Shown in pieces: positions 1-64,000 of a DNA stretch of 64,000 nt (within the stretch, counting starts at the first letter, position 1; the number at the start of each line of letters is the position of its first letter). Made by a program: the position numbers and the translations under genes. A model generated the notes under the pieces. It did no database searches and was not told the DNA's origin. It saw only the letters and a program-made list of their open reading frames with translations. The DNA is from Podarcis cretensis (taxonomy: Eukaryota). Where the stretch lies: positions 70,990,001 to 71,054,000 of the forward strand of contig OX638150.1 of NCBI GenBank assembly GCA_951804945.1. The letters are read 5' to 3'.

Positions 1-1047
1 TACCTGAGTTGGAACAGGCTAACAAAATTTCCATTTGAGTCCATTCAAAGACTTGAACACCCATACCTGAGAACCCTGGATCTGTCTGCTAACAACCTAA
101 GCAGCATTCCAGTTCAAGTAATAGCAACTTTGCCTGGGTACATAAAAAATGGCTTGTACCTTCACAACAACCCTGTGATATGTGACTGCTCTCTTCATCT
201 GATGCTCCAGGAATGGAAGCACCGCGGTTTCAGTTCTGCGGAGGATTTTGTAGAGGAGCACACCTGCAAAGCTTTCCCCAATGTGCCACGTTCCTTAGTC
301 AACACCTTCAATTACAACAAGTATATTGGAGATTGCTCCTGGAACCAATTTGACATTCCCCAAATCCTCTGCCAAGTGGGAGAATCCTTGGTAATAGACT
401 GCAACACGAGCCTCCATAATGACAATGCCACAAACTACAGATGGATCTCTCCTAGACATGAATTATTCATGTACCCTGAGCACAGTAATCAGGAGCATCA
501 ACCTTTCAGAAATGGAAGCCTATTGATCAGAAAGGGTAACCGTTCCAATTCCGGCGTTTATGTGTGCATAGCCATCAACGAGCTCCAACAGATCAACCAG
601 ACGTTTGAAGTCAACATCACATTTCAATACCCCAAACCACCCGAGTCTTTCAATACCGGCCTCACAACCCTCTTAGGGTGTGTTGTAACTCTGGTACTTG
701 TCCTCATGTACTTGTACCTCACACCATGTCGCTGCTCCAAGTGCTTCAAGAAGCCCGCAAGCCCCCCTCCAGACTGCAGTGCCCAATCGTCCATCCTTAG
801 TACCACCCCACCAGCCACAGATGGGCCAAATCGCAAGATCAGCGCAAACAAGCATGTTGTTTTCCTAGAGCCCATCAAGGAAGCCCAGAATGGCAAGGTC
901 AGGTTGGCCGTCAGTGAGGACTTTCCAGAAGCTAAAAGCCCCAGACTCTTACAGCTCAAGCTGGACAGTGAATCAATCAGCTCAGTCTTTTCAGATCCTC
1001 TCATCATGTCCTATGAGGAACGAGAACAGACACCGGCAGATGGATAG
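1..1047 (+). CDS. AMIGO3: Amphoterin-induced protein 3 (LRR + LRRCT + Ig + TM + cytoplasmic tail); 5'-partial, frame open from base 1
   Basis: Frame 1 reads YLSWNRLTKFPF..LRTLDLSANNL (LRRs), GLYLHNNPVICDC (LRRCT), an Ig domain (C..W..NGSLLI..SGVYVC), ESFNTGLTTLLGCVVTLVLVLMYLYLTPCRC (AMIGO-family TM signature) and tail SAQSSILSTTPP..KHVVFLEP..NGKVRLAVSEDF. Stop TAG at 1045-1047. Nesting in RNF123 identifies paralog 3. Confidence 0.93.
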   Translation, partial: YLSWNRLTKFPFESIQRLEHPYLRTLDLSANNLSSIPVQVIATLPGYIKNGLYLHNNPVICDCSLHLMLQEWKHRGFSSAEDFVEEHTCKAFPNVPRSLVNTFNYNKYIGDCSWNQFDIPQILCQVGESLVIDCNTSLHNDNATNYRWISPRHELFMYPEHSNQEHQPFRNGSLLIRKGNRSNSGVYVCIAINELQQINQTFEVNITFQYPKPPESFNTGLTTLLGCVVTLVLVLMYLYLTPCRCSKCFKKPASPPPDCSAQSSILSTTPPATDGPNRKISANKHVVFLEPIKEAQNGKVRLAVSEDFPEAKSPRLLQLKLDSESISSVFSDPLIMSYEEREQTPADG

Positions 1048-2525
1048 GAAGCAATCCACAGGAAGGATGCAGCAAGGTGGAGAGTGGGGAAGGAGTGGGG
1101 TCAAACCCCATATTCATTGTGGGAGGGAGAGGGAAGACAATATATATTTACAAAGCATCTCCTCACTGAAAAGCGCAGAGGAATTCTCTTCATCTCCCTT
1201 GCATGGACTACTGTGGTTTATTCTTAATTTCCTTCATCTCCCCTAGAATTATGGAGGTCTTTTCTTCTAACAATTCTAGTCTGACCGTCCCAGAATCCAT
1301 TTATTATGCACAACAGAAGCAACCATCTTTTGACAAAAAAGAATTGAGTGCTCTTTACACATCCCAGATGACCACAGCCTGCTCAGTAGTAGAGACAGTA
1401 ACTTGTAGCAGAGAGTACCATCCCCCTTTAGAAAACTGCTGTGGAATACAAGATTGTGTAATGGCTTTGACTTTCAGAGAATAAACATTTGCTATATAAG
1501 CAAGCCTGTTTTTATTTCTGGAGAAGAAAGAGTGCCCATGCTGGACCAAAGAGGGGGCCATTTCTTACTTTTTAACTGCTTTAGTCAGCTACTGCTTCTA
1601 ATATTAATTTGGAAAGTAGGTTCCCGAGCCCATACTTTTCAACTTACTTCTAGGCTTCTTGGAACAAGTCATAGCATGGCTAAAAACTGAAGCAATGCTC
1701 CCTTTACAGAGGTCACAAGCCCTGCTCCAGATGACCACCTCGCCCTTTTGGATATGTGCAGTCAGCCACGTAAGTGTCAGAAACTGTAAGAGTCAGTCTT
1801 CTGCTTGAATCAGCTTAACAAAACTGCTTGGTATTACTAGACACACTGCATGCCCCTTAAAAGCATCTTGTTCTGGGTTTGCTTTTAATGAGGAACCTTT
1901 TCCCCAGGTTGAATTCTTCGTATCTACAATAAAATTCTAATAGCTCGGGCATCCTGTGCTTTTGGATCACTGTGACAGAAAGCAAAAATCGGTGCCAGAA
2001 AATTATCCTTGGGTTAGACTTGAGAAGGGCAAATTATTTATTTTGCTGTCATCACAGCAGAGGGGAGTTCGATCCCAGACAGGGTTAAAAAGGATGCTAT
2101 TCTAGACACAGTGCTGATGTTGTGTTTTGTTTTTTAAATGCACAATTAACCTATGGCTGGCCAATTCAGATAACTGGATTAGATAGACAAGAACACTGCT
2201 GTGGTTAGTGTACCTTTTTATATAACTTAATATAGCCATTAAAAGTTAACTTTGTTTCTCCCCACCCACCCCTGCCCCAAAAGCTGCTGTAAATAATCAA
2301 ATTCAGGAATGCATTAGATTATTCATGCACCTAGTGTAATTACAACAAGCCAGCTCCGCTCCGCTCTGCTCTGCGCTTAAATGAACCATCTCCCTGCCTT
2401 TTTTCTCCTTGAGAAGGGCAGATGTGCTTGGGAGAACGAAGCATCTAGCTATTTTGGTAGTACTTTAATCCATGTAATGATAATAATTGTAACCTGGGGG
2501 TAGATTTCCTCTCGGGTTACATTTA

Positions 2526-2531
2526 AATAAA
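2526..2531 (+). terminator. Likely AMIGO3 polyadenylation signal (alternative AATAAA at 1928-1933)
   Basis: AATAAA followed by a U/GU-rich downstream tract (ttttattttaaaatgttgttgtctg), about 1.5 kb after the stop codon. Confidence 0.45.
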
Positions 2532-5352
2532 AACGCCCTTTTATTTTAAAATGTTGTTGTCTGCATCTGAAATTGTCTTTGCCCTGCAACGGTGTGAGAC
2601 AGTGCAGGCTTCTTCTCCCTTGTCTGTGGCCAGGTAAAGCTCCATATACAAAGTTCTAGTTCTTTTAACACAAAAGGAGCTCAAATACCAGTCTAAACCA
2701 GGCACTCTAAATATTACAGATGTCTCTGATATTAAAACCAAATTACAACACAGTTTAATTTTGGCCCAGTAAATGAGGCTGGAAGGTGCAAAGAAAGAAA
2801 TGCAACACACAATTCTAAGTCTGTGGGCAAGAACTTGACACATTATACCCAAACAAATATTTACATGTATGTGTATGGGGGGGGGGGGGTCAAGACTGAG
2901 GAAGGAAGAAAACATATGAAATTCCATTAAAACTAATTTCTGCAAGGCTTGGTGCAAAAAAAAAACCACAAGGATCCCCCCCCCCCACAAATGGGCCATC
3001 TCTTTGGAGCAAAAGAAGATAGAATAGAGTGGTTTCTCCCTTCTAATACTTTGGCTTGCTTACTTTGCACACATTCAGATACTGTTTTACCTTGCAAAGA
3101 TACTCTTCCAGGAGCCATAATATCAAACTACATTTGGCCTTAATCCCTTCTCCCGATGGCTAGTAGTTACTATACTACATTATTTCATTACAGGCTAGCT
3201 ATACTGCAGCCCAAAGTACAGCTTGAAGACTGAACAGAAAACTGGGCTAGATAAGTTGGCACACACCAACATGAACATTACAGAGCAGACTATGCACTGC
3301 CAGAGGTTCTCACAAACTTGTATTCTGGACAGCCACAAATGTTGTTGACGTGAGGCTAGAAAAATCCAGGGAAGATATTAATATCTTCCAAGATCATCTG
3401 GGTCGGGGTGTTTCTAAACCAGAAGCTAAGAAAAATAACCAAGATTGTTTATTCTATTAACATTTCTTGCTTGCATCTTGCGAAGCATACATAGCCACTG
3501 ACAATCCTGAATCAGGATTCCTGATATTCAAAACATAGAGAGATGTGGATCTTTAGTTTGGCCATATTTTTATGCTGTGGTTCTGCACGCCAGGGTCAAA
3601 GCAGAATATGGGGAAAGCAGCAGGAGATGTCAAGCCATGATTTCCAGAACTTGAGATGTTCTATGCTGTTGAGATGCTCCTACTATGCTGTCTGTGGACA
3701 GAGTCAACCTGAGCCTGGGAAGAGTAGCACACCAAGCAACTGTCAGAGACAGCAGCATTCTGTATCACAGCCCTACTCCCCCCAGTTCTTTGCCAAGAAA
3801 AAGCTAGTAAGTCACTTGACACAAATCAAAACTGAATTAAGCAACATTTGCTTCTTTTCATATGTGCACATGCCAAACAATATTTGGCTCCTTAAAAAAT
3901 CCATATTTAAAAACCAACTTGTAAATGGATAGGCATTGAGGTAGTTAAGATACAAAAACAAGTATAACAAGAGATCAAAGCAGCAGCATTTTTTAAAATC
4001 CTATTTATCCAATTTTGGAGGCTAAGAAATGTGTTGTTGGGAGTTTTTATTTGTTCTAATCTGTTCATAAATCATAAAATTACTGCTACATAACCCAAAC
4101 CTTGGGATGAAATGGGGTAGACTACCAAAAAACAACAACAATTTTTACAATTTATCTTTTATCCAGCAGGAAAGGATGTAGGAATGCATTTGCTGCTGCT
4201 GACTAACAAATCACAATAGACATACTGAGCTTCAGGGCAGAAATCTTAAAGTGCAACCTAGTTCAGTACTACTCACTCCCAGGTAAGTCTACATAGGATT
4301 GCAGCCTTAGCTACTGAGAAGCTAATCCCACAAGAAAAAAGGCAGAGGATGAGTGGTGCTCATATTACTTACTCCCATGGCTGCTCTCATAGATATTCTC
4401 AAATTGAGAATAAAAAAGGCTACAGTTTTTGTCCACTGAAGTGCTCCTTAGCAAAGAAAGAAAGAGGGGGGAAGTCATCGTGATACATGCAATAAAATGG
4501 AAATTAGTTATTCTGTCTGTCTGTCTGTCTATATCTAGCTAGCTAGCTATCATTACTTCTAGTCAAAGGAAATAAACTGTGCAGATAGTACAATAAAGTG
4601 CATAAAATTCTTCAATAACTTTCATGTTATTCTACAATATTCCTCACTGCTCTACAGTAGACCAGGGGATCAGTTAAATTTCAGAACCTCTTAATGAGTA
4701 CAGTCATGAATTTCCAATTACAAGCACTTTACAAAAAAATCAGTCTGCTCTCTGGGACTGCCCCTTCTCCTAACTACAGACAGAATTCTCCTTCAATCAC
4801 AACATCAATCACAACATCATCCTGCATTAAAATCTGCCTGTGAATTATGGCCAATGTTCTCAGGCCCTGCTCACATTCCGTCAGCAAGAGAGATGATTGG
4901 TAGAGGCATAAGACTTGTCTTTTCAGTAATGGAACCCCCATTGTTGAACTCATTCCTAAGGAAGTTAGACTTCTTTGATGTCTTTTGCATGAACCGTTAA
5001 GATTCTATTCTGTCAGACTTTCAGTGCATTTTAATTCATAGCAGCTGTAGATCTAGCTTCTAGCTTTTGAACATCCACTGATTGTGATGGGATTTGAATG
5101 GTTCAAAGCTGCCTTGGATTGGATTGGAAGGCACTATATAAAAATGTTTCAATATACAGTATAAGTACACCTTTCTCCCTCCCAGGCCCATATTGTGCCT
5201 GACCCCAAAGACCTTCACCACAATGCAATATAATAACTGAAGACACAACTAAGCATAGAGAAGATGAGTAAAAGGACGTGGTAGAGATATAGACATCCCA
5301 TGGTGTTCCTGTATTATCCAACCACCTAATTTAGACAGAGAGCAACAAGTGA

Positions 5353-5930
5353 AGGGCCTCACTCAGCTCAGAGGTGGAACACATGTTGTGCATGCCAAAG
5401 GGCTCAAGTTCAACCCCTGGCATTTCCAGTGAGGGCCGGGAAAGACTCCTGCATGCCTTGATGGAGAGATGCATATCAGTCTGTGTAGACCAGGGGTCAT
5501 GACCTTTTCTGAGCCCAAGGACCACATTCCGTCATGGACAACCTTATGGGTGCTTAATGCCATTGGTGGGTGTGCCAAAGGCAAAAGTGGGGTGAGCAAC
5601 AGGCATGAGCCCTACCTTTGTATAGTAGGCTACAGACGGTTAGAAGTTTCTTTACACACTCCCATGAACACGTCTCTCCATCCAGGCATCCAAAAGGCAC
5701 TACGTCAGTTCAGGAACAAGCAAAAGCACATGGGGAGGTGTGGAGCAGGGCTGATGTGATGTGTGACCTGTGAAAGGGGTTTGTGCTGGGTAGAGTCTCA
5801 AAGCCTCATTAGAGAGGTCTGGAGGGTGAATATTTGGCCTCTGAATCAGAAGTTCCATAGCCCTGGTGCACACAATACTGAGCTACATAGAATATTCTGA
5901 AGCGGCATAAGGCAGCTTCTTGCATTCCTA
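5353..5930 (+). mobile_element. tRNA-derived squamate SINE (Squam3-like) split by a hAT MITE
   Basis: Head AGCTCAGAGGTGGAACACATG..GTTCAACCCC (A/B boxes); body resumes after 5873 with ACAATACTGAGCTA..GGCATAAGGCAGCTTC. Confidence 0.6.
5491..5865. mobile_element. Non-autonomous hAT (Charlie-like) element
   Basis: CAGGG..CCCTG termini; imperfect 8-bp TSD GTGTAGAC/GTGCACAC. Confidence 0.6.
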
Positions 5931-6605
5931 CAGAATGAAGAAGGTAGGACAGACTATCTTATGTCCACTAGGAAGAACCGGACATCTGCAAACAAGTCAA
6001 AACCCCTGTTTCTCCACAAAGTGGCCTTCAAGTCACATACCTACTGGGAAGTAGAAGAGCAGTTCCATTCTAAGTGACTGTGCCCACTCTACACCCATTA
6101 AAAAAGGATGAGAAAGCATGAAATACTATCCACATGCTCGTTTCTACACATTTCTTCAGTGGGAAAACAATCTCATAGCTAAGGAGATGGCCAATTACTC
6201 AGAGGCAAAGTTCAGAGATCATGCTAGAACCCAATTTGGCACCATGTGAATGAGCCTTAGTAAGGGCATGTAACCCCCTGCCCCAGCAAAGAGTGGTTTG
6301 GAGGCAAAAGTTTCTGTTTTTGTTAATGACTGGTTATTTATTGCTTTCCAGAGCAGTTTCCCTCATCATTAAAAGCAACCCAATGTTTCTGAAAGCACAT
6401 GCTTCATTCCCATCTGAATTAATCTTTAATTTAAGAGACTCAGCAATGAGGTTTGTTTTCAATCTAAAAAGGCAAATGAAAGCCTAAGTGCATCTATGAG
6501 TGCATTCCGCCACCTGTGCATTGTCTAAAGACACCCAATCTCAATGCCTTTGATGCCTTCTGACCAGAAAAGGGTGTTGCTAAACCTTCCCAGCTTTGAC
6601 CTGCT

Positions 6606-7200
6606 AAGAACATAAACATAAGGACATCCCTGCTGGATCAGGCTAGGCCTATCTAGTCCAACATCCTCTCCTTACTCTTGATAGCAATCCCTAGCTAGCA
6701 GGACCAGTGGTCAGGGATGATGGGAAATGTAGTCCAAAAACAACTGGAGACCCAAGTTTGGGAAACCCTGCTCTAGATCATCCATGAACAAGTTAAACTA
6801 GCACATCCCAAAACCATTTCTTGGGGGACTCTACTTTCTACTACCTTCCATTGGTAGAACTTAACAATTATTCCTACTCTCTGCTTCCTTTTTCTTAACC
6901 TCATCCACAAAAGAACCTCTCCTCTTATTCCATGACTTCTAAAGATTACTCAGAAGTCTTTAGTGAGATACTTTGTCAAAAGCTTTTTGAAAGCCCAAAT
7001 ACATAATGTCAAATGGATCACTTCTATCTAAGTGCTTGTTGATACTCTCAAAAAACTCTAATAGGCAAATGAGAGAAAACTTACACTTGCAGAAACCACA
7101 CCGGTTCTGCTTCAGCAAGACTTACTTCTGGTATATGCTTGATTACTGTGTCTAACAATGCTTTTCTTTTTTTTCTGGAACAGATGTTAAGCTAACCTCA
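6606..7200 (-). mobile_element. Decayed CR1 LINE fragments with a half-copy of a hAT MITE at about 6685-6770
   Basis: CR1-like tail at 6606-6665; the minus strand near 6970-7010 reads DIMYLGFQKAFDKVSH (RT motif 'DF-KAFD-V-H'). Confidence 0.55.
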
Positions 7201-7299
7201 CATTTTAAGAGGAGAGCCCCAATGCTGCCTCATTTGCTCCATGGAGAGCAGTAGCAGACATTTACAACAATGAGTACCTAGGTGGCACTCGTCATGATG

Positions 7300-7458
7300 T
7301 CCCGTTGTGCCAGAAGCAGTTTAGTCATGTTTGCCACATGACCCGGAAAGCTGTCTGTGGACAAACATCAGCCATCTCGACCTGAAGTGAGATGAGTGCC
7401 GCACCCCATAGTTGCCTTTCACTGGACTTAACCGTCCAGGGGTCCTTTACCTTTTACC
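7300..7458 (+). mobile_element. 3' part of a Sauria SINE (Squam1-like)
   Basis: GCCAGAAGCAGTTTAGTCATG..CCACATGACCCGGAA..GAGATGAGTGCCGCACCCC..CAGGGGTCCTTTACCTTTTACC tail. Confidence 0.7.
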
Positions 7459-8467
7459 ATCCCTAATAGTCCAAAATTAACTTACATATTCATTACGCAT
7501 CATTCTTCTTAAGGTGTGTATAAAAGCGCCCCCATGTGGTAAAATCACAATTTTTTTAGTCCCTGAAACCCCTGGTTTATACCCTTCTTTCACCACAGGA
7601 GGGCACCTTTGTCTTATCATTAACCACAGTGCCAAATGTGTGAACTCACCCTGTGACAATACAAAATTAAGCATATACCATCACCTGCTCTGAGCCCTTT
7701 GGATAAAACAGCACAGTACACAAATGTCTGCCACCAAGCTCTCCACAGTTTAATTTAAATTTTCCCTTTAAGCTGCTGTTCTTACAGTGGCCAAAATTAT
7801 GCCAGGGGGAAGCCTGCAAGGAGCAGAAGAAAGCAATATAAGGGCATCCAAAAAAACCACATAACATGGAGTGAAATAGCCAAGCTTGGCAGATTGAAAG
7901 AAACCTTTTGCATCAACAAAATCAGCTGTTTTGCTACAACCACCTAGGTAGCCTCGTTAACAGCAGCTGCACTTAAGAGACAATTTTTCAGAGTTCAAGA
8001 GGCTTAAATAGACAGAAATCCATCATTAAAAATTGGGGTTGCCTTAGTAAAAATCCAGCTTCTCTGACAAAAAGTACTTTGAAAGCTTAATGAATGTCCC
8101 TTGGGAATGGACTCTGCCGTCTCTTAGCAAACACAACAGCAATCGAGAACTCACACTGCTGCCAAGTTTGGTGTTTCTAAACTGCCTATACATCAAGCTA
8201 ATGGGTCAGCATAAAACATTTACGTTTTACCAAGAGAAAGCAAGAAGTTGTTGAGTCATTCTGCCCCTGCCCCCACCCCTACTCAGCACAAAAGTGGTTG
8301 TTTTGTAGAGAGATTATTCCTAAAGAATGAGAGCTGATGGTTCAATTTTCTACTAATGCTCCATATTTAGTAAGCCACAACAGAAGAGGAAATAACTCTA
8401 CTTCAGCCAAGGACATGAATCAGACTATGGAAATTGGACAGTGACATCATGGCCCAGAAACAACTAA

Positions 8468-8535
8468 ATAATAGTAGTAATAATAATAATAATAATAATA
8501 ATAGTGATAGTGATAATAATAATAATAATAATAAT
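8468..8535. repeat. (AAT)n microsatellite, imperfect
   Basis: Read directly from the sequence. Confidence 0.9.
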
Positions 8536-10069
8536 GTTACAACAATTAAAACACAATATTAAACAACTAGTTGCTCTAGCAGGTGCTAGAGCAATGGGGA
8601 CTGCCCCCACTCTCCTCCACCCACGCCCCCCCCCATAAATTGGCTTGGTAGGGCAGTCGGGAGACCCCCAGAACAGGGCACAGAAGGAGAAGAGGGGGAG
8701 ATCCGTTACACCAGGGAAGCTGAAATGCTTGCACTAATGGAGCAATCACTTCAGCACTACTTTGAATACCACCCTATGCCTTTGGCCAAGAGTCACTCTT
8801 GCAATTTCTGCATTTCTGTCAAACTTATGGGGGAAAGACAAAACCTGCCTGCTGAATGACAGCATGGCAGCACAATCTGCACTCCAGTCAGATAGCCTGT
8901 CTCTCTCATGCCCAGGATGTACAGTTAGAAAAGGCAGGTTCTGAACCAGCTCTTCTGTTAATACCTTATGAGCAAAAGGCGTCTGTCTGCACCAAACCCC
9001 ATTTATAATCAGTGGCTGGTATGTTAATTTAGCAGTACAGGGCAATTTACACTGCGGCTCCTCATACAGACCCAGTAGAGGACAGTGGGGTAGCAGCACT
9101 TACCTGACCTCCATTTGGTTGTGTCACGGCTGCTTACTGGGAGATGGAGGGGTGAGGTGACAGTGAGGTAGGCACGGTGCAAATGCACCAGGCAGGAGAC
9201 CAGATAACTCTGAGTTTGAACCATGCCAACCTTGCCACTGCCTTCTCCTTCCCCTCTACCTCTTACTAAGGAACAGTGACACAAACAAGGTTAGGTGAGC
9301 ACCACCATGTCATTCGCTACTGTATAGACCCCTGTCAGTGATACTCTATTGATTAGCCATCACATGCAGCACCAGAGTTAAGTGATGGCTGACCCACATT
9401 AACAGCACTTAGTCGCCAAGAGAGACAAATCCATATAACGGATCAGTCCCGCTCTACGAAGTTGCTCTTTGACTGAATTGTGCATCTGACATGTCTACAA
9501 AGGGAGTTATTAATTTCACCAGGTGTGAGGGAAAGGAGAACTACCAAATGCCAGATTAATGCAATGAGATTGTAATTAATTAGTGTTCTGAACACTTTGA
9601 ATCTTCAAAGGTTTTAGCAAACATTTGTTAATCCCCAGCACCAGGAGAGAAACGAAGCTTCTGTGATCACAGGATCACCCCAGGACAAAAAGGGCACCCT
9701 CATCCTTATCAGGAGGAACAGCCCATGCACAGAGACTATATGTCACAATGCTGGAAGCAGACTAGCTTTAAAAGCCTAATTATAAGAGTAGAAAGAGACT
9801 GAAGACCTACCAACATTTACATTGATGTATTCTGCTTTTCCTGATTTCCCCTGAAACTGGAATTTCCCATTTCTCAAAGTTCTATAAGCTTCACCCCCCA
9901 AACCCAGCATGTTGAGCAAGTTAAAACAAGCTCTTCATTTGACATTTATGTACCAAATGAAACCCTGCCCCATCCTGCTCCCTGAGTAGACCTCCGTATC
10001 CAGTAACTCTAGAGCACCTCAGTCCCTTTTAGAACCAATTAACCCTGAGCACTCAGTTAAAGATCTACT

Positions 10070-10640
10070 CTCAAGGCTGTAGAGATGCAGAACTGGTGTC
10101 TGCACCTAGCAATGGCTTGGATGGGGGCCAATAAACTGAAGCTGAATCTTGACCAGATGACAGAACTATGGATTGACAGTCCCTGGGTCCAGGAAATTTG
10201 GTGTATTACCTGCTCCAGGTGAGGTTACACTCCCTCTAAAGGAGCAAGTATATAGATTAGGGGTTTTCCTTGATCCAACATTGCCAATAAGGGCAAATGT
10301 GGCATTTTCCAGGTTACAGACAGTCAGGCCACATTGATACCTGTGCTGGTCACCTCCAAACTGGATTAATGTCATTGTGATATGTGGGGCTGCCTTTGGC
10401 ACTGAGGAGTCAATGCTTCTCACAAACTGTAATCTTTGTATGTATCTATTACCACACAATAATCGTAACACCATACTATTATTATTATTAAAATTTCTAC
10501 ACCTTCCTCCGAATATCACAGGGAGGTTTACAATATAAAAACACAAAAATACATACCACAATATCATAACAAACAAAAACAATAACCCCACACAGTTTAA
10601 AAGGCCATAAATTGCTTAATTAGCCAAAGGCTCAGGAAAA
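10070..10640. mobile_element. Decayed L2 LINE ORF2 fragment (+) and an adjacent opposite-strand LINE/SINE tail
   Basis: TGGATGGGGGCCAATAAACTGAAGCTGAATC (W-M-G-A-N-K-L-K-L-N) and V-T-L-P-L-K-E-Q-V-Y-R-L-G-V-F-L-D, typical of the L2 C-terminal RT region. Boundaries approximate. Confidence 0.6.
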
Positions 10641-11140
10641 CGTACTCTTTGTCAAAAAATGTCAATATATACTGAAGATATGCAGTGGATAGGATTTCTG
10701 GACTCCTCAAGCCAGTGACAGAGCAGAGAACATCTAAGCACTGATTCAGAACACCACATTGATATTTTTTATGAATAGCAGAAAGCAAATATTTTTGTAA
10801 ATAATATAGTCAGATATGATAAGGGCTAAATGGTCTCCTATGCACAAACTTAGGAAGAAAAAACCAAACAGATTACCAGTTTAGAACTAATCACACTGTG
10901 CACAAATGTGAACTTTGCAGTTGAGCCATTTTCCTCCATATTTTTAGCCATAGGCTAAAGTGTCTGATGTTCTCTGAAAGGTACAGCTTATGAATACATA
11001 TTTATTCAGAGAACATTTCAGATGTTTTCAGAGTAATAACTATGAATGGCACACAAAGTCAAAACATGAAGATTATTTTCCTCTGTTCTTCAAAATATGA
11101 GAGCTCATCATAGGTGCTTCATTTGGCAGAATTACGTTTA

Positions 11141-11516
11141 GCTGGGAATGTTTAGTCTGGGGGAAAAGGACACTGAGAGGAGATATGATAACCATCTTCA
11201 AATATCTGAGGGGCTGTCACAGGGAAGATGGAGCAAGCTTATTTTCTCCTGCTTTGAAAGGTAGGACTCAAACCAATGGCTTCAAGTTACATGAAAGGAG
11301 ATTCTGACTAAACATCAGGAAGAACTTTCTGACAGTAAGAGCTGTTCGACAGTGGAACGGTCTCCCTCGAAGGTTGTGGACTCTCCTTCCTTGGAGGCTT
11401 TTAAGCAGAGGTTGATGGCCATCCTGTCATGGATGGTTTAGCTGAGATTCCTGCCTTGCAGGGGGTTGGACTAGACGACCCTTCAGCTCCCTTCCAACTC
11501 TACAATTCTATGATTC
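11141..11516 (+). mobile_element. CR1 LINE 3' end, 5'-truncated
   Basis: LGMFSL..LRGDMITIFKYLRG-like coding remnant and the CR1 terminus CCTTCCAACTCTACAATTCTATGATTC. Confidence 0.85.
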
Positions 11517-13112
11517 CTTGCCCTTCTAACTGCAGAAAGCAGCTCACACCCTACCTCCTTTCCATAACAAAGCTCTTCTCCTCATATAATTTACAATTCC
11601 CACCCACTGCTGAACATTCCTAATTAAACTGGGAAAGCCTAATGATTATTGCCATCTGTCCAACAGCAACACTTTCCCCCAACTTTAGATATATGAACTG
11701 AAATGGGAGCCATGTGATGCCCATCTCAAGATGCATTACATTGTTCCTGCAGCTTTGTAATCACACTGGGGTATGTGCTGACAACAGCACGGGCCAGTTA
11801 AGACAAGAACTCAATAGCTGGTGACTGATCACAGCCATGGCAACCACCAAATCGCTAGGATGCACACTCACATCCCTGCCTGAGACTATCATGCTGACAT
11901 ATTAGCTGTGTGTGTTTTTTCCAAGAGGACAATCTGCCAGTGGGACAGAACATCTGTCAAGTGCAACTCAAGATGCAGAGAATGAGGCATGTGGAGGGTG
12001 CCCGTTTCCATAGCCCTTATCCAAGGCTCAAATGAGGACACATGGGACTCTCTTCAATGTTAGCACAAGCAGATCAAAAGAAACTGATTCTCCAAGCAAA
12101 GGCTATGCTTTGTATTGTGGTCTATTGCCTAGTGGAGGTGGAGGTTAGGGTTAGGGTTAGGGTGGAGGTTAGGGAGGAATCAAAACTCCTATTAGGCATG
12201 CATGGCTCAGGCCTTAGGGCATGCCTAAAGCAGCTCTTTGAATCCCAGGTCATTATGTATTTCTAACCAGGGTTCTATAAGTCCACTCATGAGAGGACAT
12301 GCCCCCTCGCCCTATACTACATGCCCAGAACAAAGATCCTATTCCTGCTGGGGTTTTTGCAGGAGGTAGCCGTAGTGAGGTACTACTGGTGCTTCCTGCA
12401 AAAACCCAGCATGACAGAAGCAGTACCCTTCCTTCTTCCAAGGACAACTCAAGGGATGAAAGTTGGAGCAGCTTCTCTTCCTTCTTGCTAGGCTTCTGAA
12501 GGAGGGTGGCAAGTGAGGAGAACCACCCTGAAGGGAATGATCAGTGGCAACCACAAGTTATGGTTGTGTAATAAGCCACACCAAGACTCGGGGATCCCCT
12601 TTGCAAACCCCTACAAGGGAGATCCCCACTTCTCAATTCTGTATGCCTGCTTTAGATGCTATTAAGGCCTTTCAGTATAGTTGTCATGGTCTGGAAACCA
12701 TAGGAATTTATAGTAATACAACTGAGCTCATTGAAAAGGATGGCATGTAATTGTCACCAGCCCAGTTTTCCAGCCACCCCCGGTTAAACAAGCATTCCGA
12801 TAAGTTTAAATGCCTCCCAAGCCACGAAGAGTTTGGTGAGTTACTGACTTCTCACACCCCTGGCCCCAGGTCTCTCCCAGTGTGCCTTCTTGTTCTCCAT
12901 CTACCAGTCTAGATGTCTAGAAGTGGTTAACACATTTGTATAGAAACAAGAGCATCCTTACCGGAATACCACATCTCATTCTGGCACACATACCTCCAGA
13001 ATAGATTCCAAAATAATTATCAAATAAACAGCAATTATCAGACTTCACTGGAAGGAAATCAGTACCATGACAGTTAAACTGGCTTAAAGCAGTTTCACTT
13101 TGTAGTGTAGAT

Positions 13113-13248
13113 CAGGGTTTCCCAAACTTGGGTCTCCAGTTGTTTTTGGACTACAATTCCAATCATCCCCGACCACTGGTTCTGCTAGCTAGGGATGATG
13201 TGAGTTGTAGTCCAAAAACAGCTGGAGACCCAAGTTTGGGAAACCCTG
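13113..13248. mobile_element. Palindromic hAT MITE (related older copies at about 17761-17886, 30301-30435 and 62495-62625)
   Basis: Near-perfect long TIRs CAGGGTTTCCCAAACTTGGGTCTCCAG../..CTGGAGACCCAAGTTTGGGAAACCCTG; imperfect 8-bp TSD GTGTAGAT/ATGTAGAA. Confidence 0.8.
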
Positions 13249-13861
13249 ATGTAGAAGAACCTTTAAAAATTTTTAGTGTAAGTTTGTTAAAGAGCAAAAT
13301 GTATGCTGCAGTTCAGCCTAATACTCTGGGGCTGCTTAAATGATATCCATTTAGCGACTAAATGTTCACAGTGCCCCCTTCTGGTCTGACAGTAAGTCAG
13401 CAACTGGAGTTCTTAAAGGCACCCAGACCTTTTCCATCTAAACCAAAGCAGCTCAGCCTTCCATAGGAAAGTAACTAGTTGGCACTATGCCTGGCATTGC
13501 AGAAGAATGGCTGCCATTTTATAGGTAAGCATCAATGGGACTTCTAACCAAATGTACCATTAGTGCACGGCAGGTACAGGTCTGCTATGAGGATTTCTAC
13601 TGGGGGTATCTACAGCAAGTAAACTGAAGAAAAAGTAATGTAAGTAATCAATTGGTGTGATGCAAGTCTCCCCTCTTCAGATGATTTTTGCAAATCAGCT
13701 GAGGGAGGGATAATTTGCATCAACAGGAGGCTGCTAAACTGGAAGAAGAGGTTTAAAGCCCAGCATCATGCTTTTTTCTTTCTTTTTCCTGTCACTGCTA
13801 AAATTGTTGGGGGCTTGGGGATCAGAAAAAATTGCAGCTGGAGATCAGCCATCCCTGTTAT

Positions 13862-14301
13862 TGTTGTTGTTGTTTAGTCGTTTAGTCGTGTCCGACTCTT
13901 CGTGACCCCATGGACCAGAGAACGCCAGGCACTCCTGTCCTCCACTGCCCCCCGCAGCTTGGTCAGACTCATGCTGGTAACCTCGAAAACACTATCCAAC
14001 CATCTCGTCCTCTGTCGCCCCCTTCTCCTTGTGCCCTCCATCTTTCCCAACATCAGGGTCTTCTCCAGGGAGTCTTCTCTTCTCATGAGGTGGCCAAAGT
14101 ACTGGAGCCTCAGCTTCACAATCTGTCCTTCCAGTGAGCACTCAGGGCTGATTTCCTTCAGAATGGAGAGGTTTGATCTTCTTGCAGTCCATGGGACTCT
14201 CAAGAGTCTCCTCCAGCACCATAATTCAAAAGCATCAATTCTTCGGCGATCAGCCTTCTTTATGGTCCAGCTCTCACTTCCATACATCACTACTGGGAAA
14301 A
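13862..14301 (-). mobile_element. RTE-BovB LINE 3' fragment, young
   Basis: Intact ORF VFPVVMYGSESWTIKKADRRRIDAFELWCWRRLLRVPW..HGVTKSRTRLND; (CAA)n tail; 13-bp TSD CCATCCCTGTTAT at 13849-13861 and 14302-14314. Confidence 0.93.
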
Positions 14302-15072
14302 CCATCCCTGTTATAGACTCTGTTAATTGCCCTAGGCCCTTGAAAACTCTTGATTCATCCATGCATTTCTGCAAAAGCATCTCCATTACGATTTCATAGC
14401 AATTACAGCTATGAAAATACTATTGCTCAAGTCACAGAGTTAAGAGATAAAGACCCTAGATTCACGCTCCCTCCATAGTCTTCCAACAGAACAAAACCCG
14501 ATCCCTCTTCAATGAAAGCCAGCAGCATCAAGAAGCTACAGATCACAGAGACGGTAATTAGCCCCATTCCCATCCACTGTTCATGCCTCAGAAACTATTT
14601 AGAAGTTATATGATACAACAATAGTCCAAGGGAGGCCTCTATGATGAGCTGCAATCACTGCTGAGAAAAGGACCATATTTCACTACAATTAACAAACAAA
14701 TATCTGTTGGAGGTTATTAAGCAATGTGCTGTTTTCACTTGGAAAATGCAGCCTACTCTGTCCTCAGGCTGTTGATTTACTCCTGTTAAATTGAAATTTG
14801 TCCAGGAATTTGCTGTAGATCTCATATGCCATTTTAAAAATGCTTAATAGTAATATATCATCATTAGTCTGTTCCTATCAATGAAAGTGCAATATGACCT
14901 TTCCTCAAAAAGCAATGTGTTATTGAGGGCACTATAGATGAGGACAACATGGGCAAAAGAAAAGAAACAGCTAGTCTGCCCCACAGAACAGGAAGCAAAT
15001 GGGGCTGCAGAAACAGGAAGGGTTATGATTGCATCTGGCTGTCAGCATATCAGCTAGGCTGTAAAGGAACTA

Positions 15073-15314
15073 CAGTGGTACCTCAGGTTAAGAACTTAAT
15101 TAATTCTGGAGGTCTGTTCTTAACCTGAAACTATTCTTAACCTGAAGCACCACTTTAGCTAATGGGGCCTCCTGCTGCTGCGGCACCGCCGCTGCACAAT
15201 TTCTGTTCTCATCCTGAAGCAAAGTTCTTAACCTGAGGTAATATTTCTGGGTTAGCGGAGTCTGTAACCTGAAGCGTATGAAACCTGAAGCATATATAAC
15301 CCGAGGTAACACTG
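15073..15314. mobile_element. Tc1/mariner-superfamily (Tigger/pogo-like) MITE
   Basis: TA|CAGTGGTACCTC .. GAGGTAACACTG|TA; internal AACCTGAA repeats. Confidence 0.8.
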
Positions 15315-18186
15315 TAGTGTAGAAGCTAGATAGTGTACAGGATCAATGATGAAAGGAGTTCAATCTGGCAAGAAGGCAAACTAGATGCTGTGGTAGATCC
15401 AGAATCCCTGCTGAGGCCACTGTGGCTGATATAAAGGTAAGGGATGGAGGGAGCTTGTTACCCCAATTTGGGTGGGATGGGATTGGCCTCTATGGGGTTT
15501 CCCACAACCAGATTCAAAAAAATAAAAATTCACTTTAATATGGTGTGCTTGGCACATTTATATTTAGGGCTATGTGGCTTTGACCACAGGAGGGAGGATA
15601 TAATTAGGTTGATTTGTGTCTATCTGGAAGGCCTTGGTGGGGGGTGGAGAGGATCAGAAATAGCCTGTTTATAGAACTAAAATGCCTAGCCACATGGAGC
15701 TCAGCTGTCTGCAAAACAAGAACAACATTTTGAAAAAAATAAGACATGCCAAATGAGAAATTGAAACGTGACATACAAGAGTTTCATATGGACTGCATTT
15801 CGGTGAGAAGGATTAAACTAGATCAGGCAAGATAAAAGCAATCTGAATAGAGTTGCCACACTGGATGGCTGGTTACCTATTTAATTTTTTGAATCTAAAA
15901 GATTGTCAAATATTGCAAGTGGCCGTGATACTGGTGCTGCTTGAAGAACTAACCTGCTAATCTAGCATGTGCCTTTAAAACTGCCATTTGTTATTAAATA
16001 GTTGTTACTTTGCTTTATTTTTGCTTTAATTTCCTTTATAACAAAAAAATGCAACTGCAGACTGGCCCTGCTGTTCCAGGATAGAAGCCAATGAGGAGAA
16101 CTGCTCAGTAAATCATTCACTTTTATAGAAACCTTATGTAACAATTTTAAAAGCTGTAATTCAAAGCAATGCTTTTAAAAAGGTAATTTCATTCTTTCAC
16201 AGTTAACAGTTATCTAACTTGTTTTTGCAGTTAACGTAAGTATCAACCCACTTGAGAATATATTTTTTCCTTATACAGTCTTGACTGATCAAATGGGCCA
16301 AATCTTTTTGACCTGTCAAATGCCTATCCCTAGACCTGAATACAATTAAGGCTCATTTTAGAAGGAGGCTATGCAATATTTCTCCATGATCATTATGGGT
16401 ATTTGCATGTGTTTCACAGGGGAGTGAATGCACCCTTCTTTTTAAAACACCCCTCTGGACCTTTTTCAGGAGCTTGATGTTCCCATTTTCCTCCCCAAGT
16501 TGGAAAGGTCAGGAAGTAAAATATGTCCTTTCCCAAGTGAGGCAGAGGGGTGAGAGGAAGTGCTGATAGCTGTTTTTAATGCTACTTTAAGATCCACAGT
16601 AGACATCAAAAAGAGTGGAATTAAATGCAAAAAGTATTTATTGACTGCCTGCATTTGAGAAGTTGTTTACCTCATTCAGATGATTGTATCAAAACTTAAT
16701 CAGCCGAGATATGAACAAACCTTATGCCAGCCAAACCACTTCTTCCTGTCTTAGCATGTTGCAATTAACCCCAGAGGTCTTCAATTCCCCATAATTTCTT
16801 GCTATGTCTGAACCATGAAACTATGACAATCAGGATCAGAACAACCAGGTTCTTAAACCACCTTCCAACTATGGTTTAATATCCTGGCCTGGTTTCCCCC
16901 GGTCCTGGTAACCACAGGGCAGGATTCAACTAACGTACCCTGCCTGTTAGGAGACATGATTTTTTCTAGGTTGGAAATCAGAAGAGTAGCTACTACCGGT
17001 ACCTAATTTATAATGGAAAGGCTAGTTTCGTTTTTTCAAAAAACACAACAGGATGGGAGAAGAGATTATCAGATGACAAGCGAGTGTCAACCCACTGTCT
17101 CTAAAAGTACTGAGAGCTGTGGAAGGGACTTGTCCATCACGTCTGTCTGAGTACCATAACAAGGGCAATGAAGGCAAAGCAAGAATGCCATCAGCCACAC
17201 TGCAGTAGATCTGGAGGGGCATGTCAGCAGCCACCTTCCCTTGGGACTTGGCTTATTTTCCACTGTCATATGCTACTGCAGCTAGACATATTCACTGTTT
17301 AACACAACCAAACACAGCATGCCTTTATAGTTTTATCTGTCTAAACGATCTGCTGCCAGCATTGCTCAGTTTAGAAAGGTAACTGCATATGTAGAAAGAG
17401 TATTCTTTTGCTACAGCATGATGTGAGTGGTGCCTATGCATAAAGGTAAAAAGAAATGGCCTGCTTTCCTTTGGGCAGGACCATTCCCAGATCTAAATCC
17501 CAAAGCTTGTTCTTTCTAGAAAAAGAAGAACAAGAAGATGAAGAGAAACAGACAGAGATAGGACTGATCTCCCTTTAAAGTAAGAATAGAGTAGAACTAA
17601 AGATCATCTTGTCCAACTGTCCACCCCCTAAGCAGAATCTGCCACGAACCCACACCACACAACAACCAAGGAACATAATATAGTATAGGCTGCATGAGCT
17701 ACACAGCCATGTAAGCAGAGAACAGAAGCAAGCAGAGAACAAAAGCAAACAAAGTTACACCAGAGAGTGGCTAATACTCTAGATGTTGTTGGACTCCAAC
17801 TCCCATCAGCCTCAGCCAACAAGGGCTCAGGGATGATGCAAGTTGTAGTCCAACAACATCTGGAGGGCACCGCGTTGGCTACCTCTTTAAATAATTCAAT
17901 GGAAGGTTTAAATTGACAGGATGTCTCCCCCTTTTTTCTTTTAAATAGCTCTCAAGTACACTATAGTCGCAGCACAAAGCACCCAGAGACCAACGTACAG
18001 GACAGAAATTATTTGGGGATTTACTATCCTGTAACCAGACTGAGCATATGAAAACAGGGGGCAAAGACAAAGACTGCATCATTACCCTAATACACAATGC
18101 TACCAGGCTGCTCATTTCAGAATAGCAAACTAGAACACAAGCAATGAAATCTTCATCGCCATGGCGTGAAATTAAGCAGCACTTAC

Positions 18187-18271
18187 CCTTGGAAGTCAGT
18201 ATCAACAAGCAGCCGGACCAGAATTCCTGTCACAGCCACAAGGATTGGATAGTGATCTACGCTCTCCAGTC
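18187..18271 (-). CDS. RNF123: RNF123 exon 35 (last visible; the downstream intron hosts AMIGO3)
   Basis: [28 protein letters not shown](G); 85 nt; donor GG|GTAAGT. Confidence 0.95.
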
Positions 18272-20229
18272 CTAGGGAAGAAAACAGGTATTTCAAATTA
18301 CAATCAGTACTATGAAAAGTTAGTTTGTTGACTTCCCCTGAGCACCCCTTTTTATCTTCTTAACTATAGCAGAGGACAAATTAGCATAGCACTGCACTGA
18401 GAAACACCACCAGCCTAAGTTTTCAGGAGACCAGGAGGAGATAAATGTTTGTATTAATTCACTTAAAGATTTGTACTACTACATCCATCAGCTTCATCAG
18501 GTCTTTGCTAGAGCACCATAAGCTCAAATGAGTCTGCCTCCACCACCACTCCCAATATGGACAACCCTGGACAAAACAGAATGAACCTCCTTGGCAAACA
18601 GGAAATCTTAGAGATAAGTGACAAACACTAGAGAAAGCACTTGCTCATCTCTGCTAATGCCACTGTCTGGTTTTCTATTAGAAGGGCACTTAAAAGGATT
18701 GTGCAAAAAAAATGGAATGGTGCAAAGCCCTTCAGTAGTGGCCCAGCATTCCTCCACCTTCCAGTCAATATACAATCCTCCGAGTCACCCACACACAGAG
18801 TGTTTCTCAAGCACATAACCTTGAAAATGGCACTTGAAGACAGGTCTGAAGAAGTGCTGAGTGATGATTCCAATTTTCTCCTGCTTCTAGGTGAGCATGA
18901 AAGTAGCCAATGCTTTGAAATGTGGAAGACTTGGTGGTGGTCACACATGCCAATATGCCCCATGTTTCCAACAGGGCAGAGGTGCTCGAGCTGGGATAAT
19001 GGGGGTATGACTAAAGCAATGCTCAAAATTTTAAGGGAAGCGGAGGGAGGTAAAACAAGCTTGTCCAAATTTAAAATTAGGCACACTTCAGAGACAACTT
19101 TCTTCAGGATGACAGCTATCCATATGGTCCTTTACTCCACATGCTTACGACCACACCTATTCCAGAATGTTCTTTCGATCACACTACTTACGTCACACAG
19201 ACGCCAAATAAATAAATCCATCAAAGAATAGGAAAGTGTAAAAATGTGTGGAAGTGTGTGGATCTTTTTAAGCTCTCTCCATTCACAATCTCAATTTTCA
19301 ATGAGGGTTGAGCCCTTGTTCCCCAAGAAGGAACACAAAGGCACATTGACTCAGCAATATTGTTTTCTTCCTAATACTGATCAGTATGACATAGATCTGC
19401 AGCAGTGTGTGCCACAGCAGTTATTTAATAATGCTGTGTGAAGGGAAAGGGTCCGTGCTCTGCGGAAAGGGAGGGGAGGGGGGGACAGGCAGAGAGTGCA
19501 CACACTGCTAACACATGCTGTCCTTTTCTCATCATAAGACACCAGAATAACCAGCCAAAATGAAGGGCTAAAGATAATGGAGCTATAGCGTAAGTGGAAT
19601 CTAGTCAGCAATTTTGCAGTTAAATGCAGCTCCTGCTCATTCACTGGTATCACTCTCTGACAGCTTTTAGTGCGGAAGGAGGACATCTTGCCTCCCTAAA
19701 GATTACTTTGCAATTTAACAAGCTCTGTACAAGAATGGATTCCTTCACCCTGAGTAGGTGGGCACACAGCCATCACTTAATGACTGCTTACTGTTTAGAG
19801 CCAAAAGATCCCATTTCCCATCATTGCAGGTTTTATGCATTTCTGTAAGCAACGAAGGCCAAGACCACATGGGGCTTCCTTTTGGGATTGGATGCCATCT
19901 TTCATTCTCAGGTGTGCTCTGTTGGGCTCCTGCCTATCTGAAGGGCAGATGGGAGGGAGCAGTGGCATCAATGGAAGTTGCACTGACACCATAATCAGAG
20001 ATAAAAGGTCAGCACAGAATTCTCCCCACAGACATTTCCTTTTTTATATATATATTTTAAATTTTATTAATTTTATTCAGTACAAATTATCTTCTTGTTC
20101 AAAGGACTGGGAGTGGGTGAAGCCCCTGTGCAGACACAATGAATGTCCACAACCATTGGAAACATTCATGTGAGTTTGTAGAAGGAGAGAGGAATATTTC
20201 CCAGGATTGACGGGAGAATTTAGATCACG

Positions 20230-20435
20230 TAAGAATGAAGAAAGCTGCCTCACACCAGGTCAGAGGTTTTGTCTTTCTTACCTAGCTTTGCCTACTCTTT
20301 AGTGGTAGTGGCTCTGCAAGGTCTCAGACAGCTTTGCCACCACCTTTGAGCTCCTTTGAATTAGAGCTGCCAGGGACTGAACCTGGAACCTTCTGCATGC
20401 AAAGCACATCCTCTACCACTGAGCTATGGCCCCTC
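20230..20435 (-). mobile_element. Squam3-like tRNA SINE (further copies at about 44760-44925 + and 46890-47010 +)
   Basis: Minus strand begins GAGGGGCCATAGCTCAGTGGTAGAGGATGTGCTTTGCATGCAGAAGGTTCCAGGTTCAGTCCCTGGCAGCTC. Confidence 0.7.
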
Positions 20436-20480
20436 TCCCAAAGCAGGACTGACTGCAAGGTGGCTGGGAAGGTAGCTCAC

Positions 20481-20556
20481 CTGGCAGACGAAGATTGACC
20501 ACTCTGTCAAACAAGTTCCGCTCAGCTGTCACACGATTCAGCACCTGATTTAGCAG
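20481..20556 (-). CDS. RNF123: RNF123 exon 34
   Basis: [25 protein letters not shown]; 76 nt. Confidence 0.95.
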
Positions 20557-22638
20557 CTGTGGGGAAGGAAGAAGAGATGGCAGAATGATTAAAGCAGAAG
20601 ATGCAAGTTCTCTCTCTGCAGACTTGCAGAGATGCACATATGTTACTCCTGATACTTTCCAGTCTGATCATCAGGGTTTAGACAACTCAGTTCCCTCGGA
20701 TTCAGAAATCTCTCTACAACAGCAGGCACAATATTGGGCACTGCGTTGTAATAAGGTGTGCTGGGATACAGAAAGGGCCTTCCTTTATGCCCTGGAACTA
20801 TCTGCCTTTCAGACCCACAATAGCAGAGGACGGTCTTCCAAGAACATATATTTTACAGCAAATGGTGAGATACTAGATGGATGAATGATAACGCTCTGTG
20901 TGGCCTTAGATTTCATGGCATGGAGGATACCCATCAGCAGGGCTGCTCAGAAAAGAAATATGACAGGCCTCTCTGTGAACCATGAGAATGAGAACAGACC
21001 TGAGCCTTCAGCAATAACAGACTGAAAATGTGGCTCGGGTTGCATCAGCTCACATCTCAGGCTGTGGACACTTTCAATGAAAAAACTCTTAGAAGGCAAA
21101 ACAGCTCTTAATTCCACGGATGGATGGGGTCTCTTTCTAATAAGCCAAATTTCCACATGCATACAGTGGAACCTTAGCACAAAGGTACATGCAAGGCTGT
21201 GCAGAGAGGTATTTGATTTAAAGAAGTTGGGCAAAATGAGGAAATAGGCAGCAGTGAGTCATAATTCCAGAGAGCAAGCTGATGCTTCAACTAGAATGTG
21301 GCAGAATTCTGAAAATGGCACCCAAAGAACATTTGGCACACTGTTTTCCCCTCCAGGGATAAGTACTGCACTGTTTTAAGAAACAATTCATAAAAGCCTT
21401 TCAAAGAGTTCATTTCAAAATTAAAACCTGACATTTTGGTCAACCTATTTTCAACAGATGTGCTCAGAACAAATATGAGTGGTTTGGTCACTTCATCTGC
21501 ATGTAACTGCTTATAGGTGGTTCTGTTGTGCCACAAGCCTCTTTGCATGGCCAGTCATCGCATGACAACTCAAACTAGGTTTCCAGATGGATCTGCTACA
21601 GTGACCCATGCAAGCAAGTCCCAAGTGATGTCACACACACCTTGCCCTCCCCATCTTTAAGCATCAGTGTCTACATCTATAAGTTTCATGTTCTCCATTG
21701 TTACCAAATGGCTAATGGCTGTACGATTTAGCAGCTTCACTCAAGTGGCCATGTAATCTTGCCAGGACATCTGCACATCAACTGTCTGGTCATATGGTGG
21801 CCAGGCTGACCAGGGACAATGGAAATGGAACATGCAAGGCTACCTGTCTGGGCCTTTGGAACCTGATATTGTTGATGCCGGTTGGTGTTTCGGCTTTGTG
21901 TTGCTATTTTTCCTTAATCAACTTATGATTTTATTCTGTTTTATTTTATATTTATATTACATTGTAAGCTGTGCTGACAGCCACCTTGTTCTCCAACCTG
22001 GAGCAAACAGGTGGAGGGATATGAAAACATTGGAATAAATGAATGAATGAATTATTCTGTCTGTACTGAATGGGTTTGATGCATGGATAATGAAAACATG
22101 TGAGTATGAATTGATGCTTGACAGAAAAGGTGATTTACTGATACATCATGCTTTAAAAGCTTTAAGTAAACCATAGGGGGCATTAAGGCATTTGAAAAAG
22201 GAAGCAAGGGCTGAAGCTCAGAGAAGGAGATTCTTAGGAATATCACCGGGAAGGGGTACAGATTGGCTTATCCTTCCACTTCTTGAAATGTATGGCCGTC
22301 TTTACTCTGGAGTTCTTTTCCAGGAAGAAATTAAGGCTTACCAAAGAAGAAAAAGGGCAGTGAACTGGAGACCTTTATCTTGCTGCACACATACAATATC
22401 TGAATAATCACTAATAGAGTAAGACAGTAGTGGGGGAGGGGAGGGGAGGAGAGGGGAGGGGAGAGCCAGCCTGCAGTTTGTTAGCCCCTAAACTTGCTGG
22501 TGACACATTCTTTTAGAATAATATAGTTCACACTGGTAACTGTGACTGTGCCAAATGACAGCACCCACATCCTCAGCTAAAAACCTTTGCCCCTTGCCAT
22601 GTACCCAACCTAAAGTTTTCCTGCGGAGAAGTGAGTAC

Positions 22639-22827
22639 CTGTGCAAGTCTCCTGAGTAATAGCTCTGATGAGGGGCGACTCCAGTCCAGGAAGATCTCAG
22701 GAGCCAGTGTGACCGTCATTTCCAAGACCCTGAGCAGGCTCACTGACAGGTCAAAGCACGTTGCACACACCTTCAACTGGCGACTGTCTACAAAGTTTCT
22801 TTCCAGGCGCTCTGCAGCTTGCTGGAT
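22639..22827 (-). CDS. RNF123: RNF123 exon 33
   Basis: [63 protein letters not shown]; 189 nt. Confidence 0.96.
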
Positions 22828-23080
22828 CTGCCCAGGCAAAACAGATGCAGCTTAATGTAAGAACTGGAAGGGGGGGCAGCTGTTCTCTTCACACCTGCCC
22901 CTAACCCTCCCCCCTTTTCCAGTTCATGCACAAGTCAGCTCAATCCCAGCATCCCACAAGAACTGTGCTGCAAACTGCTACTGACACCTAGTAAGGAAAG
23001 GACTTTTGTTTTTATCCTCCAGGATGACAGGCAGAGGCTTACTCCTTCAATCAGATTTATTCCGGATCCACAACTCTCAC

Positions 23081-23220
23081 CTCCTGAATCATGCCAATGA
23101 ACTCTGAGAAGGCCCAGTTCAGCTGGTTAAGCACACTGTTGAGGAAACTGGGTGCCATTTCACGGTCACTCCGCAGCAGGTCCGCCATGTGTCGCTGCAG
23201 CAGGGTGGAGGGACAAGGCT
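23081..23220 (-). CDS. RNF123: RNF123 exon 32
   Basis: [47 protein letters not shown]; 140 nt. Confidence 0.95.
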
Positions 23221-23894
23221 CTGGAATGAAACAACAGCGGCTTCTTAAGAGGCCACACTACCGGAAGGTGCTGGGCAGCTGCTGCCCAAGCCCAGCCTGT
23301 TTCACTGCCATCGTGTGGAAATGGGGAACAGTTTATAAGTTTACAAGTATGTGCCCCTTTCACTGCATTCAGCTTCATTTTGTCTCTCAAAAATCACAAG
23401 GAATTCTTGGAGCCTCCTCCCAGCAGAGGCCCTCTTTACAATAAGTAGAGGCGGCAGCTGCCCTCCAAGGCCAGCTCTCACACATGGACTATTCTGAGCC
23501 TGTCCCATCTCTAAGGCCCGGAGCTCTTTGCCATAATGCCGGTCTGAATTAGCTGGGATGTGGTCATGCACATTTGCTGTCTCTCTGCAAGTAAGAAGCT
23601 GTGCCCTGCAGCTGAGCTCAAGCCAAGCATCCCTCCTGCTCATCCCCACAATGCCCTAGGTCAGCTCAGCACTAATCTCTCCTGAAAGCAGCATCACAGT
23701 AGCTCCCTAGCAGGGAATCAGCACCCAAGACAGACAGTCCCACTCCTCTCTGCCAGCATGGCACATGTTCACACTTGTTTGCCCATTTCTGATCAGGGCG
23801 AGAAATCTAAAGGGGAGGGGGAATTAAACCCAACTCTTTTCCAGCCTGCCCATGGAACCCAAAAGCAAGCCTGAAACAGGGGTGCATTTTAAAT

Positions 23895-23895
<1 letters not shown>

Positions 23896-23950
<55 letters not shown>

Positions 23951-23953
23951 TGT
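23896..23953. repeat. Compound (CT)n(GT)n microsatellite
   Basis: Read directly from the sequence. Confidence 0.95.
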
Positions 23954-26723
23954 TAGCTACAGGAACTTTGCTAGCTCTTATTAATAAGTCCTCCTCATCA
24001 GAGTCTTAAAGCAGGGCCATTTGTTTCCTCACTTCCCTTAGACACAGGGAATAAGGTAAAACTTTTCACAATGGAACTATAACCCAGCAGCAGATACTAC
24101 TGACATCACTAGGACTGCAGCAGTGGAAAAAGAAATCTGAGATACACTGATGGCACCCCACCCCAGGAGCACACCTTACATCACTTTTCCCTCCTTTGGA
24201 ACATGCTAGAGATCAGATGTAAACCAGGAGGAAGTTGTCAGGCAGAGCCGGATTATCGAAGCTTCAGTTTTGCACTGAAATGAAATCCCTGCCAAATGAG
24301 AGTCCCAAAGTGACACACATGTGAGAGCACTGCTTGCTTTCAAGAGAATGCAGCTGAAAGGCTCACAACTGTGAGAATAAGCTTTAAGAGCTCTTCTAGC
24401 CAACCTCTTAACAGCAGGACCTATAACTCAAGGCTCGAAAAACTAGCCAATAAAGGACTAAGCTAGAAGGATGTATGTGCATGTTCTCCTCTCTTAGTAG
24501 CCAGCCAGTCCCATCATCGCTTTAGTTACTAAAGGGGGCCCTAGACAGGAAATGAGCATGAGTTGTCCCCTAATAAACTGAGGCTGCAGAGCAGATGACT
24601 AATCATTGGTGTGCCCCTAAATTGCCCATCAACATTAGGCAAGCATAGCAGTAACTCAGGCACAAAAGGCGAGGGATTGTAACAGGACAGGCAGAGAGGT
24701 GAGCTGACTTTCACATTCAGATATTCCATCCCAAGGATGGCCAGAGCACACCTGATATGTCTTCCATTGTCTGTGCTCCAATCTCTCCCTGCAGCATCAC
24801 AAAGACCTGCGAGAGGGGGGTGGACTCAGCCCCTCTAGGGCAGTGTCCCAAGGACAGCTGGTAAATAGGCTCCTTTCAATTAACTTGGTATTAATTATTC
24901 ATTCAAGTACACCTCAAAATAGCAGAAAGCAGGATCACTAGCCAAAGGATCCTGTGCCCTGTCTTAGACCTTTCGGAGCCACATGGAGGAAATCACTGGC
25001 AGACAGTGATGACCTTGCCGACACCTAGAAAAGTGAACCCAATTGCACAGGTGTCCCAAGGTCATTCAATGACCGCACCCCCAGGGATGGAGTTTCATGA
25101 CAGCCTCAGCAAAAACAGCCAGCTTATTAGCCTGCAGAACTGGGCCAGAACTGGAGCTAGCAGTTTCAGGGAAGCTGTATCTGCTCAACCTTTCTGTTCC
25201 CTGTTGTGTCCATCTTTTCAGAAGGAGAGGTGTAAAAAAAAAAAAAAAAAAAAAGGTGGAATGGAGAAGAATAAAGAGGAAAAGGACAGTTGACACCACA
25301 GCCACAAGGGGAAACTGCTATGGAGAGCACATTAACAGCACCTACACATATTTGCTGCGGACTCGTAATATTCCCTCCACACTAAAGGGAGAGGCATACT
25401 TAACCACCCACCCTGAGGCACATTTGACAGGTCACCATGACAAACATTTGGATGGCTCTTAGGACCATCACTTGGTGCAGCCAGACTCATCCCACTTTAT
25501 CTTTCTACCCCATCGCTTCCAAAGGACCGGCTTGTGCACCAAGGGTGGGAGGGGAAAAGGCTCTACTAGAGGGCTATAAAACTATGTCACCACCATACAA
25601 AGGGAAGACAACAGGAAACTTACTCTGGAAACTAGCAACAGAGAGATCTCCTGGGCCCCCAAAAAAGCAGAAAAGAAAAAAGCAAAACAAAACAAAGAGA
25701 GAAACATTATAGATGCAAGTTTTCTTAGAAGGGTCAAGCAGGTGTTACTACTGCCACCTTCTGCTGGGCTGTGAGGTTAGTCATTCTGTCCCGGCATTAT
25801 ATGCTCTCTCAGAGAAAGAGTGCAGGACCAACTCATAACTTGCCATCCACTCAGCAACACAGATGCCATCATTCTCTTCACTAGATCAATAACTACAGAG
25901 GAGAAGCCAAAGCTCCCCCTACAGCTTGTAACTGGAGTCTCTCAGAGATCCTTGCCATGCTGGATACAAAGCCATTCTGAGTACTGTGGTAACACTGGAA
26001 GACCAGCCTGATTACTAAGCCATGGCTGCCATAAGTGAGTGGCAAATGCCTCAGAACAAAGTAGGACTAACATTCACAGAAGAGGGCCAGCCCAGAGCTG
26101 CAAGAGAAGCAGTGCCTGCTGGATCCAATGTACCACCAATGTACAATCAACTTGAAAAATCAATTTTACTCCTTAAAACTATAACCTGGTGTCCCTTTGG
26201 GGATGCTTTCACACTTTGTCAACTCATGTCTGCTCTGGCCATATGCTGCTAAAATGTTTTGTCTCCTATAAATATACACCAGAGCTTTTTTGGTCATCAC
26301 CTAGTGAACCAGTGAAAACAACCAGGGTGATCACAATTATATGGAGGTGGTTTTTTTTTTAAGGTTTTGCACTCAAAAATAAAAGAGCGCTGGGTCAGGA
26401 AGTTAATAAGAAACTTTTCACCCTGAGTTTGCCACACACATTTAAGTTAGGGACAGAGACAACTTATTTATATTACATGGCATCAGAGGCCCTCTAGCTC
26501 CCAGACATGCTGGGTCCCAGCAGTTACACAGACAGGATCCACTGGTGCCGATTATTGTGCCAACAGACAGCAGCAGTGTGGGGGCACCACACAACAGGAT
26601 CCTGCCCTTCTGGTGCCAAAGTCAACAGCTAACCAGATTAGGATAATCTCAGTTACAGGACTGCATTTACCCACAAGCTGTAATGGCAAAGCAACACATC
26701 TCCACTCCCTATCCCCCACTCAC

Positions 26724-26808
26724 TCTGCAAGCTGGGGAGATTGGCATCTTCTGGCTTGGTTTTCAGGAGATGAGGAAGCCGTGTGTACCTGTATCCAAAT
26801 CCACAGCC
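26724..26808 (-). CDS. RNF123: RNF123 exon 31
   Basis: [28 protein letters not shown]; 85 nt. Confidence 0.95.
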
Positions 26809-27019
26809 CTACAGGAGAGGGGGGGAAGGGAGAAATGTCTGCTTAGAAGACCTCGCATTATCTCCCAACAAGGAACATGGAGACCCTCTCGCCAGAAGCA
26901 GGTAACAAAGTTCAAACAAGAAGTTAAGGGAAAGTTCAAACAGAGGGGAAACCACTGGTTTTAAAACTACAAGCTGGAAATTCTGAACAAATGTGGAAGC
27001 AGAGGGTATCTGTTCTTAC

Positions 27020-27107
27020 TCGCCACAGTCGTACAAGGATCCAGTTGGTCTGGGCCCAGGGTCTTTGCTCGTAGGGGGCCAGCAGGTTCTTCATCATGGA
27101 TATTCGC
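27020..27107 (-). CDS. RNF123: RNF123 exon 30 (contains WILVRLW, the segment reported to bind NF-kB p105 in human KPC1)
   Basis: [29 protein letters not shown]; 88 nt. Confidence 0.95.
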
Positions 27108-27377
27108 CTGCCAGAGTAAAACAAACAAGTCAGCCAACCACCATGAAAACAGCACCAAGGTTAAAAAGTGGGGGTTTGGAAGGATTCAAGGCAAGATGTT
27201 TAGTTTACTTGAGAGGGAAGAATCAGAAGTGCAATGTGAGGAAACAAAGGGAGCAGCAGCTTCCACACAAAAGGGATTATAAGTATAGGAATCATGCCTG
27301 GTTCAGAGAAGAAGAGAGAAATAATCCTCTTCCAGGACATATAATATTTTTCAGGAATGGTGAAACCAAGAACTTAC

Positions 27378-27465
27378 TGTAGTTCTGGAATCCTCTCTAC
27401 AGCACGGAGTGAGTGTGGGTAGCAAACATAGCTGGCCAATGCCTGCATTAGGGAGTCTCTGATGT
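27378..27465 (-). CDS. RNF123: RNF123 exon 29
   Basis: [29 protein letters not shown](Q); 88 nt. Confidence 0.95.
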
Positions 27466-27563
27466 CTGAATGTGGAAACAAGACAGAATGTAAGTGAAGT
27501 AGGGATAATAGGGACAGAGATTGCCAGAAAAATACTTCAGATATTGTGGTGCAATTGCATACT

Positions 27564-27678
27564 TAGGGTTGCCATACGTCTGGGATTTCCTGGACATATT
27601 CAAAATACTGCAGTGGGCAGTAGTGTCTGGGCAGAAATCGGAAAAATGTGCAATAAAATTTGGAGGTATGGCAACCCA
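27564..27678. mobile_element. Short hAT-type MITE
   Basis: Termini TAGGGTTGCCATAC / GTATGGCAACCCA. Confidence 0.55.
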
Positions 27679-28051
27679 TGTCAGTAGTGCCATTGTTGCT
27701 GATTTTTCATAAATATAGCTCAAAAACAGAAACTTTTCTGTCCAGATTTTCACTGAGTGAAATATTGCAAGCATAGTTTACTACAGTTACAGGACTAGTA
27801 AGCAGGACAGGATATAAAGACAAATGTCAAACCCAAAAATAATAATTGAATTCTGCAATGATCTGAGGTGTTAAAAACATTAGAAACAGACATCCTTACT
27901 ATTCAAGAAGTATCAAGTAGAAATAAAATTAAAAAAACAGCAAGTATGAGCTTAATTTTCTTTCCCCCAATCACATATGCATGTGCGCACACATGCACAC
28001 ACATGACACCTACAGTCCAGCATGACCTTTGGAAAACAGGAGCTGCCTTAC

Positions 28052-28126
28052 CAGTTCCCACAATCCTTGAGTCAGCAAAGTGCTTGGCTAAAATGGCAGC
28101 GAGGTGAGTCAAAGTCTCTTCGTAGC
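28052..28126 (-). CDS. RNF123: RNF123 exon 28
   Basis: [25 protein letters not shown]; 75 nt. Confidence 0.95.
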
Positions 28127-29737
28127 CTGAAAAGAAAAAGTTCAGAATATCAGGATGCAGGGAAAAAACCCCACAGCTATAGGATATAGCAGCTGCAGAA
28201 GAATGAATTTCTAGAATGAGCTTTCAGATTTACAGAGAGAATGGGCTACCACTTGTCTGAGTCTCTAGCAGGCAAGTCAGGAATCAAGCTTAAAGTTTAA
28301 GAGAATGATGGCAGGAAGTCTGCACAGCAGCATTTGGTGTTGCCAACTTTACCTTACCACTTAACCAGAAGCATCGGAAGTAAGCGGGAATGTCCATAGA
28401 AGTTCTTTTACACACCTGGTTAGAAAGCAGCCATGCAGGCTGTGGACTGGGTTCATCTCTTTGACTAGTATAGGCTTTCTGAGACATGCATATAATCAAT
28501 ACAGGAATAGCAGTTGTTGAATTTGATAAAATTAGCCTGGAGACTTCCCTACAGTTAAGCAAATTCTTAGCAATAATATACAGTAGTCCCTTTGTATAGG
28601 ACTAATACCTGCATAACACAGCTAAAATAGGAATACTGAACTGTGTTATGGAGCAGCTTTGGGGTAGACAGAAGAATAAAGACTGGGGAAATTGTAGATG
28701 GGATGGGGGTTAAAAACCTATCCCCCAGTGCTGTAGCTCTGATCTAAAATCCACCACGAGCTTTTGACATTTGGGGGGGGGGGAGAGTGGACAATCCAAT
28801 CATAGATCTCCTGGTGTCATATCTGGTTTCATCCCCAAAATGAAAGAGATTGTGGCTCTCATAGAGTACCACCTACAGAGAAAAACAATATGCTGAAATA
28901 CAGTGCCTCACTTCCAAAAAGCTTGCAGCCAAAAAGAAGAGCTCTTGGCAGAGGAATTTCAGATGGAGGAGTTTGGAATAACTATGAAATAAGAAAATAG
29001 ATCTTCCAAACCAGTTTTCATAATTACATCTCCAGGGCCAGACTGCACAACATCTGCTCTGACACAATGACAGTATTTTCTCACCCTTCACAGTACTTCA
29101 AAAAGGAGGAAATGTATTTTGCATATATTTCCAAAACAACGTAACTGCAGGCTGAGGGAAGAAAACACAACACAATCCAAAACCAGGGACAGCAAACAAG
29201 CATAACCACTGGAATTTGAGGAGGCAAAAAAAATGATGTAAGCAGGAAGGCTTGATTTGTATGCTTTGCTTGAACAGTCCTTAATAGTCAATATGATGCA
29301 GCTAACATAATTATGCCATGCAGTTGCATAGTAAGAATGGTGATTTTCTACATGTTTTGCTACTCTTGCCTTGCAAAACTGCTAAATGACTTTTAATGAA
29401 ATTCTAAAAACTGTACACAAAGATCCTTTATGACCGCAACTCTTCAAAAAGGGGATCAGTATAATTACCAGGAGCTGCAGTGTTTCAGGGTAACATCACT
29501 CAGATAATGTATAAATACTAAAAAGTTATTAGGCATAAGGGTAGGCAGTCAGGCTTAATAGCATTTAATCAACTTCAGGATGCAGGGGCAAACAATGCTT
29601 GTTATAGCTTGCACTAGGCATTATCAAGATGAGAAACCCGGGGACCCAGACTGAAGTTTTGTGTGTGTGGAGGGCAGGACAATTGTGTGAACAAGTTAAA
29701 CAGCACCTAATGTGATTAGAAAGTTGAGTACCACTTA

Positions 29738-29851
29738 AGAGTATCACCAACTTTTACTCAACAGTAGACCTACTGAATTAATGAACATGACTAAGTTAGG
29801 TCTATAATTTCAATAAGTCTACTCTGAGTAAAGCTTGGTTGAATACTACCC
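29738..29851. repeat. Degenerate palindromic interspersed repeat (MITE-like)
   Basis: TTTACTCAACAGTAGAC..TGAATT vs AATTTCAATAAGTCTACTCTGAGTAAA arms. Similar short hairpin repeats occur at about 36600-36678, 58555-58640 and 59405-59480. Confidence 0.55.
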
Positions 29852-30059
29852 CACAACACAGCCAACATATTTTCAAAACACATCTTTACAACCACTAGGG
29901 CATGTTAAGCTAAGGTTCTTTGCAACCCAAATTCTGTGCAGCATGCAATATTCTGTGTGAAGTTCTTATCCCTTTTCTCTTGCGCACTGAATTCTATACA
30001 CAAAATTACAAATGGTCTTGCTCAGAGGCCCTCTCCGGTTCCCTCCTTCTCCTCCTCAC

Positions 30060-30237
30060 CTGGAAGCTCTTCCATGCTGTTGACAGGACTGAAGTAGTTC
30101 TTGAGAGCACTGTAGCTATTCATAGCCACACTCAGATAAAATTCTGGCATAAAAGCAAAGAGCGAACCAATCCTGTCTCCATGCTCAATAGTGCGGATGC
30201 ATACCCGTAGCAGCCAGTATATATCTTGCATCTTCTC
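30060..30237 (-). CDS. RNF123: RNF123 exon 27
   Basis: [59 protein letters not shown]; 178 nt. Confidence 0.95.
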
Positions 30238-30713
30238 CTGAAAAGGAGCAATTCCTAGTCAGTTTGTATCTCAACTGGCATGAAATAATATACCTAAGTG
30301 CAGGGGCAGGGAACCTGTGGTCCAGCAGATGTTGTTGGATTCCAGTGCCCATCAGCCTCAGGCAGCATGGCTAACCATCAGGGATGAGGCAAGTTGTAGT
30401 TCAGCAACATTTGGGGGGCCACAGGTTCCCCGCACCCAGATCAGAGGAAATACTACTGAGGAAATGAAAGAAAAGGAGGTCAACAATTTTGTGCAAAAGC
30501 AGGAAAAATGCAGATGAATTTACTGCTAAAACGCAAGATTTTTCTGTAATAAAAATGAACTTTACCAGGATATATTAACAGAAGCACAACATATAAGACT
30601 TGGGGAGAAATGGTGCAGTTCCATTCAGCATTGGCCAGGCCAGAACTGGAATTTATGGCCCAAGCTTAAGTGAGGCACCTCACTGATATTATGTGTACTA
30701 CTTTCCTTCTCAC

Positions 30714-30821
30714 CTTTGAATAAATGGTAACGTTGATCCAAGCAAGTCGGCGACTCAGGTGATTAAGTTTCTCTGAGAAAACCTTCTGACTTTTCACCAG
30801 TTCATCGTAGATGTCTCTTCT
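30714..30821 (-). CDS. RNF123: RNF123 exon 26
   Basis: [36 protein letters not shown]; 108 nt. Confidence 0.94.
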
Positions 30822-31571
30822 CTGAATTGGACACGGGGGGGGGGGGGAATGAAGAGCAATGGTGCTTATGTTTTCCTGCTTTCAGAAGCATGTACACAGC
30901 AAGTCCAGTACTTCACAAAGCCTTACCACAGTCACAGGATGTTCTTTTAATGTTGAGGAAAAGCATGAGCTGCCATGGTCTGCTTCCCAAGGGGGTCATC
31001 CTTACACAGAGATTGGGTATACCATGGAGCCCCAGGCACACTTTGGCTAGCTACAGTACACACATTACACCTAACAATATCCAAGGAATCTTAACAGGAG
31101 GCAGTCTTGACAACAGTTCCACATTAGACACACCACCACAGAAGTTGAGAATCTATTCCAGTGGTACCGTGGAAAGCAACTTCATTTAACAACTGCTCAC
31201 ACATGAACAGTGTAACACAGGAGACAAGAACTGATGCAAATTCATGACTCCCCTTCCACAAAGATAAAAACCATGTTTTGATGGAAAGGGAGCCATGATC
31301 TTGCAGAAGTGTGTGGCTCCGAAGTTTACTTTAACACTCAAGGCGTTGTTGTTGTTTTAATCGTTAATCATTAACCACACAAAACAACCATCCTATTTTT
31401 GCTAAATGGAGAATTAGCCACCATTACTTCTCAGTCTGCCTTCAGAAAATCAGTGAGAGCAATAGAGTGCTGCTCAGCACCTGAATGATTCTCAAGAAAG
31501 AGAACAGCTTGCAGGCAATATAGGCCTATTTTAAGGGAGAGTGAATATAACTATTCCCATGTTATTCTTAC

Positions 31572-31655
31572 CCTCTTTGGGCATCGGCTAATCTTTTCTT
31601 CAGTGTCTTTCAGTGCCATAGCATACTCATTCACATCATCGGAAACACCTACCAT
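31572..31655 (-). CDS. RNF123: RNF123 exon 25
   Basis: [28 protein letters not shown]; 84 nt. Confidence 0.95.
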
Positions 31656-32389
31656 CTAAAACACAAATAAGGGTCAGTAGTACCAGCTAGAGCTTTTCTG
31701 TACAGGTTATAGCACATACTGGATTATTTTCCAAACACTTAACTTGTGGCAGCATCAATACATTGCAGGGCCCAACCCCACAATGAGCCCCTCCCACCAG
31801 TCACTTTCCTGGAGACAGATTTTCAGCTGACAGCCTATAGCAGAACTACGTAAGATGGCAGCAGACAGACCCACACCTCTGAAGGTGGGAGATTGCCAAA
31901 CGGCAATAAAGCAGCAGGAGGCAAGGCAATTTCCAACAGAAAATTGGCAACTCTTGTTCTGTCAGCCGCTATCCCTGCTGAATCTCTTCTCCCTCAAGCC
32001 TATTCCCTTGCAGCTAGCCTCACTGCCGATCACAGATCCCTGCTTTGGGACGGAGGAAAGAAGTGGCTGCAAGTGGGATACCAGTGCGGGGAATGGGGAT
32101 CAGCATCCCTTCTCGCACCTGCTACTTCTCAGAAGGAAATACATGCACATCTGTTTTGTTACTGCTGCGTGATGGTCAACCATGTTCAGAAAGTGCAGGT
32201 CTGTCACCAAAGGGTGTAGTTCCACCCAAAAGCAGAGTGCAAGCAAGCATTGTGAGTTGGTATGGTGGCTGCAATCAAAAGTGCCCCACCCTCTCCCAGT
32301 GGGCCATGGTGTCTTTGTTAGTGTGAGTTCCAATCCCAGTTGTGCGAATGGGACAGGACTGAAACTCCCCTGAAATGAATCCTGCTCAC

Positions 32390-32535
32390 CTTACCAAGCT
32401 GCTGGTGCACGCTGAGGTTGTACATCATGACTATTCCATCCAAGATTTCCAAAAGAGAATTCTCAGTGATTGGTTGTTCTGGCTCTTCGGCAGGTCTCCC
32501 CAATAAAAGGCCCTCATTTCCATGGCTGCCTTCAA
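32390..32535 (-). CDS. RNF123: RNF123 exon 24
   Basis: [49 protein letters not shown]; 146 nt. Confidence 0.95.
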
Positions 32536-32961
32536 CTGTCATAAAAACAATGAAACATCCATCATTGTGAAGAAAATGGAACTACGGCTGGTTTGGTATT
32601 CTCTCTCTTTAACCATAAAGTTTTGTTAACCTTTCTGTTCTGAAGGAAATCTTGAACAAACAGCTACCTCAAGTCACCAGACATCTTAGTTTAGCTGGTT
32701 CTGTTTCAAGTATATGGACTATGCCTTTAAACCTACATTTATCCATCTGAGCCTCATCATCCTGCAGTTTTGTTTATTAAAATAATTAAATATAACCTAT
32801 TTAACACTGTTTACTCCCAGATCATTTGCACTGGCTACACAGTTCTCAGTTGCTTAGTCAGAAAGTACATAGCCTGAATTACAATTGTAGTCCTTTACAA
32901 CAAATCCAGACATGGGCTAGCATGCAGGTAGAAATCCTTTCACTCAGTTAGAAGGTAGAAC

Positions 32962-33107
32962 NNNNNNNNNNNNNNNNNNNNNNNNNNNNNNNNNNNNNNN
33001 NNNNNNNNNNNNNNNNNNNNNNNNNNNNNNNNNNNNNNNNNNNNNNNNNNNNNNNNNNNNNNNNNNNNNNNNNNNNNNNNNNNNNNNNNNNNNNNNNNNN
33101 NNNNNNN
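32962..33107. other. Assembly gap (146 N) in RNF123 intron 23
   Basis: Run of N. Exons 23 and 24 join in frame, so no constitutive exon is hidden. Confidence 0.99.
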
Positions 33108-33725
33108 GGATCACAGAGCAATTTACAGCATAAAAACACAAAAAAATGCCTAATAACAACAAAAACAATAACCACTATGACCCTGCATTTGTTATCATTT
33201 TGTAAACACCTGATCATGTTGAGAAGTCCAGTTGCTGTAATGATCCAAGCGCTGTAAATGATTCAAGAGAGCACTTATCTATGGTACCAATTATGAATTT
33301 AGGATGGCTGACAACAATGGAAGTCAGCTACAAGAGACTTGCAAGAATATTGCTACCTTCAGATCTGGACCATTGTTTAAATAGAAAATGTTAACAAAAT
33401 TTACCTACACAACCTGAAAATGAAGGACAATTTAGGAAAGTGTTACATCTGTTTACTGAATACATTAAAATTAAGAAACATGATTGGCAGCCACTCTCTT
33501 CTCATGGATTTCTTTGGAAAAACATTATTGCATAATATGTTTATGAAGAGCAACTGTCTGGAACTATAATGCGATTTCTGGAATACTACTGCTCCCTCCT
33601 CTCACCTTGTATCCTTCTCCCCCCTCCCTTTCTTGCTTTGATCTCTTCTCTCTTTTGTTGTTGTTATTATTATTGCTTTTTGTGTATTAGAAAGGATTAT
33701 ATATATATATATACACACTACTCAC

Positions 33726-33918
33726 TGTCCTCCTCTGTCCGTTGTTCCATGTTCAACGTACGAACTTTAACTTTCTCCAAGGCACCTGGTGACCGCCTTG
33801 GAGTCATAAGGCTAACAGCTGCAGTGCTGAGAAAACGGTTAGCCCGCCCCAGGGTGGGTGAACTAAGCCAGCTTGGTCTGGCCAAGGCACCTCCGATTGC
33901 CAGTGCCGCAGCTGGACG
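33726..33918 (-). CDS. RNF123: RNF123 exon 23
   Basis: [64 protein letters not shown]; 193 nt. Confidence 0.94.
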
Positions 33919-36297
33919 CTGAGAAAAAGAGAGATTGATAGATATGAAGTAATATTTGTTCAGCTCTTTCTCTAACAGGAAGAATCAAGCTGGTTTGAAC
34001 CATGCACAAATCTCCTTTGTTCTAGTTAGGCTCATTTGTAGGACAAGTAGCCGAAATATTTCCTTCTCACTCATGGTAACCTAGAAGAAGAACCAGGATC
34101 TCATACAGGCAAGCATAGCACAGGCAGACATTCAGGACAGGAAAACTTTGACTAGAAAGCACAATTTGTATCCTTATCAGTTATTTCAATAGGGTGGTTT
34201 TGAACTGACACACAACCCAATTTACACAATCCACACTGCAAAATGCATCAGCTTGATTATACATCAGCTGATGACTGGAATCAATCTTTTAAGGGTCCAA
34301 ACAGCAACCGGAGTGAAAGAATCAGCACTGGGCCAGACGTAATGGCAATACTGGGCTATCCTGTGCTGTATAGTTCCAAATTCAAGGGGCACAATATTCT
34401 TTACAACATGGTCTTATCAGAGGGTGCAGTCACAGATGGCGAAATTGTGCTCACATTGACATCCCTGTGAACTAGCAGACAAGTATCAACTATTCAAATT
34501 TCCTGGGCCCAGCATGGGGTATCCTTCCATATTTTAAGGAGTGGGAAATCCTGACCACCTATAACCTTGCCCTTGAGAATCCCAAGGAGATAGAACTTAA
34601 GCCTGCAGTTTCTAAAGAGGAACAAAAGACAAGCTGCAAGGCAACGTTTGCCCACGACGTGAAGACAAAAAATGCAATTGAAGCCAAGCAAAACAAAAGA
34701 ACTTTTTTTTCTTTGCACAGAGTACTTTCTTTAACAAACTGAATCCTTGAATTCCTCATCTTATCAGGCCTTGCATCACATTGTGTCAACAGTTCTCAAA
34801 GTTCTCAGAGTAGTAGCTGGTCTTGAGTTTCCACTGAACTTTTCCTGGGGTATATATAGATGAGGCCTGAAGCCTTAAAAAGCACCCCCTGCCCGAGCTT
34901 TTCCCACATTTTAATGTGCTCTACAGATTTAGTCACCAAGTCACTATGGTGGCTGCCCCTGCCAACCTTTGGGAACCATCCTTCCCCCTAACATAAATAT
35001 CTGTTTTCCTGAGTTTTCTGCAAATTACAGATAATTTGGAAGGGGGAATCTTTTGCTTCGTAGCAGGCTTTTTCATTAAGCAGAAGATGGAAGTAGAGGC
35101 TGACACTGCTTCTCATGTGAAGTGAGATAAAACCCACCCTCTGCTAGCAACGGCAAGTGAAGTCTTGGGACAGGCCTTTTCTGTCATTTTACATCATGCT
35201 TTAGAAAAGGCAAGAAGTGATGGGATCCCCCTTCATTGCTTTCCCCTTCTATATGAGTTTGTGTTAAGTGATCCTCTCTTGTTCCACACCAGCCATTGGG
35301 GAAGGAGAAAGCAACAAGAGGGCCTCCACCCTGCTTCTTTCATTTCCAAAGTCTTACATGCTTCATGCAGGATTTTTGTAGAAGGCACTCACTACTTCTG
35401 CAAATCCTGCCATTTCCCCAAGTTCTCTGTGTATGCCAGGAGATTCAGGACAGGGGGCAGGGAAGAGGAGATTGGTGGAAACCATAAACAACAGGTGACA
35501 ACTGTGTCAAATCAACACATGGGGCCTTCTATATAAAATCATATTGCAGTTTCCCTTATATTTGTTTCTGATATTAGAACTTCCCGACTCAAACTGCAGA
35601 GTCATCACTACAATCTTTGGCAAGCCCAGATCCTGACTCAGATGTCTGTGTTAGGACCAACAGCAACTAGCGTTCAATCAGCATTCTTGGCATTCTCAGG
35701 TTAAGAGTGTAACGCTGCTGACTAATGAGAAATACAGTGCTGTTGGAGCTTTAAGTGACCATCAGATCTTGCTAAACAGAGAACTCTCCGTTAGCCTGCA
35801 AAATTCTGGGCCTGCAGTAGAACCAGCAGGGTTAAAATTAATATAAAAGACCTGAGAAAATAAAAAGGTCTTTGCTTGGCACTGAAGGACAACGAAGCAG
35901 GTGCCAGACCAACTGCTTTGAAGAGAGCATTCCATTACTGGGGTCCAAACACTGAGAAGTCCCTCTCCCTGCTAGCCTCCCACCTCAGGTAACTTTGTTT
36001 ACAGAACTGTCCCCTGACCTAAATATGTCTGATTATAGCCTCTGAGAGTCAGGATTTTGGGCTGGATTCCGATGTACACTTTGCTATGGCACCATCAGAG
36101 CAATACTTTCAACACAAAACTTAGAAAGGCGAATTTCTTGGGTACAACGCATGAAAGTCTCTCTTTACTTGCTTCTCCCATCCATCCAAAACAAATTTCT
36201 GCTTCCAGGAGGCTCAGTGCTCCTCCTTCCTTCCTTATAGACTTTATTGACAGCTGGCTAAGTTAAAACTCATTGCACATGGCATTGTTAGGCTCAC

Positions 36298-36404
36298 TTG
36301 TGCTGTTGACACTGCTGACTCTTCATCTTCATCGAGATCATCCATTGTCACTGCCTGAAGTTCTGCAGGGTCAATCAGAATATTTGCCTTTGAAGCAAGC
36401 TCAT
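36298..36404 (-). CDS. RNF123: RNF123 exon 22
   Basis: [36 protein letters not shown]; 107 nt. Confidence 0.93.
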
Positions 36405-36965
36405 CTGTATGAATAAAATACCAAATACATTCACTGCTAGGTATAATTACCTATGCACATTCCATTTACCACATGTCTTATTTGCAGTATTATTATTATA
36501 CCCCATTTTCCTGGTGGGACTCAAAGCAGCAGTACAGCTACCAGAAGCTCAAAGTGTAACACATCAGAAGTGTCAATATTGCTACTGTGTCTTCACTAAG
36601 GCTGCAATCCTATGCAGAGTGGGACTTGCTGAATTCAGTGGGATGTACCTCTGAGTATACATACATAGGACTGCACTGTAAATGATCAGATCTGGTGCCA
36701 AAGGCATAGAAGAGGATCAACGCTCTTCCCAGCCATTTGTCCACTCAAAAACTCCAAAGATAAAATATACTAGAACCTGTATGTTTTTTTATTTCTCAGG
36801 AAGAAAAGCACCTGGAGAGCCAAATTTGAGTAGAGAAATAGCAGGGAACAAAAATGCTAAAGCATCTGTTATGCACTTTTCAAAAAAGGTATTAAGTGGC
36901 GTGGGACGACCCATTGCCAGTAGTCATTCTATATAGACTTAGAACATGCTGTGAAAAATCAAATA

Positions 36966-37319
36966 CAGTGGTGCCCCGCAAGACGAACGCCTCGCAAGAC
37001 GGAAAACCCGCTAGACGAAAGGGTTTTCCGTTTTGGAGGCGCTTCGCAAAACGAATTTCCCTATGGGCTTGCTTCGCAAGACAAAATGTCTTGCGAGTTC
37101 CTGCGGGTTTTTTCCCTCCCCCCCCCTTTTCCTAAGCCGCTTAACCGCTTATCAGCTGATCCGCTGATAAGCTGCTTATCAGCTGATCCGCTAAAAGCCG
37201 CTAAACCGCTAATAGCGCTAATCCGCTAAGCTGTCAATGGGCTTGCTTCGCAAGACGAAAAAACCGCTATACGAAGAGCCTCACGGAACGGATTAATTTC
37301 GTCTTGCGAGGCACCACTG
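36966..37319. mobile_element. Young Tigger/pogo-like MITE
   Basis: TA|CAGTGGTGCCCCGCAAGACGAA .. TTCGTCTTGCGAGGCACCACTG|TA; CpG-rich. Confidence 0.85.
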
Positions 37320-38995
37320 TATGGTTAGGTATGCATTTTTGGGTACAGAAAGTATTGATCTAATGTGTAGAGACCTTTTCTATTCTAATCAATTCAAGAA
37401 GTTTCTGGAAGCTTTTCTGTGTGATACAAGCTGGTGCAAGCTGGAAGTTTGTAGCTGACAAGCAAGATACTATTCTGTCTAGAAACAAGCAGAAGATTCC
37501 TGATGTTTTGGTTGTTCCTTCAGAGAAGTTGAGCAGCCCTTTCAAACTGGTTCTGTTATCTTTTTCTGTCATGCTGACTAGAAGAACAGGCCAGAAGGAG
37601 CCTGAGTTTCTCTTTTCTTCTGGTGTGGTGGTTTGTATATAACATGCTTAGTGCTAAGGTTTCAGTCTTATTGTAAGTTATTGTAAGTTTAAGTTTAGTC
37701 TGCTGCAACTGGATTTCTTATGGATTGTGCCAACCTTGAAGATATATGGATTTGTGACTATTATGCTCATTTACCTTTAGTACTAAAGCTCTGCTGGATG
37801 AAGAATTAATTGCCTCCGGTCTATTTTTTGGGAATCCTGCAATATGTTTAAGTTTTTACTCTGCTAACTTTACGATGAAGTCTGCTCTAGATCAATATGA
37901 GCAGTACCAAATAACAAATATGCTTTCTGACACCTATACACATACACACATACACCCACACCGTATTGTTATGCTTTATTGTTTTACCTATAAACAGACA
38001 ACTGAAGAGTGGTATTTTTTTTTAAATGACTAAAATAAAATGCTCCCGTATGCAAACTGTACTTTTTCCAGATCGTGTTACTAATTCTAATAGCTATTTC
38101 CTTTTGTGTATGTTTTGCCTTGGAGGCTGCTCCCAAGGCAGAGAAAGGAGCATCCAGACCCTAGGTGGAATGGACAAGTCAGTCCATTAAGAGCCAAAAA
38201 ATTGGGTAGGGAAATCTTGGGTCTCCCCCAGGGTGAACAAAAACAAGATTCATAAAAGGGTCACACACAATCTTCAAAATGTAATTTGGAGCTTGTATTT
38301 CATATTCTCTTATCTCTACCAAGCAGATGGCCAAGCAGCCCCAGTGCCCTAAAGCCTGGCTCTGCTGATCTGAAGAGCACCTGAAAGAGGAAAAAGCAAG
38401 TCCTAATTGGAATCTCACAGGCCAAGAGGCATCAGCTGCCACTTTATCTTCAAGTCCCAGGAGAGCAGTTCTTGTTTTTAGCTTCAGAGGCCGTACACAT
38501 ATCCTTGAGAGGACTGAGCTATTTAAATTAGCTAAAATAGATTTGCATGTAAATTAACAAGTCAAAAAAATTACCACACTTATGTCATGGCTGCTATTTG
38601 ATAATCAAGTTAAAATACATAGTTTTAAAGGAAGGTCACAAGTGAAGACAACTAAGCCTTTGAAGAAGATGCCAAGTTAGCATCTGCCTGTTTAAGCAAA
38701 TAAATGACATTCTGAGTTTCCCAGTATTCCTAGTATTTAACAAAGTGAAAATAGAAAAGGACTTTTCTCACCGGGATCACTTAGGGGACCTAGAAACCAG
38801 CAGGCTTCTGAGTTCAAGTACCAGGCAGAACCAAAGCTTTCACACACAGATACGTAGCTCCACAAAGCAATGAAGCTAATTCTGTGACACTCCTGCCCCA
38901 TCTTTTACTTCCCTCAATAATTTGCTCCTGCAACAGATTTTCCACATCATATGCTTCCACATGAATTAATAGAACACAACAAAACAAGCACTTGC

Positions 38996-39097
38996 CTTTG
39001 AGGGTCTTCTTGAGATGAGACAAGAGTCCCCCAAGTCGCTGGAGGTCAAAGTAATCCACCTTCCCATTATAGAAGAGCTGAGGGGGGACATATGCAT
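38996..39097 (-). CDS. RNF123: RNF123 exon 21 (GC donor)
   Basis: [34 protein letters not shown]; 102 nt; ends AAG|GCAAGT. Confidence 0.92.
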
Positions 39098-39589
39098 CTG
39101 TGGGAAAAGATGTTTTATATGTATTTACGGAGAAGGCCAAAGAAAGCTAATCTTCAATGAGTACAAATAATCAGGGCTGCAGTTACAAGACATCCACCTG
39201 CCCTAGCCAACTCTCCCTCTGGTATAAGGGGGAAGAGAAGTCAACAGAGCACTGAAAATTGGTACTGAACAAAGAAAGCTAAAATGCATTCACACATAGC
39301 CCCTTTGAGGGGCTATGGCAAGGCTGGCATACTGATGAAGATGACTTTCTTCTCTGCTACATGTCTGCACAACAGTGAGGACTAGGTCCACTTTTGGATG
39401 GGCATTGTTTCACTGTGGGATGCAAAATGTAAGAAACATTGTCTTGAATGTCTCTAATTTTGCATTTTTGGGTGAAGAGATAGAATTTGGTTACACACAA
39501 CTCCAGAAATTCCTGGATGATACAGCCTTCTTCAAAATGCAGTCACATACAAAGACCAATATTCCCATTTGTGCATCTTTGGAAATTAC

Positions 39590-39710
39590 CTTCACTGCTC
39601 ATTGCTAAAGGGTTCTTCATGTTGTACTCATCCCAGTAATGTTTCAAGGCCGAGATGAGTCGATGCAAGAAGCACACCATATACTCTGGAGGACACAGCA
39701 CAGTCAGATT
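39590..39710 (-). CDS. RNF123: RNF123 exon 20
   Basis: [40 protein letters not shown]; 121 nt. Confidence 0.93.
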
Positions 39711-41070
39711 CTAAGGACAAAAAACAACAAGGCTCTACTGTTAACAGAACAGTTGAGGAGCCATGCTGAACTGAGCTTCTCCATCCCCTCAGATGTGTGT
39801 GATGCACACCCTTGCCTATAGCATTCCCCACGCAGCACAGAACATTTCCAGTAACTGACAGAGTCAATATCCATCACTGATTCTCACCTGTTTCCCAACA
39901 AGAAAGAGCAAGCACATATCTTCCCTTCAAAGCATAGTAGCACAGTACATCAAGAAAAGAGATGATGAGGCAACCTGGTGGCCCCAAGGCATGTTAGCAA
40001 GCGCCAGTAAGCACATTTCCCTCACTACCAGAAAAAACTGGCACTGAAACAACAGAACACTCCCAGTCAGGAAAGAACTAAAAGTCCGTATCAGAGAGGT
40101 GACACCTTCACTTAGAAGATTTACTGAAAGACCTTTAAGCCATGGCTGAGTGTGCTCTGCTAAGCAAGACTCAAAATGACATACTAAGAAAAATTGAATT
40201 CAGGAACCTTCAGTAAGTTATGCAAAGTTTTAATTAATTGCATAGAAATAATAATTCATTCTAGTAATGGACAGGGGAATCAAGTTATATAGGGTGACAA
40301 AGCCCTGTCCTCTGACTATTGAAAACTCTGACAGCTGCATTATCCCACTTTCCATCAGCTTCTGTGATTTCACCATGATTTGCATCTAGGCTTCAAGACC
40401 CACTTTTAAAAGCAAGACTTCTGTTCAAAAATGTGCCATCAATACAAAGTATGTGTTAATTCCCCACAGATACCATTTCTTTTATGAAGTTATAACTTGA
40501 CTGCTCTTCCCTTCCAGGTATCTTAAGCTATTTCTTTACATTCTGTTAAAAAAGATGAGATTCCTAGCATAATTGTTCTGCCACCAATATCCTAGGAAGG
40601 CAGTCAATGGGGAACAGAGGTATAGGGATTTAAAGGGGGGGGGGGAGCAGAGTGTCAGAACTGAAGCCTGGCTTTGCAGATCTGAAGAGCATTGTCTGTC
40701 AGAGTGAAGAGAACTGACATTGTCAGATAACAAAACCAAACTGAATACAATGTAAGGAGTGACCGTGTGTTCGTATTGCATGAGTTGAGGGGCCTTGATA
40801 AAGAAATCATTCACTATGAACTCGACACCTTGGTAAACCACTGCTGTGTGGAAATTTCCTAATTTCTGCACAGGACAAATAGTAGCATGGAGTCCATCAG
40901 CCCAAAATTTAAGAAGTCATTACACACTCAACAAGGCACCTATAGTGTCCAAGTTGCAAATATGTCTGCAGCTACGGCTTCTGACAGATATAAGATTGTT
41001 TCCTTCTTCAGACCCTCCAACAAAGTGTGACAGAAGTCAAAGTGGAATGAAGATACTGTTCTCAGCTTAC

Positions 41071-41142
41071 CCCTCGGTTGCTGGCATTTTCCTGAAGAAA
41101 CTTGCGGAACTTATTTAGAAAGATGTATCTGGAAGCTCCTCC
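41071..41142 (-). CDS. RNF123: RNF123 exon 19
   Basis: [24 protein letters not shown]; 72 nt. Confidence 0.94.
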
Positions 41143-43049
41143 CTGAAACAACCAGTGTTTAAAGTCAGTTGAGTTCCATCAAGGTGAAAGAACAACCTAA
41201 AATTACAGTATTTCTTGGGTTTGCCTGAATTATGATCACTTGCTCATCTGATGTGAAATTTGCCTTTACAGGTAAGTCCTTAAAGACAAGTGTATACATG
41301 TATTCTCATAACTTGCTAGACTTGCACTAAGCTGAGGGAAATGCTGTCTACTGCTGTCTTGTTTCAAACGGCTGTTTTAAAATAAACTGGAGTTCAGTTT
41401 GAATTGCATATTTGGTTTTGTTATTACTTATTACTGCTTGTTTCATTATGAGCTGCCCTGTGGGTTCTACTGGGCCACATAGGCATTATATAAATCAGTT
41501 TTAAAAAAAGAATTCTCAAGAGCTGCAACATCAAGTGATGGCCATCACAGACCAAGAACCACACACAAACCTTATCATTAGGATGCACACTTCATAATGC
41601 AGCCTGCTTTGGGGTGACATCAACTGGAGCACTGTTGCACTTGTGTTTTTGAGTTAAAGAGATCCACCTGACATGATTGGTCTTGAAACATCAACGGGAC
41701 TTTTTTATTTGTCCAAGTATTTACTGTTTAAAACTGAGAGGCTGAATACTTAAGAAGTAACAGTATGGGTTTCAAACTGATTTTGTTATTAAATTCTTTA
41801 TATTCTAGATGCTTTGTTGGATTTTTTTGATGGTTGATGTGTGTTGTTTTGTGCTTCTTGTTGTATACAACCCCCAGCTCCTCTAGAAGTCTGGTGATTT
41901 ACAAATATCCTAAATAAATAAGTCAGCCGTCATTACTTCAAAGAAAATTCCTCTTCAGTGGAGGCAGCTCACATGATCAGTTGTGAGTCATTTAGCGATG
42001 AGGAGTGTGTGATATACTGCACGCGCATGCATGAAACCTATCCTAAGTCAAGTTACATAGCAGTATTCTTTGGCTGCCTATCCTCAGAGAAGTCACCTTG
42101 TATGAATGCCCTGCTCACCTCCATTACTAGCTCTTTTGGCTGCTGTACAGAAATCCAGTTCCCTAATCAAGAAATCCATTCAGGATATGTACAGTTCCAC
42201 ACTGCCATCATTTGGTCACCAGTGCAAAGGAGATGTTGATAAATCATTTATCTAGGCTTTTATTAGGAGTCCCACCTAACCGCATTAATTCTTAGAAATT
42301 CCACTCATATTCTTAGCATTATCATTTCACACAGACTCATGAGATGCCAGGGTACTGGGCAGGAGTCATTAGCCTGTGTGCCCTGTATCCAATAAACAAT
42401 GTTGTCAGGTTTAGCATTGTACCCAGTAGAGAAGATAAGCTGCTAATAGCCTAATCTGAGCAAACAGCTTCTAGTGTACAATAGTTTGAGCCTCCTCACT
42501 ACATTTAATATCAGGCTATCAGAAATGAATGTGGTATTCATTTGTTACTATTACAATGATTATTTATTATACTTCTTTCCCACCCAGCACCAGAAGGTAC
42601 CAGGACTGATTTACATTGCATTATAACAATGTAAAAGGCAAGACAATTTACAATCAGAAGAACACAGTGGGTACAACAGAATATATAATTTAGGTGCTAG
42701 ATGCCAGAGTAAAGGGTTGAGTCTTCAACATATGACGAAAGCTATATAATAAAGAGTGTCAGACACATCTCTGCAGGGAGTAAATTCCACGGCTCAGGAG
42801 ATGCCACGGAGAATGCCCTCTCCCGGGTTTCCACCTCCCGAACTTCCAAGTGTCAATCTTAACAAAAGAGGTTTGTACGGACGAAGACAGTCTTCCAGAT
42901 ATATGGGGCCTCAGTTTTCATGTGACTAAATCTTGTTTTATGGTGAGATGCAGGCAAGGCCCTCTGAGGATACATGACAACCTCAAAAAGCAAGCTGCTC
43001 TCCAGTGTGACTGAAATACTCTGCAGATAATATATGCAATCATCCTTAC

Positions 43050-43111
43050 CCCACCATGGTCTTTATTGTTCAACAGCAACTTCAGTATCTGCACTTGGAG
43101 TTCCTCCACCA
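43050..43111 (-). CDS. RNF123: RNF123 exon 18
   Basis: VVEELQVQILKLLLNNKDHGG; 62 nt. Confidence 0.94.
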
Positions 43112-43618
43112 CTAAGAATAAATAGAACAGTAATGATATACACTGCTTCGGGTAGCAGCCACCACCACATTGCCACAGAGAAACTGACAGTGGCCATATT
43201 CAAGCTTTGCATAGAAACTCCCAAGAAGAAACTGACCTTCCCAAATTATTATACATATCAGTTTGTTGAACTACACTCCCCAAGTGGCTCTGGACAGTCT
43301 TTGGAATGACAGGAGGTAAAAACATTATCAGTGGGAAACTTAGTACTGTTTCTAAATGAAGTTACTAGTATTGCATTTGCAAGCAGGGGTGCCAATGGCA
43401 CCTGTAACACAGCACTGCCCAGCTAACATTTTACAGCATTTGTTTATTCAAATATTTCAAATGTGGGTGTCTTGGCACAAAAGGCAGTATACAAATGCGA
43501 TAAATTAATTAATCGTGGCATGCAATTATTTCTCCATTCTCTGCACTGATCAATATGGCTTCATGCCATATTCTAAATTGCCCATGAGATTTTGAATGCC
43601 GCTATCCCATCCTCAGAC

Positions 43619-43718
43619 CTTCAATGCGTTTCTTGAGCCGCTGGCATCCTCTTTCATACGCTCGCCTCCTCAGTCTCTCCTCAGCAGTCTCATCTTTTAT
43701 CTCTTTACTTTCTTTGCC
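43619..43718 (-). CDS. RNF123: RNF123 exon 17
   Basis: [33 protein letters not shown]; 100 nt. Confidence 0.94.
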
Positions 43719-43965
43719 CTGTGTTTAAAAGATACGAGGATAACAGAGTTGTTAGCAGAAGCCAAAAAGGATGGACAGGAAGGGCTGCAAATGCTCATGA
43801 ATGCAAACACAGCTAATAAGAGAATGCAGCTGTATAAAGGTGCTAAACAAAGGGTTATTTGCATAACCTATTATGTGCAGAAAACACCTAGATAAAAGGC
43901 AACATCTCTGCAGTTAAGCTAGGACAGCCCTTAAATCTACCAGTAGTGGGCGCCATATTCCTCAC

Positions 43966-44083
43966 CTCTTTGTTGAAGCGGTTTGGCCACCAAGTGGTGG
44001 GAATGAGCTCCTGTAAACCAGCCTCCTCCACACGCAAAGGACTCTTGATGTAAAAAAACACAACTGAGCGGAGCACATCAAAT
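43966..44083 (-). CDS. RNF123: RNF123 exon 16
   Basis: [39 protein letters not shown]; 118 nt. Confidence 0.95.
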
Positions 44084-45424
44084 CTGCAGAGAGTTAAGGG
44101 AGTTGTGTGGTAGTTCATATAGATGCACCTGTGGGATCTATGTCACAAGCAGCATCCCTGCAATAAGTTAAGAATAACTCCACACACAGGACCATGTGAA
44201 AAAAATTAGATTTCCTGAAAACAAGTCAACTCCATAGGGTACTTGGAAGCTGTAATGACTGTATCGTGCAGCAAGGAGGGTATTTGGGGGGAATGAAAGA
44301 AGAGGTGAAAAACTGCGAAAGGAACTTCTGCAACTTTTTGCTTATTTTCATCAGCTTCCAATGCATGGGGACATTGAAGCAGCTATCCACCCCACTTCCC
44401 CCATGTTAGCAATCTGCTGCTGAGACCACCTTGTGTATGTTCTCAAAGCTGTTATAGAATTTGTGCTATTATGGTCGGTCTTGAGTGATGCTACTGAGAC
44501 AGAAGCCACACCCTTCCAAATAATTGGGATAATTACAAAAGGCACATGGGGAAGGGAAGCAAAGGAATAATGATCAGCTCATACATAGATGTTATTTAAC
44601 TACTGTCAATGAACAGAGCATTTATCTAGCAGGGTAGGCCAGGTAGGTGTATAGTGTTGGAAGAGAGAATAAGTGAAAAATAATCCTCTGGGCATGCTGG
44701 CTGTTCCATGAATGCAGCCAGTCTACTTTCGGGGAACACTGGGATCAGATTTGAATATTAAGGGAGAGACCCCAGCTCCATGGCACAACATGCACTTGCC
44801 TGCAGAAGGACTCGGGTTCAATCCCTGGCATTGCCAGTTAAAATATCAGGCAGCAGGTGATGGAAAAGACCCTCTCTGCCTGACAGCCACTGCTAGTCAG
44901 AGCAGGCAATACAGAGTAGGCAAAAAAAGGTGGTGGCAGTGGTGAAGTTAACAAGAAGCAGGGGTTATTTTGGCTAGTCTGGCTGCCTCTCTCTGGTCCC
45001 ATGGCACAGAATACAGGCCATGTTATCACAGTTATATTTTTCCCTGAAAGTGAAAGAAACTGAATCTGAATGTATGCAAAGAATGGGTGATACAGTAAAG
45101 TGTGATCTCAAGGACCTCACAGTGAAGATGCAGCCATTTTGCCTTGGTCAAACCCTTCCTCTCCAATTTGTGCAGAGGCGCACCTGAGCTGCATCTGGTA
45201 GTAAGGAAATAGCAACACTAAGATATAGAAGCGACTAGGGCCTCTTAAATTTAGCTGCAGGTGTGTGCAGCCACAGAAAAAAAAGAAACCACGTCCTGTT
45301 ACAGGGTGATGTTTCTGTAGGGCCTACACATGAATCTTTTTGTCTGTCTAAGCAAGTTTGTACCATCAGGAGATTTGGATGTATGTGAAAAATATTGTTT
45401 TTTTTAAAAAATAAAAAAGGATAC
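44084..45424 (-). other. U12-type GT-AG intron
   Basis: 5' end GTATCCTTTT; 3' end TCCCTTAAC branch site followed by tctctgcAG. Confidence 0.9.
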
Positions 45425-45498
45425 AGGACATTGTGAAGCAGGTACTTCCTGGATTTCTCATGCTTCAGGATAGCAATAGTGAGACGGAGGTAGTGAAT
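45425..45498 (-). CDS. RNF123: RNF123 exon 15
   Basis: [24 protein letters not shown](L); 74 nt; donor GTATCCTTT. Confidence 0.94.
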
Positions 45499-45694
45499 CT
45501 GGATAGAGAAGAAGAAAAAAGGGAAATCAAGATAAGCTGCAGTGATACATGAGGAAGAGCTCTTAAAACAGCATATTTAAAATGTCTTTACAACATTTGC
45601 AAAGCTGTAACCAGTCAACCAAAGCAGCTCCCCTCTCACTGCATGAACTTTGTTCTTAAGGGTTTCGACCAGTGTTTAACAGAATAATACTCAC

Positions 45695-45787
45695 CTGTAA
45701 GCCTAGATCAGGAACAATGGGAGAGAAGCGGTATGCCCTGAGCAGGGACATCAGCAGCTGCTTGAGGCATTCATGTACTTCATAATC
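45695..45787 (-). CDS. RNF123: RNF123 exon 14
   Basis: [31 protein letters not shown]; 93 nt. Confidence 0.94.
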
Positions 45788-45908
45788 CTGAGGGAGGAAA
45801 GAAACACTTTCTTACTCAATAGGAAAGAAGATACTGGGTCAGTGAGTTCCTCTGGAGAAAGGAAGAAGGGTCTCTTTCCTTGAGAATAAAAGCACTCCAG
45901 TAGCTCAC

Positions 45909-46034
45909 CTCCATGAGAAGCCACATGAGATCCAACAACTGCTGTATAAGAGGGTGCGCTTCCACAGACCCTCCTCCTTCCAGGATGCTGAGTAGGAAGT
46001 TCATGAGCACATCTTCCACCAAGTACACTTTGCA
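45909..46034 (-). CDS. RNF123: RNF123 exon 13
   Basis: CKVYLVEDVLMNFLLSILEGGGSVEAHPLIQQLLDLMWLLME; 126 nt. Confidence 0.94.
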
Positions 46035-46269
46035 CTGCAGAAAGGAATTTATTAAAGCAGAAGACTTAACAGAATAGCTTTATCATGATGCTGCAGCAGA
46101 GTCAAGAACAGTGAATACTCTGTGCTGCTGCAGCTCTGAGGGGGCTCACAGCAGCCATTTCCCTAGACTACATTGAGAACTCCAAGGACAGGTTGTCCCA
46201 CATCCCAACAATGTCCCTTTACTCAGGATCCACCTTCCAAGAGCCACTCCCCCCCACTCATAATGTTGC

Positions 46270-46700
46270 TATTTCTTTATTATTTATAAACTACGTTTCC
46301 ATTTTTAAAAAATACAGTAAGGTAGTACACAGCGTACAAAATTACAGTCAGAGCAATACAAACATCAATAAATAATGGTTGGTAAAAAGAAACTCACAGT
46401 GCAAAGCTCTGTCTGAATGACACCATTTTTAGACTTCTAAAAGAAGGTAGGAATGATGTCTGCCAAAGCTCAAATGGCAGGGAGTTCCACAGGGCACAGC
46501 CTTCCACACTAGAGTAAAGGCTGGCTGAACCTCGTGGTTGTGGGGAACCACAATAAGTGCCCCACCAGAGGATCTCAGTGGCCAAGGTGGAGCGTAAGGG
46601 ATCAGATAGTCCTTAAGGTATTTTGGGCCCAAATTATTTAGTGTTTTGTGAATTGACGAAAGAACCTTGAACTCTGCCCAGCAGCAAACTGGCAAAAGAT
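46270..46700 (-). mobile_element. L2 LINE 3' fragment (similar remnants at about 35850-36050, 42560-42920 and 55030-55450)
   Basis: Minus strand reads LPVCCWAEFKVL..HKTLNNLGPKYLKDYLIPYAPPWPLRSS and ..LWNSLP, typical of the L2 ORF2 C-terminus. Confidence 0.7.
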
Positions 46701-47756
46701 GTTAATGATAATGATAATATAATAATAAATAATAAATGAAGTAGTAGTAGTAGTAGTAGTTTATTATTTATACCACACCCATCTGGCTGGGATCCTTTGC
46801 TTGCTGGTTAATCTACTCAAAAGGAGTGAAGTGCACAGATGCACATGACAGACTGCAGCACTCGCTGTATGTGAGCACTGGAGTTGGAAATGCTGGTGCT
46901 CGGTGGCAGTGCACATGCTTTGCATGCAAAAGATGCCACATTCAATCCCTGGTGTCTCTAGGTAGAGATGGCACAGATTTCTGTCTTTAACGGCTGAGCA
47001 ATGCTGCCTGTCAGTGGGGAGCCTTTTTCATCCCGAGGGTCACATTCCATCTTGGCCAATGCTTTGTGGGCTACATACCAGCAGTGAGCACAGCCAAAGC
47101 AAGAATGGGTGTGGCCCAAGTCGATGCAGCTGCTCAACTCTATTATATGCTCCCCTACATAAATACACATGTGTCTATACTTTCCCATCAGAAAACTATT
47201 TATCCCCCAGCAATCAGGCCTGACCAAAGCTTTTTTGAAACCTAATTGCTAGATAGGGATGCTAGTGATCTTTGCGGAGATGGCCGCTTGAGAGAGGATG
47301 GTTAACTCCTCTTTCCCTGGCTGCACTCTCCCCCACAGCAATTAGGCTTAAAAAGAGCCTATTTGTGCCAATGGAAGACTGCTTTCAAACTTAATTTCAG
47401 GATGGGGTGTGTATTTTTGGTGGGGGGTTGCAATGCATGGGGATTCTTCTGAAAATGCCCCCCAACACCACAATTAGACTTTTGTCTCCTATTGCCATCA
47501 ACAGGAGACTTTTTTCAAGCCTAAAACTTGCAGAAGGATGGGGTTCAGGAAATGCGATGGCATCATAGACCACTGGTTGTCCACTCCTGATGTAAATAAC
47601 TGATCTAAACATTCCAATGGTGTGATCCTCTATTAAGTCAGAGAATTTGTTGTTAAAAATTGAATGGTGAGGAGGAGAAGTTCACTCTCATCTGTAACTT
47701 TGTAAACAGTGGTGGAGGATCCTGAAATACATGAAGTAACACTGGAGGAAACTTAC

Positions 47757-47861
47757 CATAAGGGGAGCAAAACTGTTAAAAATGTGTGCTAGGGTGATTA
47801 AAACAGTCGGTTCCCCCTGGAGTTGCCACGTGGAAGCCTCTTTTTCCACCAGCTTCCCTTC
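47757..47861 (-). CDS. RNF123: RNF123 exon 12
   Basis: [35 protein letters not shown]; 105 nt. Confidence 0.93.
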
Positions 47862-48375
47862 CTGAAATACATAACTCAGGGTTACACATTTTTAATAGAT
47901 CCTAATTCTACAAGAGTGTTTCTTAAGCTTGAGGAAGCCACTGGGATTCTGAGATACACCTTGGATTTGAAGATTGCAAGATTTGGCATCAGTTAGGCCA
48001 GAGGTTTTCAACCTTTTTGAGTCCACGGCTCCCTTGACCAACTACATTCTTCCTGCAGCACCCCGTGGGGGTTTCACCTGGCACCATCTTCTTCCTTTTT
48101 CTTTTAGTACCAGGGGAAACCTTATTATCTGCCCAGCACAGACTAATAAGATTTACATCGTGCTCAAATTTTAACACTGCTTTGTTTTTGGTGTATTTTT
48201 ATTTTTTTATTCTTTGTAAGTCAGTTGAAGAGCTTTGGCTAAACAGCACGTAATAAAGGCCCTCGACAAAATTTGAAAAATGAAATTAAATGCCCCATAC
48301 CTAATCAATCCAATGTGCAAACAGTTTTTGGCAAGGCAAGTCTGAATAAACATAACATTGAAAAGATTATCTCAC

Positions 48376-48490
48376 CGTAACATCTATTCCAGTATGAATA
48401 ACATTTTTCAGGTACCCCAACAGTTTCTGCGCTTTTGCAAGATCTGCAGCTGGTTTGTCCTGTAAGGGCCGATATCCCTCCACTGGATAT
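48376..48490 (-). CDS. RNF123: RNF123 exon 11
   Basis: YPVEGYRPLQDKPAADLAKAQKLLGYLKNVIHTGIDVT; 115 nt. Confidence 0.92.
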
Positions 48491-49243
48491 GTATGAAATT
48501 ATTAAGGGGGAAAAACCACAGAAGGCAATCTACCCCACATTCAAGGAATGATCCTAAGTCCCCAGGCTTTCCTCTGCTGCCAATCCTTGCTTTCATCCAC
48601 CACACCAAGCTTCTAGAATGCTTGCCACATTTATTGGTATTTCATACGCCTCCAGGTCTTGTCCCACCCTTGCAAAGCAATCTGTACCAAGCACAGCATG
48701 CATTGTAAAGGAATTCAAGGGTGATTGCTGCTTTCTCATTCAGGACGTCTTTCTTATTCACACTGACCGATGATCACCTTGATGATCATTCAAGAAGGTA
48801 GTATCTGCTGCTGGAGATCCAAACTGCCTCCTGAGAGTATAACATTTCTGACATATTGACAAGAATGAGATTCAAACTTGTATTCATGCTGGCAAGAAGA
48901 GCTTCAGCTACAGAGCTAGAGGCCCCCTGCCCAAATCTTAGCATAACTACAAACTGGCCTTAGACAAAGCCACTCTCAGATTGTAATAAGGATAAAAAAT
49001 AATAGTAGAATAGTAGGAATCTGCCTTATGGGGGCATTGATAGGCTTACTGAGATAAAGTGTGTCGAGCATATAGTATTTATATAGCACTTCTCCTAACT
49101 ATTATTATGTTACTGAGAACTAGTGGATGGCTGGAAAGGTTTGGCATAGTTGTGGCCTGAGAAGAGAATGATACTTTTCAGATGCCAACATTGCTTGGGA
49201 AAAATATTTCTACGGTTTGGCTAAAACTACTGTCAAAGGATAT
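48491..49243 (-). other. U12-type (minor spliceosome) AT-AC intron
   Basis: 5' end ATATCCTTTG; 3' end ..ttcccCCTTAATaatttcatAC. Removal restores RPLR-YPVEGYRPLQD in frame. Confidence 0.9.
48935..49110 (+). mobile_element. Ancient MIR/CORE-SINE-like remnant inside the AT-AC intron
   Basis: tctcagattgtaataaggataaaaaataatagta..ccttatgggggcattg..gagataaagtgtgt resembles the CORE domain. Confidence 0.4.
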
Positions 49244-49369
49244 CGGAGAGGCCGGCTACCAAAGTTAAAAGCAACGGATTCCTTGAATGACAGGCTGATA
49301 GCAGGGAAATAGGCCATGCCAGAGCCTCGTGAGATGTTATCAAAAGCAGTCCCCAGAGACACACCATTC
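49244..49369 (-). CDS. RNF123: RNF123 exon 10 (SPRY end); followed by an AT-AC intron
   Basis: [41 protein letters not shown](R); donor is ATATCCTTT. Confidence 0.94.
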
Positions 49370-50081
49370 CTGAAAAAGAAAATAAAGAGGGGAAGGAGAC
49401 AAATCCCTAAAGTTTTAACACACCTTGCCAAGAATTCTATACACAAAAGACTTATTTATCTGACATTACACAAAGGAAGAAACAGTCACAGCTTAGCGGC
49501 TTGTCTTCTGTATTATGACAAGTCAATAAAAATAAAAGCAGATTCTGAATCCCAAGTGCAAAATTCTCCCATTGCTTTGCCTGAGGATCTTAGGAAATAA
49601 CTTCTTGCAGAGACACTTAGAAAAATATGAATTGTTATTGCTGGAGCTCTGTTCAAGGTCCTGTTCAGCTTAAGAATTCCACGCAGTGACTCAAAGTGCT
49701 CTATTGAGCTTTCTGTGTTGTACAGCTCCAGACAGTCATGTTAAAAACAACCACTCATGTTGATTACTGCTTGTGTAGATCTAGTTTTATTTCTCTATTC
49801 ATCTTTCTTGCACCCATAATAACATTGTACCAGGAAACATTCCCTATCAGCATCTAAACTCCTGTTCAGAAGTGATGCACTCCAACTTTATGAAACAATT
49901 TAGATCCTGTAAGGCAAAGGACCTTGTTGAATGCAATTTTAGTAGAGGATTATTGAGAATGAAGTAACTATTTACCCTTTACTGGAGCTTGGTTTAAACT
50001 CTCAATGAATATACTTAGAAGCTGAGAGGACAGAATATAGCAGACTAGCAACATCTAGCATAGTTCTATAAGGGTGCTTAC

Positions 50082-50149
50082 AGGCAGAAAGAAATGCTTC
50101 CCTCATCCAGGTCTATCAAGCAGCTGACAATATCTCCTGCTGCCCAAGA
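50082..50149 (-). CDS. RNF123: RNF123 exon 9 (SPRY)
   Basis: [22 protein letters not shown](L); 68 nt. Confidence 0.94.
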
Positions 50150-50498
50150 CTGCAGAAAAAAGAAAAGATAATTAGATGGGACTTGGGGTATGTAACCAAT
50201 GTTGCTAGGATACTGTTAAAACATATAGAGATTGCTTCCAATTCAGTCAAGAAAAACTGTACAGGTCAAGAGTTCTGCTGCCATACTGATTCATTGTTTT
50301 AACTTTCTACCCCCTTCTGTTGCATATTGCAGCATGCAGAATTCTAGTTCTATATTACAGCAGGCAAGGGATATGAGATGTGCCATGTGTTTGCAAGCAC
50401 ACACTCAGTAGGATGGCCATTTTCTATATCACAGATGGGATCTTTTTGGTACCGCAGGCCAGATTCCCATGAGCCAACTTTGACAGGTAGGTGAGTGG

Positions 50499-50555
50499 GA
50501 CGCGAACCCGGTTCCCCAGATTACGAGACTACCGCTCTTAACCACTACACCACAC
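50499..50555 (-). mobile_element. tRNA-derived SINE head (Squam2-like), truncated
   Basis: Minus strand GTGTGGTGTAGTGGTTAAGAGCGGTAGTCTCGTAATCTGGGGAACCGGGTTCGCGTCCC (A and B boxes). Confidence 0.6.
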
Positions 50556-50604
50556 AGACTACATGCTTAGTACAGCAAGAAAACAATTAGGGGCAGACAC
50601 TCAC

Positions 50605-50691
50605 TTTACCATAGTTGGTTGTGGTTACATTCCATTTGCGCACTCGATTCCCATCGTAAGCATATGAATCTGGAGTGTCTCCAACTCCTTC
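50605..50691 (-). CDS. RNF123: RNF123 exon 8 (SPRY)
   Basis: [29 protein letters not shown]; 87 nt. Confidence 0.95.
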
Positions 50692-51070
50692 CTATGCAAC
50701 ATGAAAACCAAAAGCAAACCTTTACCAAAGATTACAATTAAGATTTTGCATTCCAGTAATATGCCTTCTTCAACCACTGTCACTGACATACCAAAAAGGA
50801 CTGAGAAATTTGTAGGCTGGGAGAAACAGACCTGAGAGAAACAGTCATATGGGTAACATACAAGGTGTGACCGGACAGTTCGGTGAATGGTCACGGAAAC
50901 CAGACAGCGAAAATATTCAAACATACAGGCCTTCAAAGTAGGCCCCCTCTGATACAATGCACTGTTGACAACCAGTTACAGATAGGTAGCCGTGTTGGTC
51001 TGCCATAGTCAAAACAAAATAAAAAAATTCCTTCCAGTAGCACCTTAAAGACCAACTAAGTTAGTTCTTG

Positions 51071-51108
51071 GTATGAGCTTTCGTGTGCATGCACACTTCT
51101 TCAGATAC
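51071..51108 (-). ncRNA. Minimal type I hammerhead ribozyme motif on the RNF123 sense strand
   Basis: GUAU-CUGAAGA-A-GUGUGC AU GCACAC-GAAA-GC-UC^AUAC. Confidence 0.7.
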
Positions 51109-51118
51109 ACTGAAGTGT

Positions 51119-51901
51119 GGACCACCGGTATTAAATTTACTGCATGTAATGCCTTAAAAGAAAATATTATGAAAATGATCTACCGGTGGTACATGACCCC
51201 AGTCAAGCTTGCAAAAATTTATCATTTGCCTAATAATAAGTGTTGGAAATGTAATGAGACTGAAGGCACTTTCTACCACCTTTGGTGGACCTGCCCAAAG
51301 GTTAAAGCTTTCTGGGAAATGATCTATAATGAAATTAAGAAGGTCCTTAAGTGGACTTTTCCTAAGAAACCAGAGGCTTTCCTCTTGGGCATGGTGGGCC
51401 AAGTGGTGTTAAGGAAGGATAGGACTTTCTTTATGTATGCCACTACAGCAGCAAGAATTCTACTGGCAAAGTATTGGAAGACGCAAGAACTACCTACTCT
51501 GGAAGAATGGCAAACAAAGGTGATTGACTTTATGGGACTGGCCGAGATGACGGGCAGAATCCGGGACCAGGGGAAAGAGACAGTGGAAGAAGACTGGAAG
51601 AATTTCAAAATATATCTTAAAAATAATTGCAAAATTGAGGAATGTTAGGATGTCAGGGGGTAAGAAGTAAAGAATTGCAGCAGTAAACAAAAAAAACTTA
51701 AGAATTTTTTACGAAAGGGAACTAAGACAATGGACTTAAGGGTTGCTAAAGAATTATTAAACAAGGATGCAGGGATGGGGAGGTATGGGGAAGTCAAAGA
51801 AAGAAGGGTATGAACCGATGAGCATGAAGTTATACTGTTTTACATTGTTCTTTATTACATGTGTGGAAAATTAATAAAAATTATTATTAAAAAAAAAAAA
51901 A
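51119..51901 (+). mobile_element. L1-clade LINE, 5'-truncated, with intact ORF2 C-terminus, 3'UTR and poly(A)
   Basis: CWKCNETEGTFYHLWWTC (CCHC zinc knuckle), stop at 51646-8, AATAAA at 51873, A-tail 51889-51901, 17-bp TSD CAGATACACTGAAGTGT at 51102-51118 and 51902-51918. Confidence 0.9.
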
Positions 51902-51927
51902 CAGATACACTGAAGTGTATCTGAAGT

Positions 51928-51965
51928 GTATCTGAAGAAGTGTGCATGCACACGAAAGCTCATAC
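51928..51965 (+). ncRNA. Minimal type I hammerhead ribozyme motif, mirror copy
   Basis: Identical motif on the plus strand; predicted cleavage after C51961. Confidence 0.7.
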
Positions 51966-53037
51966 CAAGAACTAACTTAGTTGGTCTTTAAGGTGCTACT
52001 GGAAGGAATTTTTTTATTTTGTTTTGACTGTTGACAACACTCGTAGAACTGTTGGAAACTTCTGGAGAAGTCCTCTTTTCATACTGCTTTTAGTTCCCTC
52101 GTCACAGCAGCTTGGATGTGTGAAATGTTGGAAAATCTGTGCCCTTTCAGTGCAGATTTCAGTTTTGGAAAAAGAAAGAAATCCGGTGGGGCCAGATTAG
52201 GAAAATATAGAAGGTAGGACAGCTCAGTAACCTCAGTAATGATTTCATGTGGAATATGCAATTCTTCCGCCATCATTCGGATGGAGAAACGCCGATCCCA
52301 CATCAATAACTCATGAACTGTCAACATTTGCTGCTGCTTTGCTCGTCAACGGTCTGCCAGATTGCGGGTCTTCTTCAATAGTTTGCCGCCCTTCATGGAA
52401 ATGCTTAAACCACTCATACACTGTCTTTCGAGTTACAGCTTCATCTCTGTAGACAATTGTGGGCATTTTGTGGGTTTCTGATGTTAATTTACCCAATTTG
52501 AAACAGAATTTCATATTGACTCTCTGCTCCATTTTCAATCACATTGCACTGCTACTAAACGCTACCGCATCAACATAGGCCTGTCAACAAATGCCGAGAT
52601 ATGTGCACATATGTTAGCTGAGATACGGACCAACGTCTCCCACGTGTCTCTGTGAATCCGGCAGTTCCTATTCTCGCATACAGGAGTGATTCACCCTACT
52701 TTCCAGTCACACCTTGTAATATACCAAGCATCCATGCCCATTTCTGGTAAGTATATACAGTAGTAATTAGGTCCACTACTATATCCAACTTAAGTAGAAC
52801 ACGAGTTATGAAAAGGAATTACAGGTTCCCTATTCCAAAAAACCAGATTATATAGATATTGTCAAGATTTCAGTTCCCATCAGACCTAGCTAACATGGGA
52901 TGATGGGAATAGTAGTCTAACAAGGGGCCACAGGTAATTTCTGGGATTTCCAGCCTTGGAACTTCAGGTAAAGAGTGATGTCTAAATGTAAATACAATAA
53001 GTAAGAAATTAAATAAATAAATATGCTCTTGCATTAC

Positions 53038-53123
53038 CTCTTGATTGAATCGGCAATTGAGAGTGCACCAACCAATTTGCATAAGGCCTTGGGATGAAAT
53101 CAGCACCTCATAGATCCATTTTC
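53038..53123 (-). CDS. RNF123: RNF123 exon 7 (SPRY)
   Basis: [29 protein letters not shown]; 86 nt. Confidence 0.95.
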
Positions 53124-53496
53124 CTAAAAGAAAATATAGCAGCAAATGTGTCAAATGAAAAATTCTCTGTTAAATACTATTAACATATAAAACTAGAATA
53201 GTCCGAAGGTTTGGCAGCCAGAAGAGTTCAAAAGGATGAATTCATTTTTCCAAAACCCCTGATTGATTTGTTTAGTATCACACTACCCTACAACAAAAAG
53301 CTGTCTGGGTGGCATGTCCAGTGTCTGACATTTTCTGCAAAAACCTGAAACAAATGCGGCCCCAAAATTAAAGTCAGGAATTTGTTTAAATCTCATTGTT
53401 AATAAATTCTCATCTCAAGTTGCTGTTCACTAGCAGCACACATTATGCCACTTGGACCAGTACCATGGGTTAGTACATATTTTTTCTAGTCCTTAC

Positions 53497-53551
53497 CTTT
53501 ATACACACAGGTAGTAGCCCTGATAGAGCCAAAGTTACTATGTCCAATTAC
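53497..53551 (-). CDS. RNF123: RNF123 exon 6 (SPRY)
   Basis: VIGHSNFGSIRATTCVYK; 55 nt. Confidence 0.93.
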
Positions 53552-56077
53552 CTGAATTGGGAAACAAAGGAGGAAGACAGTCACACACCATGATTGTGTG
53601 TTTTCCATTATCAAGGGTTTCATTACATCTCGCAAATGTGTGTGTGTTGGCGGCGGGGTAAGTAAATCAGTTAAAGAAAGTATTAGGTCATTTTCAATTA
53701 ATCAAATCATAGAACTTCCACAATAGGTTGCTCTCATTTTACACCAGGATTGGGTGCACACAAAAATCAGGTCTGCAATTACACCAAACACAGATCTAAC
53801 AACAAGCATGCCCACATAATGGCTTCCTGATTCCATTTCTCCTAGACGAAACACCCAGTGCCAAAAACAGAAAACTGGCTTTGAAGAAGTCACAACCTGT
53901 GCTGACCCCATTACTGGCCCAATGAGCTGCTTGGTCAAGTTGTGGAGGGAATCAGCATGGAATAAAAGCCTGGGGCAGGCCAACTGCAGGAACCAGATGG
54001 GCTGCAGGAGAGTGTTTCCAAAGATTTGTCAGAAGCAGCAAGACCAAGAAAGAGAGTGCCAAAAGGAATGATCAAGGAGTGATCACAGATGGGACAACAC
54101 ACTGTTTCAGTACATAATGACTATAAAAACTGACAGAAGTGCCAACAGCACTAAAGGCACTTCCTATATTGTTAGGCAGCCATAGGCGCTCAGCCATAGT
54201 ATTGGTAGCTAGGTAGAGCATAACAACAGCCACTGGTAAGTTCAGGGCAAAGCTGGTTCTGTCCTTCCTGTCTCAGCTGAGAACTGGAACCCAGTGAGAC
54301 ATGTTGACAAGAAAAACATTCAAAGCAAACCTCTATTAACCCAGTACACAAACATATCAACAGTAGAACATAGACAAGCAGAAAGTAATTCTCTAGTGGG
54401 GGTTGAAGCAGAGGGGGGAGAAGGAAGACAGCAATTATCAGAAACAAACCTTTAAAGACCAATAGAGGACAACAAATAATATGTAGGCAGTGTTTAAAAC
54501 AGAACACTTAAGCTGAGAGTGTTAACAGGTGGGCAGCAAGATACATAGAGGCATAATAAAAGAGTGAATTGTGCAAAGCAAACTACAGAGAAGTAAGAAA
54601 TTTCAGACTTAAAAGCGTAGCTGGGCTTATCAGAACATTTTATTTATTTGTTTAGAACATGTACATCCCAACCTTCACCGCATGCTATAAGGGCTGCTTC
54701 TAACAGATCAAGTTATATAAAACTATGCCAAAACATGTACATTGCTGTATCATGCCTCATTTTAAATTCAGTATACAAGTCACTTTATCTGACAGCAGTG
54801 TGAAACATATAGATTTGTGCTGTTACTTATAGGATTGGCAAAAGAGAAACATATTTACCCAACATCAAAAACCTGATTTGATGCCTACCTGATTCCAGAG
54901 GGGAGAAAGTTCCTCCACCAGGATGCCACCAGGGAGAAGATCCTATTCTGAGTCCTGGGCAACTAGAGTTCAGTTGGTGACAGCACACAACTAACAATGT
55001 GTCTCCAGCACATCTCAACTCACAGGCAGAACAGTACAGGGACAGGTGCTGTTTCAGATAGTTGAGTTCCTAGCTGTTCAGGGCTTTATATATCAGTCAA
55101 CATCTAGAATTGGGCTCAGTGACACATAGATAGCCAGTGCAAATGGTTCAAATTTGGTGCTATATGATCACAGGCAGTATCACTCTTCAAAACGTCCACA
55201 GCCCCATTCTGCATTACAACTGTGCTCAAAGAACTGTGTCCTACACAGAGCAGCTAGAGAACTAGATGGAGCAGAAATAAGGCACTCCACACCACTGTGG
55301 ACACCTGGATATCAAGGAGTACCCCTAGACTACATATTTGATCCTTAAGGGAGAATGCAACTCCATCCAAAAAAGTTGTGTACCTAATTCCTGAATCTGG
55401 GAACCACCAGCAGCTCTCCCAAGAACCAAGGAACCATCTGAACTCAAAACTTAAGAAGAACCATGCTATAACAGCAACCAAAGGGAAAGGTTATAATGAA
55501 GACCTGACAAGTGTTATCAAAAGGGAGAGACCCTAACAGCAACTCTATCATAAAACACATTTTCTATTAACCTCAAACCAATGACGGCGTGATAGTGGCT
55601 CTATGTTGACCACAATTAATAAATAGGAAATATTTTCTTAAACATGCAATCTCTCCGCATATCACCTTCACTCCCTAGACAAAATTTTCCCATTAACCTC
55701 AGTTAAATGGTTTGTCAGCAACATCAGCAATTAATGTTTGCCTTAAATTAGAATCTCAAACTGCGGTCTCAGTTTATAGTTAAATGGTAACCTTAGTTAA
55801 CCTTCATCACAGTTGACATAACTGCTGACAAGCTGCTTAATGGTGAGGAAGGGGATTCGCTCCAGAAAGAGGAGTGGCAGGAGATAGGAAATGCACACTC
55901 AGCTTATTAGCCAATATTAGCAGGGAACCAGTGTTACCTAAGCCCAAAAGCAAAAGGAGAGTGAGGACATACAGAGACCAAAAAATGAAGTGAGAAAACA
56001 CAAGCACAGACTTTAAAGAGCGACCTAGAGTCCCCAGTGACAAGTTAGCCCATTCACAGCGTTTACCTTACACTCAC

Positions 56078-56175
56078 CCCAAGTAGGTCATCATCCACCA
56101 ACAGGAGCCCTTCAAAACCACTGGTGTGATCCAACACCACAGTTGAAGGGCCAAGCCTGCCCTCTACCCCCTGAT
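56078..56175 (-). CDS. RNF123: RNF123 exon 5
   Basis: (D)[32 protein letters not shown]; 98 nt. Confidence 0.92.
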
Positions 56176-56374
56176 CTGAAATGAAAGTTGAAGGAATGAC
56201 AATGAGAAATATTTGTGAAGCAACGACATAAGAGGTAGAGTAATTGAGATGAGGCAACTCTGTGTTCAGTTTTATGGCAAAAGAAAGAGACACAAGCATC
56301 AATTAGGATATTATATGGTTATTTTTCTTCTCCTGAACACAGAGGAAGTTCCCCAAAGATAGAGACATTTCATA

Positions 56375-56543
56375 CATCCAAGCACAGTTCTCCATAGAAT
56401 CCCATGTGTGGAGGGTAAGTGACATGTGTCTTTTGACAATGACACATATTAAATAGAAAAAATACTGAATATGTGTTATCGTTGAAAGACCCATGTCACC
56501 TACCCTCCACACATGGGCCTCTATGGAGAACTGTGCTTGGATG
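56375..56543. repeat. Long imperfect palindrome (about 75-bp arms), probably MITE-derived
   Basis: CATCCAAGCACAGTTCTCCATAGA..CCCATGTGTGGAGGGTA.GTGACATG is mirrored by CATGTCAC.TACCCTCCACACATGGG..TCTATGGAGAACTGTGCTTGGATG. Confidence 0.9.
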
Positions 56544-57206
56544 AATCAAACTGTTTCAATGAATACTGCTCTGAACAGCAAACAGGCTGATATACTGCAA
56601 ACCTTCTGTGTAGTTGGCCATTTCTTTTCCCAAAATAGATATTATGTTTATCTGATAAAACTTAATAAAAATACATTTTTTAAGAAAAAAAGACCACCAA
56701 GAAGGGAACTAGGTTTAGGTGGAAAGTCCCCATAATATGCTATTCTGCTTTCTCTTAAGGCAACTGCAAAATGAGCAGACACTAGAGGCATCGGCCCCGG
56801 TGCAATGTCATGACGTCACACATGCAAGGTCACAAGGAGCCAGGGAATGGAGCCAAACATGGTGGCAGCACAGCCTCTGTCCTCCCCTTCCCTCTGCCAT
56901 GCAAGGTAAAGATGGGGGAAGCCGCTCCCAGCTAGTGGCGGTAGCAGCAGCAGCAACCAATGACCACTGAGCTATGCCATGCTTGGCTCCAGTATAGGCT
57001 GCTTCTCCCGTCCCTTCCCTGTACGGCAGGAGGAGGAGGAGGAGCCACCACAGGCCACTGAAGCTGCACTGCACCTGGCTCTATGTTCAACCTCCTCCTG
57101 CTGCTGAATATTGGGGGCCCGGCCCCCTCAAAAAACAAACAATGGGGGCACAAAGTCGCTCGGCCCCTTGGAGCTGACACTTATGGCAGACATTGTATCT
57201 ATTTAC

Positions 57207-57286
57207 CTTGAGCATCTTCTGAGACAGCATCTTCTGCCAGCAATTGTTCTACGTGTTCTTGTAGGTTTTGAAAGGAGAGGTGCTTT
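57207..57286 (-). CDS. RNF123: RNF123 exon 4
   Basis: KHLSFQNLQEHVEQLLAEDAVSEDAQ; 80 nt, AG/GT ends. Confidence 0.88.
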
Positions 57287-58975
57287 CTAGGAATAAAGTG
57301 AAGTATCCTTCAACAGTTTTTATATAATTCCCCATGGAGAGACTCACATGAATTGTTAACCAGAGTTTCTTCACTACTTCAGCACGATCCTCCATAAACT
57401 ATTTATTTAATAAAGCTACATGGTATGTTTAATAGATAAAATAGCCCAGGGACACAACTACTTGAAAGGACCAGAAACTAAAATATTTGACAAATAAAAA
57501 TAGCTTCTATAGAGAAAATGACGTCATGGATTCTCAGAGACACACTCTGGTGTTCACCAACATGAACAAATTAATTATTTTGCAACTCTTTCCTTCTATT
57601 TTGAACACAATGCTATAGAGTATTCAAATCCCAACTGCCAAGATTCTTTATGGCTTCCTATTGGACTGCTGTAGTGAAGCAGACATGCACAATTTCTGAC
57701 TAAGATGAATAAAACCCACCAGCCTGGGCCTGTGTCCTTTTCAGCTTCTTAACACTGCTATGTTTTTTACAGTTCCAGGCAGACAGAAAAAAGAGAGCTG
57801 CTGTTGGCTGCCACACGTGGCTGGTGGTTTGCATTAGGTTGGTGGATCACCATGTGTTGAGGCTTATGCAGCAGAACCCCTAAATCCAACAGGAGCTATG
57901 AATTAATCTAAGCTCCTTTTTCAGCTTTTAAAGAATAAACCAAAGGAACTTAATGCTGAAAGTTTTGACACACACCCCCACCCCCCAAAAAGGTAGAATG
58001 ATGAATTGGAGCATTCCAACAGTACACTGGGAAAGCTGTGGCAAAGCAACAAGAAACAACTCTATTCCTCCTCCTCCTCCTCCTGGTAACTGCTACTCAT
58101 CAGAAGGAAAAAGGGATGAAGGTTATTTTTAGTAGCACTGACAACTCAGTTGTGAGTTCAGAAGCTAAGTATATAGTGGGCGGAATTTGACCCCAGCAGA
58201 TCTTTAAATACAAACATACAACAGGCGTTCTTCCAGAGCAACATTCACATGAGAGGTCTCAATACGAGGATTCCAATGTGTACAAGAAAATGCAATTAGA
58301 GGACTTTGCTAAAGGCCTTGTTTTGTGATTTCTTATTTGATTCAGGAAGATTATACGTAACTGGCAAGGAAGAAGTGTAAAGCAATTTTTAAAATCACAA
58401 TCACACAAAAGAAATGAAAAAATAATCAAAGAAAGCTAACATCATCATTTCACATGAGAAGTACTTGAAACTAATTTTCATAATATAAACATAACATATT
58501 GAGACACATTCATTTAAATTAATAGTGGACATGTGTCAGCCATTTTTAAGTGTTTAATCCTAACCATGTCTACTCAGAAGCAAGTCAAAGTGAATTCAAT
58601 AAGACTTTCTCCCAGGTAAGTGAAGTTACAACTACAGCATTAAATATTTCTTAAATAGTGTACAGATGTTTAAAGACATTCAGCTTTCATCATTATTTGC
58701 CATTTGTAAGTGCCATTTAGCCAGATTTACAGAAATTATCATTTAGATCAGTAATTGCCACACCCCTGGCCTCTCATACATACCTTCAAAACTAAGGCAT
58801 GCAAGTTCTACTGTCTGAAAGGCCCATCAGCTTTATACCACATAAACACTTCAGCAGTAAAATGAAACTTTTGTCTCATCTAGGGTCAGCATTCAGCTGT
58901 GTTCCTAAGCAGTACCATTAAAGTAACACCACAATACAACTTTGCTTGCTCTTCAGTGAATCAGAAGTCCAGTAC

Positions 58976-59060
58976 CTATATGCAGCAGTAGGCTGAGTTC
59001 CATCAGCAATGGGAAAGATGCGATGCAGATAATCATTCAGGAGTTTGCTGTTCACTATCC
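58976..59060 (-). CDS. RNF123: RNF123 exon 3
   Basis: (G)IVNSKLLNDYLHRIFPIADGTQPTAAY(R); AG/GT ends, 85 nt. Confidence 0.9.
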
Positions 59061-59518
59061 CTATGAGAATGAGTAAAAAGCCAAGTCAGCAAGGAACAAC
59101 CAGGTATTACCTCCAATATACCAATTTTACTTCTACAAGTGAGGCAAGATGAACTTAGGCAGCCCTGTTTCATTTATTTATTTCATTTACAGCCTGTCTT
59201 TCTTCCATAGAACTCAAAGCATTGCATGAGGTTCCCAGGAGGCCGCCCATCCAGACACACTCAGAGCTAGCTTCCGTAAGGCAGCTAAATCATATGACTT
59301 CAGCCTATGCTGTTGCCTGTATAGCTAATACTATATCATAGTACTTAATCAGCAAAAATATGGAGATTAATAAATCAGTTTTGATAAGATCATCTCATAA
59401 ATCACTTAAAATGTTTACTTGAAAGATGACCCCAGTGAATTCAGTGAGACTTACTCCCAAGTGTACACAGAATTTCAGCCAATGCCGCTAAGGCTATATC
59501 TCTATCAAATGTTTTTCC

Positions 59519-59689
59519 TTAGAGACCAACTAAGTTTGTTCTTGGTATAAGCTTTCGTGTGCATGCACACTTCTTGCACATGAAAGCTTATACCAAGAAC
59601 AAACTTAGTTGGTCTCTAAGATGCTACTGGACATTTTTTTTATTTTTATATATATTTTGACTGCGTCAGACCAACACGGCTACCTACCT
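59519..59689. mobile_element. Second Penelope-like inverted remnant
   Basis: Same family as 50973-52026 (AGACCAACTAAGTT.GTTCTTGGTAT.AGCTTTCGTGTGCATGCACAC; CAGACCAACACGGCTACCTA); 12-bp TSD AAATGTTTTTCC at 59507-59518 and 59690-59701. Confidence 0.8.
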
Positions 59690-61168
59690 AAATGTTTTTC
59701 CATATGTCTTAGTATCTACAGCAAATAGAGGATACAGCATGCCTCTTATAAAGAGTGTTGTTTCTAGCTGAGACTCTACTTCCAGGTTTTTTCATAGCAA
59801 AGTTACTAAATTTACTCCTGAAGGATTCAAATAGTGTGTTAATGTGTCTCTTGCCCCTCATTGTTGCCATGCTGCTATTTGAATGTTTGCACATTCTCTT
59901 GAGTTACTTGGCAGGAGGAGCTACAGCATGTTGCTTGAAATGACAGATCAATTTGGCCTGTCCTTGTTATCTCTCCTTGTCCCTCTGCTTCCCTTTGCAC
60001 AGTCATAATGCAAATGTGCAGAGACCAGCCTACAGACAATGAAGGACAAGGCAAATAAACAATAAACCAAAAGAGCTGCACAGAAGGATTTTGTTATGCT
60101 CTAAGTTTCCTTAGCACTTTCTTTAACAGCTACAACTTAGCATTACACATGTGAGCATGGGATTCATAACAGTCCCTTTTAAAATTACCAGTACCAAGTA
60201 GCTGTTCTATTCAAGAGCCTATATCAGTAGGAACCTTGGTCTATGATAAAATGCATTCACAAATGATTATGCTGATCATTTCTCTATGATAACAATCCTT
60301 TCAAACCGGAACACCTGTTAACTGCAAGTGAGGGTAGATTTGCATTAAGTTAAACCTTTTCCCACCAGGTGAATTCTGCAATTACTTTGAGTCAGAGGGC
60401 CACATTCATCCAAGTGTTGTGATTTCTTTATTGCATCCCAGCACTTCAGACCTAATTTCTGTCTGCAAAGGAAATGTCCATTTACAGGTGAGCTTTGAAT
60501 CCAAATTGCGCCTGCAAATGGGCAACAGGCTGTCAGCATCAATCAGCAACCCCCATTTGCCAAGGCACAACTGACAGGCTCCAGATGGTTCCTTTGCAAC
60601 CACATCTTTACCTATTCCAAACCTGACATTGCATATGATGACAGTTGGGGGGTAGGAGAGCATGGTTTCAGGTTCCCCATTCCTGACTTAACCAAAACCA
60701 TCTTCTCCATCTGTGTGAATTAAAAACTAACAGATAAAATAAGACAGATAAAACACCCTTTATCCCAGTTTGAAATTCCATCCATGCTTTCCCCTGCCTC
60801 TCATAGGGCAACACTGTTTTACATCAGATGACAAGCAAACCCTTTTCAACTAGGCCAACACTTGGCCTTAAACAATGCACCAGATATTTAATAGCATTGT
60901 GCCAAGGACAAGTCTGGAGTGCTATGAAAGGTGAAACACCAAATACATGTTAATTCCTTTAAGCAGATTTAGCTTTGCCATTAGCTTGCACAACTGAGCT
61001 AAGACCCAAAAAAAGTATCTGCCAATGAAGTGGCAAACTTGAATAGGTGGCAACTTTGTTTGCACAGCTAAGGTGCTGAAAACAGTGAATCTCTCTCCTA
61101 ATTAGTTGCTGGCAAGACTTGTAAAAACAGCCTCCTCTTCCCCCAGTCATCCACAACAGTATTCCTAC

Positions 61169-61250
61169 CTGCAACCTTGGACTTCTCAGGCTCTGTGCTC
61201 AATCTATAGTTCTTCCGAGAAAATGTTGTTCCAGAAGCTCTTGATGTCAT
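61169..61250 (-). CDS. RNF123: RNF123 exon 2 coding part (exon 61169-61286 includes 36 nt of 5'UTR)
   Basis: MTSRASGTTFSRKNYRLSTEPEKSKVA(G); acceptor AG at 61287-8, donor GTAGGA. Confidence 0.9.
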
Positions 61251-63789
61251 AATTCAGGTCAACTTGAATGGCCACTAATCTCAAAGCTGAAATAGGGGGG
61301 AAATTGACCAATTAGAAATGAAAACACTTGCAACAAAGAAGGATGCAACCCTTCACAAAACTGGAAGAAAGTAGCAAGGTAACTATACACATTTTTTTGT
61401 ATTTGCCCTGCTTCTAAATGTGTACATACTCTGGCATAAAACTCACTGCCTCTAATAATATACTATAAATTTGTTAAGAAAACAAGTACAAAAACCCCAA
61501 GGCGTTTTACTGTCTGCAGCATGAATACTGGAGCGCATCTAGGTTAATATGCAGAAAATTTTGCCTCATAAACTTAAAATGATTTCATTTAAGAAAAGCT
61601 AGAAAAGAAGATCTGCATTTTTCCTAGTCATAACGGAAAACTAGCAAAACAAGAGCCAAAAATGTTCACTGAAGACTGACATACATAAAGAGAATGTATC
61701 TAAAGTTATGGTTTTAAAATGAGGGAATGCACAGGATAGGGATCCTCTGGGTGGGTCTAGTTAGGCTTAGCAGAGGTCCTAATACAGCCTCCTGGACCAT
61801 TTCCCCCATACCATACATAAGTTGGGAGGCAGGTAAAGGTATGGCTTTTACACTGAAGCATGTTTCAAAGAGGTTTCAACATAAACCACCTGGAAATGCA
61901 CTTCAAAAACAATGTCTCTTAGCACTCATCAGTACTTTGAAGTGCGTATCCATGCGGTTTCTACGGAAAGCGCTTTGAAGCACACTTCAAGGATGTTAAC
62001 TGTTGTCCCCAAAGTTGAAGTCTTTGCATGGATGTCTGTCTGCTGGCGGTTCTTGGTCTACTGGACAGAAAAGTTTCCCCACCCCTGATATAGTTAAAAA
62101 ACAAAGAAAGGGAGTGGGGAAGCCATCTGAACAGCAATAAATATCTATTGGCAAACACATCCCCGTTTTTAATGTAACAAGCCACATCCACAAAAAAAGT
62201 TAATGCCTATATAGCCAAACAACTCTCAGGAGAGCTATATGACTAGTGTTCTGTTTTACGGGAGACTTGTGTTTGTCAATAATTGTTTCATTACTCTCTA
62301 GAGTTCAAAGTAATGGTTGCAACAGCAGCTGTAGGCTTTCTATCTATATAAACAGAGCATGATAGTCAGAACAAGACTCATATTTGTTTGCCTTAAAACA
62401 GAAACACAATGTATAATGATGTTATACAAAGACTGTGTAAGAGCATGCAGTACAGTAGAATTCCTAAAGGTTTTCTGTTAATCAAACATGCATCCAAAAG
62501 ATAACCTGTTGCTCTCCAGATGCTTTAAACTACAATTCTCATTATCCCTGACCATCGGCCATGCAGGGTAGGAGTGGTAGGAGTTGGAACTTAACAACAT
62601 TTGGAAGGCCACAGGCCCTCCATCCATGTTGCTCCTGTATTAATTGATATGTTGCTTATATGCCAAAATGCCTTCTAAGTGGCTTATAACCTATCCTTTC
62701 CCTTTCCATGTATATTTTCTATTCCCATGAAGAACTGCCTTAGTATAGCATATGTGGTCAGCTTTTTTTCAGCCTGCAATTTTCAATCTTTTTTCTCCAG
62801 GTTCATTTCATCTACTACAAACTGAAGCAAATATTAAGGAACTTCACTTATTTTATATATCACTAGATACTGTTTTATCCACAAACAAAGACTATATACA
62901 ACATCCGGTCACTGTCAGTCCCATAATATGCAGCAAGTCTATATCCTGAATCCCCAAACACTGGGCCATCATGTCTATCTGTTCTACATCCACATTAGCA
63001 GGAACATGTTCTTCCTTCTGAATAATATGAAAACATCAACTTACAATTCAGGATTACCTTTCACACTTCAACACAAAAAGTAACCTTGGCAACAGCAGCA
63101 AATACAGCTGACAGGCTAGATGGCAAGCATGGAGAGTATATAGTAAGACTGGCAGAATTGATTTCATTTACACTATGAAGCAGTTTAGTTTTATAGTGGA
63201 CGAATTTTATTAGAATTTGTTTAATTTAGTGAGGAATTATCTCTAAAAATCCAAAGGCTGTAAGTGCACCTGCATTATGAATGAGTTTTTTAAACAATAC
63301 AAGAACTTCACAAATAAAATGGCAAACAATACTAGACGACCTTCCCATGCATCTGTTTTGGTTTGTTGCCTCAAAGTCAAAACAAACCAACTTCCGTGTA
63401 TCTCATCTACCTGGTCACCTGAAGATAACCTTAGGCAACCAAATAAGTGGTTATTTTCAAGGCTACATTACAGGGTTTTGTAATAATCTTGATCTTAGAG
63501 ACCTGACACTGAAAGTATACACAGATATTTCTTCCACTAGAAATAACAGAAAATGGTAGACATCTTTATGAACACTACATCTATGAAAGCAGAGACGGTC
63601 CTAGTTGCCAAGGACCTTCCCAGCACAATCCTACCCAGGCTTATTCAGAAGCAAATCTCAGTTCTGCTCGCCATATCTTTAAAAGCATATGGTGGAGCTG
63701 GAAAAGGTACAGAAAAAGGCAACCAAAGAAATCAGTGAGTTGGAGCAACTCCCCTACAAGGAAATATTGCAATCAAGAGGAAGCATGAC

Positions 63790-64000
63790 AGAGGTATATA
63801 AAATTATGCAAGCTGTAGAGAAAGGAGGTAGAGTTAAGTTTCCCCCATCTTTCACAACACCATAACCTGGGGTCATCTAATGAAGGTGAACAGTGGGTGA
63901 TTTAGGACAGACAAAAGGAAGCACTTATTCACTCAGCACATGGAATTTACTGCCACAAGATGTGGTGACTACCACCAATTTAAATGGCTTTGAAAGGGAA
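63790..64000 (+). mobile_element. Decayed CR1 LINE 3' region running off the window edge
   Basis: GGGTCATCTAATGAAG..TTTAGGACAGACAAAAGGAAGCAC..TGGAATTTACTGCCACAAGATGTGGTG (GH-MK..FRTDKRKH..WN-LPQDVV). Confidence 0.75.

What the first reader, a model, noticed from the sequence alone, without database searches (positions are those of the whole stretch)
51007..52029. Hammerhead ribozyme motif in the RNF123 pre-mRNA paired with its own perfect antisense copy
Seen: both 104-bp arms contain the core CUGAAGA..GAAA, stem II GUGUGC/GCACAC, a 4-bp stem I GUAU/AUAC and a palindromic AGCU in place of stem III. Known: Penelope-like elements carry such minimal type I hammerheads, proposed to cleave as dimers. 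Inference: on the minus strand the antisense arm is transcribed first, then about 815 nt of spacer, then the ribozyme arm. The 104-bp duplex would sequester the ribozyme and protect the host pre-mRNA while creating an ADAR/dsRNA substrate. The L1 insertion turned a tight hairpin into a long-loop stem and may have changed this competition.
Basis: partly seen in the sequence, partly recalled or inferred. Interest (0 to 1): 0.7.

Follow-up and report, generated by a model that had tools for sequence, protein, structure and literature searches.

The report
Mirror-image Penelope stub in lizard intron
An intron of a lizard RNF123 gene holds two back-to-back ends of a common Penelope-type jumping gene, split by a LINE-1 fragment that likely jumped in later; the self-cutting RNA motif in them is real but predicted to be inactive here, and the same mirror layout recurs at an estimated thousands of other places in this genome, so it is ordinary.

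Summary
Observation confirmed: a perfect 105-bp inverted repeat, each arm with a minimal hammerhead, in a minus-strand RNF123 intron. It is a nested insertion: mariner remnant > short head-to-head Penelope-like (PLE, Neptune-type) insertion with 12-bp TSD and 34-37-nt tail > young L1 3' fragment with its own 17-bp TSD. The family is abundant (6,883 exact hammerhead 32-mers). In a consecutive sample, 45 of 70 loci carry an inverted arm and 20 of 70 cover the whole hammerhead with both arms. Head-to-head geometry puts the antisense arm first on either strand, so this is not special to RNF123. The duplex is predicted, but protection is probably unnecessary: the motif lacks stem III, misfolds locally without the antisense arm, and published PLE hammerheads need a dimer or the PLE protein. 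L1 barely changes the energetics (68 to 60 kcal/mol) and is a one-off (1 of 855 L1 ends). ADAR editing is plausible (lizard Penelope is reported heavily edited) but untested. Side result: copy ends pile at the predicted start site, not the cleavage site. The scan saw this layout before on other DNA.

The parts
53038..53123 (-). RNF123 coding exon upstream of the host intron (aa 134-162 of P0003)
50605..50691 (-). RNF123 coding exon downstream of the host intron (aa 163-191 of P0003)
50852..52725 (-). Decayed mariner DNA transposon that hosts the insertion; inverted ends 50852-50888 and 52689-52725 (81% alike); transposase remnant with Mos1 HTH
   Evidence: HTH_48, E 1.5e-08
50961..50972 (.). 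Left copy of the 12-bp target-site duplication of the PLE insertion
   Evidence: 12 bp is the family mode, 20 of 73 arm pairings
50973..51114 (-). Main PLE copy, family positions +1..+142: predicted start site, hammerhead, 5' leader, first 11 codons of the PLE ORF (ATG at 51006)
50973..51006 (-). PLE 'tail', present on this arm only
   Evidence: PMC11167929, PMC8557442
51071..51108 (-). Minimal type I hammerhead motif, sense to the RNF123 pre-mRNA; predicted cut between 51075 and 51074
51007..51111 (.). Left arm of the perfect 105-nt inverted repeat
51102..51118 (.). Left copy of the 17-bp L1 target-site duplication; contains the PLE inversion junction
51119..51901 (+). 5'-truncated young L1 (end of ORF2, 3' UTR, poly-A); 99.7% identical to its nearest copies; antisense to RNF123
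51902..51918 (.). Right copy of the 17-bp L1 target-site duplication
51925..52029 (+). Inverted PLE arm, family positions +4..+105/108, no tail; antisense in the RNF123 pre-mRNA and transcribed first
51928..51965 (+). Second hammerhead motif, on the strand opposite to RNF123
52027..52038 (.). Right copy of the 12-bp PLE target-site duplication (3 nt shared with the arm end)

Best explanation
This is a short head-to-head insertion of a Neptune-type Penelope-like retrotransposon inside a mariner remnant in an RNF123 intron, into whose centre a young L1 fragment likely inserted later; its hammerhead is predicted to be inactive in the pre-mRNA and likely has no role for the host gene. Inferred origin: the PLE protein cut both DNA strands and copied uncleaved PLE RNA twice, once from each of its two internal start sites (about +141 and +105), both copies running out near the RNA's 5' end (about +4); the two were joined head to head, leaving a 12-bp duplication and a one-sided tail. 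Predicted consequence: in the pre-mRNA the antisense arm is made first and pairs with the second arm as a 105-bp duplex that is spliced out with the intron and is probably A-to-I edited, like other lizard Penelope repeats.
For: Shown: both TSDs and the nesting; parent element with RT and GIY-YIG domains and a CX4CxxC linker (sequence; PMC8557442); 6,883 exact hammerhead 32-mers and 10,312 exact downstream 26-mers, 0 for reversed controls. Of 70 consecutive loci, 45 have an inverted arm and 20 cover the whole hammerhead on both arms; 26 of 28 exact-match pairs have one long and one short 3' end. 37 of 72 5' ends that fall in -30..+54 lie at +1..+11, 2 at +39..+43 around the cut site (4.3 expected if uniform); a TATA box lies at -27. 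L1 at this apex is 1 of 855 matching L1 3' ends; its TSD length and non-A target fit 7 other L1 copies with a TSD found (14-21 bp). Fold: hammerhead-like state costs 6.0 kcal/mol without the antisense arm, 60.0 with it, 68.2 before L1. Literature: single min-HHR shows no cleavage (PMC4209133); the anole PLE hammerhead cuts only with the PLE protein, uncleaved RNA is the main template, both strands are cut and extended, two RT start sites define the tail (PMC11167929); Penelope is massively edited in lizard (PMC5625713).
Against: No RNA data were obtained, so inactivity, duplex formation and editing are predictions from equilibrium folding. A starting-at-+4 RNA reaches the hammerhead-like fold fairly easily in one window (1.3 kcal/mol, P 0.12) though not in two others (3.5 and 5.5 kcal/mol), so the motif is not intrinsically dead. 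The biochemistry cited is from a Poseidon-clade element whose ORF starts inside the hammerhead; this one is Neptune-type with the ORF about 65 nt further down. The start site is inferred from TATA/Inr spacing and copy ends only. 5' ends at +14..+35 (17 of 100) are blurred by the stem II palindrome. The sample is the first 7.3 Mb of one contig and holds only exact-match (young) copies.
Confidence: 0.85

Rival explanations
1. The antisense arm really protects host pre-mRNAs: unpaired sense-strand PLE hammerheads can cut nascent RNA (as dimers in trans or helped by PLE protein), so paired insertions are tolerated in introns and unpaired ones are selected against; this locus is one such tolerated case.
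For: The arm covers the whole motif and the duplex is predicted (-187.5 kcal/mol). All core nucleotides are intact and the family is young with open ORFs, so partner RNA and protein may exist in the germ line.
Against: 50 of 70 sampled loci lack full antisense cover. Local misfolding already disfavours the active fold. Copy 5' ends do not pile at the cut site. Published activity is low or protein-dependent. The strand-bias test could not be run.
Confidence: 0.08
2. The L1 piece was captured during the PLE insertion itself (template jump onto L1 RNA or DNA), not inserted later.
For: Unrelated sequence between pLTRs is described (PMC3846280 passage). Read on the minus strand, the short arm continues into poly-T and antisense L1, as a cDNA template jump would. 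PLE and L1 are both very young.
Against: The L1 has its own perfect 17-bp duplication that copies the finished inversion junction on both sides; 17 bp is in the L1 range (14-21), above the PLE mode of 12. No L1 match was found in non-PLE spacers of the other sampled pairs; two held what look like ordinary later insertions.
Confidence: 0.1
3. The inverted arm arose by fold-back self-priming at a palindrome, or RT stalling at the hammerhead, not by a second priming event running to the RNA 5' end.
For: Self-priming on an antisense template was proposed from palindromic junctions (PMC3846280 passage). Junctions here are rich in short palindromes and duplications, and a 5-bp hairpin lies at +1..+15.
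Against: The two arms end at the two fixed 3' sites in 26 of 28 pairs and lone copies end at either site, as expected if each site is an independent start; both-strand extension from two sites is shown in vitro for a related element.
Confidence: 0.25

Closest known systems
EN+ PLE insertions with inverted 5'-truncated pLTR, one-sided tail and TSD (Pen2a_Av of Adineta vaga, PMC3846280; general scheme in PMC8557442)
   Same: Head-to-head inverted pLTR, 30-40-nt tail on one end, short TSD, TATA and Inr-like motif, pLTR plus tail reaching into the first codons of the ORF.
   Different: Both arms are stubs of 105-142 nt with no ORF body and no TATA box; a later L1 splits the junction.
Minimal hammerheads of metazoan PLEs (Cervera and De la Pena 2014, PMC4209133)
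   Same: Type I, core boxes, extra nucleotide before stem II, G-C first pair of stem II, 4-bp stem I, palindromic stem III region; opposite-strand pairs 100-700 bp apart were already reported there.
   Different: Stem II is 5 bp (6 with a 2-nt loop), shorter than the 7-8 bp given for schistosome motifs; activity not tested here.
PAc, Poseidon PLE of Anolis carolinensis (Frangieh et al. 2024, PMC11167929)
   Same: Lizard PLE with pLTR hammerhead, two RT start sites bounding the tail, uncleaved RNA as template.
   Different: This family has the CX2-5CxxC linker that Poseidon lacks; its ORF starts at +109, after the hammerhead, not at stem II.
Inverted-repeat ADAR substrates: palindromic Harbinger in Xenopus and Penelope in lizard (Porath et al. 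2017, PMC5625713); inverted Alu pairs (recalled)
   Same: Long near-perfect duplex in an intron from a repeat.
   Different: Duplex comes from one retrotransposition event; editing of this locus is not shown.

Membership tests
EN+ Penelope-like element | Parent ORF with RT and C-terminal GIY-YIG endonuclease | tested here: met
   L149 ORF: RVT_1 E 2.6e-12, GIY-YIG E 2.7e-05; its pLTR matches the arm at 93-94%
EN+ Penelope-like element | Inverted 5'-truncated pLTR copy, head to head | tested here: met
EN+ Penelope-like element | 30-40-nt tail on one end only | tested here: met
   34-37 nt here; 26 of 28 pairs long+short
EN+ Penelope-like element | Short TSD | tested here: met
   12 bp; family mode 12
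Neptune/Nematis-type PLE | CX2-5CxxC linker before GIY-YIG | tested here: met
   CX4CxxC in the L067 and L149 translations; definition from PMC8557442
Neptune clade (versus Nematis) | RT phylogenetic placement | not tested
   No tree built; homologs carry no clade names
PLE minimal hammerhead | CUGANGA and GAAA boxes, NUH triplet, stems I and II, palindromic stem III region | tested here: met
   descriptor features from PMC4209133
Rfam hammerhead families | Match to a covariance model | tested here: not met
   No hammerhead hit at gathering score or E up to 10
Active ribozyme | Self-cleavage as monomer or dimer | not testable with these tools
   Folding only: the two-copy minimum-energy state swaps stem II and does not form stem III
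L1 insertion by target-primed reverse transcription | 5' truncation, poly-A end, own TSD, RT-bearing parent | tested here: met
   the clade label L1 rests on the recalled C-terminal CCHC motif and a weak zf-RVT hit (E 0.05)
ADAR-edited dsRNA | A-to-I changes in RNA reads over the arms | not testable with these tools
   No raw RNA reads were available; multi-copy sequence

The most novel reading that the evidence does not exclude
Lizard Neptune-type PLEs write a perfect RNA hairpin at most insertions because each of two RT start sites primes one arm that runs to the RNA's 5' end; this built-in mirror would mute the hammerhead on whichever strand is transcribed, would explain why Penelope is the heavily A-to-I edited LINE-class repeat in lizard, and may be favoured by selection in introns over unpaired sense copies.
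Probability: 0.15. Interest if true: 0.55.

Novelty: new member of a known kind. Interest (0 to 1): 0.2.

Why it matters
The locus itself matters little: it is one of an estimated 2,000 or more like it. The family-level numbers are of modest use: young, near-identical copies map the two RT start sites, the probable RNA 5' end and the absence of cleaved templates for a Neptune-type PLE, which bears on the open question of how PLEs make inverted ends and what their hammerhead is for. If paired copies were favoured in introns, it would show a host cost of PLE ribozymes and a self-muting geometry.

Tried and rejected
Rfam scans: no hammerhead hit. L1 targeting of PLE hairpin apexes: rejected; 1 match (this locus) for one pattern, 2 for the other (this locus plus one whose sequence before the motif does not resemble the PLE; not examined further), among 855 L1 3' ends; only this L1 subfamily and two junction patterns were tested. 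Unusual L1 target site: rejected, other copies are equally relaxed (7 of 8 examined gave a TSD). Sequencing runs: no RNA holder listed. Laying Logan contigs of 4 of 24 listed runs to test for an empty allele was inconclusive: no listed piece bridges either junction, a mariner contig runs across the insertion point in three runs but other mariner copies can explain it, and the lists are cut. The pile at -88 (25 ends) is an artefact of an indel against the reference under ungapped extension; spreads these ends. Luense et al. (dimer cleavage) is not held; it is cited only through PMC6765202. The 2026 retrozyme preprint had no passage on inverted arms or lizards. Look-up of earlier findings by sequence found nothing.

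Full report
Observation. The inverted repeat is real: 51007-51111 and 51925-52029, 105 nt, 100% complementary, 813 nt apart. A descriptor scan of both strands of the window finds two hammerhead-like motifs, one per arm; the minus-strand cut site would be 51075/51074. Rfam does not detect them and the motif folds no better than shuffles. The host gene is RNF123 on the minus strand (exon map against a lacertid RNF123); the element is in the intron between 53038 and 50691.

Anatomy. Three nested layers. (1) A decayed mariner, 50852-52725, with 37-nt inverted ends and a Mos1-type HTH remnant. (2) A PLE insertion, 50973-52026, flanked by a 12-bp duplication. (3) A 5'-truncated L1, 51119-51901, with poly-A and a 17-bp duplication, 99.7% identical to its nearest copies, whose longer copies encode RT. 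The L1 duplication copies the PLE inversion junction on both sides, so the hairpin most likely existed first (inference).

The family. The arm matches five other loci at 100% over 142-143 nt among the 40 candidates scored. Exact counts: 6,883 for the hammerhead 32-mer and 10,312 for a downstream 26-mer, with 0 for reversed controls. Longer copies run into an ORF with RT and GIY-YIG domains and a CX4CxxC linker, which by PMC8557442 (passages) marks Neptune/Nematis, not Poseidon. The arm is the pLTR end: TATA box at -27, Inr-like motif at +1..+7 (label recalled), hammerhead +7..+44, ATG at +109.

Is the pairing special? No. I took the first 100 listed 26-mer matches (contig 1, first 7.3 Mb), which fall in 70 loci. 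45 of 70 have a head-to-head inverted PLE piece, 20 of 70 have both arms spanning the whole hammerhead, 1 is tail-to-tail. Scaled by ratio this is about 7,000 loci, 4,600 with an inverted arm and 2,000 like this one (extrapolation; young exact copies only). A second, older head-to-head copy sits in another RNF123 intron. The layout is described in PMC8557442 (passages) and PMC3846280 (passages); opposite-strand pairs of minimal hammerheads in PMC4209133 (parts 1-2 of 4 read).

How it arose. 3' ends cluster at about +105 and +141; 26 of 28 exact-match pairs have one of each (one exception appears to be two separate elements). This matches the two RT start sites that bound the tail in the anole PLE, which cuts and extends both strands (PMC11167929, parts 1-2 of 4 read). 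5' ends: of 100, 28 run past -31, and 37 of the 72 within -30..+54 lie at +1..+11; 2 lie at +39..+43, against 4.3 expected if uniform. I infer that short copies are run-off cDNAs from uncleaved RNA that begins at about +4, 30 nt after the TATA box. Here the arms span +1..+142 and +4..+105/108. Fold-back at palindromes remains a rival.

What it does in the pre-mRNA. The whole stretch folds with the arms fully paired in both minimum-energy and centroid structures. The hammerhead-like state costs 60.0 kcal/mol with L1 and 68.2 without it: L1 does not change the outcome at equilibrium; kinetics were not modelled. Without the antisense arm it still costs 6.0 kcal/mol, likely because the bases just upstream pair with the core (hairpin seen). 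Against this, an RNA starting at +4 gives 1.3, 3.5 or 5.5 kcal/mol depending on the 3' end or copy used. Published PLE minimal hammerheads do not cut as monomers and cut weakly as dimers (review PMC6765202 passages), and the anole one needs the PLE protein. The antisense arm cannot act as a dimer partner. The arms lack the TATA box, so the stub has no evident promoter. Protection is therefore probably idle. Editing is plausible: Penelope is reported as the one further massively edited LINE-class repeat in lizard, over 40,000 sites (PMC5625713, passages), but no RNA evidence for this locus was obtained.

The L1. It is a one-off: 1 of 855 matching L1 3' ends for the apex pattern. Its 17-bp duplication and non-A target are within the range of other copies. 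Of 73 arm pairings examined in stored loci, 9 listed non-PLE stretches of 25 nt or more; none matched this L1; two loci held what look like SINE insertions (label recalled), others were local duplications or separate elements.

Novelty. New member of a known kind. Seven searches of the open library listed no paper that ties lizard Penelope editing to built-in inverted arms or tests orientation bias of PLE hammerheads in introns; I saw only listings and passages, and no supplements (those of PMC5625713 and PMC11167929 may bear on this). Earlier notes of this scan report the same layout in sharks, fish and octopus, and a lone copy in this genome.

Verdict. Real, ordinary, interest 0.2.

Noticed in passing
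window 59517-59689: Second, older head-to-head copy of the same PLE family in the RNF123 intron between the first two coding exons; neither arm keeps the full hammerhead core.
   Followed up: partly
window 51000-51030, minus strand: The PLE leader carries a T-rich tract followed by CAG in sense to RNF123, a candidate cryptic 3' splice site (73-nt pseudo-exon to 50927 in a crude scan); the tract lies inside the predicted duplex, which could mask it.
   Followed up: no
L149 (G000:C9:17752500-17759500): Large inverted PLE structure: 2,214-bp arms at 100% identity with an uninterrupted RT-EN frame of 859 aa and a second open frame starting at the pLTR ATG; the family looks recently active.
   Followed up: partly
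P0139, P0140, P0144, P0149: Annotated Zootoca vivipara proteins join a CARD domain (PF00619) to the C-terminal part of this PLE family (81-87% identity); possible exonisation or gene-model artefact. Turtle PLE proteins are 61-68% identical over the same region.
   Followed up: no
L031-L060: This lizard L1 subfamily shows relaxed target choice: of 7 other copies with a TSD found, 5 duplications begin with a base other than A.
   Followed up: partly
window 20362-20433, minus strand: tRNA-like match (Rfam 37.7 bits), 76% alike to an inverted copy at 46898-46960; probably heads of a tRNA-derived SINE.
   Followed up: no
window 56368-56550; 13108-13253 and 6687-6775; 30303-30436: Other short inverted-repeat elements in RNF123 introns (62-89-nt arms at 86-94%; 42 nt at 76%), so the pre-mRNA has several further predicted duplexes.
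   Followed up: no
window 51083-51096, minus strand: Stem II is a perfect 14-nt palindrome; two copies are predicted to pair through it (-30.6 kcal/mol) instead of through stem III, and many inversion junctions map to it.
   Followed up: partly
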